Of a DNA stretch of 64,000 bases, positions 1-64,000 are shown one piece after another. This DNA comes from Peptococcia bacterium. Its GTDB lineage: Bacteria > Bacillota > Peptococcia > DRI-13 > DTU073. Each line of letters begins with the position of its first letter. Within the stretch, counting starts at the first letter, position 1. The translations under genes were made by a program, and so were the position numbers. The notes beneath the pieces are model-generated. The model was not told the DNA's origin and did not search any database. It saw nothing but the letters and a program-made list of their open reading frames with translations. The stretch covers positions 494,661-558,660 of the forward strand of contig JBMNJJ010000002.1 in NCBI GenBank assembly GCA_050951605.1, in the 5' to 3' direction.

Positions 1-477
1 GCCAAGCCTTGTCCTCCCGATTTAAAACAAATATCTTTGAATGAAACTATTGAATCGATGAAGTTAATCATTGATACGAATACTTTTATTAGAGGTATTA
101 AGGTGTTCTTCGATTTAATTTCCGAGGATAAATTAGTTGTAGCCGATGCTAATCAGCTGAGACAAGTTATCTTAAATATAGTTAAAAATGCGATAGAGGC
201 TATAGTGGATAATGGCGGTTCGGAGATTAAAATTTCTACTAAATATCACCAACAAACTGAGGAGATGTCTGTAACCATTTTTAATAATGGAAAGGCGATG
301 ACTGCAGAAGAAAAATTAATGGTAGGTACTCCTTTTTTTACAACAAAGACCAAGGGGACGGGTTTAGGGTTAAGTATTTGTTTTCAGATTATTAAGGAAC
401 ATAGTGGGAGAATAGAAATTGAAAGTGAGGAAGAGTTGGGAACCAGTTTTATTATTTATCTTCCTTGTGCAACTTAA
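1..477 (+). CDS. sensor histidine kinase, C-terminal ATP-binding (HATPase_c) part; 5' end outside window
   Basis: Frame open from base 1. N-box-like QVILNIVKNAIEA and G-box TKGTGLGLSICFQIIKEHSGRIEIES. Confidence 0.85.
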   Translation, partial: AKPCPPDLKQISLNETIESMKLIIDTNTFIRGIKVFFDLISEDKLVVADANQLRQVILNIVKNAIEAIVDNGGSEIKISTKYHQQTEEMSVTIFNNGKAMTAEEKLMVGTPFFTTKTKGTGLGLSICFQIIKEHSGRIEIESEEELGTSFIIYLPCAT

Positions 478-588
478 TGGTAGAAGTTAATTTAAGAAAT
501 ATTTTTGCAGGATAAAAAGATAGTTTGTCCAAATATAAAACTAAAGTATTTTTTGCAAATGTAGAAAATGAGGAGGCCAAAAAAACAG

Positions 589-1044
589 ATGGAAGAAGAA
601 AGGGAAACAGTAAATATATATCTTGAGCTTTGTCATGCTGAGGCTAAAATGCCTTGTTATGCTAGGCGGGGAGATGCGGGAATGGATGTTTATGCAGTTG
701 AAGATACACTAGTAAAGCCCGGACAAACAGTAGTCGTTAGAACCGGTTTAAAAGTAGCGCTTCCTTTAGGTTATGAATTACAAATTCGTCCCAGAAGTGG
801 GTTGTCTTTACAAACCCCTTTAAGAGTGGCTAATAGCCCGGGAACAATTGATGCCGGATATAGGGACGAGTTGGGTATTATTATGCACAATACTTCTTTA
901 GAGAAGGGGTGCCAGATAAAAAAGGGAGAGAGGGTTGCCCAATTAGTTTTACAAAAGGTACCTCAAATACATTGGATAACTGTAAGCAGTGTACGGGAAA
1001 TAGGTAAAGATCGCGGTGGGGGCTTTGGTTCAACCGGTGAGTAA
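589..1044 (+). CDS. dut: dUTP diphosphatase
   Basis: Motifs RRGDAGMDVYA, RPRSGL, NSPGTIDAGYRDE, DRGGGFGSTG. AGGAGG at 571-576 favours ATG 589 over the track start 568. Confidence 0.9.
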   Translation: MEEERETVNIYLELCHAEAKMPCYARRGDAGMDVYAVEDTLVKPGQTVVVRTGLKVALPLGYELQIRPRSGLSLQTPLRVANSPGTIDAGYRDELGIIMHNTSLEKGCQIKKGERVAQLVLQKVPQIHWITVSSVREIGKDRGGGFGSTGE

Positions 1045-1073
1045 AATATGAATAATGGTAATAATTTTAAAAA

Positions 1074-1109
1074 ACTCAAGGCGTGAAAAAGGATGTCTTG
1101 AGTTTTTTG
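1074..1109 (+). terminator. rho-independent terminator after dut
   Basis: actcaag...cttgagt stem followed by a T-run. Confidence 0.55.
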
Positions 1110-1215
1110 CATGGCTTTGTTTGTTATGAATATTTATATTAGCATCTGGGAAATCTACGTTATAAATGGATTTTTTAGTAGTTGTTTATATGTAGGGCAA
1201 AGGAGGTATATCTGT

Positions 1216-1962
1216 TTGAGTAGATTACCCTTAGGGACAATTATTTTGGTTGTTTTGCTATTTTTGGTGTTTTTTGGTTTAGCTCAACGGTTACTTGATC
1301 GTATGCGACTTTCGGACAAAGGGGCTTTAATAGTTATAGGGGCTTTACTTGTGGGGAGTTTCCTCGATATTCCTCTTGCTAAAGGGAATATTCAAGCTTC
1401 TTTAAATATAGGAGGAGGCTTAGTTCCTGTAGGCTTAGCAGGTTATCTTCTCTTTCAGGCCGGGACTACTAAGGAATGGGTAAGGGCAATTGTTGCTACA
1501 GTAGTGACGGCAGGTGTTATTTATGTTTTAGGAAGTGTGGTTATGCAAGGTGACCCGAGAGATAGGATGATGCTGCTTGACCCGTTATATGTTTATCCGC
1601 TTGTTGGTGGTTTGACTGCGTACCTTCTGGGGCGTTCACGACGGGCTGCTTTCGTTGCTGCTACGTTAGGTGTTTTAAGCCAAGACTTTATTCATCTGTT
1701 TTGGTTACGTTCAACAGGAACACCCGGTACAGTGCATATAGGTGGTGCCGGTGCTTTTGATTCGATAGTTATTGCCGGCTTAGTGGCTGTTTTATTGGCG
1801 GAAATATTAGGAGAGACGCGGGAGCGTTTACAAGGTGGACCGGCAACAAGAGGACGTGACCCGGAACTTCTACGGCATTTAAATAGTGACCTTAAAATAG
1901 AGGGAAAGGCAGGAGAGGAAGAGAAAAAGGAGGGTGAGGGTGATGAAGAAGAATATTTTTAA
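1216..1962 (+). CDS. integral membrane protein (possibly DUF1614 family) with acidic/lysine-rich tail
   Basis: Multiple hydrophobic spans. AGGAGG at 1201-1206 then in-frame TTG at 1216. The upstream part of track ORF 1111 runs through the dut terminator. Confidence 0.6.
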   Translation: MSRLPLGTIILVVLLFLVFFGLAQRLLDRMRLSDKGALIVIGALLVGSFLDIPLAKGNIQASLNIGGGLVPVGLAGYLLFQAGTTKEWVRAIVATVVTAGVIYVLGSVVMQGDPRDRMMLLDPLYVYPLVGGLTAYLLGRSRRAAFVAATLGVLSQDFIHLFWLRSTGTPGTVHIGGAGAFDSIVIAGLVAVLLAEILGETRERLQGGPATRGRDPELLRHLNSDLKIEGKAGEEEKKEGEGDEEEYF

Positions 1963-3181
1963 TCGATTTGTCTTTGTTTTAGGGATAGTTTTTCTTTTGG
2001 TAGGTGGTTTTCTCTTTTATTATGAAAAGAACCCCCAAGTATATAATGCTTTTGCCCAGTCGGGAATAAATTTAAGTTTTTTAGATAGTTTAGGAAGCTG
2101 GGAAAAAGAAATGGATTGTGGTACTTATTTTTCTCTAGTTGATGAAACAGGTAAAGAATTAGACCAGATTAGTCGTTTTGTTTTTATCGGGGATGAATTT
2201 ATTCTTGAAGATAATAATCGTTATCAGGTAATCAAAATTGAGCAACAACAAAATAAGGCGATTGCTAAATTAGTAGGGAAAGAGGAATTAGTTTGGCGTG
2301 AAGAATGGACACAGGTGCCGGCGACGACAAGGGTAGCGGAAAACCAGGGGAAAGTCGGTGTCTATATGACTCATACCGATGAATCATATATTCCTACTGA
2401 TGGAACGGAAAGTAAGCCCGGGCGAGGAGGGATATTACAAGTCGGCAATACTTTTGCCAATAATTTAAAGGATAAAGGTGTAGAAGCCCATATTAGTTTT
2501 AATAAACATGACCCACATGATGCTAATGCTTATCATCGTTCGCGAAAAACAGCGGCACAAATTTTAAAAACTAATCCCATAGCTTTGGTTGATGTGCATC
2601 GTGATGGAATCCCGGACCCTAATTTTTATAAAACCCAGGTTAAAGGATTACCCGGAACCAAGATTAGGCTTGTTGTGGGGAGGCAGAATCCACATATGGC
2701 ATCCAATTTAGCTTTTGCTAAAAATATAAAAGCATATTTTGATAAAACTTCACCCGGTTTGGTTAAAGGTATTTTTTTGGGAAAAGGGAATTATAATCAA
2801 GATTTAGGACCTCGAGCTATTCTTATTGAGGTGGGGACACATACAAACAGTCGAACTGCGGCGGAACGTGGCGTCGCCCATTTCGCAGAAGGAATACCTC
2901 ATATTATTGGAGCAACAGTTGGTCCGGGAGTAGCACCGGGGGTAAAAAGGAGCGTAGAAAGAACAGGGACAGGAAAAGCTATTTTATGGCTTTTTGCTCT
3001 GGCGATTATAGGTGGTGGGGCGTTCCTTTTCCTTAGTACAGGTAGTTTACAGGGTTCCTTAACTAAGCTTTCTGAGTTAGGGAAAGAATTCTCTAATTAT
3101 TTAGGTCCGAAGAAAATTGAAGTAGAATCTGAGAAAAAGAGTGGAGAGTGTGAAGGAGAAAGACGGGAAGAGGAAAGTTGA
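1943..3181 (+). CDS. spoIIP: stage II sporulation protein P
   Basis: N-terminal TM segment plus VGVYMTHTDESY, VDVHRDG, ILIEVGTHTNS (SpoIIP amidase-like signature). ATG 1943 follows a GGAGGG RBS. Confidence 0.85.
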   Translation: MKKNIFNRFVFVLGIVFLLVGGFLFYYEKNPQVYNAFAQSGINLSFLDSLGSWEKEMDCGTYFSLVDETGKELDQISRFVFIGDEFILEDNNRYQVIKIEQQQNKAIAKLVGKEELVWREEWTQVPATTRVAENQGKVGVYMTHTDESYIPTDGTESKPGRGGILQVGNTFANNLKDKGVEAHISFNKHDPHDANAYHRSRKTAAQILKTNPIALVDVHRDGIPDPNFYKTQVKGLPGTKIRLVVGRQNPHMASNLAFAKNIKAYFDKTSPGLVKGIFLGKGNYNQDLGPRAILIEVGTHTNSRTAAERGVAHFAEGIPHIIGATVGPGVAPGVKRSVERTGTGKAILWLFALAIIGGGAFLFLSTGSLQGSLTKLSELGKEFSNYLGPKKIEVESEKKSGECEGERREEES

Positions 3182-3648
3182 AAATTATTTATAATTGTTT
3201 TGGAGGAGCTCATTCTTCCGTAACGGCAGCAGCTATTCATTTAGGGTTACTTACGGATATAAGTAAGGTTAGTGCAGAAGAATTACTTAATCTTCCCTAT
3301 TTTGATGCTCAAGAAGGGAAGGACCATGGTCGAATTCGTTTTATGGGTTTTGATAGTTGGGGTAATGAAGTTTATATTACCGGTAAAAAAAACTTAGGGA
3401 TGTTTTACGAAAGAATTATGCAACATTTACTTGTGTTAAGTGGAGAAAAACCGGAAAACTATATTTTTATTAATACAATGCCTTATGTGAATTTGTGGAT
3501 GGTTATCGGAGGTTATTTATCAAGACGTTTAAGGCTGAAATGTTTAGGTAGACCAATTGTTATTTTGGGGACAAGAAAGTCATATGGAAAATTTGTTCGT
3601 CTTGTGAAGTCAGTTAAAGATAAATATTTTAGTTCAGATAAATTTTGA
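3178..3648 (+). CDS. DUF3189-family protein, paralogue A
   Basis: N-terminus MKIIYNCFGGAHSSVTAAAIHLGLL is as I recall for Firmicute DUF3189. TTG start overlaps the spoIIP stop. Confidence 0.6.
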   Translation: MKIIYNCFGGAHSSVTAAAIHLGLLTDISKVSAEELLNLPYFDAQEGKDHGRIRFMGFDSWGNEVYITGKKNLGMFYERIMQHLLVLSGEKPENYIFINTMPYVNLWMVIGGYLSRRLRLKCLGRPIVILGTRKSYGKFVRLVKSVKDKYFSSDKF

Positions 3649-3657
3649 GAGGTTATT

Positions 3658-4065
3658 GTGAAAATTGTTTTTGTAGATCAAATGGGATGTTTTGCTTCTG
3701 TAGTTGCTGCAGCGGTTTGTAGAGGTGTTTTGTCTGAAAAAGCCAACTATCGTGATATTCTTAATTTGCCTTATTTTGCTGATGTAAAAAACTATCAACC
3801 GGGACAGCTTTACTATATGGGTAAAGACCAAATGGGAAATAGATTTTATACTTTAGGTGTGGGGCGTTATGGGAAGCTGTTTACTACAGTTATGTGGCCG
3901 GAGATGTTAAAAATAAGTCAAGTAAAAGAAAAAATAATTTTATATGATGTAAGTTCTTTTAATTCTGTTCTCCTTAATTTTCTGGAAGTTTTGAGTAAAG
4001 GAAAATTAAGAAAAATATCCAAATATGTTTGGGCATATTGGTTCACAAGGGTTAAAGGTAGTTAA
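3658..4065 (+). CDS. DUF3189-family protein, divergent paralogue B
   Basis: Alignable to paralogue A (LNLPYF, MG.D..GN..Y..G) but lacks the CFGGAHSS motif. GTG start after a GAGAGG RBS. Confidence 0.55.
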   Translation: MKIVFVDQMGCFASVVAAAVCRGVLSEKANYRDILNLPYFADVKNYQPGQLYYMGKDQMGNRFYTLGVGRYGKLFTTVMWPEMLKISQVKEKIILYDVSSFNSVLLNFLEVLSKGKLRKISKYVWAYWFTRVKGS

Positions 4066-4143
4066 AAACAGGAATTTTGTTGACGAAAAACCGTAGATAT
4101 TGGATAATTAATGCAGTGAATTTAGAAATGGCGGTGGAGGGGG

Positions 4144-5463
4144 ATGTGGGGAGCGGAAATTGTAGCTGTGGAAGCCGGGTCCTTGGCTGAAGGGTTGGGG
4201 CTAAAAGCCGGTGATCGTATTTTAAAAATTAATCATAAAGCTTTTACTGATTTAATTGAGTTTCAATGGGCTTGGGCTACGGAGAAAGTATTTTTAGAAA
4301 TTAAGAAAAGTAATGGTCAAAGAGAGTTATATGAAATAGAAAAAGATTATGATGAGCCTTTGGGGGTAGAGTTTAAAGAGGCTATATTTAATGGGACTAG
4401 ACGATGTCAGAATCAATGTATGTTTTGTTTTGTTGACCAGATGCCACGTCAAATGAGGCCAAGTCTATATCTTAAAGATGATGACTATCGTTTATCATTT
4501 TTACAAGGAAATTATATAACTTTGACGAATTTAAAAGAAGAGGACTTAGTAAGGATTAAACGAGAACATCTTTCCCCGTTGTATATTTCTGTTCATACTA
4601 CTAATCCTCAGCTTAGAAAGAAGATGATGAATAATTCTCGTGCAAGTGAACTTTTAGAAATAATGACGAGCTTGTCTCAAGCAGGAATTGAATTTCATAC
4701 TCAAGTTGTGGCTTGCCCCGGTGTTAATGATGGGGAAGTTTTAGAAAAGACTTATCAGGATTTGAGTAGGCTGGAGAGTGTTGTTTCTCTAGCTGTTGTA
4801 CCTGTTGGTCTTACTGCTTATCGTCATAATTTACCCAAACTTAGATTATATGAAAAAGAAGAGGCCTATCATTTAGTAAAATGGGTAGAAAAAAAACAAA
4901 GGTTAGAACTAAAGAAAAGGGGAAGTCGTTTTATCTGGGCTTCTGACGAATTTTATTTATTAGCAGATTTACCTTTACCAACAGCGGAAAGTTATGAAGA
5001 TTTTTCGCAATTAGAAAATGGTGTGGGCATGGTACGTCTTTTTTGGGAAAAGTGGCAGCATTTAAAACTTCCTGCAACAATAGAGCCGGCTCAAGAAATA
5101 ATTTTTGCAACAGGACTATTAGGGGAAAAGGTTTTAAAACCGGTAAAGGATAGATTAAATACGATTCGCGGGTTAAAAATTGCCATAAAAGCAATTCCTA
5201 ATAGCTTTTTTGGTGCTACAGTAACTGTGGCCGGACTTTTGACGGGGTCGTGTTTGTTGGCAGGTTTAAAAGGGATTAAAAAAGGAAGTGTGGTATTTGT
5301 TCCGGCAACTATGATGCAGTCGGGAGACGGTAAGTTTTTAGATGATTGGACACCTAGTGAGATTGCGGAAATTTTAGATATTCAGGTAATTACTGTTCCG
5401 TTGGAGCCTATAAAAATATTAGCTAAGATTATGGAACAGAAGGGAGGGTTAAAAAATGACTAA
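4144..5463 (+). CDS. PDZ / radical-SAM-like / DUF512 protein
   Basis: N-terminal PDZ-like GLGLKAGDRILKIN. Cys cluster RRCQNQCMFCFVDQMP. Sits in the conserved position directly upstream of der. Confidence 0.8.
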   Translation: MWGAEIVAVEAGSLAEGLGLKAGDRILKINHKAFTDLIEFQWAWATEKVFLEIKKSNGQRELYEIEKDYDEPLGVEFKEAIFNGTRRCQNQCMFCFVDQMPRQMRPSLYLKDDDYRLSFLQGNYITLTNLKEEDLVRIKREHLSPLYISVHTTNPQLRKKMMNNSRASELLEIMTSLSQAGIEFHTQVVACPGVNDGEVLEKTYQDLSRLESVVSLAVVPVGLTAYRHNLPKLRLYEKEEAYHLVKWVEKKQRLELKKRGSRFIWASDEFYLLADLPLPTAESYEDFSQLENGVGMVRLFWEKWQHLKLPATIEPAQEIIFATGLLGEKVLKPVKDRLNTIRGLKIAIKAIPNSFFGATVTVAGLLTGSCLLAGLKGIKKGSVVFVPATMMQSGDGKFLDDWTPSEIAEILDIQVITVPLEPIKILAKIMEQKGGLKND

Positions 5464-6775
5464 ACCTATTGTTGCTATTTTGGGTAGACCTAATGTTGGT
5501 AAGTCAACATTATTTAATAGGTTAACAGGTGGTCGGGTGGCTATTGTGGAAGATACCCCGGGTGTTACTCGCGATAGGTTGTATCGAGATACAGAATGGG
5601 GGGGAAGAACTTTTACACTTGTCGATACAGGCGGTTTGGATTTTACCGGCAAAGAAGAATCCTTAAGTGGTCAGATTAGACAACAGGCCCAAATTGCTTT
5701 AGAAGAAGCCGATGTATTGTTATTTGTTGTTGATGGTAGATCCGGTCTTACTTTTGAGGATGAAGTTATTGCTAATTTGTTAAGAAAAAGTCAAAAATCT
5801 GTTATACTAGCAGTAAACAAAGTGGAACAATTCAAAAATAATCTAGATTTTTATGAATTTTATAAACTGGGGCTAGGAGAACCTATTCCTATTTCAGCAT
5901 CTCATGGACTGAATACGGGTGATTTATTAGATTTACTTGTCAGTCAATTTAAAGATATACCGGAGGAGGAAGAAAAGCCTGATGTTATCAAAATTGCCGT
6001 AGTGGGAAGACCTAATGTTGGGAAATCTTCCTTAGTTAATGTGATTTTAGGTGAAGAAAGAGTAATTGTCAGTAACCTTCCTGGTACAACTCGCGATGCC
6101 ATAGATTCTCCTTTTCAAAAAGAAGGGCAGGATTATCTTTTAATAGATACGGCAGGGATGAGACGTAAAGGTAAAATTGAGGAAAAAACGGAAAGGTTTA
6201 GTGTGATTAGAGCCTTGCGAGCAATAGACCGTAGTGATGTTGTTTTAATCGTTTTGGATGCTCTTGAGGGTGTTACTGAACAGGATAAGCGTATTGCCGG
6301 TTATGTACATGAAGCCGGAAAAGGTGCTATAATTATTATTAATAAGTGGGATTTAGTAGAAAAAGATGATAAAATTACGTTAAGGTTTACGGAGGAAATT
6401 CGTACTCAGTTAGCTTTTATGCCGTATGCTCCACTATTGTTTGTTTCTGCTCTTACTAAACAGAGAGTTATGAAAATATTAGAACTAGTTAATTTTGTAG
6501 CTGAACAACAATGTAACCGTGTCAGAACAAGCGTTTTAAATGAAGTAATTAGTGAAGCAGTATTACTTACACCACCACCATCATATAAAGGGAAAAGATT
6601 AAAAATTTTTTACAGTACACAGGCTGGGGTAAAACCACCGCATTTTATCTTGTTTGTTAATGAGCCAACTTTATTGCATTTCTCATATTTACGTTATCTA
6701 GAAAATAAGTTGAGAGAAAATTTTGGTTTTGAGGGTGTTGCTATTCGTATTACAGTGAGAAAAAGAGAGGAGTAG
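5456..6775 (+). CDS. der: ribosome-biogenesis GTPase Der (EngA)
   Basis: Two tandem G domains (GRPNVGKST.., DTGG; GRPNVGKSS.., DTAG, NKWD) plus a KH-like C-terminus. Confidence 0.95.
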   Translation: MTKPIVAILGRPNVGKSTLFNRLTGGRVAIVEDTPGVTRDRLYRDTEWGGRTFTLVDTGGLDFTGKEESLSGQIRQQAQIALEEADVLLFVVDGRSGLTFEDEVIANLLRKSQKSVILAVNKVEQFKNNLDFYEFYKLGLGEPIPISASHGLNTGDLLDLLVSQFKDIPEEEEKPDVIKIAVVGRPNVGKSSLVNVILGEERVIVSNLPGTTRDAIDSPFQKEGQDYLLIDTAGMRRKGKIEEKTERFSVIRALRAIDRSDVVLIVLDALEGVTEQDKRIAGYVHEAGKGAIIIINKWDLVEKDDKITLRFTEEIRTQLAFMPYAPLLFVSALTKQRVMKILELVNFVAEQQCNRVRTSVLNEVISEAVLLTPPPSYKGKRLKIFYSTQAGVKPPHFILFVNEPTLLHFSYLRYLENKLRENFGFEGVAIRITVRKREE

Positions 6776-6780
6776 AGAGG

Positions 6781-7419
6781 TTGGTTTTGGGGAAAGTCTG
6801 TTTAATTTTTATTTTATCTTATTTGTTAGGTTCGGTATCTTTTGGGATAATTATAACAAAGATCAAAAAGGGTATTGATATTAGAAATTTTGGTAGTGGT
6901 AACACAGGCTTTACTAATGTGTTAAGAGTTGTAGGAAAAGGACCTGCAGCTATTGTTTTGCTAGGTGATGCTTTAAAGGGAAGTTTGGGCGTGGCACTAG
7001 GTTATTATTTGGGAGGTGCAAGTTACAGTTATGCAGTTCTTGGAGGGTTAGTTACAATGGTAGGGCATACATATCCTGTTTATTTTCGATTTAAAGGTGG
7101 AAAGGGGGTAGCCACTGGTTTAGGAGTTATTATAGCTCTGGCTCCTGATGTCACGTTAATTGCTCTTATTATTTTTATTATTACAGTGTATTTTAGTCAT
7201 TATGTTTCTTTAGGTTCTATTTTAGCGGCTTTAAGTGTTCCTTTCTTATTATATTTTTTAGAAAAGCCTTTTCCCGTTTTTTTATTTGGAGTTTTAGGAG
7301 CTACTTTTGTAATTTATAATCATAAGACAAATATTGTCAGGCTTTATCATGGACAAGAAAATAAAATAGGAAAAAAACGGGAAGGGGAAAATATGGATAA
7401 AAGGGGAGAAAATCAATGA
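6781..7419 (+). CDS. plsY: glycerol-3-phosphate acyltransferase PlsY
   Basis: YLLGSVSFG, FGSGNTGFTNVLR, HTYPVYFRFKGGKGVAT. The exact start is uncertain. Confidence 0.9.
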   Translation: MVLGKVCLIFILSYLLGSVSFGIIITKIKKGIDIRNFGSGNTGFTNVLRVVGKGPAAIVLLGDALKGSLGVALGYYLGGASYSYAVLGGLVTMVGHTYPVYFRFKGGKGVATGLGVIIALAPDVTLIALIIFIITVYFSHYVSLGSILAALSVPFLLYFLEKPFPVFLFGVLGATFVIYNHKTNIVRLYHGQENKIGKKREGENMDKRGENQ

Positions 7420-8774
7420 AGAAGATTGCAGTATTAGGTGCGGGTAGTTGGGGGACTGCTTTATCCTTAGTCTTAGTTAGAAAAGGGTATCAGGTTCATC
7501 TTTGGGGAAGAAATCAAGAAAAGGTTGTTCAAATAAATTTACTTAAAGAAAACTTACCCTATTTACCTGGGGTTTTATTACCTGAAAATTTGCAAGTAAC
7601 AGCGAATTTAGAAGAAGCTCTTGCTGATAAAAAATATATTGTCTTAGCGGTGCCTTCAAGAAGGATTAGGGGATTATGTAAAAGTATTATAGATAAAATT
7701 AGTAAAGATAAAATCATAATTAATGCAGCTAAAGGAATTGAGCTGGAGACATTAAAAAGGATGAGTGATGTTATTGAGGAAGAATTAGCTCCAGTAGGTC
7801 CTGCCGTTGCTATTATTTCAGGACCGAGTCATGCTGAAGAGGTAGGTAGGGGAATCCCCACGGCACTTGTTATTGGTTCAAAAAATAGTAAAGTAGCAAA
7901 AGAAGTGCAAGACCTTTTTATGTCCCCTAATTTTAGAGTGTATACTAATTCTGATTTAATTGGGATGGAATATGGGGCAGCTTTAAAAAATGTTATTGCT
8001 TTGGGTGTGGGTATCGCTACCGGGGTTGGTCTTGGTGATAATGCTAAAGCAGCTTTAATTACCAGAGGTTTAACGGAAATAGCTCGTTTGGGTGTTGCTG
8101 CCGGAGCTAACCCTCTAACTTTTGCAGGACTTACCGGTATTGGTGACTTAGTTGTAACGTGTGCTAGTGAGTATAGCAGGAATAGGCGAGCAGGGATACA
8201 AATTGGGAAAGGGATTCCTTTAAAACATGTTTTGCAGCAAATTAATATGGCTGTAGAGGGTGTACCTGCTACACAAGCTGCATGTCAGCTCGCCGGGAAA
8301 TATAAGGTTCCTATGCCTATTTGTGAAGAAATATATGCTGTACTTTTTAGAAATAAAGATGTGCATGAGGCTAGTAATGCTTTAATGATGCGTGATAGAA
8401 AAGATGAAGTAGAGGGAATTATGTCTCAAAGGCAGGTTGAAGATAGTAATAAGGATACTACTAAAAAGAGTAGTGCTAAGAGCGGCAAAAGCAGTAAGAG
8501 TAGCACGAGCAGTACAAAGGATAATAAAAAGAGTAGTGCTAAGAGCAGTAAGAGCGCTACTAAAAAGAGTAGTGCTAAGAGTGATAAAGGCAGTAAGAGT
8601 AGCACGAGCAGTACAAAGGATAATAAAAAGAGTAGTGCTAAGAGCAGTAAGAGCGCTACTAAAAAAAGTAGTGCTAAGAGTGATAAAAGCAGTAAGAGTA
8701 GCACGAGCAGTATAAAGGATACTACTAAAAAGAGTAGTGCTAAGAGTAGTAGCAAAAGCAAGAAAACTAAATAA
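7416..8774 (+). CDS. gpsA: NAD(P)H-dependent glycerol-3-phosphate dehydrogenase with ~115-aa Ser/Lys-rich repeat tail
   Basis: GAGSWGTAL Rossmann motif and full GpsA core to ..ALMMRDRKDE. The ORF then continues in frame through the S/K repeat to TAA at 8772-8774. Confidence 0.9.
   Translation: MKKIAVLGAGSWGTALSLVLVRKGYQVHLWGRNQEKVVQINLLKENLPYLPGVLLPENLQVTANLEEALADKKYIVLAVPSRRIRGLCKSIIDKISKDKIIINAAKGIELETLKRMSDVIEEELAPVGPAVAIISGPSHAEEVGRGIPTALVIGSKNSKVAKEVQDLFMSPNFRVYTNSDLIGMEYGAALKNVIALGVGIATGVGLGDNAKAALITRGLTEIARLGVAAGANPLTFAGLTGIGDLVVTCASEYSRNRRAGIQIGKGIPLKHVLQQINMAVEGVPATQAACQLAGKYKVPMPICEEIYAVLFRNKDVHEASNALMMRDRKDEVEGIMSQRQVEDSNKDTTKKSSAKSGKSSKSSTSSTKDNKKSSAKSSKSATKKSSAKSDKGSKSSTSSTKDNKKSSAKSSKSATKKSSAKSDKSSKSSTSSIKDTTKKSSAKSSSKSKKTK
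8455..8760. repeat. 99-bp (33-codon) tandem repeat, about 3 copies, with a 33/66-bp sub-period
   Basis: ctaaaaagagtagtgctaaga recurs at 8461, 8560 and 8659 (period 99) and again at 8725. Copies differ by only a few substitutions. Confidence 0.85.
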
Positions 8775-8807
8775 AAATAGGCGATTAGTAATATTCAGAG
8801 TTGCAAA

Positions 8808-8850
8808 ATGCTTAATTTGTGTTTTTAACATAAATTAAGCATTTTTTTTC
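8808..8850 (+). terminator. rho-independent terminator after gpsA
   Basis: 11-bp stem atgcttaattt / aaattaagcat followed by T8. Confidence 0.7.
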
Positions 8851-9036
8851 TTCTTAGTAATAAATAATTATAAAGGACAATATATATGTATTGTTCATAA
8901 ATTTTGAAGTTTGTACAGACTCGATAAGAGTTTCTATTAAGTTTTGTTTTGTTAAATGTTGCTAAGGGGGGATGACTAAGATTGATATTTAGGGCAAAAT
9001 TTTAAATAGAAGAAGTAATTTTAAGGAGGGGATAGT

Positions 9037-10509
9037 GTGGAAAATATTTTTCGAGATATTGCCGAAAGGACGGGAGGTGATGTCTATTTAGGTGTTGTGG
9101 GACCTGTTCGTGTAGGAAAATCAACTTTTATTAAAAGGTTTATGGATCTATTAGTTATTCCTAATATTACTAATGACTATGATCGAGAAAGAACTATTGA
9201 TGAATTACCTCAAAGTGGTGCCGGAAGAACAATTATGACGACTGAACCTAAATTTATACCAAATGAGGCGGTGGAAATTCAAGTTAAAGAAGGACTTTCT
9301 GTAGCGGTAAGATTAGTGGACTGTGTAGGTTATACCATTCCCGGAGCTAGAGGTTATGAAGATGAAAATGGTCCACGTATGGTTAATACACCTTGGTCAG
9401 AAGAACCGATGCCTTTTCAAGAGGCAGCAGAAATAGGTACACGTAAAGTTATTACTGATCATTCAACTATTGGGGTAGTCGTGACTACAGATGGTAGTAT
9501 TACAGACCTTCCTCGAGAAAATTATCAGGAAGCCGAAGCGAGAATTGTAGAAGAGCTTAAGGCATTGAATAAGCCTTTTGTGGTGATTCTTAATTCGCTG
9601 AATCCTTATGACGTTTCTACAGTTGAGTTAGCTCAGGAATTAGAAAATCTTTATGAGGTTCCTGTTATTCCGCTTGATATTGTCCAATTGTCACAAGGTA
9701 CGATTATGCAAGTATTAGAGGAAGCACTTTTTGAGTTTCCGGTTACGGAAGTAAATGTTAGTTTACCTAAATGGATTGAGGAACTTAAATCTGAACATTG
9801 GTTGAGGAAAAAGTTTGAGAGTTCAGTTTATGAGATTATTAGTAAGGTTCGGCGCTTGAGAGATATTGACCAAGCAATGGAAACACTTTCTAAGCTTGAT
9901 TTTATAGGTGAAGTTGTTTTAGAGAGTATGGAGATGGGAACGGGAGTGGCTGCTTTAGAAATGACGGCTAAAGAAGGTCTTTTTTATGAAGCCATTAATG
10001 AAGCGACCGGTCTAGAGGTTACAGGGGAACATGATATTTTTCGTTTATTAAAAGAATTAAGTGCGGTAAAGATCGAATATGATAAAGTGGGCGAAGCTTT
10101 AGAAAAAGTTCGAGAAACCGGTTATGGTGTTGTTAATCCACTTGTTTCAGAGATGAATTTGGAAGAACCGGAATTGATAAAACAAGGTGGTCTTTTTGGT
10201 GTCAGATTAAAAGCAAGTGCTCCTTCATTGCATATTATTCGGGCAGATATTGCTGCCGAAATAACACCTTTGATGGGGACAGAGAGACAGTGTGCTGATT
10301 TAGCACGTTATATCACAGATAAATTTCAAGAAAATCCTTCACAAATTTGGAATTACGATATTTTTGGTAAATCTCTGCATGACTTAGTTAGGGAAAGTAT
10401 CCAGGGTAAATTACAAGCAGTACCGGAAAATGTGCAGGAAAAATTACAGGAAACTTTAAGGCGGATTGTGAATGACGGTAGTGGTGGGATTATTTGCATA
10501 ATCATTTAA
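9037..10509 (+). CDS. spoIVA: stage IV sporulation protein A (spore-coat basement-layer ATPase)
   Basis: IFRDIAERTGGDVYLGVVGPVRVGKSTFIKRFM Walker A N-terminus. About 490 aa, colinear with SpoIVA. GTG start after AAGGAGGGG. Confidence 0.95.
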   Translation: MENIFRDIAERTGGDVYLGVVGPVRVGKSTFIKRFMDLLVIPNITNDYDRERTIDELPQSGAGRTIMTTEPKFIPNEAVEIQVKEGLSVAVRLVDCVGYTIPGARGYEDENGPRMVNTPWSEEPMPFQEAAEIGTRKVITDHSTIGVVVTTDGSITDLPRENYQEAEARIVEELKALNKPFVVILNSLNPYDVSTVELAQELENLYEVPVIPLDIVQLSQGTIMQVLEEALFEFPVTEVNVSLPKWIEELKSEHWLRKKFESSVYEIISKVRRLRDIDQAMETLSKLDFIGEVVLESMEMGTGVAALEMTAKEGLFYEAINEATGLEVTGEHDIFRLLKELSAVKIEYDKVGEALEKVRETGYGVVNPLVSEMNLEEPELIKQGGLFGVRLKASAPSLHIIRADIAAEITPLMGTERQCADLARYITDKFQENPSQIWNYDIFGKSLHDLVRESIQGKLQAVPENVQEKLQETLRRIVNDGSGGIICIII

Positions 10510-10510
10510 A

Positions 10511-10537
10511 AGTCGGTTATTATGACCGACTTTTTTA
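10511..10537 (+). terminator. rho-independent terminator after spoIVA
   Basis: aagtcggt / accgactt stem, 7-nt loop, T6. Confidence 0.75.
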
Positions 10538-10655
10538 CCGAGTGAAAATATGCTTACTGTTTTCCTTTCGGTGCTTCTGTTTAGTTGTTATAATTAGGGT
10601 ACTGTCTTTGGGTTTTCGTATCTTCGGTCAGAACTTATTTTAATCTTAAAATAGG

Positions 10656-10684
10656 TTGATGTTCATAAGAGTTGGTGGTATAAT
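10656..10684 (+). promoter_or_regulatory. sigma-A-type promoter for the ACT-hom-thrB operon
   Basis: TTGATG, 17-nt spacer, TGgTATAAT (extended -10). Confidence 0.5.
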
Positions 10685-10738
10685 GTCTACCATACATAGA
10701 GAGATATCCACTCCGTGAGGACATCGAGGGGTTAGAAG

Positions 10739-11188
10739 ATGCGTAAGGAAAAATCAAAAAAATATTATATTGTAGATAAGAATATTCTCCCGGAAGCTAT
10801 TTTTAAGACGGCAATGGCGAAAGAGCTTTTAACAAAAGGTGAGGTTTTTACGGTAAATGAAGCTGTAAAAAAAGTAGGAATAAGTCGCAGTGCTTTTTAT
10901 AAATATCGTCAAGGCATTTTTCCTTTTTATGAAGCTAGTAAAGAAAAAATCATTACTGTTTCTTTGATTTTAGAGCATAAAACGGGAGTGTTATCTGAGG
11001 TATTAAATACAGTAGCCGAAATGCAGGGTAATATTTTAACTATTAATCAAGGCATACCTTTACAGAATATTGCTAATGCGACGTTAAGTATTGATACTAA
11101 AGATATTCAGGATGACCTTGATAATCTTGTTATTAAACTGCATCATTTACCGGGTGTAAAAAAAGTAGAAATAGTCGGTCAAAGTTAG
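10739..11188 (+). CDS. ACT-domain protein (UPF0735-like) with N-terminal HTH-like segment
   Basis: HTH-like VNEAVKKVGISRSAFYKYRQG, then an ACT-like ITVSLILEHKTGVLSEVLNTVAEMQGNILTINQ. Confidence 0.75.
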   Translation: MRKEKSKKYYIVDKNILPEAIFKTAMAKELLTKGEVFTVNEAVKKVGISRSAFYKYRQGIFPFYEASKEKIITVSLILEHKTGVLSEVLNTVAEMQGNILTINQGIPLQNIANATLSIDTKDIQDDLDNLVIKLHHLPGVKKVEIVGQS

Positions 11189-11198
11189 GAGGTTGTTT

Positions 11199-12491
11199 AT
11201 GAATAAAGTAAATGTAGCTATACTAGGGTTGGGAACCGTTGGTCAAGGTGTAGTGAAAATATTGCAAAATAATAAGGACCAGTGGGTTAAAAAATGTAAT
11301 GCTGAAATTAAGATTAAAAAAGTATTAGTTAAGGATTCTCAAAAAAAGCGTGAAGTAAGTTTACCTCCGGGAGTAATTACTTCTAATTGGCAGGAAATTG
11401 TTGCTGACCCTGAAATAAAAGTAATTATCGAATTGATGGGGGGAATAGAGCCTGCCCGGACATATATATTAGAAGCTTTAAAACAGGGTAAGCATATTGT
11501 GACTGCCAATAAAGACCTTTTAGCTGAATATGGAGAAGAAATCTTATCTACATGTAAAGAAGCAGACCGAGATTTATATTTTGAAGCAAGTGTAGGAGGT
11601 GGTATTCCACTTATCAATCCTTTGAAACAGAGCTTGATTGCTAATAATATAGAAAAGGTTATGGGGATTGTTAATGGTACGACTAATTATATTTTAACGA
11701 AAATGTCTAGTGAAGGTAAAAATTTCACTGAAGCTTTAAAAGAAGCACAAGTCCTTGGTTATGCGGAAGCTGACCCAACGGCAGATATTGAAGGGTTGGA
11801 TGCGGCACGTAAATTAGCTATTTTAGCTTCACTTGCTTTTCATACCCGGGTAAAGCTACAGGACGTTTATGTTGAAGGGATTACAAAAATTTCACCGGAG
11901 GACCTTGCTTATGCCCAAAAATTAGGTTATACGATTAAACTTTTAGGTATTGGTTTATCACAAGATAATCAAGTCGAGGTACGAGTTCATCCGGCCCTTA
12001 TTCCTTTAAGTCACCCCTTAGCTAATGTGAATGATTCTTTTAATGCTGTTTTTGTACAAGGTGACGCTGTAGGTGAGACAATGTTTTATGGCCGTGGTGC
12101 GGGACAGTTGCCTACGGCGAGTTCGGTTGTAGGAGATTTAATTGCTATAATTAAGGACATTATTACTAATAGTAGAGGACATTCAGTTTGCACTTGTTAT
12201 GAAACAAAAAAAATAAAACCGATGGGTGAAGTAAAAACGAATTATTTTTTACGTCTTCATGTTTTGGATCAGCCGGGGGTTTTGGCTGGTATTGCCAGTG
12301 TGTTTGGTGACCATGGAGTAAGTTTGGCTTCTGTAGTACAAAAAGGTCGCTTTCAGGACGTTGCTGAACTTGTAGTCATTACACATCAAGTTAAAGAAAA
12401 AGATATTCAGGATTCCTTGAAGATTATAAAAAAAATGAGTACAACCAAAGAAATTGTTAATTTAATTAGAGTTGAAGGGATGGGGTGCTGA
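11199..12491 (+). CDS. hom: homoserine dehydrogenase
   Basis: GLGTVGQGV NAD site, NGTTNYILT, C-terminal ACT domain. ATG 11199 sits 7 nt after AGGAGG. Confidence 0.9.
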   Translation: MNKVNVAILGLGTVGQGVVKILQNNKDQWVKKCNAEIKIKKVLVKDSQKKREVSLPPGVITSNWQEIVADPEIKVIIELMGGIEPARTYILEALKQGKHIVTANKDLLAEYGEEILSTCKEADRDLYFEASVGGGIPLINPLKQSLIANNIEKVMGIVNGTTNYILTKMSSEGKNFTEALKEAQVLGYAEADPTADIEGLDAARKLAILASLAFHTRVKLQDVYVEGITKISPEDLAYAQKLGYTIKLLGIGLSQDNQVEVRVHPALIPLSHPLANVNDSFNAVFVQGDAVGETMFYGRGAGQLPTASSVVGDLIAIIKDIITNSRGHSVCTCYETKKIKPMGEVKTNYFLRLHVLDQPGVLAGIASVFGDHGVSLASVVQKGRFQDVAELVVITHQVKEKDIQDSLKIIKKMSTTKEIVNLIRVEGMGC

Positions 12492-12498
12492 CCTAGCT

Positions 12499-13383
12499 AT
12501 GTTAAAAGTATGTGTTCCTGCTACTTCGGCTAATCTTGGTTCTGGTTTTGATTGTGTTGGAATTGCTTTAAATTTATATAATGAATTATATTTTTATAGG
12601 CAGGAGGAAAAAAAGATACCTTGTGGGACAACTTTATTGAGGCAGGGAAGTTTGGCTCATCGGGGAATGGAACTTGTTGCAGAGACTGTTGGTAAAAAAG
12701 TACCTGAGCTTAATATTGCTATTAAAACCAAAGTTCCTCGGTCCAGGGGTTTGGGTAGTAGTGCTACTCTCACTGTGGCAGGAATAGTGGCGGCAAATCT
12801 TCTTAGTGAAGCTAATTTAAAAGAAGAAGAAATAATTTCTTTAGCTACTAAAATTGAAGGTCATCCTGATAATGCTGCTCCTGCTCTCGTTGGTAGTTTA
12901 GTTATTTCCGTAACCTCTACGGAGGGAATTAAATATATTAAAGTAAAGCCGCAAAGTCCTCTTGGGGTAATTGTGGCTGTACCGGATTTTAAACTAGCTA
13001 CAGCTGCTGCGCGTAAAGTGTTACCTGCGGTAGTACCATATCAAGATGCAGTTTTTAACACTGGTCGGTTTGGCTTATTGATGACTTCATTTTTAACAGG
13101 AGAATATGAGTTGTTAAAGATAGCGATGGAGGATCGTCTTCATCAACCTTATCGTTTATCTTTAGTTCCCGGATTAAAGGAGGTAATGTCGGCGGTAATT
13201 TCTAAGGGAGCTTTAGGGAGCTGTCTTAGTGGGGCAGGACCATCGGTATTGGCTTTTTGTAATCAACAGGTGGATTTATTAAGAAAAGTTATGGAAGATA
13301 CTTGGCGAGAACATGGTGTATCTGCCAAAACATATTTATTAGAGATATCTGCTAAAGGAACGAAATACACTTATTACGACTAA
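12499..13383 (+). CDS. thrB: homoserine kinase
   Basis: VPATSANLGSGFD and GHMP motif PRSRGLGSSAT. The start is taken at ATG 12499. Confidence 0.9.
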   Translation: MLKVCVPATSANLGSGFDCVGIALNLYNELYFYRQEEKKIPCGTTLLRQGSLAHRGMELVAETVGKKVPELNIAIKTKVPRSRGLGSSATLTVAGIVAANLLSEANLKEEEIISLATKIEGHPDNAAPALVGSLVISVTSTEGIKYIKVKPQSPLGVIVAVPDFKLATAAARKVLPAVVPYQDAVFNTGRFGLLMTSFLTGEYELLKIAMEDRLHQPYRLSLVPGLKEVMSAVISKGALGSCLSGAGPSVLAFCNQQVDLLRKVMEDTWREHGVSAKTYLLEISAKGTKYTYYD

Positions 13384-13414
13384 TTTATTATTAATTTTAA
13401 GATCGTCTTATTCC

Positions 13415-13443
13415 TTGACAGTGATAAGTATGGATTATATAAT
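13415..13443 (+). promoter_or_regulatory. consensus sigma-A promoter for tRNA-Pro(GGG)
   Basis: TTGACA, 17 nt, TATAAT, ending about 13 nt before the tRNA 5' end. Confidence 0.6.
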
Positions 13444-13456
13444 ATGAATGTGGTTG

Positions 13457-13534
13457 CGGGGCGTAGCTCAGTTTGGCTAGAGCGCCATCTTGGGGTGGTG
13501 GAGGCCGCTGGTTCAAGTCCAGTCGCTCCGACCA
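13457..13534 (+). tRNA. tRNA-Pro (anticodon GGG)
   Basis: Hand-folded cloverleaf. Acceptor cggggcg/cgctccg, anticodon arm ccatc-ttGGGgt-ggtgg, T-loop ttcaagt, encoded CCA. Confidence 0.9.
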
Positions 13535-13565
13535 TTTATTTTTTAAAAAAATTGGCGAAAAGGAA

Positions 13566-13601
13566 AACCTAAATGCAGAATAATTGTATTTAGGTTTTTT
13601 T
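13566..13601 (+). terminator. rho-independent terminator after tRNA-Pro
   Basis: aacctaaat / atttaggtt stem followed by a T-run. Confidence 0.7.
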
Positions 13602-13614
13602 ATCAATTTTTTTG

Positions 13615-13642
13615 TTGACTTCATTTTAATATGTGCTAAAAT
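13615..13642 (+). promoter_or_regulatory. sigma-A-type promoter for speH
   Basis: TTGACT, 16 nt, TGcTAAAAT. Confidence 0.5.
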
Positions 13643-13684
13643 TTGTTTTGATTGGTTTTAAAAAGAATAAAGGGGGCATGGTAA

Positions 13685-14062
13685 ATGAATGCATTGGGCC
13701 GTCATGTGTTAGCCGAAATTTTTGGATGTTCGTTTGAGGTCCTTAATGATGTTAAAAAGGTTGAAGAAAACATGGTTAATGCGGCACTTGAAGCAGGCGC
13801 CGAGGTTAGGGAATATGTGTTTCATAAGTTTAGTCCTCAAGGAGTTAGTGGTGTGGTAGTAATTTCAGAGTCACATTTAGCCATACACACTTGGCCGGAA
13901 CTAGGATATGCAGCTGTTGATGTGTTTACGTGTGGGGAAAGAGTAAATCCTTGGGACGCTTGTAATTTTTTAGTAGAGAAGTTTAAGGCTGAATATATGA
14001 CTGCAAATGAAGTGAAACGTGGTTTAATAGAAGGAATACAACAACAAGCGGTAAATTTATAG
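13685..14062 (+). CDS. speH: S-adenosylmethionine decarboxylase proenzyme (small bacterial class)
   Basis: [11 protein letters not shown] and self-processing site [16 protein letters not shown]. About 125 aa. Confidence 0.9.
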
Positions 14063-14100
14063 GGAGGGGTATTTATTTTATACCGACGATGTAATTATTA

Positions 14101-14152
14101 AAACGCCAGCTTTGTTATCCAGAAGGGATATAAAGGTGGCGTTTTAATTTTT
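14101..14152 (+). terminator. long imperfect hairpin terminator after speH
   Basis: aaacgcca...tggcgttt outer stem with an extended inner stem, followed by ttttaattttt. Confidence 0.5.
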
Positions 14153-14218
14153 GTTATTTATATTTAGTTTTTCTAGAAAAAAGGTTATAATGGCAATAGG
14201 CGAAGGGAGGTGTACCGG

Positions 14219-14431
14219 ATGTTTTCCATAGGTGCTACAGAATTAATATTAATATTAGTATTAGTTTTAATACTTTTTGGACCTGGTAAACTTCCTGAAG
14301 TTGGTAGGTCATTGGGGAAAGCTTGGTCGGAATTTAAAAAAGCAAAAGAAGATTTTGAGAACGAGTTTAAAGATGATGAGCTTAAAAAATATGACTTTGA
14401 GGGAAAAGAGTCTGATGATGATTTGTCTTAA
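14219..14431 (+). CDS. tatA: twin-arginine translocase subunit TatA/E
   Basis: [35 protein letters not shown] (TM plus FGPxKLP hinge). ATG follows a GGGAGG RBS. Confidence 0.85.
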
Positions 14432-14454
14432 GTTTAAAAAATTAGGTGAATAGA

Positions 14455-15166
14455 ATGGATGAAAAAAAGTTAACATTAATGGAACATTTAGAAGAGCTGC
14501 GGAGAAGGCTGATTATATCTTTGGTAGCTCTTTTTTTAGGTATGGTTTTTTCTTTTGTATTTTGGCAAGAGACAATTTTTTATTTATTGAAAGCACCTTT
14601 GCAGCAATTAGGACAGGAACTTGTGCTTCTTTCTGTTACGGAAGGGTTTATGTTGCAAATTAAGACAGCTTTTATCGGAGGTTTAGTTATAGCTTCGCCG
14701 GTTATTTTGTGGCAGTTAATTGCTTTTGTTTTGCCTGCTTTGTATAAAAAAGAAAGAAAGGTTTTCTGGTCTATTTTTCTTTCTAGTTTGCTTTTGTTTG
14801 TTTTGGGGATAGTTTTTGCTTATAAAGTTGTTCTTGTTTTAGGGCTTAAATTTCTTTTGGTTAATTTTAGTGGAGGCTTAACTCCCATGATTTCCGCGTC
14901 TAGATATTTAACTTTTATGCTTACGTTTTTATTTCCTTTTGGGATTGCCTTTGAGATACCAGTTGCTACTTATATCTTAACTAAAGTAGGAGTTTTAACA
15001 TCGAAAAAACTTCGGAAAGAAAAGACGTTATGTTATTTTGATTATTTTTATTATTGCTGCCTTTTTAACTCCTCCCGATGTAATTTCTCAGATTTTGTTA
15101 GCCTTGCCCATGTTATTATTATATGAAATAAGTATTTTCATCTCATTTTTTGTCGCTAAACGGTAA
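14455..15166 (+). pseudogene. tatC: twin-arginine translocase subunit TatC, interrupted by a +1 frameshift near 15016-15025
   Basis: The track ORF ends in nonsense (..KEKTLCYFDYFYYCC..). The +1 frame of the same bases reads RRYVILIIFIIAAFLTPPDVISQILLALPMLLLYEISIFISFFVAKR*, the canonical TatC C-terminus. Confidence 0.8.
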
Positions 15167-15258
15167 GTTTATCATGTTTTTGCAGGAGTTTTGCTTAGTA
15201 TAAAAGAATTAATAATATGTAAAATATGTTGAAAAAATAAAAAAGACAGAATGGTGCG

Positions 15259-16052
15259 ATGAATATGGATGCTTATGAACGATTTCTTTTAACCTTGATA
15301 CAAAAGTTGGACCTTGATTTATCAGGGTATAAAAGAAAGCAAATGGAAAGAAGAATTAATTCTCTTATGGGTATTTTAGGTTTTAATAATGATTATGATA
15401 AGTTTGTACAGGCAATGTTGAAAGATAAGCGAATTTATCATCGTTTTCTTGAGCATATCACGATTAATGTTTCGGAATTTTTTCGTAATCCTTCTCAATG
15501 GGAAATTTTAAGGGAAAAAATATTTCCTAAGTTGTTATCTGAGGAGAAGAGATTATATATATGGAGTGTAGGTTGTTCAACTGGGGAAGAAGTATATAGT
15601 TTAGCTATGACTTTGACTGAATTTTTTCCTATGCAGAGATATTCTATTTGGGCAACTGATTGTGATGATACTGTTTTACGAAAAGCAAAGGAAGGAGTTT
15701 ATTCCTCCAAAAGTATAAAAACTGTTCCTGATAAATATCTAAATAAATATTTTATTGTTGAAAATAAAACATATCATATAAAAGATGAATTAAAAAAGAA
15801 TATTACTTTTGGAAACCATGATATATTAAAAGATAAATTTCCTAAACAGATGGATTTTATTGTTTGCAGAAATGTAGTTATTTATTTTAAAGAAGAAATT
15901 AAAGATCAACTTTATTTTAAATTTTATGACTGCGTTACGACCTGGAGGTATTTTGTTTACGAGGTAGTACAGAACAAATTATTCAGGCTAAAGAGATGGG
16001 GTTTGAAACAGTTGCAGCATTTTTTTATAGGCGACCTCATAGAATTAAGTGA
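15259..16052 (+). pseudogene. cheR: chemotaxis protein methyltransferase CheR, with two +1 frameshifts near 15931 and 15962
   Basis: NVSEFFRNP and WSVGCSTGEEVYSLAM are in frame 1. The conserved ALRPGGILFT is in frame +1, and GSTEQIIQAKEMGFETVAAFFYRRPHRIK* is in frame +2. Confidence 0.8.
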
Positions 16053-16085
16053 GTTGTATAGATGAAGTAGGAGGATTGATGTCTT

Positions 16086-18207
16086 TTGCAAGATACCGTA
16101 TTTGTGTTAGATATTGGAACAAGGTCAGTGATTAGCACTTTTAGCTTCTCTACAAGAGGAAGAATTAGTTGTAGAGCATCTTATTTCCAGAGAACATCAG
16201 ACTAGAGCTATGCTTGATGGGCAAATTCATCATGTAGAGGAAGTAGTTCGAATAGTTGAGGAACTAGTGCAGGAAATGCAGCAAGTTACGGGGCGGGAAT
16301 TAAAAAAAGTAGCAGTCGCTGCAGCAGGAAGAACTTTAGAAACGGTTAAAGGTTCAGCTAAAATAGTTCATCCAGTCAGTACTGTTTTTACAAAAGAAGA
16401 AGTTCTCTCTTTAGAATTACAGGCTGTACAGGAAGCACAATTAGCTTTACCAAAAAATCAGGAAAATGTTCCTTTATCTTTGCAGTATTATTGTGTTGGT
16501 TACAGTATTGCGGAGGAACGTCTTGATAATGTTAAAATAGGTTCGTTAGTAGGACAAAGGGGTGAGGAAGCTCAGATTGAAATCATTGCTACTTTTTTGC
16601 CACGGATGGTTGTTGATTCTTTACAAATTGTGGTAGAGAGTGTGGGTTTAGAAATAGCTTCAATTACTTTAGAACCTATTGCCGTGGCTAATTTAGTTCT
16701 TAATCCGGCGATGCGCCGTCTGAATCTTGTTTTGGTTGATATAGGGGCAGGGACTTCTGATATTGCAGTTTGTGGAGGTAATTTTATTTCAGCCTTTGGG
16801 ATGGTACCGATGGCGGGTGATGAAATTACCGAGGCTATTTCGGAACAATATTTATTAGATTTTAATAGGGCCGAGGAGGTTAAACGGCAGCTGAACAGTA
16901 AACAGGAAATAAGTGCTGTTAGTATTTTGGGTAAAGAAGAGGTATATATGGCTGAAGAAATAAGACAAAACCTTCAACCTGGTATTGTAACACTGGCTTC
17001 AGCTATTGCGGAAACTATATTAGAGCTTAATAACAAACCTCCCCAAGCTTTACTTTTAGTGGGAGGAGGCAGTTTGACTTCAGGTTTAGACAAAAAACTG
17101 GCCGAGGCACTTAATTTGTCCGAAGATAGGGTCGCAGTACAACAGGCGAATAAAATTCAACGAGTTCATAATTTACCGGAAGAGTTTAGTGGTCCTAATT
17201 TTATTACTGTTTTAGCAATTGCTTATACGGCTTTGACTAATTCGACAATGAGTTTTATTACGGTATATATTAACGACCAACCTGTACGGATGTTGAATTT
17301 GGCCCAAAATAATGTGGCAGGGGCTCTTTTGGCCGGAGGATATAACTTAAAAGATGTATATGCTCGACCGGGAATGGCCCTTACTTGTGAAATTAATGGA
17401 AAAATATATTCTATACCTGGAGAAGAAGGAAAACCAGGAAAAATTTTGCTTAATGAACGGTTGGTAGAATTTAGTGAAGAAATAAAACATGAAGATAATA
17501 TTCGTTTTATTCCTGGTCAAAAAGGTCAGGATGCTGTGATTACTTTTGGTGAATTGTTAAAAGATCAGATAGGAATTTGTTATGTTAATGGTCAAGAAGT
17601 AGAACTTTTACCGGTAATTAAAGTTGAGGATAAAATAATGTCTACACAGGACTTTGTGGTAGATGGTTGTAAAGCCGAAATTGAAAGTAGTTATACTATT
17701 GAGGAAGTATTACAAAAAGCTGATCTCATTACCGGTGAAAATATGATTATAATAAATGGTAGAAAAGTAAATCTTTTAGAAATAGCAGAAATTACAAAAA
17801 ATGGTGAAAAGGCATCTTATAAAGAGCGGGTATTTCCCGGAGATGACCTTACTTATGCGGAATTATCAGAGCTATACATTAAGGATATTATAGTTGATGA
17901 ACCATTAATACATATTGAAGTGATGGTCAATGATTGCCCTGTAAAACTTGATTCTCTGCGGGTATGGTTAAATAAAACAAAAATAAATCCTCGTGAAGCC
18001 ATTTCTCTTCAAGACGGGGATGTTCTAGAATATCAAACTGAAGGATCGCTATATAAGCCGATTTTAGTAGATATTTTTAATGAAATAGATTTTTCGACAG
18101 AACCGCCACCAGGGAAGTCGAAACTTGTAATTTTACTTAATGGTGTAGAGAGAGAGTATACTTACCCTTTACAGCAAGGGGATAGAATCCAAATTCGTTG
18201 GGAATAA
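16086..18207 (+). pseudogene. FtsA/PilM-like actin-fold (ASKHA) ATPase with long repeat-containing C-terminal half; N-terminal frameshift near 16131-16135
   Basis: The phosphate-1 motif VFVLDIGTRSVI (from TTG 16086) is one frame away from the main ORF (LALLASLQEEELVVEH.. then track ORF 16210). The main ORF carries LVLVDIGAGTSDIAV and LLLVGGGS motifs. Confidence 0.7.
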
Positions 18208-18218
18208 TGAATTATGTA

Positions 18219-18884
18219 TTAAAAAGAAGAAGGGAGTCGAGGGAATTTTTGGTAAAGCAACTGCGGACTGCTGAGGTCTTGTGGTGATATTTCTATGAGC
18301 TGTATTCCTTCATGATGAGTTAGTAAGTTTAAACTAAATGAACGTCGATAATAAAGAGGTGTTAGGAGTATAGCAAGTTTTCTCTTTGGTAAAAAGTAAT
18401 CGAGCTTGATACTGCGAAAGGAGTAGTTTTTAATTATTTTTTCTTGCGGATAAAGAGCTGTAATAAATTTATCTAAGTTGATTTTAACTTCCGATTTTTT
18501 AGAGGAAGTATTTATTTTGGTGAGGGGATGAATAGTTGATACTTCACTAATGTTAGTTTGAGGTTGTTTTTTAGGTTGATTATGAAAAATAGGCAAGGCA
18601 AAGATTGCTTCTAATGTTGGTTCAAGATTACCAAAACATTTTTGTAATTTAGGAGGGGGCAATTTTTGGGCAATTAACTGTCTATAGATTTGTTCGAGGG
18701 GTAATTCATTTCTTTGCAGTAGTTGCTTGAGGAGAAGGTTTGTTTTGTTTATGAGGGTTTCTGCTTGGGGGAGATGTTTATTAAAATCTTCTTTTTCTAA
18801 TTGGCTCATTTGGATAATGATTTGAATAAGGTTATCTATATTGCCAAGAATGTTTTTTTCAATTTCCGTGGTGTTTATTGACAT
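18219..18884 (-). CDS. hypothetical protein (221 aa)
   Basis: Long ORF with no overlap and its own upstream AT-rich region. I recognise no family. Confidence 0.45.
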   Translation of the reverse strand: MSINTTEIEKNILGNIDNLIQIIIQMSQLEKEDFNKHLPQAETLINKTNLLLKQLLQRNELPLEQIYRQLIAQKLPPPKLQKCFGNLEPTLEAIFALPIFHNQPKKQPQTNISEVSTIHPLTKINTSSKKSEVKINLDKFITALYPQEKIIKNYSFRSIKLDYFLPKRKLAILLTPLYYRRSFSLNLLTHHEGIQLIEISPQDLSSPQLLYQKFPRLPSSF

Positions 18885-18979
18885 TTTATCACTCCCATAA
18901 AAAAGATATATCTAGTAAATCTTTATGTATAAGCATAAAAAAATAGACGTAGTTTTCGTGAAAAAACAATTAAAACCAC

Positions 18980-19008
18980 TTGACCTAAGTAAAGATATTT
19001 GTTAATAT
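18980..19008 (+). promoter_or_regulatory. sigma-A-type promoter for the tRNA array
   Basis: TTGACC, 17 nt, TAATAT, about 20 nt upstream of the first tRNA. Confidence 0.55.
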
Positions 19009-19028
19009 ATAATTCGTCACGTTAAGAG

Positions 19029-19105
19029 CGGGGTATAGCGCAGTTTGGTAGCGCACCTGGTTTGGGACCAGGGTGTCGGGGGTTCAAATCCCTCTACCCC
19101 GACCA
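19029..19105 (+). tRNA. tRNA-Pro (anticodon TGG)
   Basis: Cloverleaf with anticodon arm cctgg-ttTGGga-ccagg, T-loop ttcaaat, encoded CCA. Confidence 0.9.
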
Positions 19106-19124
19106 AAAATAGATTGCTGAATCT

Positions 19125-19199
19125 GGCCCGGTGGTCAAGTGGTTAAGACACGGCCCTTTCAAGGCTGCGACACGGGTTCAACTCCCGTCCGGGTCACCA
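19125..19199 (+). tRNA. tRNA-Glu (anticodon TTC)
   Basis: ggcccgg acceptor, anticodon arm cggcc-ctTTCaa-ggctg, encoded CCA. Confidence 0.9.
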
Positions 19200-19219
19200 G
19201 TTTTTATTAGTATTGTTGT

Positions 19220-19295
19220 GGAGCTGTGGTGTAGTGGTTAACATGCCTGCCTGTCACGCAGGAGATCGCGAGTTCGACTCTCGTCAGCTCCGCCA
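19220..19295 (+). tRNA. tRNA-Asp (anticodon GTC)
   Basis: ggagctg acceptor, anticodon loop ctGTCac, T-loop ttcgact, encoded CCA. Confidence 0.9.
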
Positions 19296-19302
19296 TATAT
19301 AT

Positions 19303-19378
19303 GCCGACGTAGCTCAATTGGCAGAGCAGCTGACTTGTAATCAGCAGGTTGCGGGTTCGAGTCCCATCGTCGGCTCCA
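19303..19378 (+). tRNA. tRNA-Thr (anticodon TGT)
   Basis: gccgacg acceptor, anticodon arm gctga-ctTGTaa-tcagc. One C:A mismatch in the T stem. Confidence 0.85.
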
Positions 19379-19386
19379 AAAATTCT

Positions 19387-19472
<86 letters not shown>

Positions 19473-19489
19473 TTTGTATTTATTGATGT

Positions 19490-19565
19490 TGGGGCGTAGC
19501 CAAGTTGGTAAGGCAACGGACTTTGACTCCGTGATTCGTAGGTTCGAGTCCTGCCGCCCCAGCCA
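19490..19565 (+). tRNA. tRNA-Gln (anticodon TTG)
   Basis: tggggcg acceptor, anticodon arm acgga-ctTTGac-tccgt, encoded CCA. Confidence 0.9.
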
Positions 19566-19606
19566 TTTTAATTTAATAAAGAAGAGGAAGATATATGTTC
19601 ATACAA

Positions 19607-19693
19607 GCGGCTGTGGCGGAATTGGCAGACGCGCTAGATTCAGGTTCTAGTGCCCAGAAGGGCATGGAGGTTCAAGTCCTCTCAGCCGCACCA
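19607..19693 (+). tRNA. tRNA-Leu (anticodon CAG), long variable arm
   Basis: gcggctg acceptor, anticodon arm ctaga-ttCAGgt-tctag, class II variable arm, encoded CCA. Confidence 0.9.
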
Positions 19694-19701
19694 CTTTAAC
19701 G

Positions 19702-19725
19702 AAAAGGCTTTGCAGCCTTTTTTTA
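19702..19725 (+). terminator. rho-independent terminator closing the tRNA array
   Basis: aaaggct-ttgc-agccttt followed by a T-run. Confidence 0.7.
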
Positions 19726-19827
19726 TTTCTTAAAATGGGCGAAAAAATTAGCATAAATAAAATAGGCTAATTTTACGTTAATTAGGGGAAAATATTGATT
19801 GTGACTTTAAAAAATTTACCAAAAAGA

Positions 19828-19856
19828 TTGACAAAAACAAGAAAGACAAGTATTTT
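19828..19856 (+). promoter_or_regulatory. possible sigma-A promoter for rubrerythrin
   Basis: TTGACA, 17 nt, TATTTT. The -10 element is weak. Confidence 0.35.
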
Positions 19857-19878
19857 AATAAAAAGGAGGTTTTACAAT

Positions 19879-20415
19879 ATGAAAAACTTAAAAGGAACAA
19901 AAACTGAAAAAAATTTACAAGAAGCATTTGCGGGAGAATCTCAAGCTAGAAATAAGTATACTTATTTTGCCTCTGTAGCCAAAAAAGAAGGGTATGAACA
20001 AATAGCGGCATTTTTTCAGGAAACAGCAGATAATGAAAAAGAGCATGCTAAATTACATTTTAAAAAGTTAATGGGGATTGGAACAACAATAGAAAATTTG
20101 CAGGCTGCTGCTGGTGGTGAAAACGAAGAATGGACAGAGATGTATCCGCGTATGGCCAAAGAAGCCAGAGAAGAAGGCTTTGAGGATATTGCTCGCCTGT
20201 TTGAAGGAATAGCTGAAATTGAAAAACATCATGAACATCGTTATAAGGCTTTGTTGAAAAATATTGAGGAAGGTTCAGTATTTCAAAAAGAAGGTAAGGT
20301 TTATTGGAAGTGTCGGAATTGTGGTTACATACATGAGGCGGATGTAGCTCCGAAAGTATGTCCGGTTTGTGCTCATCCCCAAGCATATTTTGAAGTTGAG
20401 GGTGAAAATTATTAA
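19879..20415 (+). CDS. rbr: rubrerythrin
   Basis: Ferritin-like di-iron part ([24 protein letters not shown]) plus a C-terminal rubredoxin CRNCGY...CPVCAHP. ATG 19879 follows AAGGAGG. Confidence 0.9.
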
Positions 20416-20541
20416 GTCTAGATTATTGTTTTGGGAAATTAGATAAAAAAGTTTATTTTAGGGTTGCAATGACAATAGCATCTATGTTAAGATATGACAT
20501 ATTTACAAATAATTTATTTAGATGAGAGGAGAGAGTTAGAG

Positions 20542-21903
20542 ATGAGTAGAGTTGAGCTGACCAAAATTATTTTACCGGAGGAGAAGATCCCGAAGTATTG
20601 GTATAATGTGCAGGCCGATATGCCGAATCTGCCGGCACCGGGATTGCATCCCCAGACGAAAAAACCTCTTACGCCTGATGATTTAACACCTATTTTTCCG
20701 TTAACTTTAATTGAGCAGGAGGTATCTACGGAAAGATATATTGAGATTCCTCAAGCAGTAAGGGAGATTTATAAACAATGGAGACCATCTCCTTTGTTTA
20801 GGGCTAGACGGTTAGAAAAGGCTTTGGATACTCCTTGCCGTATTTATTATAAATATGAAGGGGTAAGTCCGGTAGGTAGTCATAAGTTAAACAGTGCGAT
20901 TCCGCAAGTCTATTTTAATAAAATGGCCGGTATTAAAAAGTTGACTACAGAAACTGGTGCCGGACAGTGGGGAACCGCTCTTTCTTTGGCCAGTAAAATG
21001 TTTGGTTTAGAATGTGTTGTTTATATGGTGCGAATAAGTTTTCAGCAAAAACCTTATCGGCGTGTGTTTATGAAAACTTATGGTGCGGAATGTATTCCCA
21101 GCCCTAGTGAAAGGACGGAGATTGGTCGGAAAATATTGCGCGAATATCCTGATACTCCGGGGACACTGGGTATTGCCATTAGTGAAGCAATTGAAGAGGC
21201 TGTGCAGTGTACGGATACTAATTATGCTTTAGGTAGTGTTCTTAATCATGTTTGTCTGCATCAATCGATTATTGGACAAGAGGTAAAGCTACAATTAGAA
21301 ATGGTTGATGACTATCCTGATGTGGTGATTGGTTGTTGTGGTGGCGGCAGTAATTTTGCTGGAATTGCTTTCCCTTTCATTCCAGATAAATTAAAGGGTA
21401 AAAATGTTAGACTTGTAGCTGTAGAACCGGCGGCTTGTCCTTCGCTTACTAAAGGAAAATTTGCCTATGATTATTGTGATGTGGCGGGTTTAACACCTCT
21501 TTTAAAAATGTATACTTTAGGATCTAATTTTACTCCGGCCGGAATTCATGCCGGTGGCTTGCGTTATCATGGAGGTTCTCCTTTACTGAGTCAACTTTAT
21601 CATGATGGGTTTTTAGAGGCGAAAGCGGTAAAGCAAAAAGGTGTTTTTGAAGCAGCTGTACTTTTTGCCCAAACGGAAGGAATTGTTCCTGCTCCTGAAT
21701 CGGCCCATGCGATTAAAGCAGCACTTGATGAAGCTTTAGAAGGTAAAAAAGAAGGAGTGTCCAGAAGTATTGTGTTCAATTTAAGTGGGCATGGGCACTT
21801 AGACCTTACTGCTTATGAGAATTATTTTGCGGGGAAAATTAAGGATATAGTTATTTCTGAGGAAGAAATACAGGAAAACATTAAAAGATTGCCTGTAGTG
21901 TAA
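20542..21903 (+). CDS. TrpB-like PLP enzyme (tryptophan synthase beta, TrpB2 class)
   Basis: PLP-lysine motif [14 protein letters not shown], about 450 aa with the TrpB2-type N-terminal extension. ATG 20542 follows a GAGAGGAGAG RBS. Confidence 0.85.
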
Positions 21904-21933
21904 GGTGGCAAGGGGAAATAACCAAATTTAAGA

Positions 21934-21970
21934 AAAAGCTCTGGTTAAACTAGAGCTTTTTTGGTTTTTT
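21934..21970 (+). terminator. rho-independent terminator after trpB2
   Basis: agctctgg / ctagagct stem followed by T-runs. Confidence 0.7.
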
Positions 21971-22064
21971 TGTTCTTTATAGATGATTTTTGTGCTAAAA
22001 TAAATTAAGTATATAGTTTTGCTAATTTTTGTCTTTAATAAATTTATGAGAGAGGAGTTTTAGG

Positions 22065-23669
22065 ATGAATATTCAATTTTATGGTGCTGCAGGAACAGTA
22101 ACCGGTTCCTGTTTTTTGGTAACAACAGAACAGCACAAGTTTTTAGTAGATTGCGGTTTGTTTCAGGGTTCAAAGGCTTTGAAGGAATTAAACTATGGTC
22201 CTTTTCCTTTTGAGCCTGCGGAAATTGATTTTATTTTATTAACGCATGCTCATATTGACCATAGTGGGTTAATTCCGAAGTTATATAAAAAAGGTTTTTG
22301 CGGCAATATTTTTACTACTAAAGCGACAACGGAGTTATGTAGTGTTGTTTTACCTGATAGTGGACATATTCAAGAGATGGAAGTTGAACGGAAAAATAGA
22401 AAGCTGGCACGTAGTGGCGAAACTTTATTAGAACCAATATATACAGCGGAAGATGCGAGAAAATGTATGAAGCTTTTTAGAAGTTATCATTATGAGCAAC
22501 AGTTTGAAGTAGCTTCGGGAATTAAGGTAAAATTTTATGATGCTGGTCATATTCTCGGCTCGGCGATGATTGAAGTGCTGCTCAAGGATAACGGGGTAGA
22601 AAAGAAGGTTATTTTTACGGGTGATATTGGTAATACCGATACGGCGATAGTTGAAGACCCTACTAAAATAAAAGAAGCAGATATTGTTGTTATGGAATCA
22701 ACTTATGGTAATCGCTATCATTTAGAAACAGAAGATAGGTTGAAGTCTTTAGCCGGGGTGGTAAAACGGACGATGTTTAAAGGAGGTAATTTGGTTATTC
22801 CTAGTTTTGCTGTGGAAAGAACCCAAGACCTTGTTTATTATCTTAAAATAATGAAAGATAAAGGACAAATCCCTCCGGTAGATATATATATTGATAGTCC
22901 GATGGCTGTAGAAGCAACTAAAGTATTTATTCAAAACCCTGAATGTTTTGATGAAGAAGCTTCTATAATGATAAAAGGAAAGGGTGCAGAGACGCTTTTT
23001 ACGGGGAAAGATATTCATTATGTTTTATCGACAGAGGACTCTATCGCTTTAAATAAGATTAAAGGTGGATCGATTATAATTTCAGCCAGTGGGATGGCTG
23101 ATGCCGGTAGAATCAAGCATCATCTTAAGCATAATCTTTGGCGCCCGGAATCAACTGTTTTGTTTGTAGGGTATCAAGCCCAAGGAACTTTAGGAAGAAG
23201 AATTTTGGATGGTGAAAAGAAAGTAAGAATTCATGGTGAGCAAATTGCTGTAAATGCTACTGTGGAAAGGATTGATGACTTTTCTTCCCATGCTGACCAA
23301 GCAGGATTGTTAGAGTGGTTGAAAGGATTTGAAAAAACTCCACAACACGTCATTTTGGTGCATGGAGAGGAAGAGGCTTTGACTACTTTACAAAGAGTAA
23401 TCGAGAGTGATTTAGGGATAACAGCCCAAATTGCTGAATATGGTATGATTTATGATGTTGTGTTAGAAGAACCGGTATTAGGGAAAGTGGAACTTCCGGC
23501 TGCTACCATAGTTGCAGCTGCTTTGGAACCTAACTTAAAGAATGCGTTTGCGATTATCGAAGAAAGTATACTTCTTCAGTCTAAACAGCAGGGCTGTGAT
23601 ACTAAAGTTTTGCAACGTTTATTGGCACAGCTTGCCGAGATAGAGCGTGAACTACAGAAAGTTAGTTAA
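22065..23669 (+). CDS. MBL-fold beta-CASP family hydrolase (RNA-metabolising nuclease-like)
   Basis: HAHIDHSG (HxHxDH), ESTYG, and late His motifs (SSHAD, LVHGE) in beta-CASP order. Confidence 0.8.
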   Translation: MNIQFYGAAGTVTGSCFLVTTEQHKFLVDCGLFQGSKALKELNYGPFPFEPAEIDFILLTHAHIDHSGLIPKLYKKGFCGNIFTTKATTELCSVVLPDSGHIQEMEVERKNRKLARSGETLLEPIYTAEDARKCMKLFRSYHYEQQFEVASGIKVKFYDAGHILGSAMIEVLLKDNGVEKKVIFTGDIGNTDTAIVEDPTKIKEADIVVMESTYGNRYHLETEDRLKSLAGVVKRTMFKGGNLVIPSFAVERTQDLVYYLKIMKDKGQIPPVDIYIDSPMAVEATKVFIQNPECFDEEASIMIKGKGAETLFTGKDIHYVLSTEDSIALNKIKGGSIIISASGMADAGRIKHHLKHNLWRPESTVLFVGYQAQGTLGRRILDGEKKVRIHGEQIAVNATVERIDDFSSHADQAGLLEWLKGFEKTPQHVILVHGEEEALTTLQRVIESDLGITAQIAEYGMIYDVVLEEPVLGKVELPAATIVAAALEPNLKNAFAIIEESILLQSKQQGCDTKVLQRLLAQLAEIERELQKVS

Positions 23670-23779
23670 AAGAGTTTAAGAATAAAATTGGAAATAAAGA
23701 AAAGTAGTAGGAATTAGCTGAACAATGTCGAAATTATTCCTTGGGTGTATTTATAAAAACCGAGGGGTAGGGAAAATTT

Positions 23780-24970
23780 ATGAAGCAGTTGAAGAAATAT
23801 TTATTAGGTTTTTTGGTTCTGATAGGAGTTGTTTTTATAACTGGTCTCTATGCTAAAATTGATGATTCTACAGAATTCAGAGAGTGTAAAAATATTAATG
23901 AAGCAGAAAAGCTCAGAGAATTATCGAAATTATTGCCCCGGGTAGAAAAAGAGGAGTTTATTGAGCAAGGGCTAAACAATGACTTAAGACCTTTAAAAAA
24001 GGAACCTGTAAAAGTGAAAGGTTTATATATGAGTGGTCAAGCTTTTAACTCTACACAACTTTTTTCTTCCTTGGTTAAACTAGTAGACGAAACAGAATTA
24101 AATGCTTTAGTAATTGATTTAAAGGATGACCTGGGTGTTCTTACTACAGATTTAGATGTACAGTTAGCGAAAGATTTAAAAATTCGTACATATAGGGGTA
24201 GGGATGCTGCAGAAAATATGAATATTTTATTGAGTAAAAACATTTATCCTATTGCCCGAATTGTTGTTTTTAAAGATCCCTCTTTGGCTGAAAATAAGCC
24301 TGAATTAGCTTTGAGACGTCAGGATGGTACTATTTGGCGTGATCGCAAGAAGTTGGCCTGGGTAGACCCTCATCACCGGGAAGTATGGGAATATGCGGTT
24401 AATATAGCTAAAGAGGCTGCTAAAATGGGTTTTAGAGAAATTCAGTTTGATTATGTGCGCTTTCCTAGTGATGGGAATATGCAGGATGTAGTTTACCCTT
24501 ATGCTGACGGACATAAGAAAGAAGATGTAATCCATAAATTTTTACAGTTCGCGAAAAAGGAGTTGGAGCCTTATAATGTTTTTTTAGCTGCTGATGTTTT
24601 TGGTCTGACGACGATGACCCTTGATGATATGGGTATCGGGCAGAAGTTTGAAAAGATTATTACAGAAGTTGATTATGTTTGTCCAATGGTTTATCCTTCT
24701 CATTATGGACCTGGAAATTATGGTTTTGCGAATCCTAATGCGTATCCATATGAAGTAGTGCAAAAGGCACTTCTTGACGGATTGGAAAAGGTTGGAGATA
24801 CACCTGTGGTGATTAGACCTTGGTTACAGGATTTTAATCTGGGGAAACCGGCTTATGGTTCTACGGAAGTGAGGGCTCAGATTAAGGCTGCGTATGATGT
24901 AGGGCTTGAGGAATGGTTTCTTTGGAATGCTAGGAATAAATATACTGACAGTGCTTTGTTAAGAAATTAA
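23780..24970 (+). CDS. putative glycoside hydrolase (DUF4015-like), N-terminal signal/TM anchor
   Basis: TM anchor at the N-terminus, then GLYMSG, LNALVIDLKDD, WVDP, GFREIQFDYVRFP, as I recall for DUF4015. Confidence 0.65.
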   Translation: MKQLKKYLLGFLVLIGVVFITGLYAKIDDSTEFRECKNINEAEKLRELSKLLPRVEKEEFIEQGLNNDLRPLKKEPVKVKGLYMSGQAFNSTQLFSSLVKLVDETELNALVIDLKDDLGVLTTDLDVQLAKDLKIRTYRGRDAAENMNILLSKNIYPIARIVVFKDPSLAENKPELALRRQDGTIWRDRKKLAWVDPHHREVWEYAVNIAKEAAKMGFREIQFDYVRFPSDGNMQDVVYPYADGHKKEDVIHKFLQFAKKELEPYNVFLAADVFGLTTMTLDDMGIGQKFEKIITEVDYVCPMVYPSHYGPGNYGFANPNAYPYEVVQKALLDGLEKVGDTPVVIRPWLQDFNLGKPAYGSTEVRAQIKAAYDVGLEEWFLWNARNKYTDSALLRN

Positions 24971-25607
24971 GCATTGACGATGTAAAGGTAAAGTCCATAA
25001 TTTGTTAGTTTGGTATTCAATAATATTAATGGGGTGATTTTTATAGATTAATTTTCCACATTTGAGACAATATTCATTTTTACTGGCTAGTGCTTTGATA
25101 GCTTTTGGTGGTTGTTTGTAGACCATTTTTGCCAACTTTTCCAGCCGGTTTTACAGAGAGTAGGCTCTGTTTTTAAAGTCAGCCATAACCCATTTAAAAA
25201 GACGGTGAAAACCGAAAGCATAACGAGCATGGATGATAAAGTTTGTTGGAAGCCCTAGCTTTATTACATAATGGTTAAATGATGTTTCGACTTTGTTTTG
25301 TAAGAGGACCTTCGATTTTTGTGTTTTCCCAATGATAACCTTGTACGGAAAGCCATTTTCGCAGTTGATCAAAGATATAACCTCGACAGAGATAAATAGT
25401 TTCATTTTTACTGATTCGCAGTTGTTGAAAAGCTTTTTCAACAATAGTAATTACATAGTCTTGATATTTCTTTTCTGCAAAAGAGGTATTTTGAAAATAG
25501 TGTATAGGAATAAGGTTAAAGAGATATTCTTGAGTTTCTTTTTTAAAGATACCTATTCCTGTTCCTCCAATGAGACTTCCACTTCCGGCATCATCTATTT
25601 CAATCAT
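24958..25607 (-). pseudogene. uncharacterised protein with RNase-HII-like N-terminal motif and C-terminal CxxC segment; one frameshift (~25291-25303) and one in-frame TAA (25151-25153)
   Basis: Track ORFs 25275..25607(-) and 25151..25444(-) join sensibly (..TKIEGPL / QNKVETSFNHYVIKLG..). The frame continues after the TAA as NRLEKLAKMVYKQPPKAIKALASKNEYCLKCGK..HRQCLIS*. Confidence 0.45.
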
Positions 25608-25798
25608 TAATTAATAACACCTCGTATTTTAGTAGTTTAGAAAAAGTAAAAAGTATTTTTATTATTTCATTTATAATAGATTAATATTAATAAGTAGGTT
25701 TTAAAGAAGAGAGTTACAAAGAATACAATGAGCAACTTCCGAACTAGTAATTTAAGTCCAAATCGGCTGCTGCTCATAATATACAAGGAGGCAAAACA

Positions 25799-27418
25799 GT
25801 GAAATTTGAGAAGATAAATGGTTTGCTTTGGTCAAAACTATTAATTGCTTCTAGTATATATTTAGAAGAAAGAAAACAAGCTGTTGATGAATTAAATGTT
25901 TTTCCTGTGCCTGATGGGGATACAGGTACAAATATGAGTTTAACGATGGTTTCAGCGGCTAAAAAATTAAGAGAGAAGAAGGAAGAAGACCTGGATAAGG
26001 CGACTAATTTGATGGCTCATGGTGCTTTGATGGGAGCTAGAGGAAATTCTGGAGTTATTCTTTCTCAGCTTTTAGCAGGTTTTGCTAGAAGTACAAAGGG
26101 ACAAAAAGAAATTGGAGCTCAGGAATTTTGTCAAGCCTTGGCTGTATCTGTGGAAACTGCGTATAAAGCGGTGATGAATCCTGTTGAAGGAACTATTCTT
26201 ACTGTTTCTAGAGAGGCTTCTCAGAGCAGCGATGAATGAATTAAAAAATGCGGATAGTTCTTTGGATTCTGTTTTTCAGGCAGCTTATCGTGGAGCTTAT
26301 GAGGCTTTACAAAAAACCCCATTAATGTTATCTGTTTTGCAACAAGCCGGGGTTGTAGATGCCGGTGGTCAAGGTTTAGTTTATATTCTTGAGGGAATGT
26401 TGGCAGCTCTTGATAATGATTTGCTTAAGGAGCCGAACTTTTTCTTTTTCTGCTACTGATGTTGTGAAAAAGGAAACTGATTTTGCTGAGGGAAAAGGTT
26501 TTAACGTATCAATATTGTACGGAATTTATTTTAAAGAAAAAGAATAAAGAATTACCTTTGGAAGAGATTAAGGCTTTTTTGGCGAATAAAGGTGATTGTT
26601 TGCTTGTTGTTGGTAATAGTGAAACGGGGAAAATTCATATTCATACGAATTTACCTGGTAAGGTTTTAGATTATTGTACAGGGCTAGGGACTCTTCATCA
26701 AGTTAAAATAGATAATATGAATGAACAGAGTGAGGAGATGAGTCTCAAAGAAAAAGCTGTAAAACGCGTAGGAATTATTACGGTATCTTTTGGTACTGGT
26801 TTAAATGATGTTTTTAGAAGTTTAGGTGTGGATACCGTGATTGAAGGCGGGCAGACGATGAATCCGAGTACACAGGAATTTATTAATGCCATTGATCAAG
26901 TAATGGCTGAAGAAGTAATTATATTACCTAATAATACTAATATTTTTTTAGCAGCACAGCAGGCTGCAGGTGTAGCCTCTAAACCTACTAAAGTGGTAGC
27001 CACGAAGACAATTCCTCAGGGAATTGCTGCTTTAATGGTTTTTAATGCAGAAAATAACCTAGAAGCTAATAAAAAGAAGATGGAGGAAGCTTGTAAACAG
27101 ATAATTACTTTAGAGGTAACTTATGCGGTAAGGGATGCTCAATATGAGAACCATGTTATTAAGAAAGGACAAATTTTAGGTCTGGGTGAAGGAGAATTAA
27201 TTGTTACCGGTACTAAGGTAGAAGATGTTGTAGAACAATTGATTGTTCACTTTTTGCGACCTGAACATGAGTTGATTACAGTTTACTATGGTGAGGACCT
27301 GCAAGAGAAAGATGCGGCAAAAATGGTGGAGGTATTGTCACAGAAATATACTCAGCTTGATTTTGAACTACATTATGGAGGTCAGCCTTTATATTATTAT
27401 TTAATTTCTATTGAATAG
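25799..27418 (+). pseudogene. fakA: fatty-acid kinase subunit FakA (DAK2-domain protein YloV), split by three +1 frameshifts (~26225, ~26436-26456, ~26493-26496)
   Basis: Three track ORFs are colinear with YloV: the Dak2 part (NVFPVPDGDTGTNM), then ..QQAGVVDAGGQGLVYILEGML, then YQYCTEFILK...HIHTN. The linker SFSATDVVKKETDFAEGK is in the remaining frame. Confidence 0.8.
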
Positions 27419-27435
27419 AAATGGGGTGTATAAAG

Positions 27436-28296
27436 ATGGCGAAAATAAAAATTGTTACTGATAGTACGGCAGATATACCGCCCGCATTATTAAAAAAATA
27501 TGATATTGCTGTTATTCCTCTTAAAGTTTGTTTTGGTGAAAAAACTTATCGGGAAGATGTAGACCTTAATCCAATGGAGTTTTATAAAAAACTGGTAACA
27601 TTTAATGGTCTTCCTTCTACTTCACAGCCTTCTCCCGGTGAGTTTTACGAATTTTATAAAGCCTTAACTGAAGATGGTGCTTCAGTTATTTCTATTCATA
27701 TTTCAAGTTTAATGTCAGGAACTAGTCAATCGGCTCGTATTGCCACGTCCTTACTTCCGGATAGGGAGATTACGGTTGTGGATAGCAAACTGGTTTCCTT
27801 TGCTTTAGGTATTGTGGTTATAGCGGCTGCTAAAGCAGCTAAAATGGGCAAAAGCAAGGCAGAGATTATGAAATTAATTGAGACAATGATCGAGAATGTA
27901 CATACTTATTTTGTAGTAGATACACTTGATTATTTAGAAAGGAATGGGAGAATTGGTAAAGCGGTATCTTTACTGGGGACAATGTTAAATCTTAAACCAA
28001 TTTTGACGTTTGAAGATGGTTTAATTGCTCCTTATGAAAAAGTTAGGGGTAAGGGTAAGGCTTTAGAACAAATTATTAAAATAGCTAAAAAGCATTCGCA
28101 AGAGCATGGGGAATTATGCTGTTTTGTTTTTCATGCTAATGTTTTTGAGCAAGCTGTTAAATTTAAGCAGAAGGTAAAGCAAGACTTAAACTGTGAGGAA
28201 ATTATGATTGGAGATATAGGTGCAGTTGTAGGAACACACGCCGGACCTGGAATTATGGCCTTGTTTTTTTATGATAAAAAGTTTGAAGTTAGTTAA
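27436..28296 (+). CDS. DegV-family fatty-acid-binding protein (FakB)
   Basis: KIKIVTDSTADIP, PSTSQPSPGEF, IHISSLMSGT, VVDTLDYLERNGRIGKA. Confidence 0.85.
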   Translation: MAKIKIVTDSTADIPPALLKKYDIAVIPLKVCFGEKTYREDVDLNPMEFYKKLVTFNGLPSTSQPSPGEFYEFYKALTEDGASVISIHISSLMSGTSQSARIATSLLPDREITVVDSKLVSFALGIVVIAAAKAAKMGKSKAEIMKLIETMIENVHTYFVVDTLDYLERNGRIGKAVSLLGTMLNLKPILTFEDGLIAPYEKVRGKGKALEQIIKIAKKHSQEHGELCCFVFHANVFEQAVKFKQKVKQDLNCEEIMIGDIGAVVGTHAGPGIMALFFYDKKFEVS

Positions 28297-28319
28297 CACA
28301 GTTAAAGGAGGGGCAATTT

Positions 28320-29072
28320 TTGGTTTGCCGGGTTGGTAATAATCTAGGAAAGATGATGGTTGTTTTAAAAGATTTTGATTGTTTACTTTTACGTCCTGGA
28401 CAAGTTTTTACCGGTATTGTAGTTTCTCAAGTTAATGCTGGAAAACAATATGTATTAAAAACAGGAGAAAACTTAATACAGGTTCATTCTGAAAAACCTT
28501 TGCAAATAGGGCAAAAGATTAGGCTACATGTTTTAGGATTTGAAGGAAAGAACTTGTTAGTAGAAAAACTTTCCGGGACTATGGAACAAGAGGAAAGTAA
28601 AAAGGCAAAAGTTATAGCTAGAGCTATAGAAAAGTATGGGGTTAAGGGAGAAAAAGAGGCTACTGTAATTAAAGATACTTTACGAAAACTTCCTATTGCT
28701 GAAGACACAGCTATTCGTTATTTGCTTGATCCACATCTTTGGGCGGCTTTGCTTCTTCCTACAAAAAAGGGAGAAGATATTTATAATAAATTAGAAATAT
28801 CTAAGTATAGTGGTGTAATAATAGAAGAGGATTTTTGGGAAGTTAATTTAGAGTTACAGCTTTCTATTCTCGGAAAGATTGAAGTAAAAGTTAAAATGCA
28901 GGGTGAAAATTTGTATGCGCAAATTTGGGCAGATTCCGGGGAGACAGAGAATGTTTTGCAGAAGCAAAAAAAAGAGTTGGAAAAGTTTTGTACAAGTGTA
29001 GAGATCTTTCCTTTTGAGGAAGGACCTTTACTTATTACTAATCATTTAGATAATATTGATTTAATGGTGTGA
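28320..29072 (+). CDS. FliK-like (hook-length-control C-terminal domain-like) protein
   Basis: C-terminal LGKIEVKVKMQGENLYAQIWADSGETENVLQKQKKELEKF resembles the Flg_hook domain. Translationally coupled to the FlhB-C-like gene. Confidence 0.45.
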   Translation: MVCRVGNNLGKMMVVLKDFDCLLLRPGQVFTGIVVSQVNAGKQYVLKTGENLIQVHSEKPLQIGQKIRLHVLGFEGKNLLVEKLSGTMEQEESKKAKVIARAIEKYGVKGEKEATVIKDTLRKLPIAEDTAIRYLLDPHLWAALLLPTKKGEDIYNKLEISKYSGVIIEEDFWEVNLELQLSILGKIEVKVKMQGENLYAQIWADSGETENVLQKQKKELEKFCTSVEIFPFEEGPLLITNHLDNIDLMV

Positions 29073-29347
29073 GGGAAATGAAAAAGAGGAAAAAGGCCGC
29101 AGCTTTAAAATATGACTTGGAGCAAAAAGAAGGCGTTCCACGTCTTATTGCTGTTGGAGATGGTTATGTAGCGGAAAAAATTATTGAGGTAGCGAAAAAA
29201 GAAAAGATTCCTCTTGTTGAAGATGTAGAAGTGGTAAATAAACTTGTACCTCTTCCGGTTGGTGCTGAAATTCCGGAGAACCTTTATGAGGCTGTCGCGA
29301 GAATTCTTATTTTTATTTATAAGTTAGAACAAGAAGCCGGAAATTAA
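29069..29347 (+). CDS. FlhB C-terminal-domain-like protein (EscU/YscU/HrcU family, YlqH-like)
   Basis: AAALKYD...PRLIAVGDGYVAEKIIEVAKKEKIPLVEDVEVVNKL......IPENLYEAVARILIFIY matches the family. The start may instead be ATG 29078. Confidence 0.8.
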   Translation: MREMKKRKKAAALKYDLEQKEGVPRLIAVGDGYVAEKIIEVAKKEKIPLVEDVEVVNKLVPLPVGAEIPENLYEAVARILIFIYKLEQEAGN

Positions 29348-29352
29348 GTTTA

Positions 29353-29508
29353 TTATTTAAGTCGGGGTGAGTTAACAGTTTGCGAGTTGTTTGTGTTAGT
29401 TTTAGAGCTGTCATCAAGATAATTATCTTGTTGAGTCATGCTTTTCCCACAGCAGAAATCAGGGAGTTTAGCGTTTCTGCTACAGGATGAACAGAAATAG
29501 CCAGCCAT
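29353..29508 (-). CDS. unannotated small Cys-rich ORF (51 aa)
   Basis: AGGAGGTGA lies 9 nt upstream of the ATG. Translation is MAGYFCSSCSRNAKLPDFCCGKSMTQQDNYLDDSSKTNTNNSQTVNSPRLK*. It is below the track length cutoff. Confidence 0.35.
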   Translation of the reverse strand: MAGYFCSSCSRNAKLPDFCCGKSMTQQDNYLDDSSKTNTNNSQTVNSPRLK

Positions 29509-29596
29509 TTAAGTTCACCTCCTGTCAATACTTGGTTATTTATAGTTTGACCAAGATGCTAGAAAATATTATTAAAAAAAGAAACAGGTGATTTAG

Positions 29597-30058
29597 TTGT
29601 TTCATATTGTCTTAATTGAACCAGAAATTCCGGCTAATACGGGAAATATTGCTCGGACATGTGCAGTGACAGGATGTAGTTTGCATCTCGTGGAACCCTT
29701 AGGGTTTTCGCTTGAGGATAAGTATTTAAAAAGAGCAGGTTTGGATTATTGGTCTTTGTTGGATATCCACTTGTATAAAAATCTAGAAGAATTTTTACAA
29801 GGCAAAGACCCTAGTCTTTTATTTTTAGCTACAAAAAAAGGAAAGAAAAGTTATACTGAAGTTAGATTCCCGGATGGAGCGTATCTTCTTTTTGGCAAGG
29901 AAACTCACGGTTTGCCGGAAAGTTTACTACAAGCTTATCCTCAGCAGTGTTTGCGGATACCAATGAGAGAAGGAATTAGGTCACTTAATTTAAGTAATTC
30001 TGTAGCGATTTTTGTTTATGAAGCTTTTCGACAACATCATTTTCAAGGATTATTATAA
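29597..30058 (+). CDS. trmL: tRNA (cytidine/uridine-2'-O)-methyltransferase TrmL (SpoU/TrmH family)
   Basis: IVLIEPEIPANTGNIARTC and C-terminal knot region RIPM...IRSLNLSNSVAI. About 153 aa. Confidence 0.85.
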   Translation: MFHIVLIEPEIPANTGNIARTCAVTGCSLHLVEPLGFSLEDKYLKRAGLDYWSLLDIHLYKNLEEFLQGKDPSLLFLATKKGKKSYTEVRFPDGAYLLFGKETHGLPESLLQAYPQQCLRIPMREGIRSLNLSNSVAIFVYEAFRQHHFQGLL

Positions 30059-30065
30059 AAAATAC

Positions 30066-30095
30066 AATAAAAAAACTCCTGCCTTTTAGCAGGAG
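30066..30095 (-). terminator. terminator for the minus-strand tRNA-Arg
   Basis: ctcctgc / gcaggag stem. On the - strand it is followed by T7 (the A-run 30069-30075). Confidence 0.6.
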
Positions 30096-30109
30096 CATGT
30101 TTGTAATTT

Positions 30110-30184
30110 TGGCACGCCCGATAGGAATCGAACCTACGCACCTGGCTCCGGAGGCCAGTGCTCTATCCACTGAGCTACGGGCGT
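30110..30184 (-). tRNA. tRNA-Arg (anticodon CCG)
   Basis: The reverse complement folds as acceptor acgcccg/cgggcgt, anticodon arm ctggc-ctCCGga-gccag, encoded CCA. Confidence 0.9.
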
Positions 30185-30206
30185 TTATAGAATAAGAACA
30201 TTTTAA

Positions 30207-30235
30207 ATTATATCTTAAAACAAGAAAAAAGTCAA
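30207..30235 (-). promoter_or_regulatory. consensus sigma-A promoter for tRNA-Arg
   Basis: On the - strand: TTGACT, 17 nt, TATAAT. Confidence 0.6.
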
Positions 30236-30374
30236 AGAAATTGCTGGTAAAAAAGAACATCACAAAATTTTTTTGTTCTAAACTGTCAACTCCAAATAAC
30301 TAGGAAAAACAGGATAAATCTGTTAAACTATCATTAAATAACTAATTTTATTTTCATTAGGAGGTAAAAGGTTA

Positions 30375-31622
30375 ATGTCTAGGGAATCTTGTATTCGGGA
30401 CCTTGCTTTAGCACCAAAAGGAGAGGCGAAAATTAGTTGGGTGCGTAATTATATGCCGGTATTAAATGAAATAAGAACTAATTTTTTAAAAGAGAAACCA
30501 TTTAAAGGAAAAAAGGTAGCGCTATGTTTGCATTTAGAAGCAAAAACGGGGTATCTAGCTCTTGTTTTACAAGCTGGGGGAGCTGAAGTAACAGTTGTTG
30601 CTTCTAATCCTTTGTCTACTCAAGATGATGTAGTTGCGGCATTAGTAAAGCAGGGGATTAGGGCTTTTGCTTGGCATGGTGCGACGAGAGAAGAATATGA
30701 GCAACATCATCGTCAGGTTTTGGAGTTAAAACCTAACTTGTTGATTGATGACGGTGGGGATTTGCTTACTCTTTTACATACAGAATATCCACAATTACTT
30801 TCTGAGATAATTGGCGGATGTGAAGAAACGACTACGGGAATTATTCGACTGAAGGCAATGGAGAAAGCCGGGATTTTAAAAATACCGATTATCTCTGTTA
30901 ATGATGCTCTAATGAAACATCTTTTTGACAATCGTTATGGTACCGGTCAGTCTGTATGGGATGGGATTAATGGGACAACTAATTTATTAGTGGCGGGTAA
31001 AAATGTTGTTGTAGCAGGTTATGGGTGGTGTGGTCGTGGTGTAGCTATGAGGGCAAAGGGATTAGGAGCAAAAGTTATTGTTACTGAAGTTAATCCAGTA
31101 CGGGCTAATGAGGCTTTGTTAGATGGTTTTGCTGTTATGCCTATGCTTGAGGCTGCTGTTTTAGGTCATGTGTTTGTGACGGTGACGGGAAATAAAAATG
31201 TTTTGCGTCAAGAGCATTTTAATTTAATGCGGGATGGTGCTATCTTGGCCAATTCCGGTCATTTTGATGTTGAAATAAATAAGTCTGATTTGAAGAAGGT
31301 ATCAGTAGCTAATAAAATTATTAAACCAAATATTGAAGAGTTTACTTTGCCGGATGGGCGTAAATTGTTTTTGTTAGCAGAAGGAAGATTAGTTAATTTA
31401 GTTTCAGGTAGTGGTCATCCTGTAGAAATTATGGATTTATCTTTTGCTTTACAAGCTTTATCTCTGGCTTATCTTGTTCATAATTCTGCTCAGCTTTCGC
31501 CTGGCATTAATACTGTTCCAGAAGAAATTGATTATAAGGTGGCTACTTTAAGACTGAAGGCTTTAGGTTGTGAAATTGATCGTTTTACAGAAGAGCAGGA
31601 GCAATATTTGAATGCTTGGTAA
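30375..31622 (+). CDS. ahcY: adenosylhomocysteinase
   Basis: 415 aa, colinear with short-form AdoHcyase (EETTTG, DNRYGTGQS, GYGWCGRG NAD site). Confidence 0.95.
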   Translation: MSRESCIRDLALAPKGEAKISWVRNYMPVLNEIRTNFLKEKPFKGKKVALCLHLEAKTGYLALVLQAGGAEVTVVASNPLSTQDDVVAALVKQGIRAFAWHGATREEYEQHHRQVLELKPNLLIDDGGDLLTLLHTEYPQLLSEIIGGCEETTTGIIRLKAMEKAGILKIPIISVNDALMKHLFDNRYGTGQSVWDGINGTTNLLVAGKNVVVAGYGWCGRGVAMRAKGLGAKVIVTEVNPVRANEALLDGFAVMPMLEAAVLGHVFVTVTGNKNVLRQEHFNLMRDGAILANSGHFDVEINKSDLKKVSVANKIIKPNIEEFTLPDGRKLFLLAEGRLVNLVSGSGHPVEIMDLSFALQALSLAYLVHNSAQLSPGINTVPEEIDYKVATLRLKALGCEIDRFTEEQEQYLNAW

Positions 31623-31665
31623 ATAACTCTAATTAAGGGGAATCTTGTATTTGTGGGTGAAAACA

Positions 31666-34443
31666 ATGACCTTTGCTTGGCTTTTTCTTGATTTGGAGAC
31701 AACAGGACTAGATTATCAGCAGGACCATGTTCTGGAGGTTGCGTTAATAAATTATCAGAATAATGGGGTGCGAGAAGTGTTTGAAACATTAGTTAATCCT
31801 GGTGTTTCTGTACCACCACATATTACTTCTCTAACCGGGATAAATGACGTGATGTTGGCAAAGGCTCCTACATCGGAAGAAGTAGCTGCTCAGTTAAGAC
31901 CATTACTTGCCGGTAAGGTAATGGTAGCACACAATGCTTCTTTTGATTCGGGGTTTTTACAGGCATTAGTGGGTTCACTGTCTAATAAATGGATAGATAC
32001 GCTCCAACTTACTAAAATAATTTTTCCTAGATTGCCTTCATATAGTTTACGTTATTTAATAAAGAGATTTTCTTTAACTAGCTCTCCGAAACATAGGGCT
32101 TATGCTGATACCTTGGCTTTAGAAGAATTATTTTTTTATTTACAGGAAGAGGCTTATAAATTATCATTGCAGGAAATACAAAATATTTATTATTTTCTAC
32201 AGGATGAAGAACAAGGATTGTCTTTCTTTTTCGAGAACATTCTTCAAGAAAAAATCAAAAACTTTAATTTTGATCAATCGCTGACTGTGCCACAGTTAGA
32301 GCAAAAAGAGGACGAGGGAAATCTTGAGCGAGAATCTTTAATCTGGGTACCGGAAGAATTGGTGAAAATGTTTTACCCCGGTGGTAGTATTGCTCAAGGT
32401 TTTACAGTATATGAACAACGGTCAGAACAAATAAAAATGATGAAGGCGGTGACCAAAGCTTTTAGTCAAAAGCGTTTTCTTGTTGTTGAAGCAGGTACAG
32501 GGGTGGGTAAATCGTTGGCGTATCTTGTCCCCGCATTAGCTTGGGCAGTATCTCAACGAGAAAAAGTTGTGGTTGCTACTCATACGATTGCTTTACAGGA
32601 GCAACTTTGGCATAGTGACATCCGTTTTTTACAGCAGAATCTTCCTTTTAAGTTTAAGGCGGTAGTGTTAAAGGGGAGAAATAATTATTTTTGTTTGTAT
32701 AAATGGAAAACTCTTCAAGATAGTGTTTCTACATTAAGTTGGTCAGAAAAGGTTTTTATGGCACGTTTAGGACATTGGTTGGTGAGAGAAAAAACGGGGG
32801 ATAAAGATACGATAACGCTTCGTGGTTGGGAAACAGAAATGTTTTCACAGCTTTCCTCAAATAAAGAAAACTGTTTAGGGGGACAGTGTCCTTTTTTTAA
32901 TGACTGTTTTTATCAAAATGCAAGAAAAAAGGCTCAAGCAGCTGATTTGATTATTGTTAATCATTCTTTACTCCTTTCTAATGTCAAAACAGGTGATGCT
33001 CTTCTTCCGGAGTATCATTATTTAATTATTGATGAAGGTCATCATTTAGAAGATGAGGGGACTAAGCAATTTACGGAAACTTTTTCTTTGCGGGAATTTC
33101 AGAAAAAGGTAACACAGTTGAGAAAGAAAAAAGATGGTTTCAGAAAACCGGGGCTTGTCTATATCTGGAGTAATTATCTGCACTTACCTCCGGAAGTTTT
33201 ACTTGATGTAAAGAAGATTATTGCTGACGTTGATAAATGTAGCCTGTTAACTAATGAAAAAATTGATGTAATTTTACAAAATACTGGTACTTTGCCTAGT
33301 AAGACGATTAGAATTAATGAACAAGTTTATCAGCAAAAATGGTGGGAAAACTTAACAATACTTTTTGAAAACCTTTTTGTAGTTGGTACTGATTTGTTAA
33401 GTTTTTTAACACAGCTTTATAACAGACTTGAAGGAGATTGTTCGGAATTAATAGGGGAAGATTCTTTAAAAGATTTGCGAACTTATATAGGTGAGATTAA
33501 ATCAGACTTAGAATTAGGAGAAAAGTTTTTCCATACTCTAGAAGAAGAATATGTTTATTGGTTAGAATTAAAAGTGGTGCCCCGGGAACTTTTATTACAT
33601 ATAACTCCTGTAAATATTGCCGACCTTTGTCGAGATTTTCTTTTTGCGAACTTAATGACGACAGTTTTGACTTCTGCGACTTTAAGTGTAGCTGAGAATT
33701 TTGATTTTTTGATTGAACGCTTAGGTTTACCTCATGAACTTGTTGATACTCTACAAATACCTTCACCTTTTTTTTATGAGGAACAGTCTCTTCTTTTAAT
33801 TGACAGTAGTCTTCCCGATCCGGCTCGTACTAGGGAAGAGGATTATAATCTTGCTTTAAAGCAAGCTCTTTATACTATACTTCAAGCTACCGGTGGAAGA
33901 ACTTTAGTCCTTTTTACCTCACATAAACAGTTGCAAAACACGTATGATTCTTTAAAGACTCTTTTACAGAAAAAAGGATTAGAGCTTTATGCTGATGGGC
34001 TCGATGGTCATCGCCATGTTTTATTGGCTGAACTAAAAAATAATCCGGCGGCCATTGTTTTTGGGGCTAATACTTTTTGGGAGGGTATTGACCTTCCGGG
34101 TGCTTCCCTTACTGCTGTGATTATGATTAGATTGCCTTTTTGGCCACCTCATCACCCTTTAGTGGAAGCTAGGGTAGAGGCTATGTATAACGAAGGAAAA
34201 AATGGCTTTTTTAATTATAGTTTGCCTCAAGCGGTATTGAGATTTCGGCAAGGTTATGGTAGGCTGATTAGGACTATTGACGATTGGGGGGTAGTGATTG
34301 TTTTAGATAATCGTCTTTTAAAGAAACGTTATGGAAAAGTTTTTCTACAGTCTTTACCACAACAAAATTATTTCGCGGGTAGTACAGAGCAAATTGTAGA
34401 CAAAATTAGGAATTGGTTTAAAAGTTGGGATAAAGACAATTAA
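31666..34443 (+). CDS. dinG: DinG-family helicase with N-terminal DnaQ-like 3'-5' exonuclease domain
   Basis: Exo motif FLDLETTGL..HNASFD. Walker A AGTGVGKS. DEGHHL (DEAH-like) box. ATG 31666 is the preferred start. Confidence 0.85.
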   Translation: MTFAWLFLDLETTGLDYQQDHVLEVALINYQNNGVREVFETLVNPGVSVPPHITSLTGINDVMLAKAPTSEEVAAQLRPLLAGKVMVAHNASFDSGFLQALVGSLSNKWIDTLQLTKIIFPRLPSYSLRYLIKRFSLTSSPKHRAYADTLALEELFFYLQEEAYKLSLQEIQNIYYFLQDEEQGLSFFFENILQEKIKNFNFDQSLTVPQLEQKEDEGNLERESLIWVPEELVKMFYPGGSIAQGFTVYEQRSEQIKMMKAVTKAFSQKRFLVVEAGTGVGKSLAYLVPALAWAVSQREKVVVATHTIALQEQLWHSDIRFLQQNLPFKFKAVVLKGRNNYFCLYKWKTLQDSVSTLSWSEKVFMARLGHWLVREKTGDKDTITLRGWETEMFSQLSSNKENCLGGQCPFFNDCFYQNARKKAQAADLIIVNHSLLLSNVKTGDALLPEYHYLIIDEGHHLEDEGTKQFTETFSLREFQKKVTQLRKKKDGFRKPGLVYIWSNYLHLPPEVLLDVKKIIADVDKCSLLTNEKIDVILQNTGTLPSKTIRINEQVYQQKWWENLTILFENLFVVGTDLLSFLTQLYNRLEGDCSELIGEDSLKDLRTYIGEIKSDLELGEKFFHTLEEEYVYWLELKVVPRELLLHITPVNIADLCRDFLFANLMTTVLTSATLSVAENFDFLIERLGLPHELVDTLQIPSPFFYEEQSLLLIDSSLPDPARTREEDYNLALKQALYTILQATGGRTLVLFTSHKQLQNTYDSLKTLLQKKGLELYADGLDGHRHVLLAELKNNPAAIVFGANTFWEGIDLPGASLTAVIMIRLPFWPPHHPLVEARVEAMYNEGKNGFFNYSLPQAVLRFRQGYGRLIRTIDDWGVVIVLDNRLLKKRYGKVFLQSLPQQNYFAGSTEQIVDKIRNWFKSWDKDN

Positions 34444-34459
34444 GGTGGGAGGGACGTAG

Positions 34460-35119
34460 GTGAAGAGGGATAAGTGGTTAATTGTACCTGATGTTTTACC
34501 GCTATTAATAATTTTTGCAGTTTTGACGATAATTGTATATTTTTTAGGGGGAAGAAAAGTCGCTTTAGTACCTTTGATTTTTCTTTTGTTTATTTTATAT
34601 TTTTTTCGTAATCCCTCCAGAAAGACTATTGCCCAGAGTAATGAAATTGTTTCTCCGGCTGATGGTGTTATTTTGGCTGTGGAAAAAGTTGAGGAAAAAA
34701 ATTATTTGCATAGATCGGCAATTAAAGTAAGTATTTTTTTAAACATTTTTAATGTTCATGTGAATAGAGTACCTATAGCTGGAGTAATTGATTATTTGTG
34801 TTATCATCCGGGGAAATTTATTCCGGCTTTTAAATCACATGCTTCTCAATTAAATGAGCGAAATTATATAGGAATTAAAAGTGAAGATAATCCCGGTTGG
34901 GCTGTTTTGGTTGTTCAAATAACAGGATTCATTGCTCGGCGTATTGTTTGTTGGATAAAAGTAGGGGAAAGGCTTGGGCAAGGAGATTTATTGGGTATGA
35001 TTAAATTTGGTTCTTGTACCGAGTTATATTTGCCGAGTGACTCAACAGTGCTAGTAGAAAAAGGTCAAAAAGTGCGGGGTGGGGAAACAATAATTGGGAG
35101 GTTTGCTGAAAATGAATAA
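34460..35119 (+). CDS. psd: phosphatidylserine decarboxylase proenzyme (short, membrane-anchored type)
   Basis: N-terminal TMs and self-cleavage region GMIKFGSCTELYLP. Confidence 0.85.
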   Translation: MKRDKWLIVPDVLPLLIIFAVLTIIVYFLGGRKVALVPLIFLLFILYFFRNPSRKTIAQSNEIVSPADGVILAVEKVEEKNYLHRSAIKVSIFLNIFNVHVNRVPIAGVIDYLCYHPGKFIPAFKSHASQLNERNYIGIKSEDNPGWAVLVVQITGFIARRIVCWIKVGERLGQGDLLGMIKFGSCTELYLPSDSTVLVEKGQKVRGGETIIGRFAENE

Positions 35120-35615
35120 ACGGATGTTGCCCAATATTGTAACTTTATCTAATCTTATTTTTGGCGTTATCTCTTTGTGGTTAACGATGGAAGAACAATA
35201 CAAAGAGGCTGCGGTGGCTATTTTATTAGCGATGATTTTAGATGGCTTAGATGGAAGATTAGCGAGAAGGTTTGAAGTAACGTCTGATTTTGGTAAGGAA
35301 TTAGATTCTTTGTCGGATTTAGTTTCTTTTGGTGTAGCTCCGGCACTTTTAACTTATGCTAGTGTTTTATATACCTTTAAGTATTTAGGTTTGTGTATCT
35401 CTATAATTTTTGCTTTGTGTGGAGCAATTAGATTAGCTCGCTTTAATGTCTTAAATATCAGTACATATTTTATTGGTATTCCGATAACGTTTGCAGGTCC
35501 ATTATTAGCTTTATTTGTGTTACTATCTAATCGACTTTCTCTTTATTTTTATCCGGTAATAACTATACTGCTCTCCTTTTTAATGATTAGTAAAATTAGG
35601 GTTCCCAAATATTAA
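35112..35615 (+). CDS. pssA: CDP-diacylglycerol--serine O-phosphatidyltransferase
   Basis: CDP-alcohol transferase motif DGLDGRLARRFEVTSDFGKELDSLSD. Overlaps the psd stop. Confidence 0.85.
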   Translation: MNKRMLPNIVTLSNLIFGVISLWLTMEEQYKEAAVAILLAMILDGLDGRLARRFEVTSDFGKELDSLSDLVSFGVAPALLTYASVLYTFKYLGLCISIIFALCGAIRLARFNVLNISTYFIGIPITFAGPLLALFVLLSNRLSLYFYPVITILLSFLMISKIRVPKY

Positions 35616-35738
35616 CAACATATTAGAGAGAGTTAGCTGCGTTTTTCAAAAAACAGTCACCTTTTTGAGTAAAATTAATAAAATAAGTGAAAGGAAAGAA
35701 GTTGGGGATTCTGAATTTATAGAAAGAGGGTGACGGGC

Positions 35739-35816
35739 ATGAAAGATATAAAGGCTTTGTTTTTTATACCTTTACCGCGATTTTTGTCTAGATTATTTAA
35801 AAGAAAAGCTAAATAA
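35739..35816 (+). CDS. unannotated 25-aa ORF, possible SpoVM-like sporulation peptide
   Basis: GAGGGTGA RBS. Translation is MKDIKALFFIPLPRFLSRLFKRKAK*, ending immediately before a strong hairpin terminator. A T-run made indexing ambiguous by 1 nt. Confidence 0.35.
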   Translation: MKDIKALFFIPLPRFLSRLFKRKAK

Positions 35817-35845
35817 AAAAGGAGTGAAAAACACTCCTTTTTTTA
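35815..35845. terminator. bidirectional hairpin terminator
   Basis: A-run, then ggagtg-aaaaa-cactcc, then T-run. Serves the convergent + and - genes. Confidence 0.65.
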
Positions 35846-36238
35846 ATGAGAAATTAAGCCAATACCAATAATTCCGCCTAAAAGGCTGGAAGTTATAGTA
35901 ATAATAGTTTTTTTCAGAAGTAAAGAAAAAGTAAGAAGAGAGGAAGCCGGAAAAAAACAAATGAGGAGAGTTAGAAAAAAATAGGTAAAGCTTACTGCTG
36001 TACTATATAATAAGCCTTTGTGTCCTGCAGTATAAGCGGCGATTGTGGAACCTAGAAACATACTGATAAAAAAAATAAAGGTAGAAATACCGGGTAAGAG
36101 ACTTTCGGAGAGAGGGGTATATTGGAGAAAAAGACCGAAGAGAATACTGAGAATAATAGTTATGGTTATAGACCAAAGCAGTCCTTTTAGAAAAGAAGAG
36201 ACTTGAAAACTTTCTAAAGATGGCAATTTTTCAGTCAT
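35843..36238 (-). CDS. small multi-pass membrane protein (possibly TIGR04086/YrzE-like)
   Basis: Four hydrophobic spans over 131 aa. The family assignment is from memory only. Confidence 0.5.
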   Translation of the reverse strand: MTEKLPSLESFQVSSFLKGLLWSITITIILSILFGLFLQYTPLSESLLPGISTFIFFISMFLGSTIAAYTAGHKGLLYSTAVSFTYFFLTLLICFFPASSLLTFSLLLKKTIITITSSLLGGIIGIGLISH

Positions 36239-36408
36239 CTTATCACCTCCAGAAGCTATTTAACATAACCATATGCCTTTTCTTATAAATTAGAATAAGT
36301 TTCATTAAAGAAATTTTTCAATTTAAAACAAGAAGAGGGAGGAAATGGAAAACGAGTGTAGAAACTAATGGTAAATGGGAAAATATGGTGACAAGGAGAT
36401 GGTGAGTT

Positions 36409-37560
36409 ATGTTAAAATTAATAGTGAGGATGGTCAAAAAAAGGGTATTATATTTGTATTATGTTATGTTTTCGTTTTTATATAGTTTAGGAGGTAATTA
36501 TCAAAAGGCTATTTTTTATTTAAATAAATTTACCAAAAAGGAAAAAGTAAGTAGTGTTATTTGGTGGAAATTGGGGACTTTTTTAGGAATAGAGGGTAAA
36601 TGGGAAGAAGCTCGCAAAGCTTTTTTGCAGGCATTGCGTGATAATAAAAAACATCCTCACTATTTATATTGGCTAGGTAAAGCAGAAGAAAACAGGGGAA
36701 ATATAGATGACGCTGAAAAAATATATGATAAAGTGTTGCAATATAAGTGTAATCATGTTCGGGCTTTTTCCGCTAAAGGTGATTTATTAATGAAGAAAGA
36801 AGACTTTAATAAGGCACTGCAATATTATTATAAATTATTGCAGCTAGATTCAGCTAATGCTGAGATTTATAATAATATTGGATTATGTCAAATGAGGCTT
36901 AATCAGTTGGATTTAGCAGAAAGCTTTTTTAGAAAAGCACTTACTCTAAAATCAAAAGACCCTATAATTGTGTATAATTATGGCATGCTTATGTTAAAGA
37001 AAGGCTGTTATGAAAAAGCTATTGAAATCATGAGTAAGATTATTAATAAAGAGCGGGTAGAAGTTTTTTCTTTTTTAGGATATTGTTATAGTTTATTAGG
37101 TAAACATAAGGAGAGTTTTGTCTTTTATAAAAAAGCTTTACAAATTGCCCCCCATTATCAGGAAAATTTAATCAATTTAGCTTGTACTTATGCTAAAATG
37201 GGAGAGAAAGAAAAAGCGTTAGAAATACTTCAGAAGCTTTTGCGAGTGAATCCTTATGATGTTAATCTTTTAAATAATATTGCTTGGGTTTATGAAAGTT
37301 TAAAGAATTATGGGGAAGCGGAGAAGAATTACTATCGTGGTCTTGCTTTATCTCCTCAAAATCCTAGTTTAATGTATAATTTGATTTGCTGTTTATATAA
37401 GCAGCATAAGTATTGTGAAGCTATGGAAATGATTACTTTATTAAAAAAGATTCCCGAATGGAATAGTAGAGCGTGGTCTTCTTTGGCCCAGATTTATGAA
37501 AAAATGGGTGAAAAAAATCTTGCAGTGGATTGCTATAATAAAGCCTTTGGTTTAAACTAA
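36409..37560 (+). CDS. tetratricopeptide-repeat (TPR) protein
   Basis: About nine or more 34-aa W/Y-L-G-x-A-Y..A...Y..AL...P type repeats. Confidence 0.8.
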   Translation: MLKLIVRMVKKRVLYLYYVMFSFLYSLGGNYQKAIFYLNKFTKKEKVSSVIWWKLGTFLGIEGKWEEARKAFLQALRDNKKHPHYLYWLGKAEENRGNIDDAEKIYDKVLQYKCNHVRAFSAKGDLLMKKEDFNKALQYYYKLLQLDSANAEIYNNIGLCQMRLNQLDLAESFFRKALTLKSKDPIIVYNYGMLMLKKGCYEKAIEIMSKIINKERVEVFSFLGYCYSLLGKHKESFVFYKKALQIAPHYQENLINLACTYAKMGEKEKALEILQKLLRVNPYDVNLLNNIAWVYESLKNYGEAEKNYYRGLALSPQNPSLMYNLICCLYKQHKYCEAMEMITLLKKIPEWNSRAWSSLAQIYEKMGEKNLAVDCYNKAFGLN

Positions 37561-37617
37561 TGTTTAGTCATGTTAGGATATAATTTAAGGGTTGAGGAAA
37601 GAGGGAGTAAACGGGCG

Positions 37618-38178
37618 ATGGATCAGAAGAAAATTGAAGAGGCTATGAAAATGTTTTTAGAAGCGATTGGTGAAGATGTAGAGAGAGAAGGTTTGCGGGA
37701 AACACCTTTAAGGGTAGCCAGAATGTGTGAAGAAATTTTTTCCGGAATAGGTAAGGAAGCAGATGAGGAATTGTTTGTTTGTTTTAATGAAGAACATGAA
37801 GAAATGGTTTTAGTAAAAGATATTCCCTTGTATTCATTTTGTGAGCATCACCTGCTACCTTTTTTCGGTAAAGCTCATGTGGCGTATATACCTCGCAAGG
37901 GTAAGCTTACAGGACTTTCAAAATTGGCCAGGGTGGTAGAAATATATGCCCGAAGACCTCAGCTTCAGGAACGTTTAACTTCGCAAATTGCCGATTCGAT
38001 TATGCGGGTTTTGCGTCCTTTAGGGGTTATTGTGGTTATTGAAGCGGAACATTTATGTATGACAATTCGAGGTGTGAATAAGCCGGGATGTAAAACTCTT
38101 ACTTCTGCAGTACGTGGTATTTTTCGTTCTAGTGAAGCAACAAGGGCAGAAGCATTGGCGCTAATACGTGAAAGGTAG
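37618..38178 (+). CDS. folE: GTP cyclohydrolase I
   Basis: [35 protein letters not shown] 37618 follows a GAGGGAG RBS. Confidence 0.9.
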
Positions 38179-38187
38179 GTAAGTTTT

Positions 38188-38373
38188 ATGTCGAAAGAAG
38201 ATATAGAAAACAAATTGGAGTTACTTGCTACCAAAAGTTTTAGTGATTATGCCGAGATGTATAAAGTTATTGATTTTTTAAATAAATATCTAAAAGATAA
38301 AGGGATGATGCTGGGTTTAGTAAAAAATAAAGATACTAATAAACTGAATATCAATATATATGAATTCTACTAG
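38188..38373 (+). CDS. hypothetical small protein (61 aa)
   Basis: Tightly packed between folE and surE. No family recognised. Confidence 0.4.
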   Translation: MSKEDIENKLELLATKSFSDYAEMYKVIDFLNKYLKDKGMMLGLVKNKDTNKLNINIYEFY

Positions 38374-38389
38374 ATAAATGGAGGGAATT

Positions 38390-39160
38390 ATGCGGATATT
38401 AGTGACTAATGATGATGGAATTCGAGCTCCAGGTGTACAGGCTTTGGCCCAAAAAATGTCTGAACTAGGGGAAGTAGCGCTTATTGCACCTTTAGAAGAA
38501 AAAAGTGCAATTGGACATGGAATCACAATCAGGGATCCAATTTGTGTTCATAAAATGAAAATAGATGGTGTAAGTCAGGCTTGGGGAGTAAATGGAACCC
38601 CTGCCGATTGTGTTAAGTTGGGTTTGACAGAACTCTTTGTTGGGAAATGCGATTTGATTGTTTCCGGAATAAACAATGGACCTAATTTGGGCACAGATGT
38701 TCTTTATTCCGGTACGGTATCAGCGGCGATAGAGGGAGTTATTTTGGGTGTGCCCTCTATGGCGATATCTTTAGCCTCTTGGGACTATGAGGATTATAGT
38801 GTTTCGGCAGATATTGTTTATACTTTAATTGAACATATTTTTAAAAATAAGTTTAAACTTCCTGCCGGAACTTTACTTAATGTTAATATACCACCTGTTA
38901 AAAAAGAAGATATTATAGGTTATAAAGTTACGATGTTAGGGGCAAGGGAGTATGAAAATCGCTTTGAAAAACGTTTTGATCCACGAGGTAATCCTTATTA
39001 TTGGGCAGTAGGGAAATTACTTCCTTTTAAAGAAAAGGATCCAGATTTTGATGTTGTTGCGGTCGAAAAGAATTATGTTTCGCTTACGCCTATACAATTT
39101 GATTTAACAAATTATAAAATTATTCAAGAGATTAAGGAATGGGGTTTGGAAAAGCTTTAA
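38390..39160 (+). CDS. surE: 5'/3'-nucleotidase SurE
   Basis: MRILVTNDDGI, GINNGPNLG, YSGTVSAA. Confidence 0.9.
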   Translation: MRILVTNDDGIRAPGVQALAQKMSELGEVALIAPLEEKSAIGHGITIRDPICVHKMKIDGVSQAWGVNGTPADCVKLGLTELFVGKCDLIVSGINNGPNLGTDVLYSGTVSAAIEGVILGVPSMAISLASWDYEDYSVSADIVYTLIEHIFKNKFKLPAGTLLNVNIPPVKKEDIIGYKVTMLGAREYENRFEKRFDPRGNPYYWAVGKLLPFKEKDPDFDVVAVEKNYVSLTPIQFDLTNYKIIQEIKEWGLEKL

Positions 39161-39171
39161 ATTAGGGAAAC

Positions 39172-40704
39172 TTAAAGGTTTCCTTTTTTTATTTTCTGAA
39201 ATAGATGGGTTAGGATAAGGCGGCTATATTTGTCTCCGGTAAAGAAAAGGATAGCCAAAAAAAGCAAGGCTAAAAGTGGGGTAAATAAAATTAAGTAAAA
39301 GAGGTTTTGTGAAACGAAGTCATAACAATAAATTAAAGAAAGACAGAGGAGCATGCTGGCTAGAAGAAGACGAAGGAAGAAACCGGGTTGTAATTTTAAA
39401 GTAGTTTTTCTTTTGATAATGGTTAGATTTAAAAGAGAAACAGCAAAATAACTGGCAACATAGCTTAAAACGATGCGGGAGGGACCTAAAAAAGGATGGA
39501 CTCCGAAAAAGTAGATGCCGGAAAGTTTGATTATTCCTCCTATTAATGTGGTGAAAATAATTGTTTTGACATATCCCAGACCTTGCAGGATACCGGAAGT
39601 AGTTTGTAGAAGATAAAGAAAGATACTACCTAAGGCGAGTATTTTTAATAATTCGCCCGCTTGAGTTACATTGAAGAGAAGTTTGGTAATTAGTGGACCC
39701 CAGAAAAAAAGGATAAGTCCACAAGGCATACCAGCAATAATAGTTATACCAATGGCTTCCGAGGTACGTTGACCAAGGAGTTGTATTTGTTGTTTGCTTT
39801 GTGCTTCTGAAATAGCAGGAACAAGAGTTGTAGCTAGAGAAAAGGTAAGGGTAGAGGGAATAGCGAGAATAGTAAAAGCGACTCCGGATAATTCTCCATA
39901 AAAGGATGTAGCTTGAGAAAGGGTCAGGCCTGCTTTTTTTAGTTGACGTGGGATGAGGCTAGATTCAATAGCAACAACTACACTAGAGATGATACGAGTT
40001 ATAGTAATGGGAATACCAAAAGAGAAAAGTCGTTTAATGATAGTTAATGAAGGTTTATGAAAAAGTCGTGGCGAAATTTTATTTTTGTAAAGTGTAACTA
40101 GGTAGATTAAGCCACTAAGTTCACTTAAAAATACGGCTATTGAAAGGCCAACTGCTGCCCAAGTTAAACCATAGGGGCGCAGAAAGTAAATAAGTAAAAT
40201 GCCGCTACTAATGCGAATGGTTTGTTCAATTAATTGGCTCAATGCTGTAGGGCGCATATCTTGTAGTCCTTGAAAAAAACCTTTGATTACCGAAGAGATG
40301 CTGACCAGAAGAAGTGTCGGCAAAAGAAAAAGGAACGCCGGTAGGACTCTAGGATCTGTATATAAAAACCTAGTCAGTATGGGAGCGATAATAATAAAGA
40401 AAAATGTTATAATGGTAGCAAAGATAAAAAGCAAGGTAATTGCTGTGCCAAAAATTTTTTCGGCGTAGTTATAGTTTTTAGTAGCTATTTCTTCGGCAAC
40501 AAATTTTGATACAGCTAAGGGAAGCCCTGCTGTCGTTAACACAAGAGCAGTAATATAAAGGGGAAAAACCATATTAAAAACACCTATGCCTTCAGGGCTG
40601 ATTAAACGGATGATTATTATTTGATAGAGGAAACCCATAGATTTAACTAGGATACTGGCAAGAAGTAGGATAAAGGCACCTTTTAAAAAAGATTGTTTAA
40701 CCAT
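39172..40704 (-). CDS. MOP-superfamily flippase (SpoVB / MurJ-like polysaccharide biosynthesis protein)
   Basis: 510 aa with about 14 hydrophobic spans. N-terminus FLKGAFILLLASILVKSMGFLYQI is typical of SpoVB/MurJ-like proteins. Confidence 0.75.
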   Translation of the reverse strand: MVKQSFLKGAFILLLASILVKSMGFLYQIIIIRLISPEGIGVFNMVFPLYITALVLTTAGLPLAVSKFVAEEIATKNYNYAEKIFGTAITLLFIFATIITFFFIIIAPILTRFLYTDPRVLPAFLFLLPTLLLVSISSVIKGFFQGLQDMRPTALSQLIEQTIRISSGILLIYFLRPYGLTWAAVGLSIAVFLSELSGLIYLVTLYKNKISPRLFHKPSLTIIKRLFSFGIPITITRIISSVVVAIESSLIPRQLKKAGLTLSQATSFYGELSGVAFTILAIPSTLTFSLATTLVPAISEAQSKQQIQLLGQRTSEAIGITIIAGMPCGLILFFWGPLITKLLFNVTQAGELLKILALGSIFLYLLQTTSGILQGLGYVKTIIFTTLIGGIIKLSGIYFFGVHPFLGPSRIVLSYVASYFAVSLLNLTIIKRKTTLKLQPGFFLRLLLASMLLCLSLIYCYDFVSQNLFYLILFTPLLALLFLAILFFTGDKYSRLILTHLFQKIKKGNL

Positions 40705-40874
40705 TTTTTTCTCCCACTATGCTGATGATTATGTTTAGAAATAATTATGTGGAAAAGGTAAAAAATATCATTATATTTTTTAGAAGAGAGAAAAAGAAGG
40801 ATTTTTTTAATTTATGATTAATATATTTAAGGTATTAGTTAAGTTTTAAATATCTTCCAAAGGAGGGGCTTGTA

Positions 40875-42917
40875 TTGCAGGTATACACTAGTGAAAAACT
40901 CAAAAATGTTGGCATTTTAGCTCATGGAGGTGCAGGTAAGACTTCACTTACAGAGGCACTACTCTTTAATGCCGGACATACTACACGTTTAGGAAAAGTT
41001 GATGAGGGAACTACAGTTACAGATTATTTACCGGAAGAAATAAAGAAAAAAGTTACGGTTAGTACTACATTGGCCCCTGTCGAATGGAAAGAACATAAAG
41101 TAAATATTTTAGATACACCTGGTTATGCGGACTTTATTGGTGAAGTTAGAAGTGCCTTGAGGGTTATTGATAGTATTATTCTTGTTGTGGATGGGGTGGC
41201 AGGCGTTGAAGTGCAAACTGAAGTGCATTGGGAAGCAGCAGAAGAGGCCAAGATACCTAGAATTATTTTTGTAAATAAATTAGATCGGGAAAATGCTAAC
41301 TATTTTCGTGTATTAGATAATCTTAAAGAAAATTTTGGTATACATGTTATTCCGGTAATGCTACCGATAGGGGCTGAAGAGGATTTTTCCGGTGTAGTGG
41401 ATATTCTTAAACAAAAAGCTTATAATTTTGAAGGCACTAAGGTTAAAGAGGTTCCGATTCCTGAGGATTTAAAATCAGAAATGGAAAAGTATCGGGAATC
41501 TTTAATAGAAGCCGCAGCGGAAGGTGATGACGAACTTTTGCTTAAATATTTAGAAGGAGAAACCTTGAGTGATGAAGAAATTTTTACGGGTTTACGTCAA
41601 GGTGTTTTGCAGGCAAAAGTTGTTCCCGTATTTTGCGGTTCAGCCTTAAAAAACATTGGTATTCAGCCGCTTTTGGATGCGGTTATAGAGTTATTACCTT
41701 CACCGGTTGATATGGATATGACCAAAAATGAAGGAAAAGACATTAAGCAAGAGTCTCTTGCTGCCATTGTTTTTAAAACTATGGCTGACCCTTATGTTGG
41801 TAAACTAAGTTTTGTACGTGTAATCAGTGGAGTTTTATCAAGTGACACTAGTATTTATAATGTGAATAAACAAAAAGAAGAAAGGTATGGATCACTTTTA
41901 GTGCCCCGTGGTAAGACTCAAGATACTGTTAGTGAGGCACAACAAGGTGATATTGTTTGTATAGCTAAATTAACGGATACGGTTACAGGTGACACTTTGG
42001 GTATAAAAGATAAAACTATTTCTTTGGCGGGGGTTGATTTTCCCACACCTACTTTTTCTGTGGCTGTACAAGCTAAATCGCGGAATGATGAAGATAAAGT
42101 AGGAGTTGCTTTAGCTAGGTTAGTTGAGGAAGATCCTACTTTGTGTTTAGAGAAAAATACAGAAACAAAAGAAACTATTCTTACTGGTATGGGTGAAACA
42201 CAAATAGATATTATTATGGAAAGATTGCAGAAGAAATTTGGGGTAGAAGCGATTACTCGCACGCCTCGTGTGCCTTATCGGGAAACGATTAGAGGTACGG
42301 CTGAATATGAATATAAACATAAAAAGCAATCAGGTGGACATGGGCAATATGGTCATGTAAAGCTTCGTTTCGAACCTTTGCCTGATGCTGAATTTGAATT
42401 TACGGAAACTATTTTCGGGGGAGCAGTTCCTAAGAATTATCATCCTGCTGTAGAAAAGGGTGTACGCGAAGCGATGGCGGAAGGCGTTTTAGCAGGTTAT
42501 CCGATAACCAATATTAAAGTTACGCTTTTTGATGGTTCATATCATGAAGTTGACTCTTCGGAAATGTCTTTTAAAATTGCGGCGAGTATGTGTTTTAAGA
42601 AGGGTGTGGAGAAAGCTAATCCTGTTTTACTGGAACCGATAATGAATGTTGAAATTCATGTACCGGAACAGTTTATGGGCGACATTATGAGTGATTTAAA
42701 TAGTAAAAGAGGTCGTATTTTAGGTATGGAGCCCCATGGGAAAGGGCAGGTAATTAAGGCACAGGTACCACTTGTAGAAATGTATAGATACGCAATTGAT
42801 TTAAAATCTATTACGCAAGGGCGGGGTAGTTTTAGTATGGAATTTGCTCAATATGAAGATGTTCCTGCACACATTGCTCAAGAGGTTATTGAGAAGGCGG
42901 AACAGGAAAAAGAATAA
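40875..42917 (+). CDS. elongation factor G paralogue (EF-G2-like)
   Basis: G1 AHGGAGKTSLTEALLF, DTPGYADF, NKLD, and domains II-V colinear with EF-G. TTG start after AAAGGAGGGG. Confidence 0.85.
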   Translation: MQVYTSEKLKNVGILAHGGAGKTSLTEALLFNAGHTTRLGKVDEGTTVTDYLPEEIKKKVTVSTTLAPVEWKEHKVNILDTPGYADFIGEVRSALRVIDSIILVVDGVAGVEVQTEVHWEAAEEAKIPRIIFVNKLDRENANYFRVLDNLKENFGIHVIPVMLPIGAEEDFSGVVDILKQKAYNFEGTKVKEVPIPEDLKSEMEKYRESLIEAAAEGDDELLLKYLEGETLSDEEIFTGLRQGVLQAKVVPVFCGSALKNIGIQPLLDAVIELLPSPVDMDMTKNEGKDIKQESLAAIVFKTMADPYVGKLSFVRVISGVLSSDTSIYNVNKQKEERYGSLLVPRGKTQDTVSEAQQGDIVCIAKLTDTVTGDTLGIKDKTISLAGVDFPTPTFSVAVQAKSRNDEDKVGVALARLVEEDPTLCLEKNTETKETILTGMGETQIDIIMERLQKKFGVEAITRTPRVPYRETIRGTAEYEYKHKKQSGGHGQYGHVKLRFEPLPDAEFEFTETIFGGAVPKNYHPAVEKGVREAMAEGVLAGYPITNIKVTLFDGSYHEVDSSEMSFKIAASMCFKKGVEKANPVLLEPIMNVEIHVPEQFMGDIMSDLNSKRGRILGMEPHGKGQVIKAQVPLVEMYRYAIDLKSITQGRGSFSMEFAQYEDVPAHIAQEVIEKAEQEKE

Positions 42918-42961
42918 GAGAAATAAAGCAAAAAAAGAAGGTACAAGTAAAAGGGGAAAAG

Positions 42962-42990
42962 AAAAAGGGAGTGATATCACTCCCTTTTTT
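42962..42990. terminator. palindromic hairpin terminator after the EF-G paralogue
   Basis: A-run, then gggagtgatatcactccc, then T6. Confidence 0.7.
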
Positions 42991-43037
42991 ATGGGGAAAC
43001 AGGAGAATTGTCTCCGCCTTTTTGGTTTTCATATAAG

Positions 43038-43061
43038 TAAAAACCCACCAAATATGGTGGG
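43038..43061 (-). terminator. terminator for the minus-strand tRNA-Trp
   Basis: cccacca / tggtggg stem, followed by T5 on the - strand. Confidence 0.6.
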
Positions 43062-43077
43062 AAATGATTTAATAATT

Positions 43078-43153
43078 TGGCAGGGGCAGAAGGACTTGAA
43101 CCCTCAACCAACGGATTTGGAGTCCGCTACTCTACCAATTGAGCTATACCCCT
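43078..43153 (-). tRNA. tRNA-Trp (anticodon CCA)
   Basis: The reverse complement folds as acceptor aggggta/tgcccct, anticodon arm gcgga-ctCCAaa-tccgt, encoded CCA. Confidence 0.9.
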
Positions 43154-43230
43154 GTATCTTACGTTATTTATTATAGGAGAAAAGGAGCATTCTGTCAATA
43201 ATTTTCTCAGGGAAAGGAGTAAAAGTAGGT

Positions 43231-43557
43231 ATGATTTTATTACTACTTAGTATAATAGCGTTTATGATTACAACACGTTTATGGAAATGGTATGATTCTA
43301 TTTTAAATGCCTTTTCTCTTAAAATTAGAATTTTGGATATTTTTACCTGGGGGCTTATTTTATGGTTTATTTTAATTCAGTATAGGAAGTTTTTTTCAAA
43401 TCCACAGATTTACTTCACACCCGGAGGGATAAAGAATTTCTGGGTATATATATCGCAATATTGTAATATTTATACTTGGTGTAGTTTAACAGTTATTGGC
43501 TTCATGGTGGTAGGGCTTTTGCGTTTGTTTATAAAGTCGGAGTTATTTAATAAGTGA
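43231..43557 (+). CDS. hypothetical membrane protein (108 aa)
   Basis: Three hydrophobic spans. GGAG-type RBS (ggaaaggagtaaaagtaggtATG). Confidence 0.45.
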   Translation: MILLLLSIIAFMITTRLWKWYDSILNAFSLKIRILDIFTWGLILWFILIQYRKFFSNPQIYFTPGGIKNFWVYISQYCNIYTWCSLTVIGFMVVGLLRLFIKSELFNK

Positions 43558-43640
43558 GCCTCCTAACCATAAAATACCATGTATAGTGGTTATTTATGGG
43601 GTACAAGCTAGTTTTGAAGACAATTTAAGGAGGGTTATTT

Positions 43641-44252
43641 ATGGTTCATAATCAAATTCAACAAGTCCAACAGAGAATTAGTAATGTAAATCAGATGGTT
43701 AGTCAATTACGTCAGTCTGAAGAAAGTACACGTCAAAAATTAATGCAATTAGCACAAGATGAGTCTTATGTCGCTCAGCAGCTGCAAAGGGTTCATCAAA
43801 TGTGTCAGGAGAGTATAAGTGGCTTGCAAAATATATCTAGTTCTCTGCGGCAGCAAACTTATACTCCCGGTTATGCTCAAACACCTATGTATGGACAAGG
43901 TATTTCCGCCGGGTCTGCTATGCAGGGTACACAACAATCTCAGCAGGGTTCTGGTACACTTTTTAATTTAGCGACAATGAGCCCTGATACTTATCAAAAT
44001 TCGACACAATTTATGAGCGGACAAGGTTATTCCGGTTCAAGCATGATCGGACAAACGGGAATGCAAGGTAGCCCTAGGGGGATGTCTGGTCAAACCTCAG
44101 GTGTTGGACAAACTACGGGAACACAATCTTCCCTTTCTAGCATTTCAACTATGGGACCTGATACGTATCAGGCTTCAAGAGAGCAATTGGGGAAAGGATC
44201 TTCTAGCCTTAGTGAAATAGGGCAACAAGCGGGAATTAGTTCAAAACAATAA
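43641..44252 (+). CDS. Gln/Ser/Gly-rich low-complexity protein with coiled-coil-like N-terminus
   Basis: AAGGAGGG RBS. N-terminal Q-rich heptad-like region, then an S/G/Q/M-rich region with a duplicated M(S/G)PDTYQ(N/A)S motif. Confidence 0.5.
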   Translation: MVHNQIQQVQQRISNVNQMVSQLRQSEESTRQKLMQLAQDESYVAQQLQRVHQMCQESISGLQNISSSLRQQTYTPGYAQTPMYGQGISAGSAMQGTQQSQQGSGTLFNLATMSPDTYQNSTQFMSGQGYSGSSMIGQTGMQGSPRGMSGQTSGVGQTTGTQSSLSSISTMGPDTYQASREQLGKGSSSLSEIGQQAGISSKQ

Positions 44253-44297
44253 GTTTAATCTTTTTTTCAGTAAATTTAATTATTAATAGGATTAAAG

Positions 44298-44327
44298 GAG
44301 TGGTTGATTAAACAACTACTCTTTTTT
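44298..44327 (+). terminator. rho-independent terminator
   Basis: gagtggttg / caactactc stem (one G:U pair) followed by T6. Confidence 0.55.
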
Positions 44328-44413
44328 ATTTTACAAATAAGTTAAAAAAGGGGAAGGGAATTTGACGCATTTTTATTTTCCAATTATAATGTGTGCATAA
44401 AGAGGTGATGTTG

Positions 44414-45112
44414 ATGTTAAAATTAATTTATCACGGGCATGCTTGTTTTAGTTTAATCGATGGCACGGAGAACCTTCTTATTGATCCTTTTTTAAAAGGT
44501 AATCCTTTAGCTGATGTTAGACCGGAAGAGGTAAATCCAACGTATATTCTGGTTACTCACGGACATGATGACCATTTAGGAGATGCCTTGGAGATTGCTC
44601 AGAGAACAGGTGCAGTGATTATAGCTCCTAACGAATTGGCTCATTATTGTGCCGGTCATGATGTTAAAATAGCACCAATGCATCTTGGTGGGGCGAGAGA
44701 ATTTCCTTTTGGCAAAATAAAATTAACACCTGCTTGGCATAGTTCAGCGGTTATTACTGAAGATAAAATTATTTATACAGGTGCTCCTTGTGGTTTTTTA
44801 ATTCAGATGCAGGGTAAGACTATTTATCATGCTGGAGATACGGGGCTTTTTGGTGATATGAAACTCATCGGAGCGAGGTATCAATTAGATTATGCTCTAT
44901 TGCCTATAGGTGATAATTTTGTCATGGGTCCGGATGATGCTTTAGAGGCGGCGGTAATGTTACAGGCTCAAGTGACTGTTCCCATGCATTATGATACTTT
45001 TCCTCTTATTAAGCAGGACCCATATTTATATGTTAATAGATTACAGGAAAAAGGTTTAAAAGGTTTAGTATTAAAATCAGGTGAAACAAGTGAACTTTTG
45101 GGAAAGGGATAG
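44414..45112 (+). CDS. metal-dependent hydrolase, MBL fold (UPF0173 family)
   Basis: LKLIYHGHACF and VTHGHDDHLGD motifs. About 230 aa. Confidence 0.8.
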   Translation: MLKLIYHGHACFSLIDGTENLLIDPFLKGNPLADVRPEEVNPTYILVTHGHDDHLGDALEIAQRTGAVIIAPNELAHYCAGHDVKIAPMHLGGAREFPFGKIKLTPAWHSSAVITEDKIIYTGAPCGFLIQMQGKTIYHAGDTGLFGDMKLIGARYQLDYALLPIGDNFVMGPDDALEAAVMLQAQVTVPMHYDTFPLIKQDPYLYVNRLQEKGLKGLVLKSGETSELLGKG

Positions 45113-45223
45113 TAGTTGCTATCTCTTTTTTGCTAAACGGATTTGGCATTATTTGGTTATAAAGCAGGAATTTATATATTATTCGCGAAAGAAGGTTGAA
45201 GGAGAAAAAAGGAGGTATTTGTT

Positions 45224-46312
45224 TTGTATAGTGATTTAAAATATATTTTAGCTTTTCATAAAATTTTTAAAATGACCTTAAACAAATATTTTATGCAACT
45301 ATATGAAAGATACGGTTCTTTTAAAGAAGCCTGGTGCTGTCTTGACTTTTCTCCGCAAACAGGAATACCGGAAAAATATCGTGAACAATTTTTGCAAATG
45401 AAAAAAACAATTGTACCCCAAGAGTTAGAGGAGAAATATTATCGAAGTGGAGTTAATGTTTTAACAAGATTAGATAGGAATTATCCAAAATCTTTGTTGC
45501 AAATTTCAGATGTTCCTTGTATTCTTTATTATTGTGGTCAGCTTTCTTTATTAAAGAAAAAATCCTTGGCTATTGTTGGTTCACGGAGAGCTACAACATA
45601 TGGTTTGAAGCAAGCACGCTTGATGGCCGGAGAATTAAGCCAAAACGGTTTGGTTATAATTAGTGGCATGGCTCGGGGGATAGATGCAGCAGCTCACCAA
45701 GGAGCTTTAGAAAAAAAGGGTGGAACAATTGCTGTTTTAGGTTCTGGGTTTGATCAACCATATCCCCGTGAAAATATAAAACTTTTTAAGGAAATATCTG
45801 AAAAAGGTTTGGTTATTAGTGAGTATCCTTTAGGCACAAAACCAGCCGGTTATAATTTTCCGTTTAGGAATAGAATTATCAGTGGTTTAAGTCAGGGGGT
45901 TTTTGTTGTAGAAGCAAGGGCACGAAGTGGCTCTTTAATTACTTGCGATTTAGCTCTAGAGCAAGGGAAAGAAGTTTTTGCTTTACCGGGTCCTGTAACA
46001 AGTCCAAATAGTATTGGTCCTTTACGGTTGATTCAGTGTGGAGCTAAACTGGTTATTTATCCTCAGGATATTTTGGAAGAGTTAGGATATGAATATAAAA
46101 CATCTGTATATAATAAACAAAAAGAAATAATTAAAGAGATAGGAGAAAAGGAAAAAACTATTTTTGATTTAATTTCTTGGGAACCGGTAAACATAGAGTT
46201 TATTCTCGAAAAACATATTCAAAATAGAGAAGAAGTGTTGAGGATTTTGCTTGAATTAGAATTAAATGGTTTAATTCGGCAACTTCCCGGAAAATATTAT
46301 GTAAGGGTATAA
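45224..46312 (+). CDS. dprA: DNA-processing protein DprA (Smf)
   Basis: GSRRATTYG, GMARGIDAAAHQGAL, FPFRNRIISGLS. Sits immediately upstream of topA, as in many Firmicutes. Confidence 0.85.
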   Translation: MYSDLKYILAFHKIFKMTLNKYFMQLYERYGSFKEAWCCLDFSPQTGIPEKYREQFLQMKKTIVPQELEEKYYRSGVNVLTRLDRNYPKSLLQISDVPCILYYCGQLSLLKKKSLAIVGSRRATTYGLKQARLMAGELSQNGLVIISGMARGIDAAAHQGALEKKGGTIAVLGSGFDQPYPRENIKLFKEISEKGLVISEYPLGTKPAGYNFPFRNRIISGLSQGVFVVEARARSGSLITCDLALEQGKEVFALPGPVTSPNSIGPLRLIQCGAKLVIYPQDILEELGYEYKTSVYNKQKEIIKEIGEKEKTIFDLISWEPVNIEFILEKHIQNREEVLRILLELELNGLIRQLPGKYYVRV

Positions 46313-46340
46313 GAACAATAAGTTTTTGAGGTGATGTTAA

Positions 46341-48437
46341 GTGGGGAAGATATTAGTTGTAGTAGAATCTCCGGCAAAGGCTAAAACAATTAGTAAATAT
46401 TTAGGGAAAAAGTATATGGTAAAGGCTTCTCTGGGGCATGTTCGCGATTTACCTAAAAGTCAATTTGGTGTTGATGTGGAAAATGATTTTCAAGTAAAAT
46501 ATATCACGATACGAGGCAAGGGCGGAATATTACAGGAGTTAAGAAGTTTAGCACAAAAAAGTGAAGAGGTGCTTCTCGCTACTGACCCGGATCGGGAGGG
46601 AGAAGCTATTGCCTGGCATCTGCAAGAGGCCTTAAAAATTCCTCAAGATAAAAATTGTCGTGTGGAATTTAATGAAATAACTAAAAATAAAGTTGTAGAA
46701 GCATTAAAAGCTCCTCGTAAGATTGATTCGGATAGAGTTGATGCCCAACAAGCAAGAAGAGTATTAGACAGATTAGTTGGTTATAAATTAAGTCCTCTTT
46801 TGTGGCGTAAAATTAAAAGAGGGCTTAGTGCAGGACGTGTTCAGTCGGTAGTTGTTCGTTTAATTTGTGATCGGGAAGAAGAGATTAAGAGTTTTGTTCC
46901 CGAGGAATATTGGACCTTAACGGCAAAATTAAGAAAAAACAAGCGGAGTTTTGAAGTAAAATTAAATAAAATTGGTCAAAAAAAAGCTGAATTGAAAAAT
47001 GAAGCACAGGTTCAAGAAATTATTAAAAAAATTGGTAAGACACCATTTGTTGTTGAAAAAATAAAGAAGAGACAACAGAAAAAGAATCCTGCCCCGCCTT
47101 TTATTACGAGTAGTTTACAGCAAGAGGCTTATCGCAAATTAAATTTTACAGCGAAAAAAACAATGGTAATTGCACAACAGCTTTATGAAGGACTGGAGTT
47201 AGGTAAAAAAGAGGGAACCCAAGGTTTAATTACTTATATGAGAACGGATTCAACTAGAATTAGTGGGGAAGCTATAAAGGAAACTCGGCAGTATATAGAA
47301 AAAAAATTTGGGCAAGAATATCTGCCGGAAAAACCACGGAACTATGTACGCAAGGGGCGAGTTCAGGATGCTCATGAATGTATTAGACCAACTTCGGTTA
47401 TGAGGCGGCCGGAAACATTAAAAAGTTATCTTAAAAGGGACCAATATAGGCTATATAAGCTTATTTGGGAACGTTTTTTGGCTTCACAGTTTGCTTCAGC
47501 CATAATGGAAATAATGTCTCTTGATTTAAAGGTACATGATTATCTTTTTAAAGCAACAGGTTCGCGTATTGTTTTTCCCGGGTATACTAAAATATATGTT
47601 GAAAGTAAAGATAATCAGGAACAAGAGGCTGAGGAGGTTTTTCCTCAATTACAAGAAAAGGAAATAGTAGAGCTAGAAAAGCTGTTGCCTAAACAACATT
47701 TTACTCAGCCACCACCTCGTTATACAGAAGCAACTTTGATTAAAACTTTGGAAGAAAAGGGGATAGGTCGTCCCAGTACATATGCCCCTATTCTTGATAC
47801 GATTGTTTCTAGGGGGTATGTTTTTAAGGAGAAAAAGCAATATGCCCCTACAGAGTTGGGCGGTTTAGTTGTGGAACTTTTAAAAAAGTATTTTACAGAG
47901 GTAATTGATATTAAATTTACAGCAAATATGGAAAATAAATTAGATGCTATTGAAGAGGGGACTAGTGATTGGAAAGAAGTTTTACGACAGTTTTTTGAAC
48001 CTTTCTCTGCTGAGTTGAAAATTGCAGACCAAGAAATTGGGCAAATAGAAGTTGCGGATGAAGTAACTGAAGAAATTTGTGAAAAATGTGGACGCAATAT
48101 GGTTATTAAAAGAGGACGTTATGGAAAATTCTTGGCTTGTCCGGGTTTCCCGGAATGTCGTAATACTAAGTCTTTTCTTGTTAATATTGGTGTTAATTGT
48201 CCCAAGTGTGAGGGTGGTCAAATTGTAGCCCGTCGTTCCAAAAAAGGGAGAAAGTTTTTTGGTTGTAGTAATTATCCTCAATGTGATTTTGTTTCTTGGG
48301 ATGAACCGGTGGATAAAAAATGTCCGGAGTGTGGTCAGATCCTCTTATTAAAAAGAAGTAAAAAAGAGGGAAGTAAATATGTTTGTTCAAACAAGGATTG
48401 TCAGTTTGCTCAAAAAACGGGGAAAAGTAATAAGTAA
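46341..48437 (+). CDS. topA: DNA topoisomerase I
   Basis: Toprim VVESPAKAKTI, DPDREGE, active-site region YMRTDS, and three C-terminal CxxC..CxxC zinc ribbons. Confidence 0.95.
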   Translation: MGKILVVVESPAKAKTISKYLGKKYMVKASLGHVRDLPKSQFGVDVENDFQVKYITIRGKGGILQELRSLAQKSEEVLLATDPDREGEAIAWHLQEALKIPQDKNCRVEFNEITKNKVVEALKAPRKIDSDRVDAQQARRVLDRLVGYKLSPLLWRKIKRGLSAGRVQSVVVRLICDREEEIKSFVPEEYWTLTAKLRKNKRSFEVKLNKIGQKKAELKNEAQVQEIIKKIGKTPFVVEKIKKRQQKKNPAPPFITSSLQQEAYRKLNFTAKKTMVIAQQLYEGLELGKKEGTQGLITYMRTDSTRISGEAIKETRQYIEKKFGQEYLPEKPRNYVRKGRVQDAHECIRPTSVMRRPETLKSYLKRDQYRLYKLIWERFLASQFASAIMEIMSLDLKVHDYLFKATGSRIVFPGYTKIYVESKDNQEQEAEEVFPQLQEKEIVELEKLLPKQHFTQPPPRYTEATLIKTLEEKGIGRPSTYAPILDTIVSRGYVFKEKKQYAPTELGGLVVELLKKYFTEVIDIKFTANMENKLDAIEEGTSDWKEVLRQFFEPFSAELKIADQEIGQIEVADEVTEEICEKCGRNMVIKRGRYGKFLACPGFPECRNTKSFLVNIGVNCPKCEGGQIVARRSKKGRKFFGCSNYPQCDFVSWDEPVDKKCPECGQILLLKRSKKEGSKYVCSNKDCQFAQKTGKSNK

Positions 48438-48496
48438 CATCAAGAGTATTAAAAGAGAATAAGTGTTTAGAAAAGCCGGGTTTAGGACGTGATGTA

Positions 48497-49402
48497 ATGC
48501 TTCTTATTTCTTTGGTAGATAGTTTTATTAGTTATTTGGAAAATGAAAAAAATATGGCACAAATGACTATAAAGGCGTATAATAGCGATTGGAAAGATTT
48601 CTTTAATTATTTAGAAAATGAGTTGAAATATGATATACTATCTTTAGAAATTAAAAAAATCACACATGTTACTGTACGCAAATATCTGGTATATTTAAAT
48701 AGTAAAAATCTTAGTAAAAATACAATTGCTCGTCGTTTAGCGGCACTTAAAAGTTTTTATCGCTATCTTTTGAAGAAAGAGATAATTTATCAGAATCCTC
48801 TTGACCTTGTGTCAACTCCAAAGGTGCCTAAAAAATTGCCCAGATATTTAGATGAGGAGGAAATAGAAAAGGTTTTACAGCAACCTTCTTTATGTAATAA
48901 GGTAGGGTTACGAGATAAAGCGATATTAGAATTATTATATGGCGCCGGAATTAGAGTAAGTGAATTGGTTTCTATGGATTTAGATAATTTAGATTTGTCT
49001 TATGGTTATATTCGGGTTATTGGCAAAGGTAGTCGCGAAAGAATTGTTCCTATTGGTAAAGAAGCCATTAAAGGTATACAAATGTATTTAGAAAAGGCTC
49101 GTCCCCAATGGGCCATGAAAAAACAAAAGGCTCTTTTTGTAAATCAAAAAGGAGGAAGGCTTTCTGATCGTTCGGTAAGAACGATAGTCAAAAAATATTG
49201 TTGCCAAGCCGGTACTAAAGAAATTCTTTCTCCACATGGGTTTCGTCATAGTTTTGCGACACATCTTTTAGATCATGGAGCTGATTTAAGAGTGGTTCAG
49301 GAGTTGTTAGGTCATAAAAAAATTTCCTCTACGCAAATATATACCCATATTTCCCGTAGGAAATTACGTAAAGTGTATCATATGTCTCATCCTAGAGCTT
49401 AG
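48497..49402 (+). CDS. xerC: tyrosine recombinase XerC (CodV-type)
   Basis: R..HGFRHSFATHLL..GADLRVVQELLGH..TQIYTH catalytic set. Position upstream of hslVU-codY. Confidence 0.85.
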   Translation: MLLISLVDSFISYLENEKNMAQMTIKAYNSDWKDFFNYLENELKYDILSLEIKKITHVTVRKYLVYLNSKNLSKNTIARRLAALKSFYRYLLKKEIIYQNPLDLVSTPKVPKKLPRYLDEEEIEKVLQQPSLCNKVGLRDKAILELLYGAGIRVSELVSMDLDNLDLSYGYIRVIGKGSRERIVPIGKEAIKGIQMYLEKARPQWAMKKQKALFVNQKGGRLSDRSVRTIVKKYCCQAGTKEILSPHGFRHSFATHLLDHGADLRVVQELLGHKKISSTQIYTHISRRKLRKVYHMSHPRA

Positions 49403-49416
49403 TGAGGTGAAGAAGC

Positions 49417-49968
49417 ATGTTTCGAGGAACAACAATTATTGGTGTAAAAAAAGGGAATAAGGTTGCATTAGCTGGTGATGGTCAAGTAACATTTGGACAA
49501 AATATTATTATGAAACATCATTCTCAAAAAATCAGAAGGTTGCATCAAGGTAAGGTTATTGCCGGTTTTGCCGGTTCTGTAGCCGATGCATTTGCGTTAT
49601 TTGAAAAATTTGAGAAAAAGTTGGAGGAATATCATGGTAATTTGCCCAGGGCAGCTGTAGAACTAGCTAAAAGTTGGCGTACAGATAAAGCTTTGCGAAA
49701 TTTAGAAGCGATGTTGGTTGTTGCGGATAAGGATAATTTGCTAATAATTTCTGGTACGGGAGAGGTTATTGAACCTGATGATGGTATAGCTGCAATTGGT
49801 TCAGGTGGACCGTATGCTTTGGCTGCAGCTAAAGCTTTATTAAAGCATACTGCTTGCTCTCCGGGAGAAATAGTTAAAACAGCTATGGAAATTGCTGCTT
49901 CAATTTGTGTATATACGAATAATTGTCTTACTGTAGAGATGATAGAAGAAGTAGGAAAAGAGGGTTAG
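49417..49968 (+). CDS. hslV: ATP-dependent protease subunit HslV (ClpQ)
   Basis: TTIIGV N-terminal nucleophile region, [12 protein letters not shown]. Confidence 0.9.
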
Positions 49969-49970
49969 TT

Positions 49971-51362
49971 ATGTCTAAGGAATTTACTCCCAGAGAAATC
50001 GTAGAAGAATTGGATAAATATATTGTAGGACAAGAGGAAGCAAAAAAAAGTGTAGCGATTGCTTTACGGAATCGGTTTAGGAGAAATAAACTTCCCGAGG
50101 ATATATGTGAGGAAGTTGTACCCAAAAACATTCTTATGATTGGACCTACAGGTGTAGGGAAAACAGAAATTGCGAGGAGATTAGCCCGTTTAGTTAAAGC
50201 TCCTTTTATTAAAGTGGAAGCTACTAAGTTTACGGAAGTTGGTTATGTAGGACGAGATGTGGAGTCTATGGTTAGGGACTTGGTAGAAATATCAATTAGA
50301 ATGGTAAAACAGGAAAAAATTAAAACAGTAGAGCAACAAGCTTCTCGCATAGCCGACGATTCACTTGTAGAAATTTTAGTTCCTAGGTTAAAACGTACTT
50401 CCACAGGGACGACGAATCCTTTTGAAGTTCTATTTGGTAATTCTCCAGTTCCGCAAGAAGACTTGGAAGAAGTAGGAGACGAGTTAACAATAAAAAGAAA
50501 AGCAATCAAAGAAAAGTTATTAAAAGGTGAGTTGGATAAGGAATATGTAGAAATTGAGGTTGAGGACTCTCCTGCTTCAAGTATGGATTTTTTTGTAGGA
50601 AGCAGTTTAGAGGACTTAGGGGTTAATTTTCAAGATATGTTTGGCAATCTTTTTCCTAAGAAAAAGAGGAAGAAAAAAGTACCTGTATTACAGGCTCGTA
50701 ACATTCTTACGCAAGCCGAAGCGCAAAAATTAATTGATATGGAGGAGGTTATTAATGAATCTATTAAACGTACCGAGCAAAACGGGATTATTTTTATAGA
50801 TGAAATGGATAAAATAGCAGGTAAAGATAGTTATGGTCCAGATATTTCTAGAGGAGGTGTACAAAGGGATATTCTGCCAATTGTAGAAGGGTCAACAGTA
50901 ATGACTAAATATGGGCCTGTGAAAACAGATTACATTCTTTTTATTGCTGCAGGAGCTTTTCATATGAGTAAACCATCAGATTTAATCCCCGAGTTGCAAG
51001 GCCGTTTTCCGATACGTGTAGAATTAGAAAGTTTAAAATGTGAGGATTTTAAATTAATTTTAGTTCAACCACGTAATTCATTGATTAAACAATATAAAGA
51101 GTTATTAAAAACAGAGGGGGTATTGCTAGAATTTACTGAAAATGCTATTGAAGAAATTGCAGAAATTGCGTATACTGTAAATAGTCAAACAGAAAATATT
51201 GGTGCTCGGCGACTTCATACGATTATGGAAAAATTATTAGAAGAGATACTTTTTGATGCGCCGGAAAGGGTACAAAAAAAGATAATTATAGACCATAATT
51301 ATGTGCAAAAAAGATTGAGTTCTATTGTTTCTAATGAAGATTTAAGCCGATATATTTTGTAA
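49971..51362 (+). CDS. hslU: ATP-dependent protease ATPase subunit HslU (ClpY)
   Basis: [44 protein letters not shown] 49971 sits just after the hslV stop. Confidence 0.95.
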
Positions 51363-51384
51363 TTTTAAAGAGGAGGAAAAAATA

Positions 51385-52170
51385 ATGAAAACGCTTTTAG
51401 AAAAAACACGTACAGTCAATAAACTTTTACAAAAAACAGCGGGCAACCCGGTAGAGTTTACGGAAATGTCTAAAGTATTGAGTGACTTGATTGACTGCAA
51501 TATTTATATTGTAGGGAGAAGGGGTAAAATTTTAGGTTATGCCTTTATGGATGGCTTTACTTGCCCTGCAATTGAGGATATTGTGATGAAAACAGAAAGG
51601 TTTCCGGAGTCTTATAATGAAGATTTAATGAGAATAACTCAGACTTATGCTAATATCAAGAAAGAAGAGGCAGCATGTATTTTTAGCGAAGAATGTGATT
51701 GTGATTTTAAAGATAAAATTACTACAGTTATTCCCATTATGGGCGGTGGCGAAAGGCAAGGAACTTTATTATTGGTTAAATATGAGAATGAATTTAATCA
51801 TCAAGATTTAATTTTAGGTGAATATGGAGCTACCGTAATCGGAATGGAAATCCTTCGTTCTAAGGCAGAGCGAATTGAAGAAGAAGCTAGACGCAAAGCA
51901 GCAGTACAGGTGGCAATTGGAACTCTTTCTTATTCCGAATTAGAGGCTATTGAGCACATTTTTGCTGAATTAGATGGGCAGGAAGGTTTATTGGTAGCTA
52001 GTAAAATTGCTGACCGTGTAGGTATTACTCGTTCAGTGATTGTGAATGCTTTAAGAAAATTTGAAAGTGCCGGTGTGATTGAATCTAAATCTTTAGGGAT
52101 GAAAGGAACTTACATTAGGATTCTTAATGAAAACTTATTGGAAGAACTTTCTAAAGCAAGATTACCGTAA
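51385..52170 (+). CDS. codY: GTP-sensing pleiotropic repressor CodY
   Basis: GAF-like N-domain and w[43 protein letters not shown]. Confidence 0.95.
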
Positions 52171-52196
52171 AACTTAAAAAGATGTGAGTTTAAAAT

Positions 52197-52235
52197 AAAA
52201 GGTTATAGTTTTAAAACTATAACCTTTTATTTTTA
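52197..52235 (+). terminator. rho-independent terminator after codY
   Basis: 14-bp stem aaaaggttatagtt / aactataacctttt followed by a T-rich tail. Confidence 0.75.
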
Positions 52236-52327
52236 AAAAATTATTGTTTTTAGAAAAGGAATTTGCTGAAATAACTAGAATTTATATATTTAGTGTCAAT
52301 TTTTATTTTGTGTGGATGTGATTAGTA

Positions 52328-52720
52328 ATGATGAAGATGAATTTAATGAATTTGTTAGAGAAGGCTATGGATGGCAGTGTTTTGCGGCATAATGTTCTTA
52401 ATAATAATATTACTAATGCTAATACGCCCGGTTTTAAAAGAAGTGATGTAAATTTTCGTTCTTCACTAGATGAGGCGATGAAGTCACAGTTAAAATTAAA
52501 AACAACTAGACCTGTACATTTTAAATCTAGTACGATAATGGCCGGAGCAAAAATTATTCATGACCAAACAACAAGTTTACGTAGTGACGGTAATAATATT
52601 GATATAGATATTGAATTGGCTAATTTAGCTGAAAACAACCTTTATTTTAACAGTCTTGCTCACTTTTTGTCTTCTCAGCTTGCTTTGTTAAGACAATCTA
52701 TATCTGAAGGGAGGCGTTAA
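52328..52720 (+). CDS. flgB: flagellar basal-body rod protein FlgB
   Basis: NNITNANTPGFKR, C-terminal ..NNLYFNSL.. The start is one of ATG 52328, 52331 or 52337. Confidence 0.85.
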   Translation: MMKMNLMNLLEKAMDGSVLRHNVLNNNITNANTPGFKRSDVNFRSSLDEAMKSQLKLKTTRPVHFKSSTIMAGAKIIHDQTTSLRSDGNNIDIDIELANLAENNLYFNSLAHFLSSQLALLRQSISEGRR

Positions 52721-52723
52721 GGA

Positions 52724-53170
52724 ATGAGTCTTTTTAAATCTTTAGGTATAAGTGCTTCAGGGCTTAGTGCGGAACGTTTACGTCTGGATGTTATTTCTTC
52801 TAATATCGCTAATGCTAATTCAACACAAACGGTTAAGGGAGGTCCTTACCGAAGGCGAGTGGCACTTCTTGCTCCACAAAAAAATGAAGAAGTATTTAAA
52901 AACATTTTACAAGATTCCTTAAAAAATATACCATCTTATAGTGGAGTTAGAGTAACAGGTATTATTGAGGACTCTTCACCTTTGAAAAGAGTTTATGACC
53001 CTCATCATCCACATGCTTCGGCAGATGGATATGTTGAATATCCTAATGTTGATGTGATGAAAGAAATGGTAGAATTAATTACAGCTTCTCGAGCTTATGA
53101 GGCCAATGTTACTGCACTTAATTCTACCAAGAATATGTTTTTAAAAACCTTAGAAATAGGACGTGCTTAA
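52724..53170 (+). CDS. flgC: flagellar basal-body rod protein FlgC
   Basis: ISASGLSAERLRLDVISSNIANANST, YPNVD, ASRAYEANV. Confidence 0.9.
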   Translation: MSLFKSLGISASGLSAERLRLDVISSNIANANSTQTVKGGPYRRRVALLAPQKNEEVFKNILQDSLKNIPSYSGVRVTGIIEDSSPLKRVYDPHHPHASADGYVEYPNVDVMKEMVELITASRAYEANVTALNSTKNMFLKTLEIGRA

Positions 53171-53181
53171 GGAGATAGCCA

Positions 53182-53475
53182 ATGGAAATTAAAGGGATAA
53201 GTTCATTACAGGCTGTTGGATCCGAAAAATATTTAAATCAAGCTAAAGATAATGTACAGAATTTTGGTGACTTTTTAAAAGATGCTTTGAGTAAAGTAAA
53301 TACATCTCAATTACAGGCTGAGCAGTTAACTTATGATTTTGTTATTGGTAATAATGTGGAGTTGCATCAAGTTGTTTTGGCGACAGAAAAAGCTGCTCTT
53401 GCTTTACAATTAACAGTACAAATTAAAAACAAAGTAGTGGAAGCATACCAAGAAATAATGAGAATGCAGGTATAA
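53182..53475 (+). CDS. fliE: flagellar hook-basal body complex protein FliE
   Basis: 97 aa. FGDFLKDAL..V and C-terminal ..KNKVVEAYQEIMRMQV. Confidence 0.85.
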   Translation: MEIKGISSLQAVGSEKYLNQAKDNVQNFGDFLKDALSKVNTSQLQAEQLTYDFVIGNNVELHQVVLATEKAALALQLTVQIKNKVVEAYQEIMRMQV

Positions 53476-53491
53476 TCCTTGAGGTGAGACA

Positions 53492-55042
53492 ATGGGTTTA
53501 GGGGCTCAATTTCAAGACCAAATAAATAATGTGTGGCAAAATTTTTCTAAAAGGCAAAAGGCTACTATTTTAATTATAGTTCTTTTATTTTTTGTTATAG
53601 TAATAGGACTAATCTTCGTCAATCAGCCTAAAATGGAAGTGCTTTATTCCGGGTTAAGTCCGGAAAATGCTCAGGCACTTACTGCAAAATTAAAGGAAAT
53701 GAAAGTACCTTATCAATTAGCTGATGAAGGTAAAACTATTTTAGTGAGAGCTGAGGATAAATATCAATTACGTTTAGATATGGCAAGTCAGGTTAATTTA
53801 ACGGGTGTGATTGGTTTTGAATCTTTTAATGAAACTCGTTTTGGAGAAACGGATACTGATAAACGGGTTCGGTATCTTGTAGCTTTACAAGGTGAGCTGA
53901 CGCGCACTATCGAATACCTTGATGCAGTAGAAACAGCTAAAATACATATTGTTATACCTGAGAAGTCCTTATTTATTCGTGATGAGAAAGAGGCTACAGC
54001 ATCTGTATTGCTTCGCTTAAAGCCTTATGCTAGCTTAAGACCTGAACAAGTAAAGTCAATTATGTCTTTTGTTAGTCATAGTGTTGAAGGTCTTAAATTG
54101 AAAAATGTTACAGTAATGGATGTTAACGGGAATTTACTTTCAGAAGATATAGCTGATAGTTTTTCACGGAATTTTACGCAAGTTTCGGCTAACCAGCTTG
54201 CGTTAAAACAGCAATATGAAAAGGAAACGGCTAAATCCGTACAAACTATGTTGGAAAAAATATTAGGGCCAGAGAAAGCTGTTGTTAGAGCTAGTGTTTC
54301 TATGGACTTTGATCAGGTGGAAACCCATTCAGAAAAATATGGTGACCCCTTCCTTGTTAGTGAACAGATTAAAGAAGAAAGTTCTCGAGGTGGCTCACAA
54401 CCGCTAGGAGGAAATCCTGCTGATGCAAATATGGCAGGTCCTAGCTATGGCGAGATCGGTTCAGGGACAAGTGAACATGAGTTAATAGAAACAATGCGTA
54501 ATTATGATGCCGGTAAAACAATAGAAACAAAAATTACTGCTCCGGGTAAAATTACAAATATTTCTTTATCTGTGCTTATTGATGGAAATTTAACACCGGA
54601 GGAAGAAAGTAATATTAAAAAAGTTGTAGCTGATGCTGCAGGTGTAAATATAGATAGAGGTGACCAGGTTTCAGTTGTTGCAATGCCTTTTAATACTAAA
54701 GATACTTCAAAGATGGAAGAAGAATTAGCTAAAAGGGAATCTTTTCAACAAAGAATGGAATATTTAAAAATGTTACAGACTCCTTTAATTATTCTTTTGC
54801 TGCTAGGGATATCAGTTTTTATTGTGCGTCGATTGGGAGAAGTGGCTTCGGAAAAAAAGCGTTATATGGCGAAGGATGCTCAAGAAATAGCAGCTCTCAG
54901 TGATGATGATATTAATGTTAAATTGACCTTATCTCCTGAGGCTATGGAAAAGAAAGCTATCCAGAAACAAGTAGATAACCTTATTAAAAAGGCTCCTGAA
55001 GAAGTTGCTAAAGTAGTAAAGACCTGGTTAGCCGAAGAGTAG
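53492..55042 (+). CDS. fliF: flagellar M-ring protein FliF
   Basis: N-terminal TM, YscJ/FliF domain (LYSGLSPENAQALTAKLKEMKVPY), second TM near the C-terminus. Confidence 0.9.
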   Translation: MGLGAQFQDQINNVWQNFSKRQKATILIIVLLFFVIVIGLIFVNQPKMEVLYSGLSPENAQALTAKLKEMKVPYQLADEGKTILVRAEDKYQLRLDMASQVNLTGVIGFESFNETRFGETDTDKRVRYLVALQGELTRTIEYLDAVETAKIHIVIPEKSLFIRDEKEATASVLLRLKPYASLRPEQVKSIMSFVSHSVEGLKLKNVTVMDVNGNLLSEDIADSFSRNFTQVSANQLALKQQYEKETAKSVQTMLEKILGPEKAVVRASVSMDFDQVETHSEKYGDPFLVSEQIKEESSRGGSQPLGGNPADANMAGPSYGEIGSGTSEHELIETMRNYDAGKTIETKITAPGKITNISLSVLIDGNLTPEEESNIKKVVADAAGVNIDRGDQVSVVAMPFNTKDTSKMEEELAKRESFQQRMEYLKMLQTPLIILLLLGISVFIVRRLGEVASEKKRYMAKDAQEIAALSDDDINVKLTLSPEAMEKKAIQKQVDNLIKKAPEEVAKVVKTWLAEE

Positions 55043-55044
55043 AG

Positions 55045-56064
55045 GTGATAATATTGGGAAGTAGTCAGCAGTTAACAGGACGTCAAAAAGCTTCTGTTTT
55101 TATGATCAGTTTGGGACCTGAAAAGTCGGCACAAGTGATGAAATATCTTAACGAAGAAGAAATAGAAAGACTTACCTTAGAGATAGCTAGTGTAAGAAAT
55201 ATTGATAATGAACAATTAGAGAGTGTTACAAAAGAGTTTACGGAACTTTATATGGCTTCTCATTATATAGCACAAGGTGGCATAGAGTATGCACAAGAAG
55301 TTTTGGAAAAGGCATTAGGAAATGAGAAAGCTATTGCCATCATTAACCATCTTTCCTCCAATTTACAAATAAAACCGTTTGATTTTATCAGAAAAACGGA
55401 TCCGGGTCAGGTTTTGAATTTTATTCAGGGCGAACATGCACAGACGATAGCCTTAATAATGTCTTATCTTGACCCGGAACAAGCTGCGATAATTTTATCT
55501 GCTCTACCTAGTGAACGACAAACTGAAGTCGCTAGGCGAATAGCGATTATGGATAGTACTTCTCCGGAAATAATTAGAGAAGTTGAAAATACCTTGGAGA
55601 AAAAGATTACTACCTTAGGTACTCAAGATTACACAAGTGCCGGGGGTATTAATTCAATAGTTGATATTTTGAATAATGTGGATAGGTCAACAGAAAAGAC
55701 AATATTAGAGACTTTAGAAGTACAGGACCCTGTTTTGTCAGAAGAAATTAAAAAATTAATGTTTGTTTTTGAAGATATTATTAAAATGGATGATCGTAGT
55801 ATTCAGTTAGTGCTTCGTGAGGTGGAAAGTAAAGATTTAGCGTTAGCACTTAAGGGTGCTGGGGAAGAAGTAAAAGATAAAGTTAAAAAGAATATGTCTA
55901 AACGTGCTGCAGAAATGTTAGAAGAAGAAATAGTTTTCTTAGGACCGGTTCGTTTAAGGGATGTGGAAGATGCTCAACAGCGAATCGTTACTGTGATTCG
56001 TCGTCTAGAAGAATCAGGAGAGATTATTATTTCCCGCGGAGGGGGAGACGAGATTATTGAGTAA
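55045..56064 (+). CDS. fliG: flagellar motor switch protein FliG
   Basis: LTGRQKASVFMISLG, EHAQTIALIMSYL, MSKRAAEMLEEE. Confidence 0.9.
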   Translation: MIILGSSQQLTGRQKASVFMISLGPEKSAQVMKYLNEEEIERLTLEIASVRNIDNEQLESVTKEFTELYMASHYIAQGGIEYAQEVLEKALGNEKAIAIINHLSSNLQIKPFDFIRKTDPGQVLNFIQGEHAQTIALIMSYLDPEQAAIILSALPSERQTEVARRIAIMDSTSPEIIREVENTLEKKITTLGTQDYTSAGGINSIVDILNNVDRSTEKTILETLEVQDPVLSEEIKKLMFVFEDIIKMDDRSIQLVLREVESKDLALALKGAGEEVKDKVKKNMSKRAAEMLEEEIVFLGPVRLRDVEDAQQRIVTVIRRLEESGEIIISRGGGDEIIE

Positions 56065-56821
56065 GGTTATCAAATCTTGTTTTGTTAAAAAGAAAGAAAA
56101 AAAGAGTTTAGGGACAAACGATTCTTTTGCCAAAGCTTCTTTTGGTGAAAGTCAAGGTGAGTTTACTAGAGAAACAGCACATGCTATTTATCAGGAAACG
56201 AAAATGATGATGGAAGAATTAGTTAGTGAGGCCCAAAAAAAAGCAAAAGCAATAATTTGTGAAGCAGAAAGAGGGGTAGAAAAGTTAAAACAGGAAAGTC
56301 AGGTTGAGTATGAACAAGTAAAAAAGACGGCTTATCAAGAAGGGGTACAATCGGGATACGAAGAAGGGATGAAAAAAGCAGAAGAAGAAATAAAAGTTTT
56401 AGCAGAAGAAACAAAGAGATTAGCAAAAAATTTAGGTGATTATAAAGTAAAATATATGCAGGAAAATGCCGAAGAAATTATTACTTTGGTTTTGACTATT
56501 GCCAAAAAAATTATTAATACAATTGTGGAGTTAAAACCGGAAATTATCTGTAATATTGTTAAAAATGTTTTGGAGGAAGCAGGCGATGCAGAAAAGTTGA
56601 TAGTTAAAGTTAATCCACTTCATTTACCTTATTTAGATGTTTATGACCAGCAATATCAAGAGATGAGCACAGGCAAACTTTGTTTTGAAGGAGACTCTGA
56701 AGTTGAGTTGGGAGGATGTGTCCTTGTTACAGAAAATGGGTTTATTGATGCTCAAATAGATGAGCAATTACTTCTTTTAAAAAAAGCACTAAAGGAAGAA
56801 AGTAATTATGTTGAACTTTGA
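56057..56821 (+). CDS. fliH: flagellar assembly protein FliH
   Basis: Position between fliG and fliI. Charged coiled-coil N-half plus a FliH/V-ATPase-E-like C-half. Confidence 0.75.
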   Translation: MSKVIKSCFVKKKEKKSLGTNDSFAKASFGESQGEFTRETAHAIYQETKMMMEELVSEAQKKAKAIICEAERGVEKLKQESQVEYEQVKKTAYQEGVQSGYEEGMKKAEEEIKVLAEETKRLAKNLGDYKVKYMQENAEEIITLVLTIAKKIINTIVELKPEIICNIVKNVLEEAGDAEKLIVKVNPLHLPYLDVYDQQYQEMSTGKLCFEGDSEVELGGCVLVTENGFIDAQIDEQLLLLKKALKEESNYVEL

Positions 56822-58124
56822 AAAATTAAAAAATACGGTTATCAAAACGAAAACATTACGTTTTAAAGGATATGTTACAGAAATTATTGGTTTAATTATC
56901 CAGGCACAAGGTCCTAAAGCAGGGATAGGTGAATTAGTTTATATACAAAGTGAACAGGGCCTTATTCCGGCTGAAGTTGTAGGGTTTAAGGAAAACAGGA
57001 ATTTGTTGATGTCATATGGAAATATGTCTGGTATTGCTCCGGGAGATTTGATTATCTCTAGTGGTGACTTTCTTAAGGTGAAAGTTGGGTCTCATATTGT
57101 TGGTCGAGTACTTAATGGCTTAGGTGAACCAATTGATGAAAAGGGGATGTTGGTTTGGGAAAAAGAATATCCTCTTTATGAGGCTCCTCCTCATCCTTTA
57201 AAAAGGAAAAGGATTAATAAGACTTTATCGTTGGGAATTAAGGCTATTGATGGACTTTTAACGTGTGGAAGCGGGCAAAGGTTAGGTATATTTTCCGGAA
57301 GTGGTGTAGGGAAGAGTACTCTTTTGGGGATGATTGCCAGAAATAGCAGTGCTGATATTAATGTAATTGCTTTGATTGGGGAACGTGGGCGTGAAGTTCG
57401 CGAGTTTTTAGAAAATGACCTTGGTCCAGGTATTAAAAAATCAGTTGTTGTTATTGCTTCCTCAGACCAGCCGGCTATAATTCGCGTTAAAGCAGCTTTT
57501 TTAGCTACAGCTATTGCTGAATATTTTCGGGACCAGGGAGCTAAGGTTGTGCTAATGATGGATTCGGTAACTAGGTTTGCGATGGCCCAAAGGGAAATTG
57601 GCTTAGCTGTAGGTGAACCTCCTGCTACTAAAGGTTATACGCCTTCTGTTTTTGCTTTATTACCGCGTCTTTTAGAAAGGGCAGGAACCGCTGAAAAGGG
57701 TAGTATTACCGGACTTTATACTGTTTTGGTTGATGGTGATGACTTTAATGAACCGATTGCCGATGCGACAAGAGGAATTTTAGATGGACATATTGTGCTT
57801 TCACGACAATTGGCTGCTTTGGGACATTATCCGGCGATTGATGTTCTTAATAGTGTCAGTCGAGTGATGATTAATATTATAGATGAGGAGCATCTTCAGG
57901 CTGTTTCTAAAATTAAAGAAATTATAGCTGTATATAATGAAGCGAAAGATTTAATTGATGTAGGTGCTTATCAAAAAGGGAATAATTTTAAAATTGATTT
58001 ATCAATTCAATTTATAGATAAAATAAATGAATTTTTACAACAAGGGGTTAAGGAATATTGGGAACTCGAGCAGACACATGAATTATTAAGGACCCTTTAT
58101 CATGAAATTAACGGAAATGAGTAG
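56808..58124 (+). CDS. fliI: flagellum-specific ATP synthase FliI
   Basis: Walker A GSGVGKSTLLGMIA, Walker B VVLMMDSVTRFA. Confidence 0.95.
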   Translation: MLNFEKLKNTVIKTKTLRFKGYVTEIIGLIIQAQGPKAGIGELVYIQSEQGLIPAEVVGFKENRNLLMSYGNMSGIAPGDLIISSGDFLKVKVGSHIVGRVLNGLGEPIDEKGMLVWEKEYPLYEAPPHPLKRKRINKTLSLGIKAIDGLLTCGSGQRLGIFSGSGVGKSTLLGMIARNSSADINVIALIGERGREVREFLENDLGPGIKKSVVVIASSDQPAIIRVKAAFLATAIAEYFRDQGAKVVLMMDSVTRFAMAQREIGLAVGEPPATKGYTPSVFALLPRLLERAGTAEKGSITGLYTVLVDGDDFNEPIADATRGILDGHIVLSRQLAALGHYPAIDVLNSVSRVMINIIDEEHLQAVSKIKEIIAVYNEAKDLIDVGAYQKGNNFKIDLSIQFIDKINEFLQQGVKEYWELEQTHELLRTLYHEINGNE

Positions 58125-58128
58125 ATAG

Positions 58129-58572
58129 TTGATGTTTAAGTTTCGCTTAGCTAAGGTTTTACGTTTGCGAGAGCATAAAGAAAAATTATGTCTTGAAGAA
58201 GTCGGTAAATGTGTTTCGCGGTTACAAGAAGCTTTACAAAAAAAAGAGGAACTAGAAGAAAGAATAGCAAAGTTAGAAAAGGAATATGTTGTTACTTTAA
58301 CGGGCTTCGTTTCTGCGGAAAGAGTTAATTTATATAAAAATTATTTATTGTACCATCATAAACTGTTGAAATTACAGGAAGAAGTAATTGAAGAAAAAAG
58401 GAATGACTTGGAAAAGGCTCGGGTAAAATTAGTTGAAGCAATGAAAGAAAGAAAAATTTTAGATAAATTACAAGAAAAACAATATTTCCGCTATCAACAG
58501 GAGCAGGAGAAAAAGGAGCAGATTTTTCAGGATGAATTAGCGGTAACTTCAAAGAGAAGGCAAAGTGATTGA
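58129..58572 (+). CDS. fliJ: flagellar export chaperone FliJ
   Basis: 147-aa coiled-coil protein directly after fliI. N-terminus MFKFRLAKVLRLRE is typical. Confidence 0.7.
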   Translation: MMFKFRLAKVLRLREHKEKLCLEEVGKCVSRLQEALQKKEELEERIAKLEKEYVVTLTGFVSAERVNLYKNYLLYHHKLLKLQEEVIEEKRNDLEKARVKLVEAMKERKILDKLQEKQYFRYQQEQEKKEQIFQDELAVTSKRRQSD

Positions 58573-59128
58573 GATGAAAAAAATAATTATTCTTATTTTG
58601 ATTTTAATAATAATTATGGCTGGGGCAGGAGTTTTTGCTGCCCATCAAACAGGCTATCTTAATTTAAATTCTGTTTTTACTCAAATACCAGGTATGGGCG
58701 GTTTTGTCGTAGAGGAAGCAGAAGGAGCATTAAAAGGGCAAAAATCGGTAGTTTCGCCAATTGAAACAGAAAACAAGAAGTTAAGGAAAGAAAAAAAAGA
58801 CCTTGAGTATAAGCTTACTACTTTAGAAAGAGAAAAAACTAAATTATTAGAACAAGTTACGGAGCTGCAAACAGAATTGACGGAATTGAGGGCAGATGTA
58901 ATTAAACAAGAAACAACTATTTTAAATGCAGAAGATTTAGCTGCTTATTATCAAGAAATGAAGCCTGAAGCTGTGGTTAGAATTATGGATAATTTGGATG
59001 ACGAAATTGTTTTGACTATTTTGCCTCATTTAGAAAATAAACAGACAGCAAAAATAATTGCTTTAATGGATCCGCAAAGAGCGGCCATCATTACGCAATT
59101 GTTGCTGGATAAAAAAATTCAGCAATAA
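58565..59128 (+). CDS. flagellar operon protein, YlxF/MotE-like (MgtE-N-like C-terminal region)
   Basis: TM anchor, coiled coil, then YQEMKPEAVVRIMDNLDDEIVLTILPHLENKQTAKIIALMDPQRAA. Confidence 0.6.
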   Translation: MIEMKKIIILILILIIIMAGAGVFAAHQTGYLNLNSVFTQIPGMGGFVVEEAEGALKGQKSVVSPIETENKKLRKEKKDLEYKLTTLEREKTKLLEQVTELQTELTELRADVIKQETTILNAEDLAAYYQEMKPEAVVRIMDNLDDEIVLTILPHLENKQTAKIIALMDPQRAAIITQLLLDKKIQQ

Positions 59129-59162
59129 TTATAAAAATTCTATGAAGGGAGGTGAAAAAATA

Positions 59163-60401
59163 ATGGCGAATATTGGTGCAGTAATGTTAATGGAAGAGGC
59201 AACTGTAAAACCAGATCAAGTATCTTTATCTAAAAAGGAGCAGGAAAAATTCTCTGAAATGTTAGCAGTATTTCTTGGGAAAACATGTTTTTCTGTGGAT
59301 AAATTATTAGAAGATGCCTCGGTTGAAAAACAAGATATTCATTGTAGTTTAGAGGGTAATAAGGAGATAGATAAAAATGATTTAAGAGGTTTGTTAGTGA
59401 TGCTTAATCCTGGACTTTGGGGAGAATTGCCAGAAGAAGAGGCTGCAGTACTGTCTAAAGGTGAAGGACCTTGGTTTGAGCATATAAAACAAAACATTAC
59501 CCTTGGGAAGTTCTTTGAGAAGCCTTCCGTGGAGTCGAGACAACTTTATGAAAAGCTAGAAAAGCTTTTACAACAGAATTCTTTAAATTTAAAAGAATTA
59601 AATTTTTTGCAAGAAATAAAAGAGAAGATAGAACTTCAAGAGCTACAAGCAAATCAAGACAGAGCGAACTTTGATTTTTTGAAAGCAGAAAAATTTACTA
59701 CAAGGGAGAAAAGTACCATAGAGAGTGAGTCGTTTAATTTAGGTGAAAGAGAAATTCTTAAAGATTCTGAAGAGATAAAAGAAGCGAAACAGTTAAACTT
59801 CAACAATGAGTTAAAGGAAATAAATAAGCTGCCTGAAAAAGAAGCTAGCTTAAAAAACGAGTTTATCAACCAAGAAGAAAGTTGGGCCCAAATCTTTTCG
59901 ACTAAAGCTAGTGAAAATATGAAGAATACAGTAGGGGAGTTAAGGTTAAACACTGAAAATTTGGCAAGAGACTTACCGGAGATAGTTCTTTCGCAGATTA
60001 AAACACTTCAACATCTAAATGGTAGTAAGGATGTAATTATTCATTTAGAACCTAAAGAATTAGGTAAATTGGTAGTGAAATTGACTTCAGAGGAAGGCAT
60101 TGTTTCTGTAAAGTTTGTGGCTCACTATCCTGTGACCAGAAATTTGCTAGAAAGCGGTTTGGATAATTTACGACAATCTTTTGTCGAGCAAGGTATTTCT
60201 TTTGACCGTTTAGATGTGGAATTAGGTGGGCAGCAGTTAGAGCAAAATCAGTATCAGCATCAACAACAATTAATGTGGTCAGAAAAGCAAAGTCGTACGG
60301 AAAGAAGTGGGGAGTTTGCCGAACGTTATTTTGAAAAAAGCTTATCAGAGGTTAAGCCGGATGGTTTCCTAAAACTGGGGACTTATGATTACCTTGTTTA
60401 A
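59163..60401 (+). CDS. fliK: flagellar hook-length control protein FliK
   Basis: C-terminal Flg_hook-like HLEPKELGKLVVKLTSEEGIVSVKFVAHYPVTRNLLESGLDNLRQSF. ATG 59163 follows GGGAGGTG. Confidence 0.75.
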   Translation: MANIGAVMLMEEATVKPDQVSLSKKEQEKFSEMLAVFLGKTCFSVDKLLEDASVEKQDIHCSLEGNKEIDKNDLRGLLVMLNPGLWGELPEEEAAVLSKGEGPWFEHIKQNITLGKFFEKPSVESRQLYEKLEKLLQQNSLNLKELNFLQEIKEKIELQELQANQDRANFDFLKAEKFTTREKSTIESESFNLGEREILKDSEEIKEAKQLNFNNELKEINKLPEKEASLKNEFINQEESWAQIFSTKASENMKNTVGELRLNTENLARDLPEIVLSQIKTLQHLNGSKDVIIHLEPKELGKLVVKLTSEEGIVSVKFVAHYPVTRNLLESGLDNLRQSFVEQGISFDRLDVELGGQQLEQNQYQHQQQLMWSEKQSRTERSGEFAERYFEKSLSEVKPDGFLKLGTYDYLV

Positions 60402-60420
60402 GGAGAAAGGAGTGAAGAAG

Positions 60421-60894
60421 ATGCAAGTAGAGGCTATGGGGCTTAATAATGTGTCGATGGAAAAACGAGATGCTATAGCTAAGAATACTTTGGGTAAAGA
60501 TGACTTTCTTAAACTTTTAGTTACAGAATTACGTTATCAAGATGCTTTGGAACCGATGAATGATCGGGAATTTATTGCTCAGATGGCCCAGATGTCATCT
60601 TTAGAGCAAATGCAGAACTTGAATAAAACTGTGGAGGAAGGACTTTTAGCTATAGTTGAATCACAAAATAATTTTCAAGGAAGTATGGCTACTGTTTTAG
60701 AAGTAATGATGGAACAGAATTATTTTAATACTTTTAATCAGGGTTTAAATCTTTTAGGTCGAGAGGTAACGTATATTAGTGAAGGGCAAGAAAGTGAAGG
60801 AACGGTAACAGCTCTCAAACAAGGGGATGGTTGTTATATAGCTGTGGTTAATGATGAAGAAATTGCTTTAACGCAAATTACTTTAGTGAAGTAG
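60421..60894 (+). CDS. flgD: flagellar hook capping/assembly protein FlgD
   Basis: LGKDDFLKLLVTELRYQDALEPMNDREFIAQMAQMSSLEQM. Confidence 0.85.
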   Translation: MQVEAMGLNNVSMEKRDAIAKNTLGKDDFLKLLVTELRYQDALEPMNDREFIAQMAQMSSLEQMQNLNKTVEEGLLAIVESQNNFQGSMATVLEVMMEQNYFNTFNQGLNLLGREVTYISEGQESEGTVTALKQGDGCYIAVVNDEEIALTQITLVK

Positions 60895-61293
60895 GTGATA
60901 ACGTTGGTCGATAAACCTTTTCTTATTTCGCAACCAATAAAGCCTATAGGTTCTAGGCAACCAGGAAAAATAAAAACTCCATCTAAAGCAGATAAACAAC
61001 TATTTAATGAAGTGCTACAAAAAGAAATAGTCGGTTTAGGGGATTTAAAGTTTTCACGTCATGCACAAGAAAGGATTGAGACTAGGCAGATTAAGTTAGA
61101 GCAAACACATTTGTTAAGATTAAAGGAAGCGATGGCCAAGGCTCAAACAAAAGGAGCGAGAGAATCCTTAATTTTATTAGATGATTTAGCTTTTGTAGTA
61201 AGCATTAAAAACAAAACAGTCATTACTGCTGTTGATAGTGATAGTAGAAAAGGTAATGTTTTTACAAATATTGATAGTGCAGTTATTAATTAA
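60895..61293 (+). CDS. flagellar operon protein (TIGR02530-like)
   Basis: Position between flgD and flgE. The motif LKFSRHAQERIETRQI is as I recall for this family. Confidence 0.55.
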   Translation: MITLVDKPFLISQPIKPIGSRQPGKIKTPSKADKQLFNEVLQKEIVGLGDLKFSRHAQERIETRQIKLEQTHLLRLKEAMAKAQTKGARESLILLDDLAFVVSIKNKTVITAVDSDSRKGNVFTNIDSAVIN

Positions 61294-61392
61294 AGGTGGT
61301 AAAGAAGTTATGAGGCTGGACCTCTTGTAGGAAGCCTTGACCGGGGAAAGACAGACTCGGTCGGAAATGTAAATTAAAGGAGGTTATGAGTT

Positions 61393-62830
61393 ATGATGCG
61401 CTCATTATTTGCCGGTGTTTCTGGTTTGAAAAACCATCAAACCCGGATGGATGTTATTGGTAATAATATTGCTAATGTAAATACTATTGGTTTTAAAAAA
61501 AGTCGTGTTGTTTTTCAGGATATGTTAAGTCAGATGTTAAGAAGTGCGGCAAGTCCGACCACGAATAGAGGAGGTACTAATCCTGTTCAAGTTGGTTTAG
61601 GTATGTCCTTGGCTTCAATTGATGTTATTCATACGACAGGCAGTTTTCAGCCTACAGGGAAAAACACAGACCTTTCTATTGAAGGGGAAGGCTTCTTTAT
61701 GGTAGGAGAAGGTAAAAATATTTTTTATACAAGGGCAGGTAACTTTGAACTTGACCTTAATAATGAATTTATTCATGGGGGGACAGGTTTGATTGCTCAA
61801 GGAATTTTAGCTGATTCTACCGGAAAAATTGATTCCAAGGGACAGATTGAGGATATTAATTTAGCAGCACAAGTTTCTTCACCGTCTCGTGCTACTACGG
61901 AAATAAATTTTGCTAAAAACTTAGATTTTAGAGCAGAACTACAAGAAGTTATAGAAAATGTGTCACATGAAAATGGTGTGTCTACTGAAATCGATTTAAT
62001 CCCACCTCTGAATAAAATAGTGGTAAAAGATGCAAGTGGTAATCTACTTGTGGAAAATGACCCTGCCGGTTTTAGTGTTGATTATTCCACAGGTAAACTA
62101 ACGATTGAGGCGGCTGCCGAAAGTAAAGACTATACAATCAGTTATTATGAGCCTAATTATTCTACCAGTGTTTCCATCTTTGATTCCAAGGGTAATACTC
62201 ATTTGGTTAATGTTTGCTATACGAAGATAGCTGATAATGAGTGGGCAGTAAATACTTCTGTTGATGATGTTTTTCCTTCTAATGGGAGTGGGCAAGGAAC
62301 ATTAGAATTTGATCCTATTACAGGTGAATTGTTAAATTCAACAGTAAATAATGTGGTATATGACTGTTAGTGGGGCAGCCGAGCCTTGATTTTGCTCTTA
62401 ATTTTGAGAATATCACAGAATATGCTGGAGATTTTACGATTACTTATACGGGACAAGATGGCTATGAAGCTGGGTACTTAGAAGAGGTTAGTGTAGATAG
62501 TAATGGAGTTCTTAATGGGAGTTTTTCCAATGGTCAGAGAGCAGGGCACTGGCTCAGCTGACGATTGCTACTTTTAGTAATCCTGCCGGTCTTACAAAAG
62601 CCGGTAATAATCTTTATAGGGTTTCTAATAATTCCGGTGTGCCCGACCAAGGCATACCGGGCATTTCCGGACGTGGGATTATAAAGCCGGAAACCTTGGA
62701 GATGTCTAATGTGGACCTTACGCAAGAATTTGTGGAGATGATCGTAACACAACGTGGTTTTCAAGCTAACTCGCGAGTTATTACTACTTCAGACCAAATT
62801 CTTGAGGAGTTAGTAAATCTACGTAGATAG
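61393..62830 (+). pseudogene. flgE: flagellar hook protein FlgE, broken into three frames (~62364-62375 and ~62535-62548)
   Basis: The N-terminus (MMRSLFAGVSGLKNHQTRMDVIGNNIANVNTIGFK), the middle (..TYTGQDGYEAGYLEEVSVDSNGVLNGSFSNGQ) and the C-terminus (..LAQLTIATFSNPAGL...LEMSNVDLTQEFVEMIVTQRGFQANSRVITTSDQILEELVNLRR) lie in three track ORFs. Confidence 0.85.
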
Positions 62831-62842
62831 ATTTTTAAGAAA

Positions 62843-62870
62843 GCCCTCATCTCCGATGGGGGATGAGGGC
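62843..62870 (+). other. very stable intra-operon stem-loop after flgE
   Basis: 12-bp GC-rich stem gccctcatctcc / ggggatgagggc with a 4-nt loop. There is no strong U-tract after it (aataatttt). Confidence 0.6.
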
Positions 62871-62896
62871 AATAATTTTAGAAAGAAGGGGAGCAA

Positions 62897-63097
62897 GTGA
62901 TTGAGGTAACTAAACTTAATGACGTTAAAATTATTATTAATGCGGATTTAATTGAAACAATAGAGGCTACCCCTGATGCAGTGATTACTTTAATTAATGG
63001 TAAAAAATTTGTTGTTAAAGAAAATGTGGATGAAGTTATGGTTAAAGCTATTGTTTATCAGCAAAAGATTTCTGGTGGAATAGTAGTAAGTGATTAA
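62897..63097 (+). CDS. flbD: flagellar protein FlbD
   Basis: MIEVTKLNDVKIIINADLIETIEATPDAVITLINGKKFVVKE matches the FlbD family. GTG start after GAAGGGGAG. Confidence 0.85.
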   Translation: MIEVTKLNDVKIIINADLIETIEATPDAVITLINGKKFVVKENVDEVMVKAIVYQQKISGGIVVSD

Positions 63098-63126
63098 ATA
63101 AAAAAGGAGAAAGTTGAGTATAAGAT

Positions 63127-63918
63127 ATGGATCGTTCAACAATCATTGGGATTATTTCGGGGTTTATGATTATAATAATAGCCATTATGCTTGAGGGAAG
63201 TATATTACCTTTTTGGAGTCTATCCTCTTTATTAATTGTATTGGGAGGAGCTTCAAGTGCTACTTTAGTTAATTTTTCTTTAGACCAAGTTCTTGAAGCG
63301 AAGAAAGTTCTGAAGATTGCTTTTCAAGATGTCTCGAAAGAACCACTGGAAATTATTGAGAATATGGTTGATATGGCGGGAAAAGCCAGAAGAGAAGGAC
63401 TTTTGGCCTTAGAAAATGAAATTGAAGATACCGAGGATGAGTTTTTAAAAAAGGGAGTTCAACTAATAGTTGATGGTACTGACCCTGATTTAGTACGTAA
63501 TATTATGGAAACAGATATAATTATGACAGAAGAACGTCATAAAATAGGGATTGGTATTTTTAGTTCTATGGGTGCTACTGCTCCTGCTTTTGGGATGTTA
63601 GGAACATTAATTGGTTTAATTTTGATGTTACGAGATTTAAATAATCCGGATGCCTTAGGTCCGGGTATGGCTCTAGCTTTAATTACTACATTTTATGGTT
63701 CCTTTTTAGCAAATTTAATCTTTAATCCTATTGCTGGAAAGTTGAAATTAAAAAGTGAAGATGAATCTATGATTAAAGAGATTATTATTGAAGGTGTCCT
63801 CTCCATTCAAGCTGGTGAAAACCCCCGTATTGTTTCGGAGAAAATGAAGTCTTTCTTGCACCCGGGACAAAAAGAATTATTAGAAGAAAGAAGAAAAAGA
63901 GGGTATGCCAATGAATAA
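63127..63918 (+). CDS. motA: flagellar stator protein MotA (MotA/TolQ/ExbB channel family)
   Basis: 263 aa with four TMs. C-terminal channel region APAFGMLGTLIGLI...ALITTFYGSFLANLIFNPIAGKL. Confidence 0.9.
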   Translation: MDRSTIIGIISGFMIIIIAIMLEGSILPFWSLSSLLIVLGGASSATLVNFSLDQVLEAKKVLKIAFQDVSKEPLEIIENMVDMAGKARREGLLALENEIEDTEDEFLKKGVQLIVDGTDPDLVRNIMETDIIMTEERHKIGIGIFSSMGATAPAFGMLGTLIGLILMLRDLNNPDALGPGMALALITTFYGSFLANLIFNPIAGKLKLKSEDESMIKEIIIEGVLSIQAGENPRIVSEKMKSFLHPGQKELLEERRKRGYANE

Positions 63919-64000
63919 CAGGCGTAGAAGAAGAGAAGAACCCGATGTTGATAAATCTAATGATTGGTTACTTACTTATTCAGATATGGTTACTTTGTGT
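63905..64000 (+). CDS. motB: flagellar stator protein MotB, 5' part (continues beyond window)
   Basis: Overlaps the motA stop. RRRRREEPDVDKSNDWLLTYSDMVTLC is the typical MotB N-terminus and plug/TM start. Confidence 0.75.
   Translation, partial: MPMNNRRRRREEPDVDKSNDWLLTYSDMVTLC

Follow-up and report, generated by a model that had tools for sequence, protein, structure and literature searches.

Actin homologues of the FtsA, PilM and MreB type organize cell division, pili and cell shape. At its C-terminus, FtsA has a flexible linker and then an amphipathic helix that targets the membrane, and PilM, a scaffold in the cytoplasm, clamps the N-terminal peptide of its partner. Tandem β-grasp domains in a single bacterial polypeptide are found in the Ubl3 proteins (PDB 9CD2 and 9D5A). 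The domains of a Ubl3 protein number between one and three, and its gene accompanies those for E1, E2 and a deubiquitinase; Ubl3 proteins serve as conjugation substrates and also assemble with themselves, forming dimers and filaments that depend on Ca2+ (Gong et al. 2024, PMC11601603). Here we describe a gene whose product appears to join the two, with an FtsA-class ATPase followed by an array of β-grasp-like repeats. In the literature searched, we found no characterized precedent for an actin-like ATPase carrying a non-conjugatable polyubiquitin-like rod, and no paper on this family, on an FtsA paralogue of this kind or on such a β-grasp fusion; the Aravind-group surveys of the β-grasp fold do not mention fusions to FtsA, MreB or HSP70. 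A first-pass annotation, made from the sequence alone, had likewise named no characterized function. The fusion would extend the known non-covalent, structural roles of the β-grasp fold in bacteria.

The gene lies in a 64,000-nt stretch of a Peptococcia bacterium genome (contig JBMNJJ010000002.1), hereafter the window, and a search of the window found no paralogue. It starts at a TTG codon at 16086, with GGAGG at 16070–16074, 11 nt upstream, and stops at 18205–18207. The first-pass annotation had placed both ends correctly and treated the 2122 nt as a single gene; in the window, however, they are split into two ORFs, 16086–16205 (39 aa) and 16210–18207 (665 aa), and the frameshift had been read across without remark. 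We compared the window base by base with a JGI metagenome contig (L001) that is 99.7% identical to it. Besides the extra G that splits the gene (Table 1), the window has six further single G/C insertions at 15930–16053, corrupting cheR at its 3′ end. Indels relative to L001 are also present in tatC, which is frameshifted in both the window and L001 and intact, with 236 aa, in a second contig (L002).

Taken at face value, the extra G leads to a premature stop after 39 codons, as expected if the gene in the window were a genuine pseudogene inactivated by the frameshift. We consider this quite improbable. All seven single G/C insertions fall inside a 200-bp interval (15930–16130) of a sequence that is otherwise 99.7% identical, and such clustering is the typical pattern of a local assembly or consensus error. 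Past the shift, the 690 codons agree fully with the intact protein (100% identity) and show no other lesion. Since three independent metagenome contigs from three samples (L001–L003) carry the uninterrupted 706-aa gene, the frameshift at 16130 most likely reflects an error in sequencing or assembly.

Table 1. Coordinates of the gene, its predicted domains and repeats, and its neighbours in the window
Feature	Position	Strand	Basis or remark
tatA (14210–14431) and tatC (from 14446)	14210–15126	+	Upstream of cheR
cheR (CheR_N and CheR methyltransferase)	15259–16065	+	Directly upstream of the gene; 3′ end from ~15930 corrupted by six insertions
Whole gene	16086–18207	+	706 codons and stop after removing extra base 16130; corrected translation P0001
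Extra G relative to L001	16130	+	+1 frameshift, splits the gene; base-by-base comparison
Predicted FtsA/PilM-class actin-fold ATPase domain, residues 1–384; subdomains 1A, 1C (SHS2-like), 2A, 2B	16086–17238	+	Pfam, TIGR01174, Foldseek
Phosphate-1 motif DIGT, residues 9–12	16110–16121	+	D9, G11, T12 invariant in 67 homologues
Phosphate-2 motif VDIGAGTSDIAV, residues 217–228	16735–16770	+	D218, G220, G222, T223, D225 invariant
Adenosine-binding motif LLLVGGGS, residues 322–329	17050–17073	+	G326–G328 invariant
Predicted repeat D1, residues 387–446: hairpin ITVYINDQPVRML, helix, hairpin LTCEINGKIYSI	17245–17424	+	DSSP, Foldseek, profile comparison
Predicted repeat D2, residues 449–508: KILLNERLV...EDNIRFI, helix FGELLKD, hairpin ICYVNGQEVEL	17431–17610	+	Repeat HMM 449–507, 3e-13
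Predicted repeat D3, residues 509–564: VIKVEDKIM...DGCKAEIE, helix IEEVLQK, hairpin MIIINGRKVN	17611–17778	+	Repeat HMM 509–563, 5e-14
Predicted repeat D4, residues 565–623: EITKNGEKA...GDDLTYA, short low-confidence helix, hairpin IEVMVNDCPVKL	17779–17955	+	Repeat HMM 567–622, 1e-12
Predicted repeat D5, residues 624–706: LRVWLNKTKI...GDVLEYQ, helix PILVDIFNEI, PPPGK loop, LVILLNGVE...GDRIQIRWE	17956–18204	+	Model, profile comparison
Convergent 221-aa ORF	18219–18884	−	Without Pfam, NCBIfam or PADLOC match

In profile searches, residues 1–384 match Pfam FtsA (1.6e-12), PilM_2 and MreB_Mbl, as well as the NCBIfam models ftsA (TIGR01174, E 1.6e-25), EutJ and pilM. The AlphaFold model (pLDDT 87) retrieved FtsA, PilM, EutJ and MreB structures with Foldseek, in that order, with FtsA 7q6f at E 1.1e-27 and TMt 0.77 over 404 columns. 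These results bear out the FtsA/PilM/EutJ-like N-terminal region proposed earlier, and the three ATPase motifs quoted for it are all present (Table 1). The conservation of the motifs was assessed on an alignment of 67 homologues sharing 37–79% identity, in which E196-P197 is likewise invariant; homologue P0092 also gave a weak match to SHS2_FTSA. In the model, residues 1–384 form the full FtsA/PilM-class actin fold; the ATP-binding motifs in it are invariant.

One reading of this half is that the gene encodes the organism's cell-division FtsA, which would tether FtsZ to the membrane, as its source annotation at JGI/NCBI ("cell division protein FtsA") implies. FtsA proteins provide the top sequence and structure matches of residues 1–384, and those of Thermotoga maritima (1E4G/4A2A), E. 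coli (7Q6D) and Vibrio maritimus (7Q6F) have the same actin/ASKHA fold with a 1C (SHS2) subdomain and the same phosphate-1, phosphate-2 and adenosine motifs. One relative of the gene is situated between minE and rodA. However, identity to FtsA is only 13–20%, and the protein reaches half of the score demanded by the curated equivalog cut-off (90.0 bits against 175.85 for TIGR01174; 45.3 against 409 for PRK09472); with TIGR01174, homologue P0069 gave 79 bits and P0079 gave 107. In place of the C-terminal amphipathic membrane helix, the protein has 320 aa of β-grasp repeats whose last element is the strand RIQIRW, and no transmembrane segment is predicted in the 706 aa. There are no ftsZ or dcw genes within ±8 kb of the gene, and the slot occupied in Bacillaceae is that of aroA/ytxJ, not the ftsA-ftsZ operon. 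An FtsA orthologue is thus very unlikely, and the protein is not the essential divisome FtsA.

A second reading is that the protein is PilM, the cytoplasmic actin-like platform of a type IV pilus or competence machine. Pfam PilM_2 matches all 67 homologues, and the PilM structures from Thermus (2YCH) and Pseudomonas (5EOU) have the same FtsA-like four-subdomain actin fold, with TMt up to 0.80 (2ych). The gene is annotated "pilM" in NZ_CP015439, and PGAP gives this name in Anoxybacillus and some MAGs. On the other hand, TIGR01175 gives 50.9 bits where its cut-off is 133, and PilM proteins end after the actin fold, without a C-terminal repeat array. No pilN/O/P/Q, pilB/C/T or pilin genes stand beside the 39 non-Bacilli loci or the Bacilli loci. 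It is highly improbable that the product is PilM itself.

For the C-terminal part, structure prediction and Foldseek were needed because sequence search alone could not settle the fold. PF02597 (ThiS) did not match P0001 at E≤1, and the array stayed below the cut-offs of Ub-Mut7C (13.7 bits against 23; faint, residues 681–704) and moaD_arch (22.7 against 49.5). A C-terminal profile searched against PDB sequences gave marginal matches, with the S4 protein YabO/RqcP at E 0.015 and MoaD at 0.036. Residues 380–706 were modelled separately with a pLDDT of 89. The best PDB matches of this model were the multi-ubiquitin proteins 9cd2/9d5a (E 7e-6 to 3e-4; 9cd2_A, E 6.8e-6; 9cd2_B, probability 1.00; 9d5a, E 2.8e-4) and ISG15. 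ThiS 3cwi matched with probability 0.99, TMt 0.64 and rmsd 2.7 Å, TGS 2kmm with TMt 0.61, and SAMP1 with probability 0.96; the TGS structures 2KMM and 7QPR align to the array at rmsd 3.0–3.4 Å. Among the 67 homologues, Pfam matches were found to Ub-Mut7C (44), ThiS (41; best 2.7e-16), TGS (24) and S4 (9), those to TGS and S4 covering only the common NG...GD strand pair. The ThiS-like β-grasp repeats suggested by the first-pass annotation are therefore supported by the predicted structure, and no dedicated characterized family covers the modules.

"About six" modules had been counted. The repetition is real and far beyond chance: profile-profile comparison gave E values of 2e-15 to 2e-20 among D2, D3 and D4 (1.7e-20 for D2 against D4), and hhalign probabilities were 98.5–99.3% among D2–D4, 97–98% to D5 and 87–92% to D1. 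The number of units is five, as the models contain five helices, with two β-pairs per unit, each having its own N-G/D turn. The six quoted "opener" motifs (starting at residues 391, 433, 497, 553, 610 and 681) and four "closers" (469, 584, 643 and 697) were all located, but instead of marking unit boundaries they belong to the two halves that make up a unit. In the models, the array is five tandem homologous repeats of ~57–83 aa, each built as β-pair, helix and β-pair, which is the minimal β-grasp arrangement as in ThiS, MoaD, TGS and ubiquitin. Relatives of ~650 aa have four repeats and lack about one repeat's elements, drawn from D3, D4 and D5. A register with the helix first was considered and rejected; it leaves an extra hairpin on unit one and only two strands on the last unit. 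We prefer the register β-pair, helix, β-pair because it leaves no element unused, whether in relatives with five units or in those with four, an argument from predicted secondary structure and indel patterns.

The resemblance to ThiS and ubiquitin raises the question of whether the modules carry sulfur in the manner of ThiS/MoaD, or form a poly-ubiquitin-like precursor destined for cleavage and conjugation, with the ATPase as an unconventional activating enzyme. The array has in common with ThiS/MoaD/SAMP and Ub-Mut7C the β-grasp fold and the strand signature "hhhhNG...(loop)...GDxhxh" (the ThiS/MoaD-like "NG...GDxIEI"), and D5 is the most ThiS-like unit. Among multi-domain structures, the nearest are those of Ubl3 proteins from bacterial ubiquitination operons (PMC11601603), which also hold tandem β-grasp domains in one polypeptide. 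In contrast to these systems, the array modules are internal, and Gly-Gly occurs neither after any module nor at the C-terminus; the protein ends W-E (...GDRIQIRWE), with W705 nearly invariant (at least 90% conserved in homologues). In three of the five units the last element is a tight hairpin instead of the ThiS-like β3–β5 element, and compared with Ubl3 the array has five smaller, degenerate units behind an ATPase. The inter-module linkers are short (2–8 residues) and modelled at pLDDT >90, which suggests a compact rod and not cleavable beads. Across the 67 homologues, the conserved array residues are only the turn-forming N, G, D and P. No E1, E2, JAB or ThiF/MoeB genes were found within ±8 kb of the gene, no E1, E2, JAB, ThiF/MoeB, ThiG or MoaE genes were found among the neighbours examined at family loci, and PADLOC gave no match to Bil/Bub-type systems. 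A carrier or modifier role is extremely unlikely. Because the modules are acidic, have no C-terminal Gly-Gly and have no E1/E2/JAB gene nearby, we conclude that they neither carry sulfur nor serve as conjugatable ubiquitin-like modifiers. A structural role for β-grasp arrays nevertheless has a precedent, since Ubl3 proteins self-assemble.

Another possibility is an RNA-binding or chaperone-type machine, in which TGS/S4-like modules, powered by an ATPase of the Hsp70/EutJ kind, would grip RNA or an unfolded client. The TGS and S4 matches in homologues and the weak match of the array profile to YabO/RqcP fit this idea. The TGS/S4 proteins (SpoT/RelA and ThrRS; YabO/RqcP and Hsp15) have the αL / NG...GD strand-pair motif in common with the array. 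EutJ and DDR (reactivase) models match the ATPase core, and the layout, by analogy only, is that of Hsp70/DnaK, with an actin-fold NBD of ~380 aa and then a β-rich region of ~300 aa. However, the S4/TGS matches are restricted to that strand pair, and S4/TGS proteins are basic, single RNA-binding modules, whereas the array consists of five units on an actin-like ATPase and is acidic (residues 385–706, pI 4.62, net charge −20; family median pI 5.2). The ATPase carries the FtsA/PilM 1C subdomain, which is absent from Hsp70 and EutJ, in place of 1B, and the protein has neither an SBD β-sandwich nor a lid; no Hsp70 HMM match rose above noise. No eut/pdu or ribosome-rescue genes are linked among the neighbours of the 39 non-Bacilli loci. 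RNA binding by the array is possible on sequence grounds, but a machine of this kind is distinctly improbable.

The genes around the locus are those named by the first-pass annotation: tatA, tatC, cheR and a hypothetical gene on the opposite strand (Table 1). In the intact contig, the gap between cheR and the gene is 35 nt, and no promoter or terminator was found between them. The position of the convergent 221-aa ORF beside the gene is kept in three same-species contigs. The cheR neighbour, although present here, is not a family trait, being directly upstream in only 6 of ~80 genomes. To look for partners, we clustered 1158 neighbouring ORFs from 85 loci and ran Pfam on 144 immediate neighbours. 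This comparison of orthologous neighbourhoods, which the first-pass annotation had suggested, yielded no universal operon partner: no Pfam family occurs more than 7 times among the 144 immediate neighbours (39 non-Bacilli loci). The frequent Bacilli neighbours aroA, ccpA and ytxJ/H/G were discarded as partners, as they reflect plain synteny; in Bacillaceae the family gene has a constant position between ccpA-aroA and ytxJ-ytxH, at a distance from the dcw cluster. A conserved upstream block in Bacillaceae proved to consist of the divergent aroA promoter and a palindrome. Motifs of alternative sigma factors (sigD, H, E, F/G, K, B and W) upstream of 85 members showed no enrichment over shuffles.

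Some individual loci are more suggestive. One (L025) has the arrangement mreBCD-pbp2-minCDE-[gene]-rodA, in Syntrophomonadaceae an MreB homologue and then flagellar-rod genes lie just upstream of the family gene, and in three loci (L030, L074 and L041) GGDEF/HD-GYP genes follow directly downstream on the same strand. The cellular process served by the protein is probably morphogenesis, motility or signalling, and the protein is not sporulation-specific; only a minor part of the genomes supports the link to these processes, which may reflect synteny by chance.

We then propose a model for the gene product, which we consider somewhat better than an even bet: a soluble cytoplasmic FtsA-class ATPase that acts as an ATP-dependent scaffold, with a β-grasp rod that binds proteins, and with the frameshift in the window as an error. 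The actin-like domain probably binds ATP and would use it for self-association and/or for clamping a short peptide of a partner. The clamp is drawn by analogy with FtsA and its partners FtsZ/FtsN and with PilM and PilN, and a PilM-type peptide clamp is a plausible working model. The rigid acidic β-grasp rod would take the place of FtsA's C-terminal membrane-targeting helix and would most plausibly bind proteins non-covalently, as an adaptor or spacer, or provide a surface for self-assembly. D1 and D5, the modules with the highest conservation, would hold a partner or pack on the ATPase. ATP hydrolysis, polymerization and partner binding would be expected of the family from its homology.

It is tempting to go further and regard the family as actin-like bacterial proteins of a new class, cytoskeletal or scaffolding, in which ATP-dependent, FtsA-type self-assembly displays a polyubiquitin-like rod of four or five modules that recruits MreB/Min/RodA, CheR and GGDEF/HD-GYP proteins. 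This bolder version is unlikely as a whole. If true, the family would be a Firmicutes-wide organizer, missed because Bacillus subtilis 168 appears to lack the gene.

To analyze the distribution of the family, we collected homologues at E≤1e-30, which form at least 441 clusters at 50% identity. Nearly all are 700–735 aa long, with the array running from about residue 380 to the end, and across these clusters the repeat array was found only behind an FtsA/PilM-type ATPase. The family is present in at least 544 species genomes of Bacilli, Clostridia, Negativicutes, heliobacteria and Halanaerobiales, with carriers that include Brevibacillus, Lysinibacillus, Oceanobacillus, heliobacteria, Desulfosporosinus, the Moorella group, Selenomonas and Pectinatus; as far as seen, it appears confined to Bacillota. 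The Bacillaceae genera with the family gene presumably also carry a canonical ftsA. An FtsA-class paralogue kept in hundreds of Bacillota species would be an overlooked component of Gram-positive cell organization. No association with mobile elements was found in phage and plasmid collections, whose only matches are unannotated virome contigs (full-length matches at 21–25% identity) and two chromosomal-type replicons. Neither the PADLOC defence models nor NCBIfam contains a family-specific model, and source annotations call the members "FtsA", "PilM" or "rod shape-determining protein". Judged by their sequences, the names FtsA and PilM are mislabels for this family, which represents a paralogue and not an orthologue, and FtsA, PilM and MreB labels assigned by genome pipelines can distort inventories of divisome and pilus genes.

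The interval 16086-18207 (+) comprises 2122 nt, no multiple of three, and the ORF listing of the window divides it into 16086..16205 (39 aa, MQDTVFVLDIGTRSVIS...) and 16210..18207 (665 aa), so the single ORF of the first-pass annotation is not found there. Three-frame reading places a +1 shift directly after ...DIGTRSV. The frame-corrected 706-aa translation is ~100% identical over its full length to the JGI protein P0001 (706 aa), whose gene is uninterrupted on three same-species metagenome contigs, each from a different sample. Compared base by base with the longest of these, L001 (271 kb; 99.7% identical to the window over 18 kb), the window has an extra G at 16130 and six more single G/C insertions at 15930-16053, which garble the last ~45 codons of cheR. 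The tatC gene of the window also carries indels; it is split in L001 too, but intact in a second contig, L002 (236 aa). The cluster of single-base indels at 14900-16130 looks like a local consensus error, not biology. Given the intact P0001 on three contigs, the clustered insertions and the flawless frame 3' of 16130, the frameshift in the target gene is very probably a sequence or assembly error, and P0001 was used as the gene product throughout. The gene starts with TTG, preceded 11 nt upstream by GGAGG, which makes a reasonable start site. The window also differs from L001 at 13999 and 18246-18341.

Sequence and predicted structure identify the N-terminal half as an FtsA/PilM-class actin-fold protein that binds ATP. 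The FtsA/PilM/EutJ likeness had been proposed from motifs, all of which lie where the first-pass annotation placed them, and Pfam, NCBIfam and model-based PDB matches agree on it. Pfam matches are FtsA (PF14450, 1.6e-12), PilM_2 (2e-10) and MreB_Mbl (8.5e-7), and NCBIfam matches are ftsA TIGR01174 (E 1.6e-25, 90 bits; cut-off 175.85), pilM (50.9 bits; cut-off 133) and EutJ. In a full-length AlphaFold2 model based on an alignment of 67 homologues (mean pLDDT 87.1), the nearest PDB structures are FtsA of Vibrio, E. coli, Xenorhabdus, Staphylococcus and Thermotoga (E 1e-27 to 1e-21; TM on the target 0.71-0.79 over ~400 columns), followed by PilM (E 3e-20 to 1e-17, TM up to 0.80), EutJ and then MreB. 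Since FtsA and PilM are covered over their full length, the 1C/SHS2 subdomain is present. Invariant across the 67 sequences, which share 37-79% identity with the query, are the nucleotide-binding signatures D9-G11-T12, D218-G220-A221-G222-T223-D225, E196-P197 and G326-G328, together with family-specific positions including E36-H37, R40, M42, G45-Q46-I47 and A78-A79-A80-G81-R82.

The C-terminal modules had been likened to ThiS/MoaD-type beta-grasp domains, and two independent lines support this reading: HMM matches across the family and Foldseek searches of the model. The signals of the target protein itself are faint (Ub-Mut7C 0.061, archaeal MoaD 1e-4; both under cut-off), while its homologues match Ub-Mut7C (44/67), ThiS (41/67, best 2.7e-16), TGS (24/67), S4 (9/67) and ThiS-like (6/67) models. 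Most single matches are limited to the C-terminal 'NG...GDxIEI' strand pair of Ub-Mut7C/ThiS/TGS/S4-type models; a few take in the whole ThiS profile, as in the homologue P0109, where residues 517-601 align with positions 2-69. Because a profile search against PDB sequences was ambiguous between the S4 protein YabO and MoaD, residues 380-706 were modelled separately (29 sequences; pLDDT 89.2). In Foldseek, E<=1e-3 was reached solely by the bacterial multi-ubiquitin proteins 9cd2 and 9d5a, with the tandem Ubl ISG15 next; after it came the TGS domains 2kmm (TM 0.61, rmsd 3.4) and SpoT 7qpr (rmsd 3.0, prob 0.99-1.00), ThiS 3cwi (prob 0.99, TM 0.64, rmsd 2.7) and SAMP1.

The modules are indeed tandem and homologous, but they number five rather than the approximately six first counted. 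DSSP assigns five helices to the array in both models. Two types of strand element lie between them, a tight hairpin 'h.h.hN(G/D)..h.h' and a three-strand 'hhhhN(G/E/K)..h-loop-(G/E)D.h.h', in the order h1 a1 h2 / T1 a2 h3 / T2 a3 h4 / T3 a4 h5 / T4 a5 T5. Profile-profile comparisons among D2, D3 and D4 (prob 98.5-99.3%, E 2e-15 to 2e-20), of D5 with D3/D4 (97.8-98.3%) and of D1 with D2/D4 (87-92%) show homology of the predicted units along their entire length. A repeat HMM finds three complete copies in the target protein plus half-copies in D1 and D5, and gives 4-5 significant matches in 65/67 homologues. In relatives of ~650 aa (Thermanaeromonas, Moorellaceae, Calderihabitans), h4, a4 and T4 are missing, and T2-a3-T3 and h5-a5-T5 remain as two clean ThiS-like units; these proteins thus have four units. 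Only the beta-pair/helix/beta-pair register would assign every element to a unit, in the long proteins as well as in the short ones. The count of six is explained by what its motifs mark: the 'openers' are the initial hairpin of D1 together with the second beta-pairs of all five units, and the 'closers' sit in the first beta-pairs of D2, D4 and D5 and in the second one of D5. Conservation is highest in D1 and D5, and D3/D4 are dispensable, given that four-unit relatives exist.

The repeats share the fold of ThiS, MoaD, TGS and ubiquitin but do not have the functional hallmarks of carriers and modifiers: the protein ends in ...GDRIQIRWE (W705 >=90% conserved), no unit of the array is followed by Gly-Gly, and no E1/E2/JAB or ThiF/MoeB genes were found within +/-8 kb in the window species or among the neighbours at relatives' loci. 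The conserved array residues are all turn formers (N396, G418, G429, N437-G438, G445, G448, N456, D470, G480, N572, D586, N615, N685, D699), and the alignment shows no Cys, His or Ser among them that might serve in chemistry; PADLOC models gave no match beyond a trivial ATPase-motif hit. RNA binding of the S4/TGS type is disfavoured by the acidity of the array (pI 4.62, net charge -20; family median pI 5.2). The linkers between units are short (2-8 residues) and modelled at pLDDT >90, suggesting a compact rod, with an estimated length of about 12-15 nm.

FtsA and PilM are nucleotide-bound cytoplasmic platforms that oligomerise and clamp short partner peptides: FtsA clamps the FtsZ C-terminus on 2B and FtsN on 1C, and PilM clamps the PilN N-terminus between 1A and 1C. 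This behaviour is established in both families (structures 4A2A, 7Q6I and 2YCH/5EOU, all among the PDB matches of the target). With its conserved ATP site and 1C subdomain, the target protein may well act in a similar way. FtsA ends in a membrane anchor, whereas five acidic beta-grasp modules form a rod at the end of the target protein, and beta-grasp domains without a reactive C-terminus are generally non-covalent adaptors. In tandem Ubl3 proteins, the arrays themselves drive dimer and filament assembly (PMC11601603). We therefore favour, as a tentative hypothesis that could well be wrong, an ATP-regulated scaffold whose rod would recruit or space partner proteins or mediate self-assembly.

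Together, the structural identity of the protein is assigned with high confidence, and the initial picture of an actin-fold ATPase with a beta-grasp series is upheld after correction of the repeat count, the frameshift and the cheR link. In its mode of action the protein most resembles FtsA or PilM, but it belongs to neither family. Both curated cut-offs are failed, which makes it a distinct paralogue; it has neither a transmembrane segment nor an amphipathic tail, lies in neither an ftsZ nor a pilN-Q context, and carries domains that FtsA and PilM do not have.

To place the family, the array profile was compared with 1.84 billion cluster representatives, giving 441 matches at E<=1e-30 and 847 at E<=1e-10. 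Among the 150 matches listed, nearly all full-length ones have 700-735 aa, with the array running from ~residue 380 to the C-terminus, and the shorter ones resemble fragments from contig ends; the array is thus found, as far as seen, solely behind this ATPase. Scanning GTDB with one genome for each species confirmed at least 544 relatives, the best 80 of which include Brevibacillus, Lysinibacillus, Oceanobacillus, Peribacillus, Metabacillus, Kurthia, Amphibacillus, Heliobacterium, Desulfosporosinus, Syntrophomonas, Neomoorella, Pelosinus, Selenomonas, Pectinatus, Mitsuokella and Halanaerobiales. These 80 cover motile and non-motile genera and both spore-formers and non-spore-formers, so the gene is not sporulation-specific. 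Source names are all generic ('cell division FtsA domain-containing protein', 'cell division protein FtsA', 'pilus assembly protein PilM', 'rod shape-determining protein', 'SHS2 domain-containing protein'). NCBIfam holds no model specific to the family, a literature search returned nothing on it, and two large beta-grasp surveys (PMC1779556, PMC1949818) mention no FtsA, MreB or HSP70 fusions. The family is thus numerous, phylogenetically broad, uncharacterised and regularly mis-annotated; its novelty lies in the architecture, an FtsA/PilM-class ATPase with a beta-grasp array, which defines a testable orphan family and no new principle. Three unannotated 'Bacteriophage sp.' contigs from human faecal viromes (MT838720, MT838807, MT835753) in a phage collection match the array over its full length at 21-24% identity; they are probably bacterial DNA in virome data.

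In the window species, the gene order is speH-like, tatA, tatC, cheR, target gene, a convergent 221-aa orphan ORF and a tRNA cluster. cheR and the target gene are likely co-transcribed, as the intact contig has only 35 nt between them and nothing in this gap resembles a promoter or terminator; no further chemotaxis genes lie within +/-8 kb. The orphan ORF stays beside the target gene in 3/3 same-species contigs, and the 55%-identical relative L006 has no ORF of similar size at its position, judged by size alone. The presence of spoIVA marks the source organism as a spore-former of the Clostridia/Peptococcaceae type. The 75-92-aa 'ORFs' listed at tRNA sites are translated tRNA DNA.

Coordinates of the features (window positions; residues of the protein for D1-D5; L rows under the locus named)
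Feature	Position	Strand	Remarks
D1	residues 387-446		beta-pair, helix, beta-pair
D2	residues 449-508		beta-pair, helix, beta-pair
D3	residues 509-564		beta-pair, helix, beta-pair
D4	residues 565-623		beta-pair, helix, beta-pair
D5	residues 624-706		beta-pair, helix, beta-pair
spoIVA (SpoIVA ATPase)	9037-10509		~5.6 kb upstream; middle and C domains in corresponding L001 gene
tRNA-Pro(GGG)	13457-13534		between thrB and AdoMet-decarboxylase gene
Deletion vs L001	14911		same cluster (14900-16130)
Single-base G/C insertions vs L001	15014, 15930, 15961, 16038, 16042, 16049, 16053, 16130		frameshift tatC, cheR 3' end, target gene
Convergent 221-aa ORF	18219-18884	-	Q/L/P-rich; no Pfam, NCBIfam or PADLOC match
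Seven-tRNA cluster (Pro, Glu, Asp, Thr, Tyr, Gln, Leu)	19029-19693		downstream of convergent orphan ORF
L030	10426-13023		Cache-GAF-GGDEF-HD-GYP gene directly downstream of family member, same strand
L074	10119-11816		GAF-GGDEF gene directly downstream of family member, same strand
L041	8048-9812		Spo0E-like gene, then HD-GYP gene, directly downstream of family member, same strand

To compare neighbourhoods, 1158 adjoining ORFs from 85 loci were clustered. The cheR adjacency noted initially is true in the window species but confined to few lineages: six genomes, those of the window species, L006, L008, L041 and two heliobacteria, have cheR upstream in the same orientation. In about half of the loci, all from Bacilli, the gene occupies one fixed slot, acuABC-ccpA-aroA (divergent) / gene / ytxJ-ytxH-DUF948-murC, as the annotated Anoxybacillus amylolyticus record confirms; this is synteny, not an operon. 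In the 39 remaining loci, no neighbour family occurs more than 7 times. In three unrelated genomes (L030, L074 and L041), the family member is followed directly, on the same strand, by c-di-GMP signalling genes of the GGDEF and/or HD-GYP type. In L025 (1602-12995, Firmicutes bacterium UBA3567), the order on a single strand is mreB-mreC-mreD-pbp2-minC-minD-minE-[gene]-rodA-M23 peptidase-M50 peptidase, with a ~50-nt gap on each side of the family member (597 aa as called from the contig); this locus is the strongest single context hint of a morphogenetic role. Three Syntrophomonadaceae loci have an MreB homologue and two ~250-280-aa genes with flagellar-rod Pfam matches just upstream, and ctsR and McsB- and ClpC-like genes downstream. 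Most Negativicutes loci carry a divergent Dak2/FakA-family gene and a ~280-aa gene (DegV by Pfam) upstream. As judged from gene order, the contexts lean towards morphogenesis, motility and signalling, each pattern occurring in a minority of loci. Alternative-sigma promoters are not enriched upstream of family members. Many Bacillaceae aroA / gene intergenic regions (e.g. L023, L027, L029, L034, L045, L060, L073, L077-L080) share a conserved ~80-nt block that contains a near-consensus sigma-A promoter of the divergent aroA (GTGACA-17 nt-TATAAT, minus strand) and, beside it, a perfect palindrome, AACGCTT-TT-AAGCGTT, with CTTTA/TAAAG flanks, which could be an operator for a regulator of aroA and/or the FtsA-like gene.
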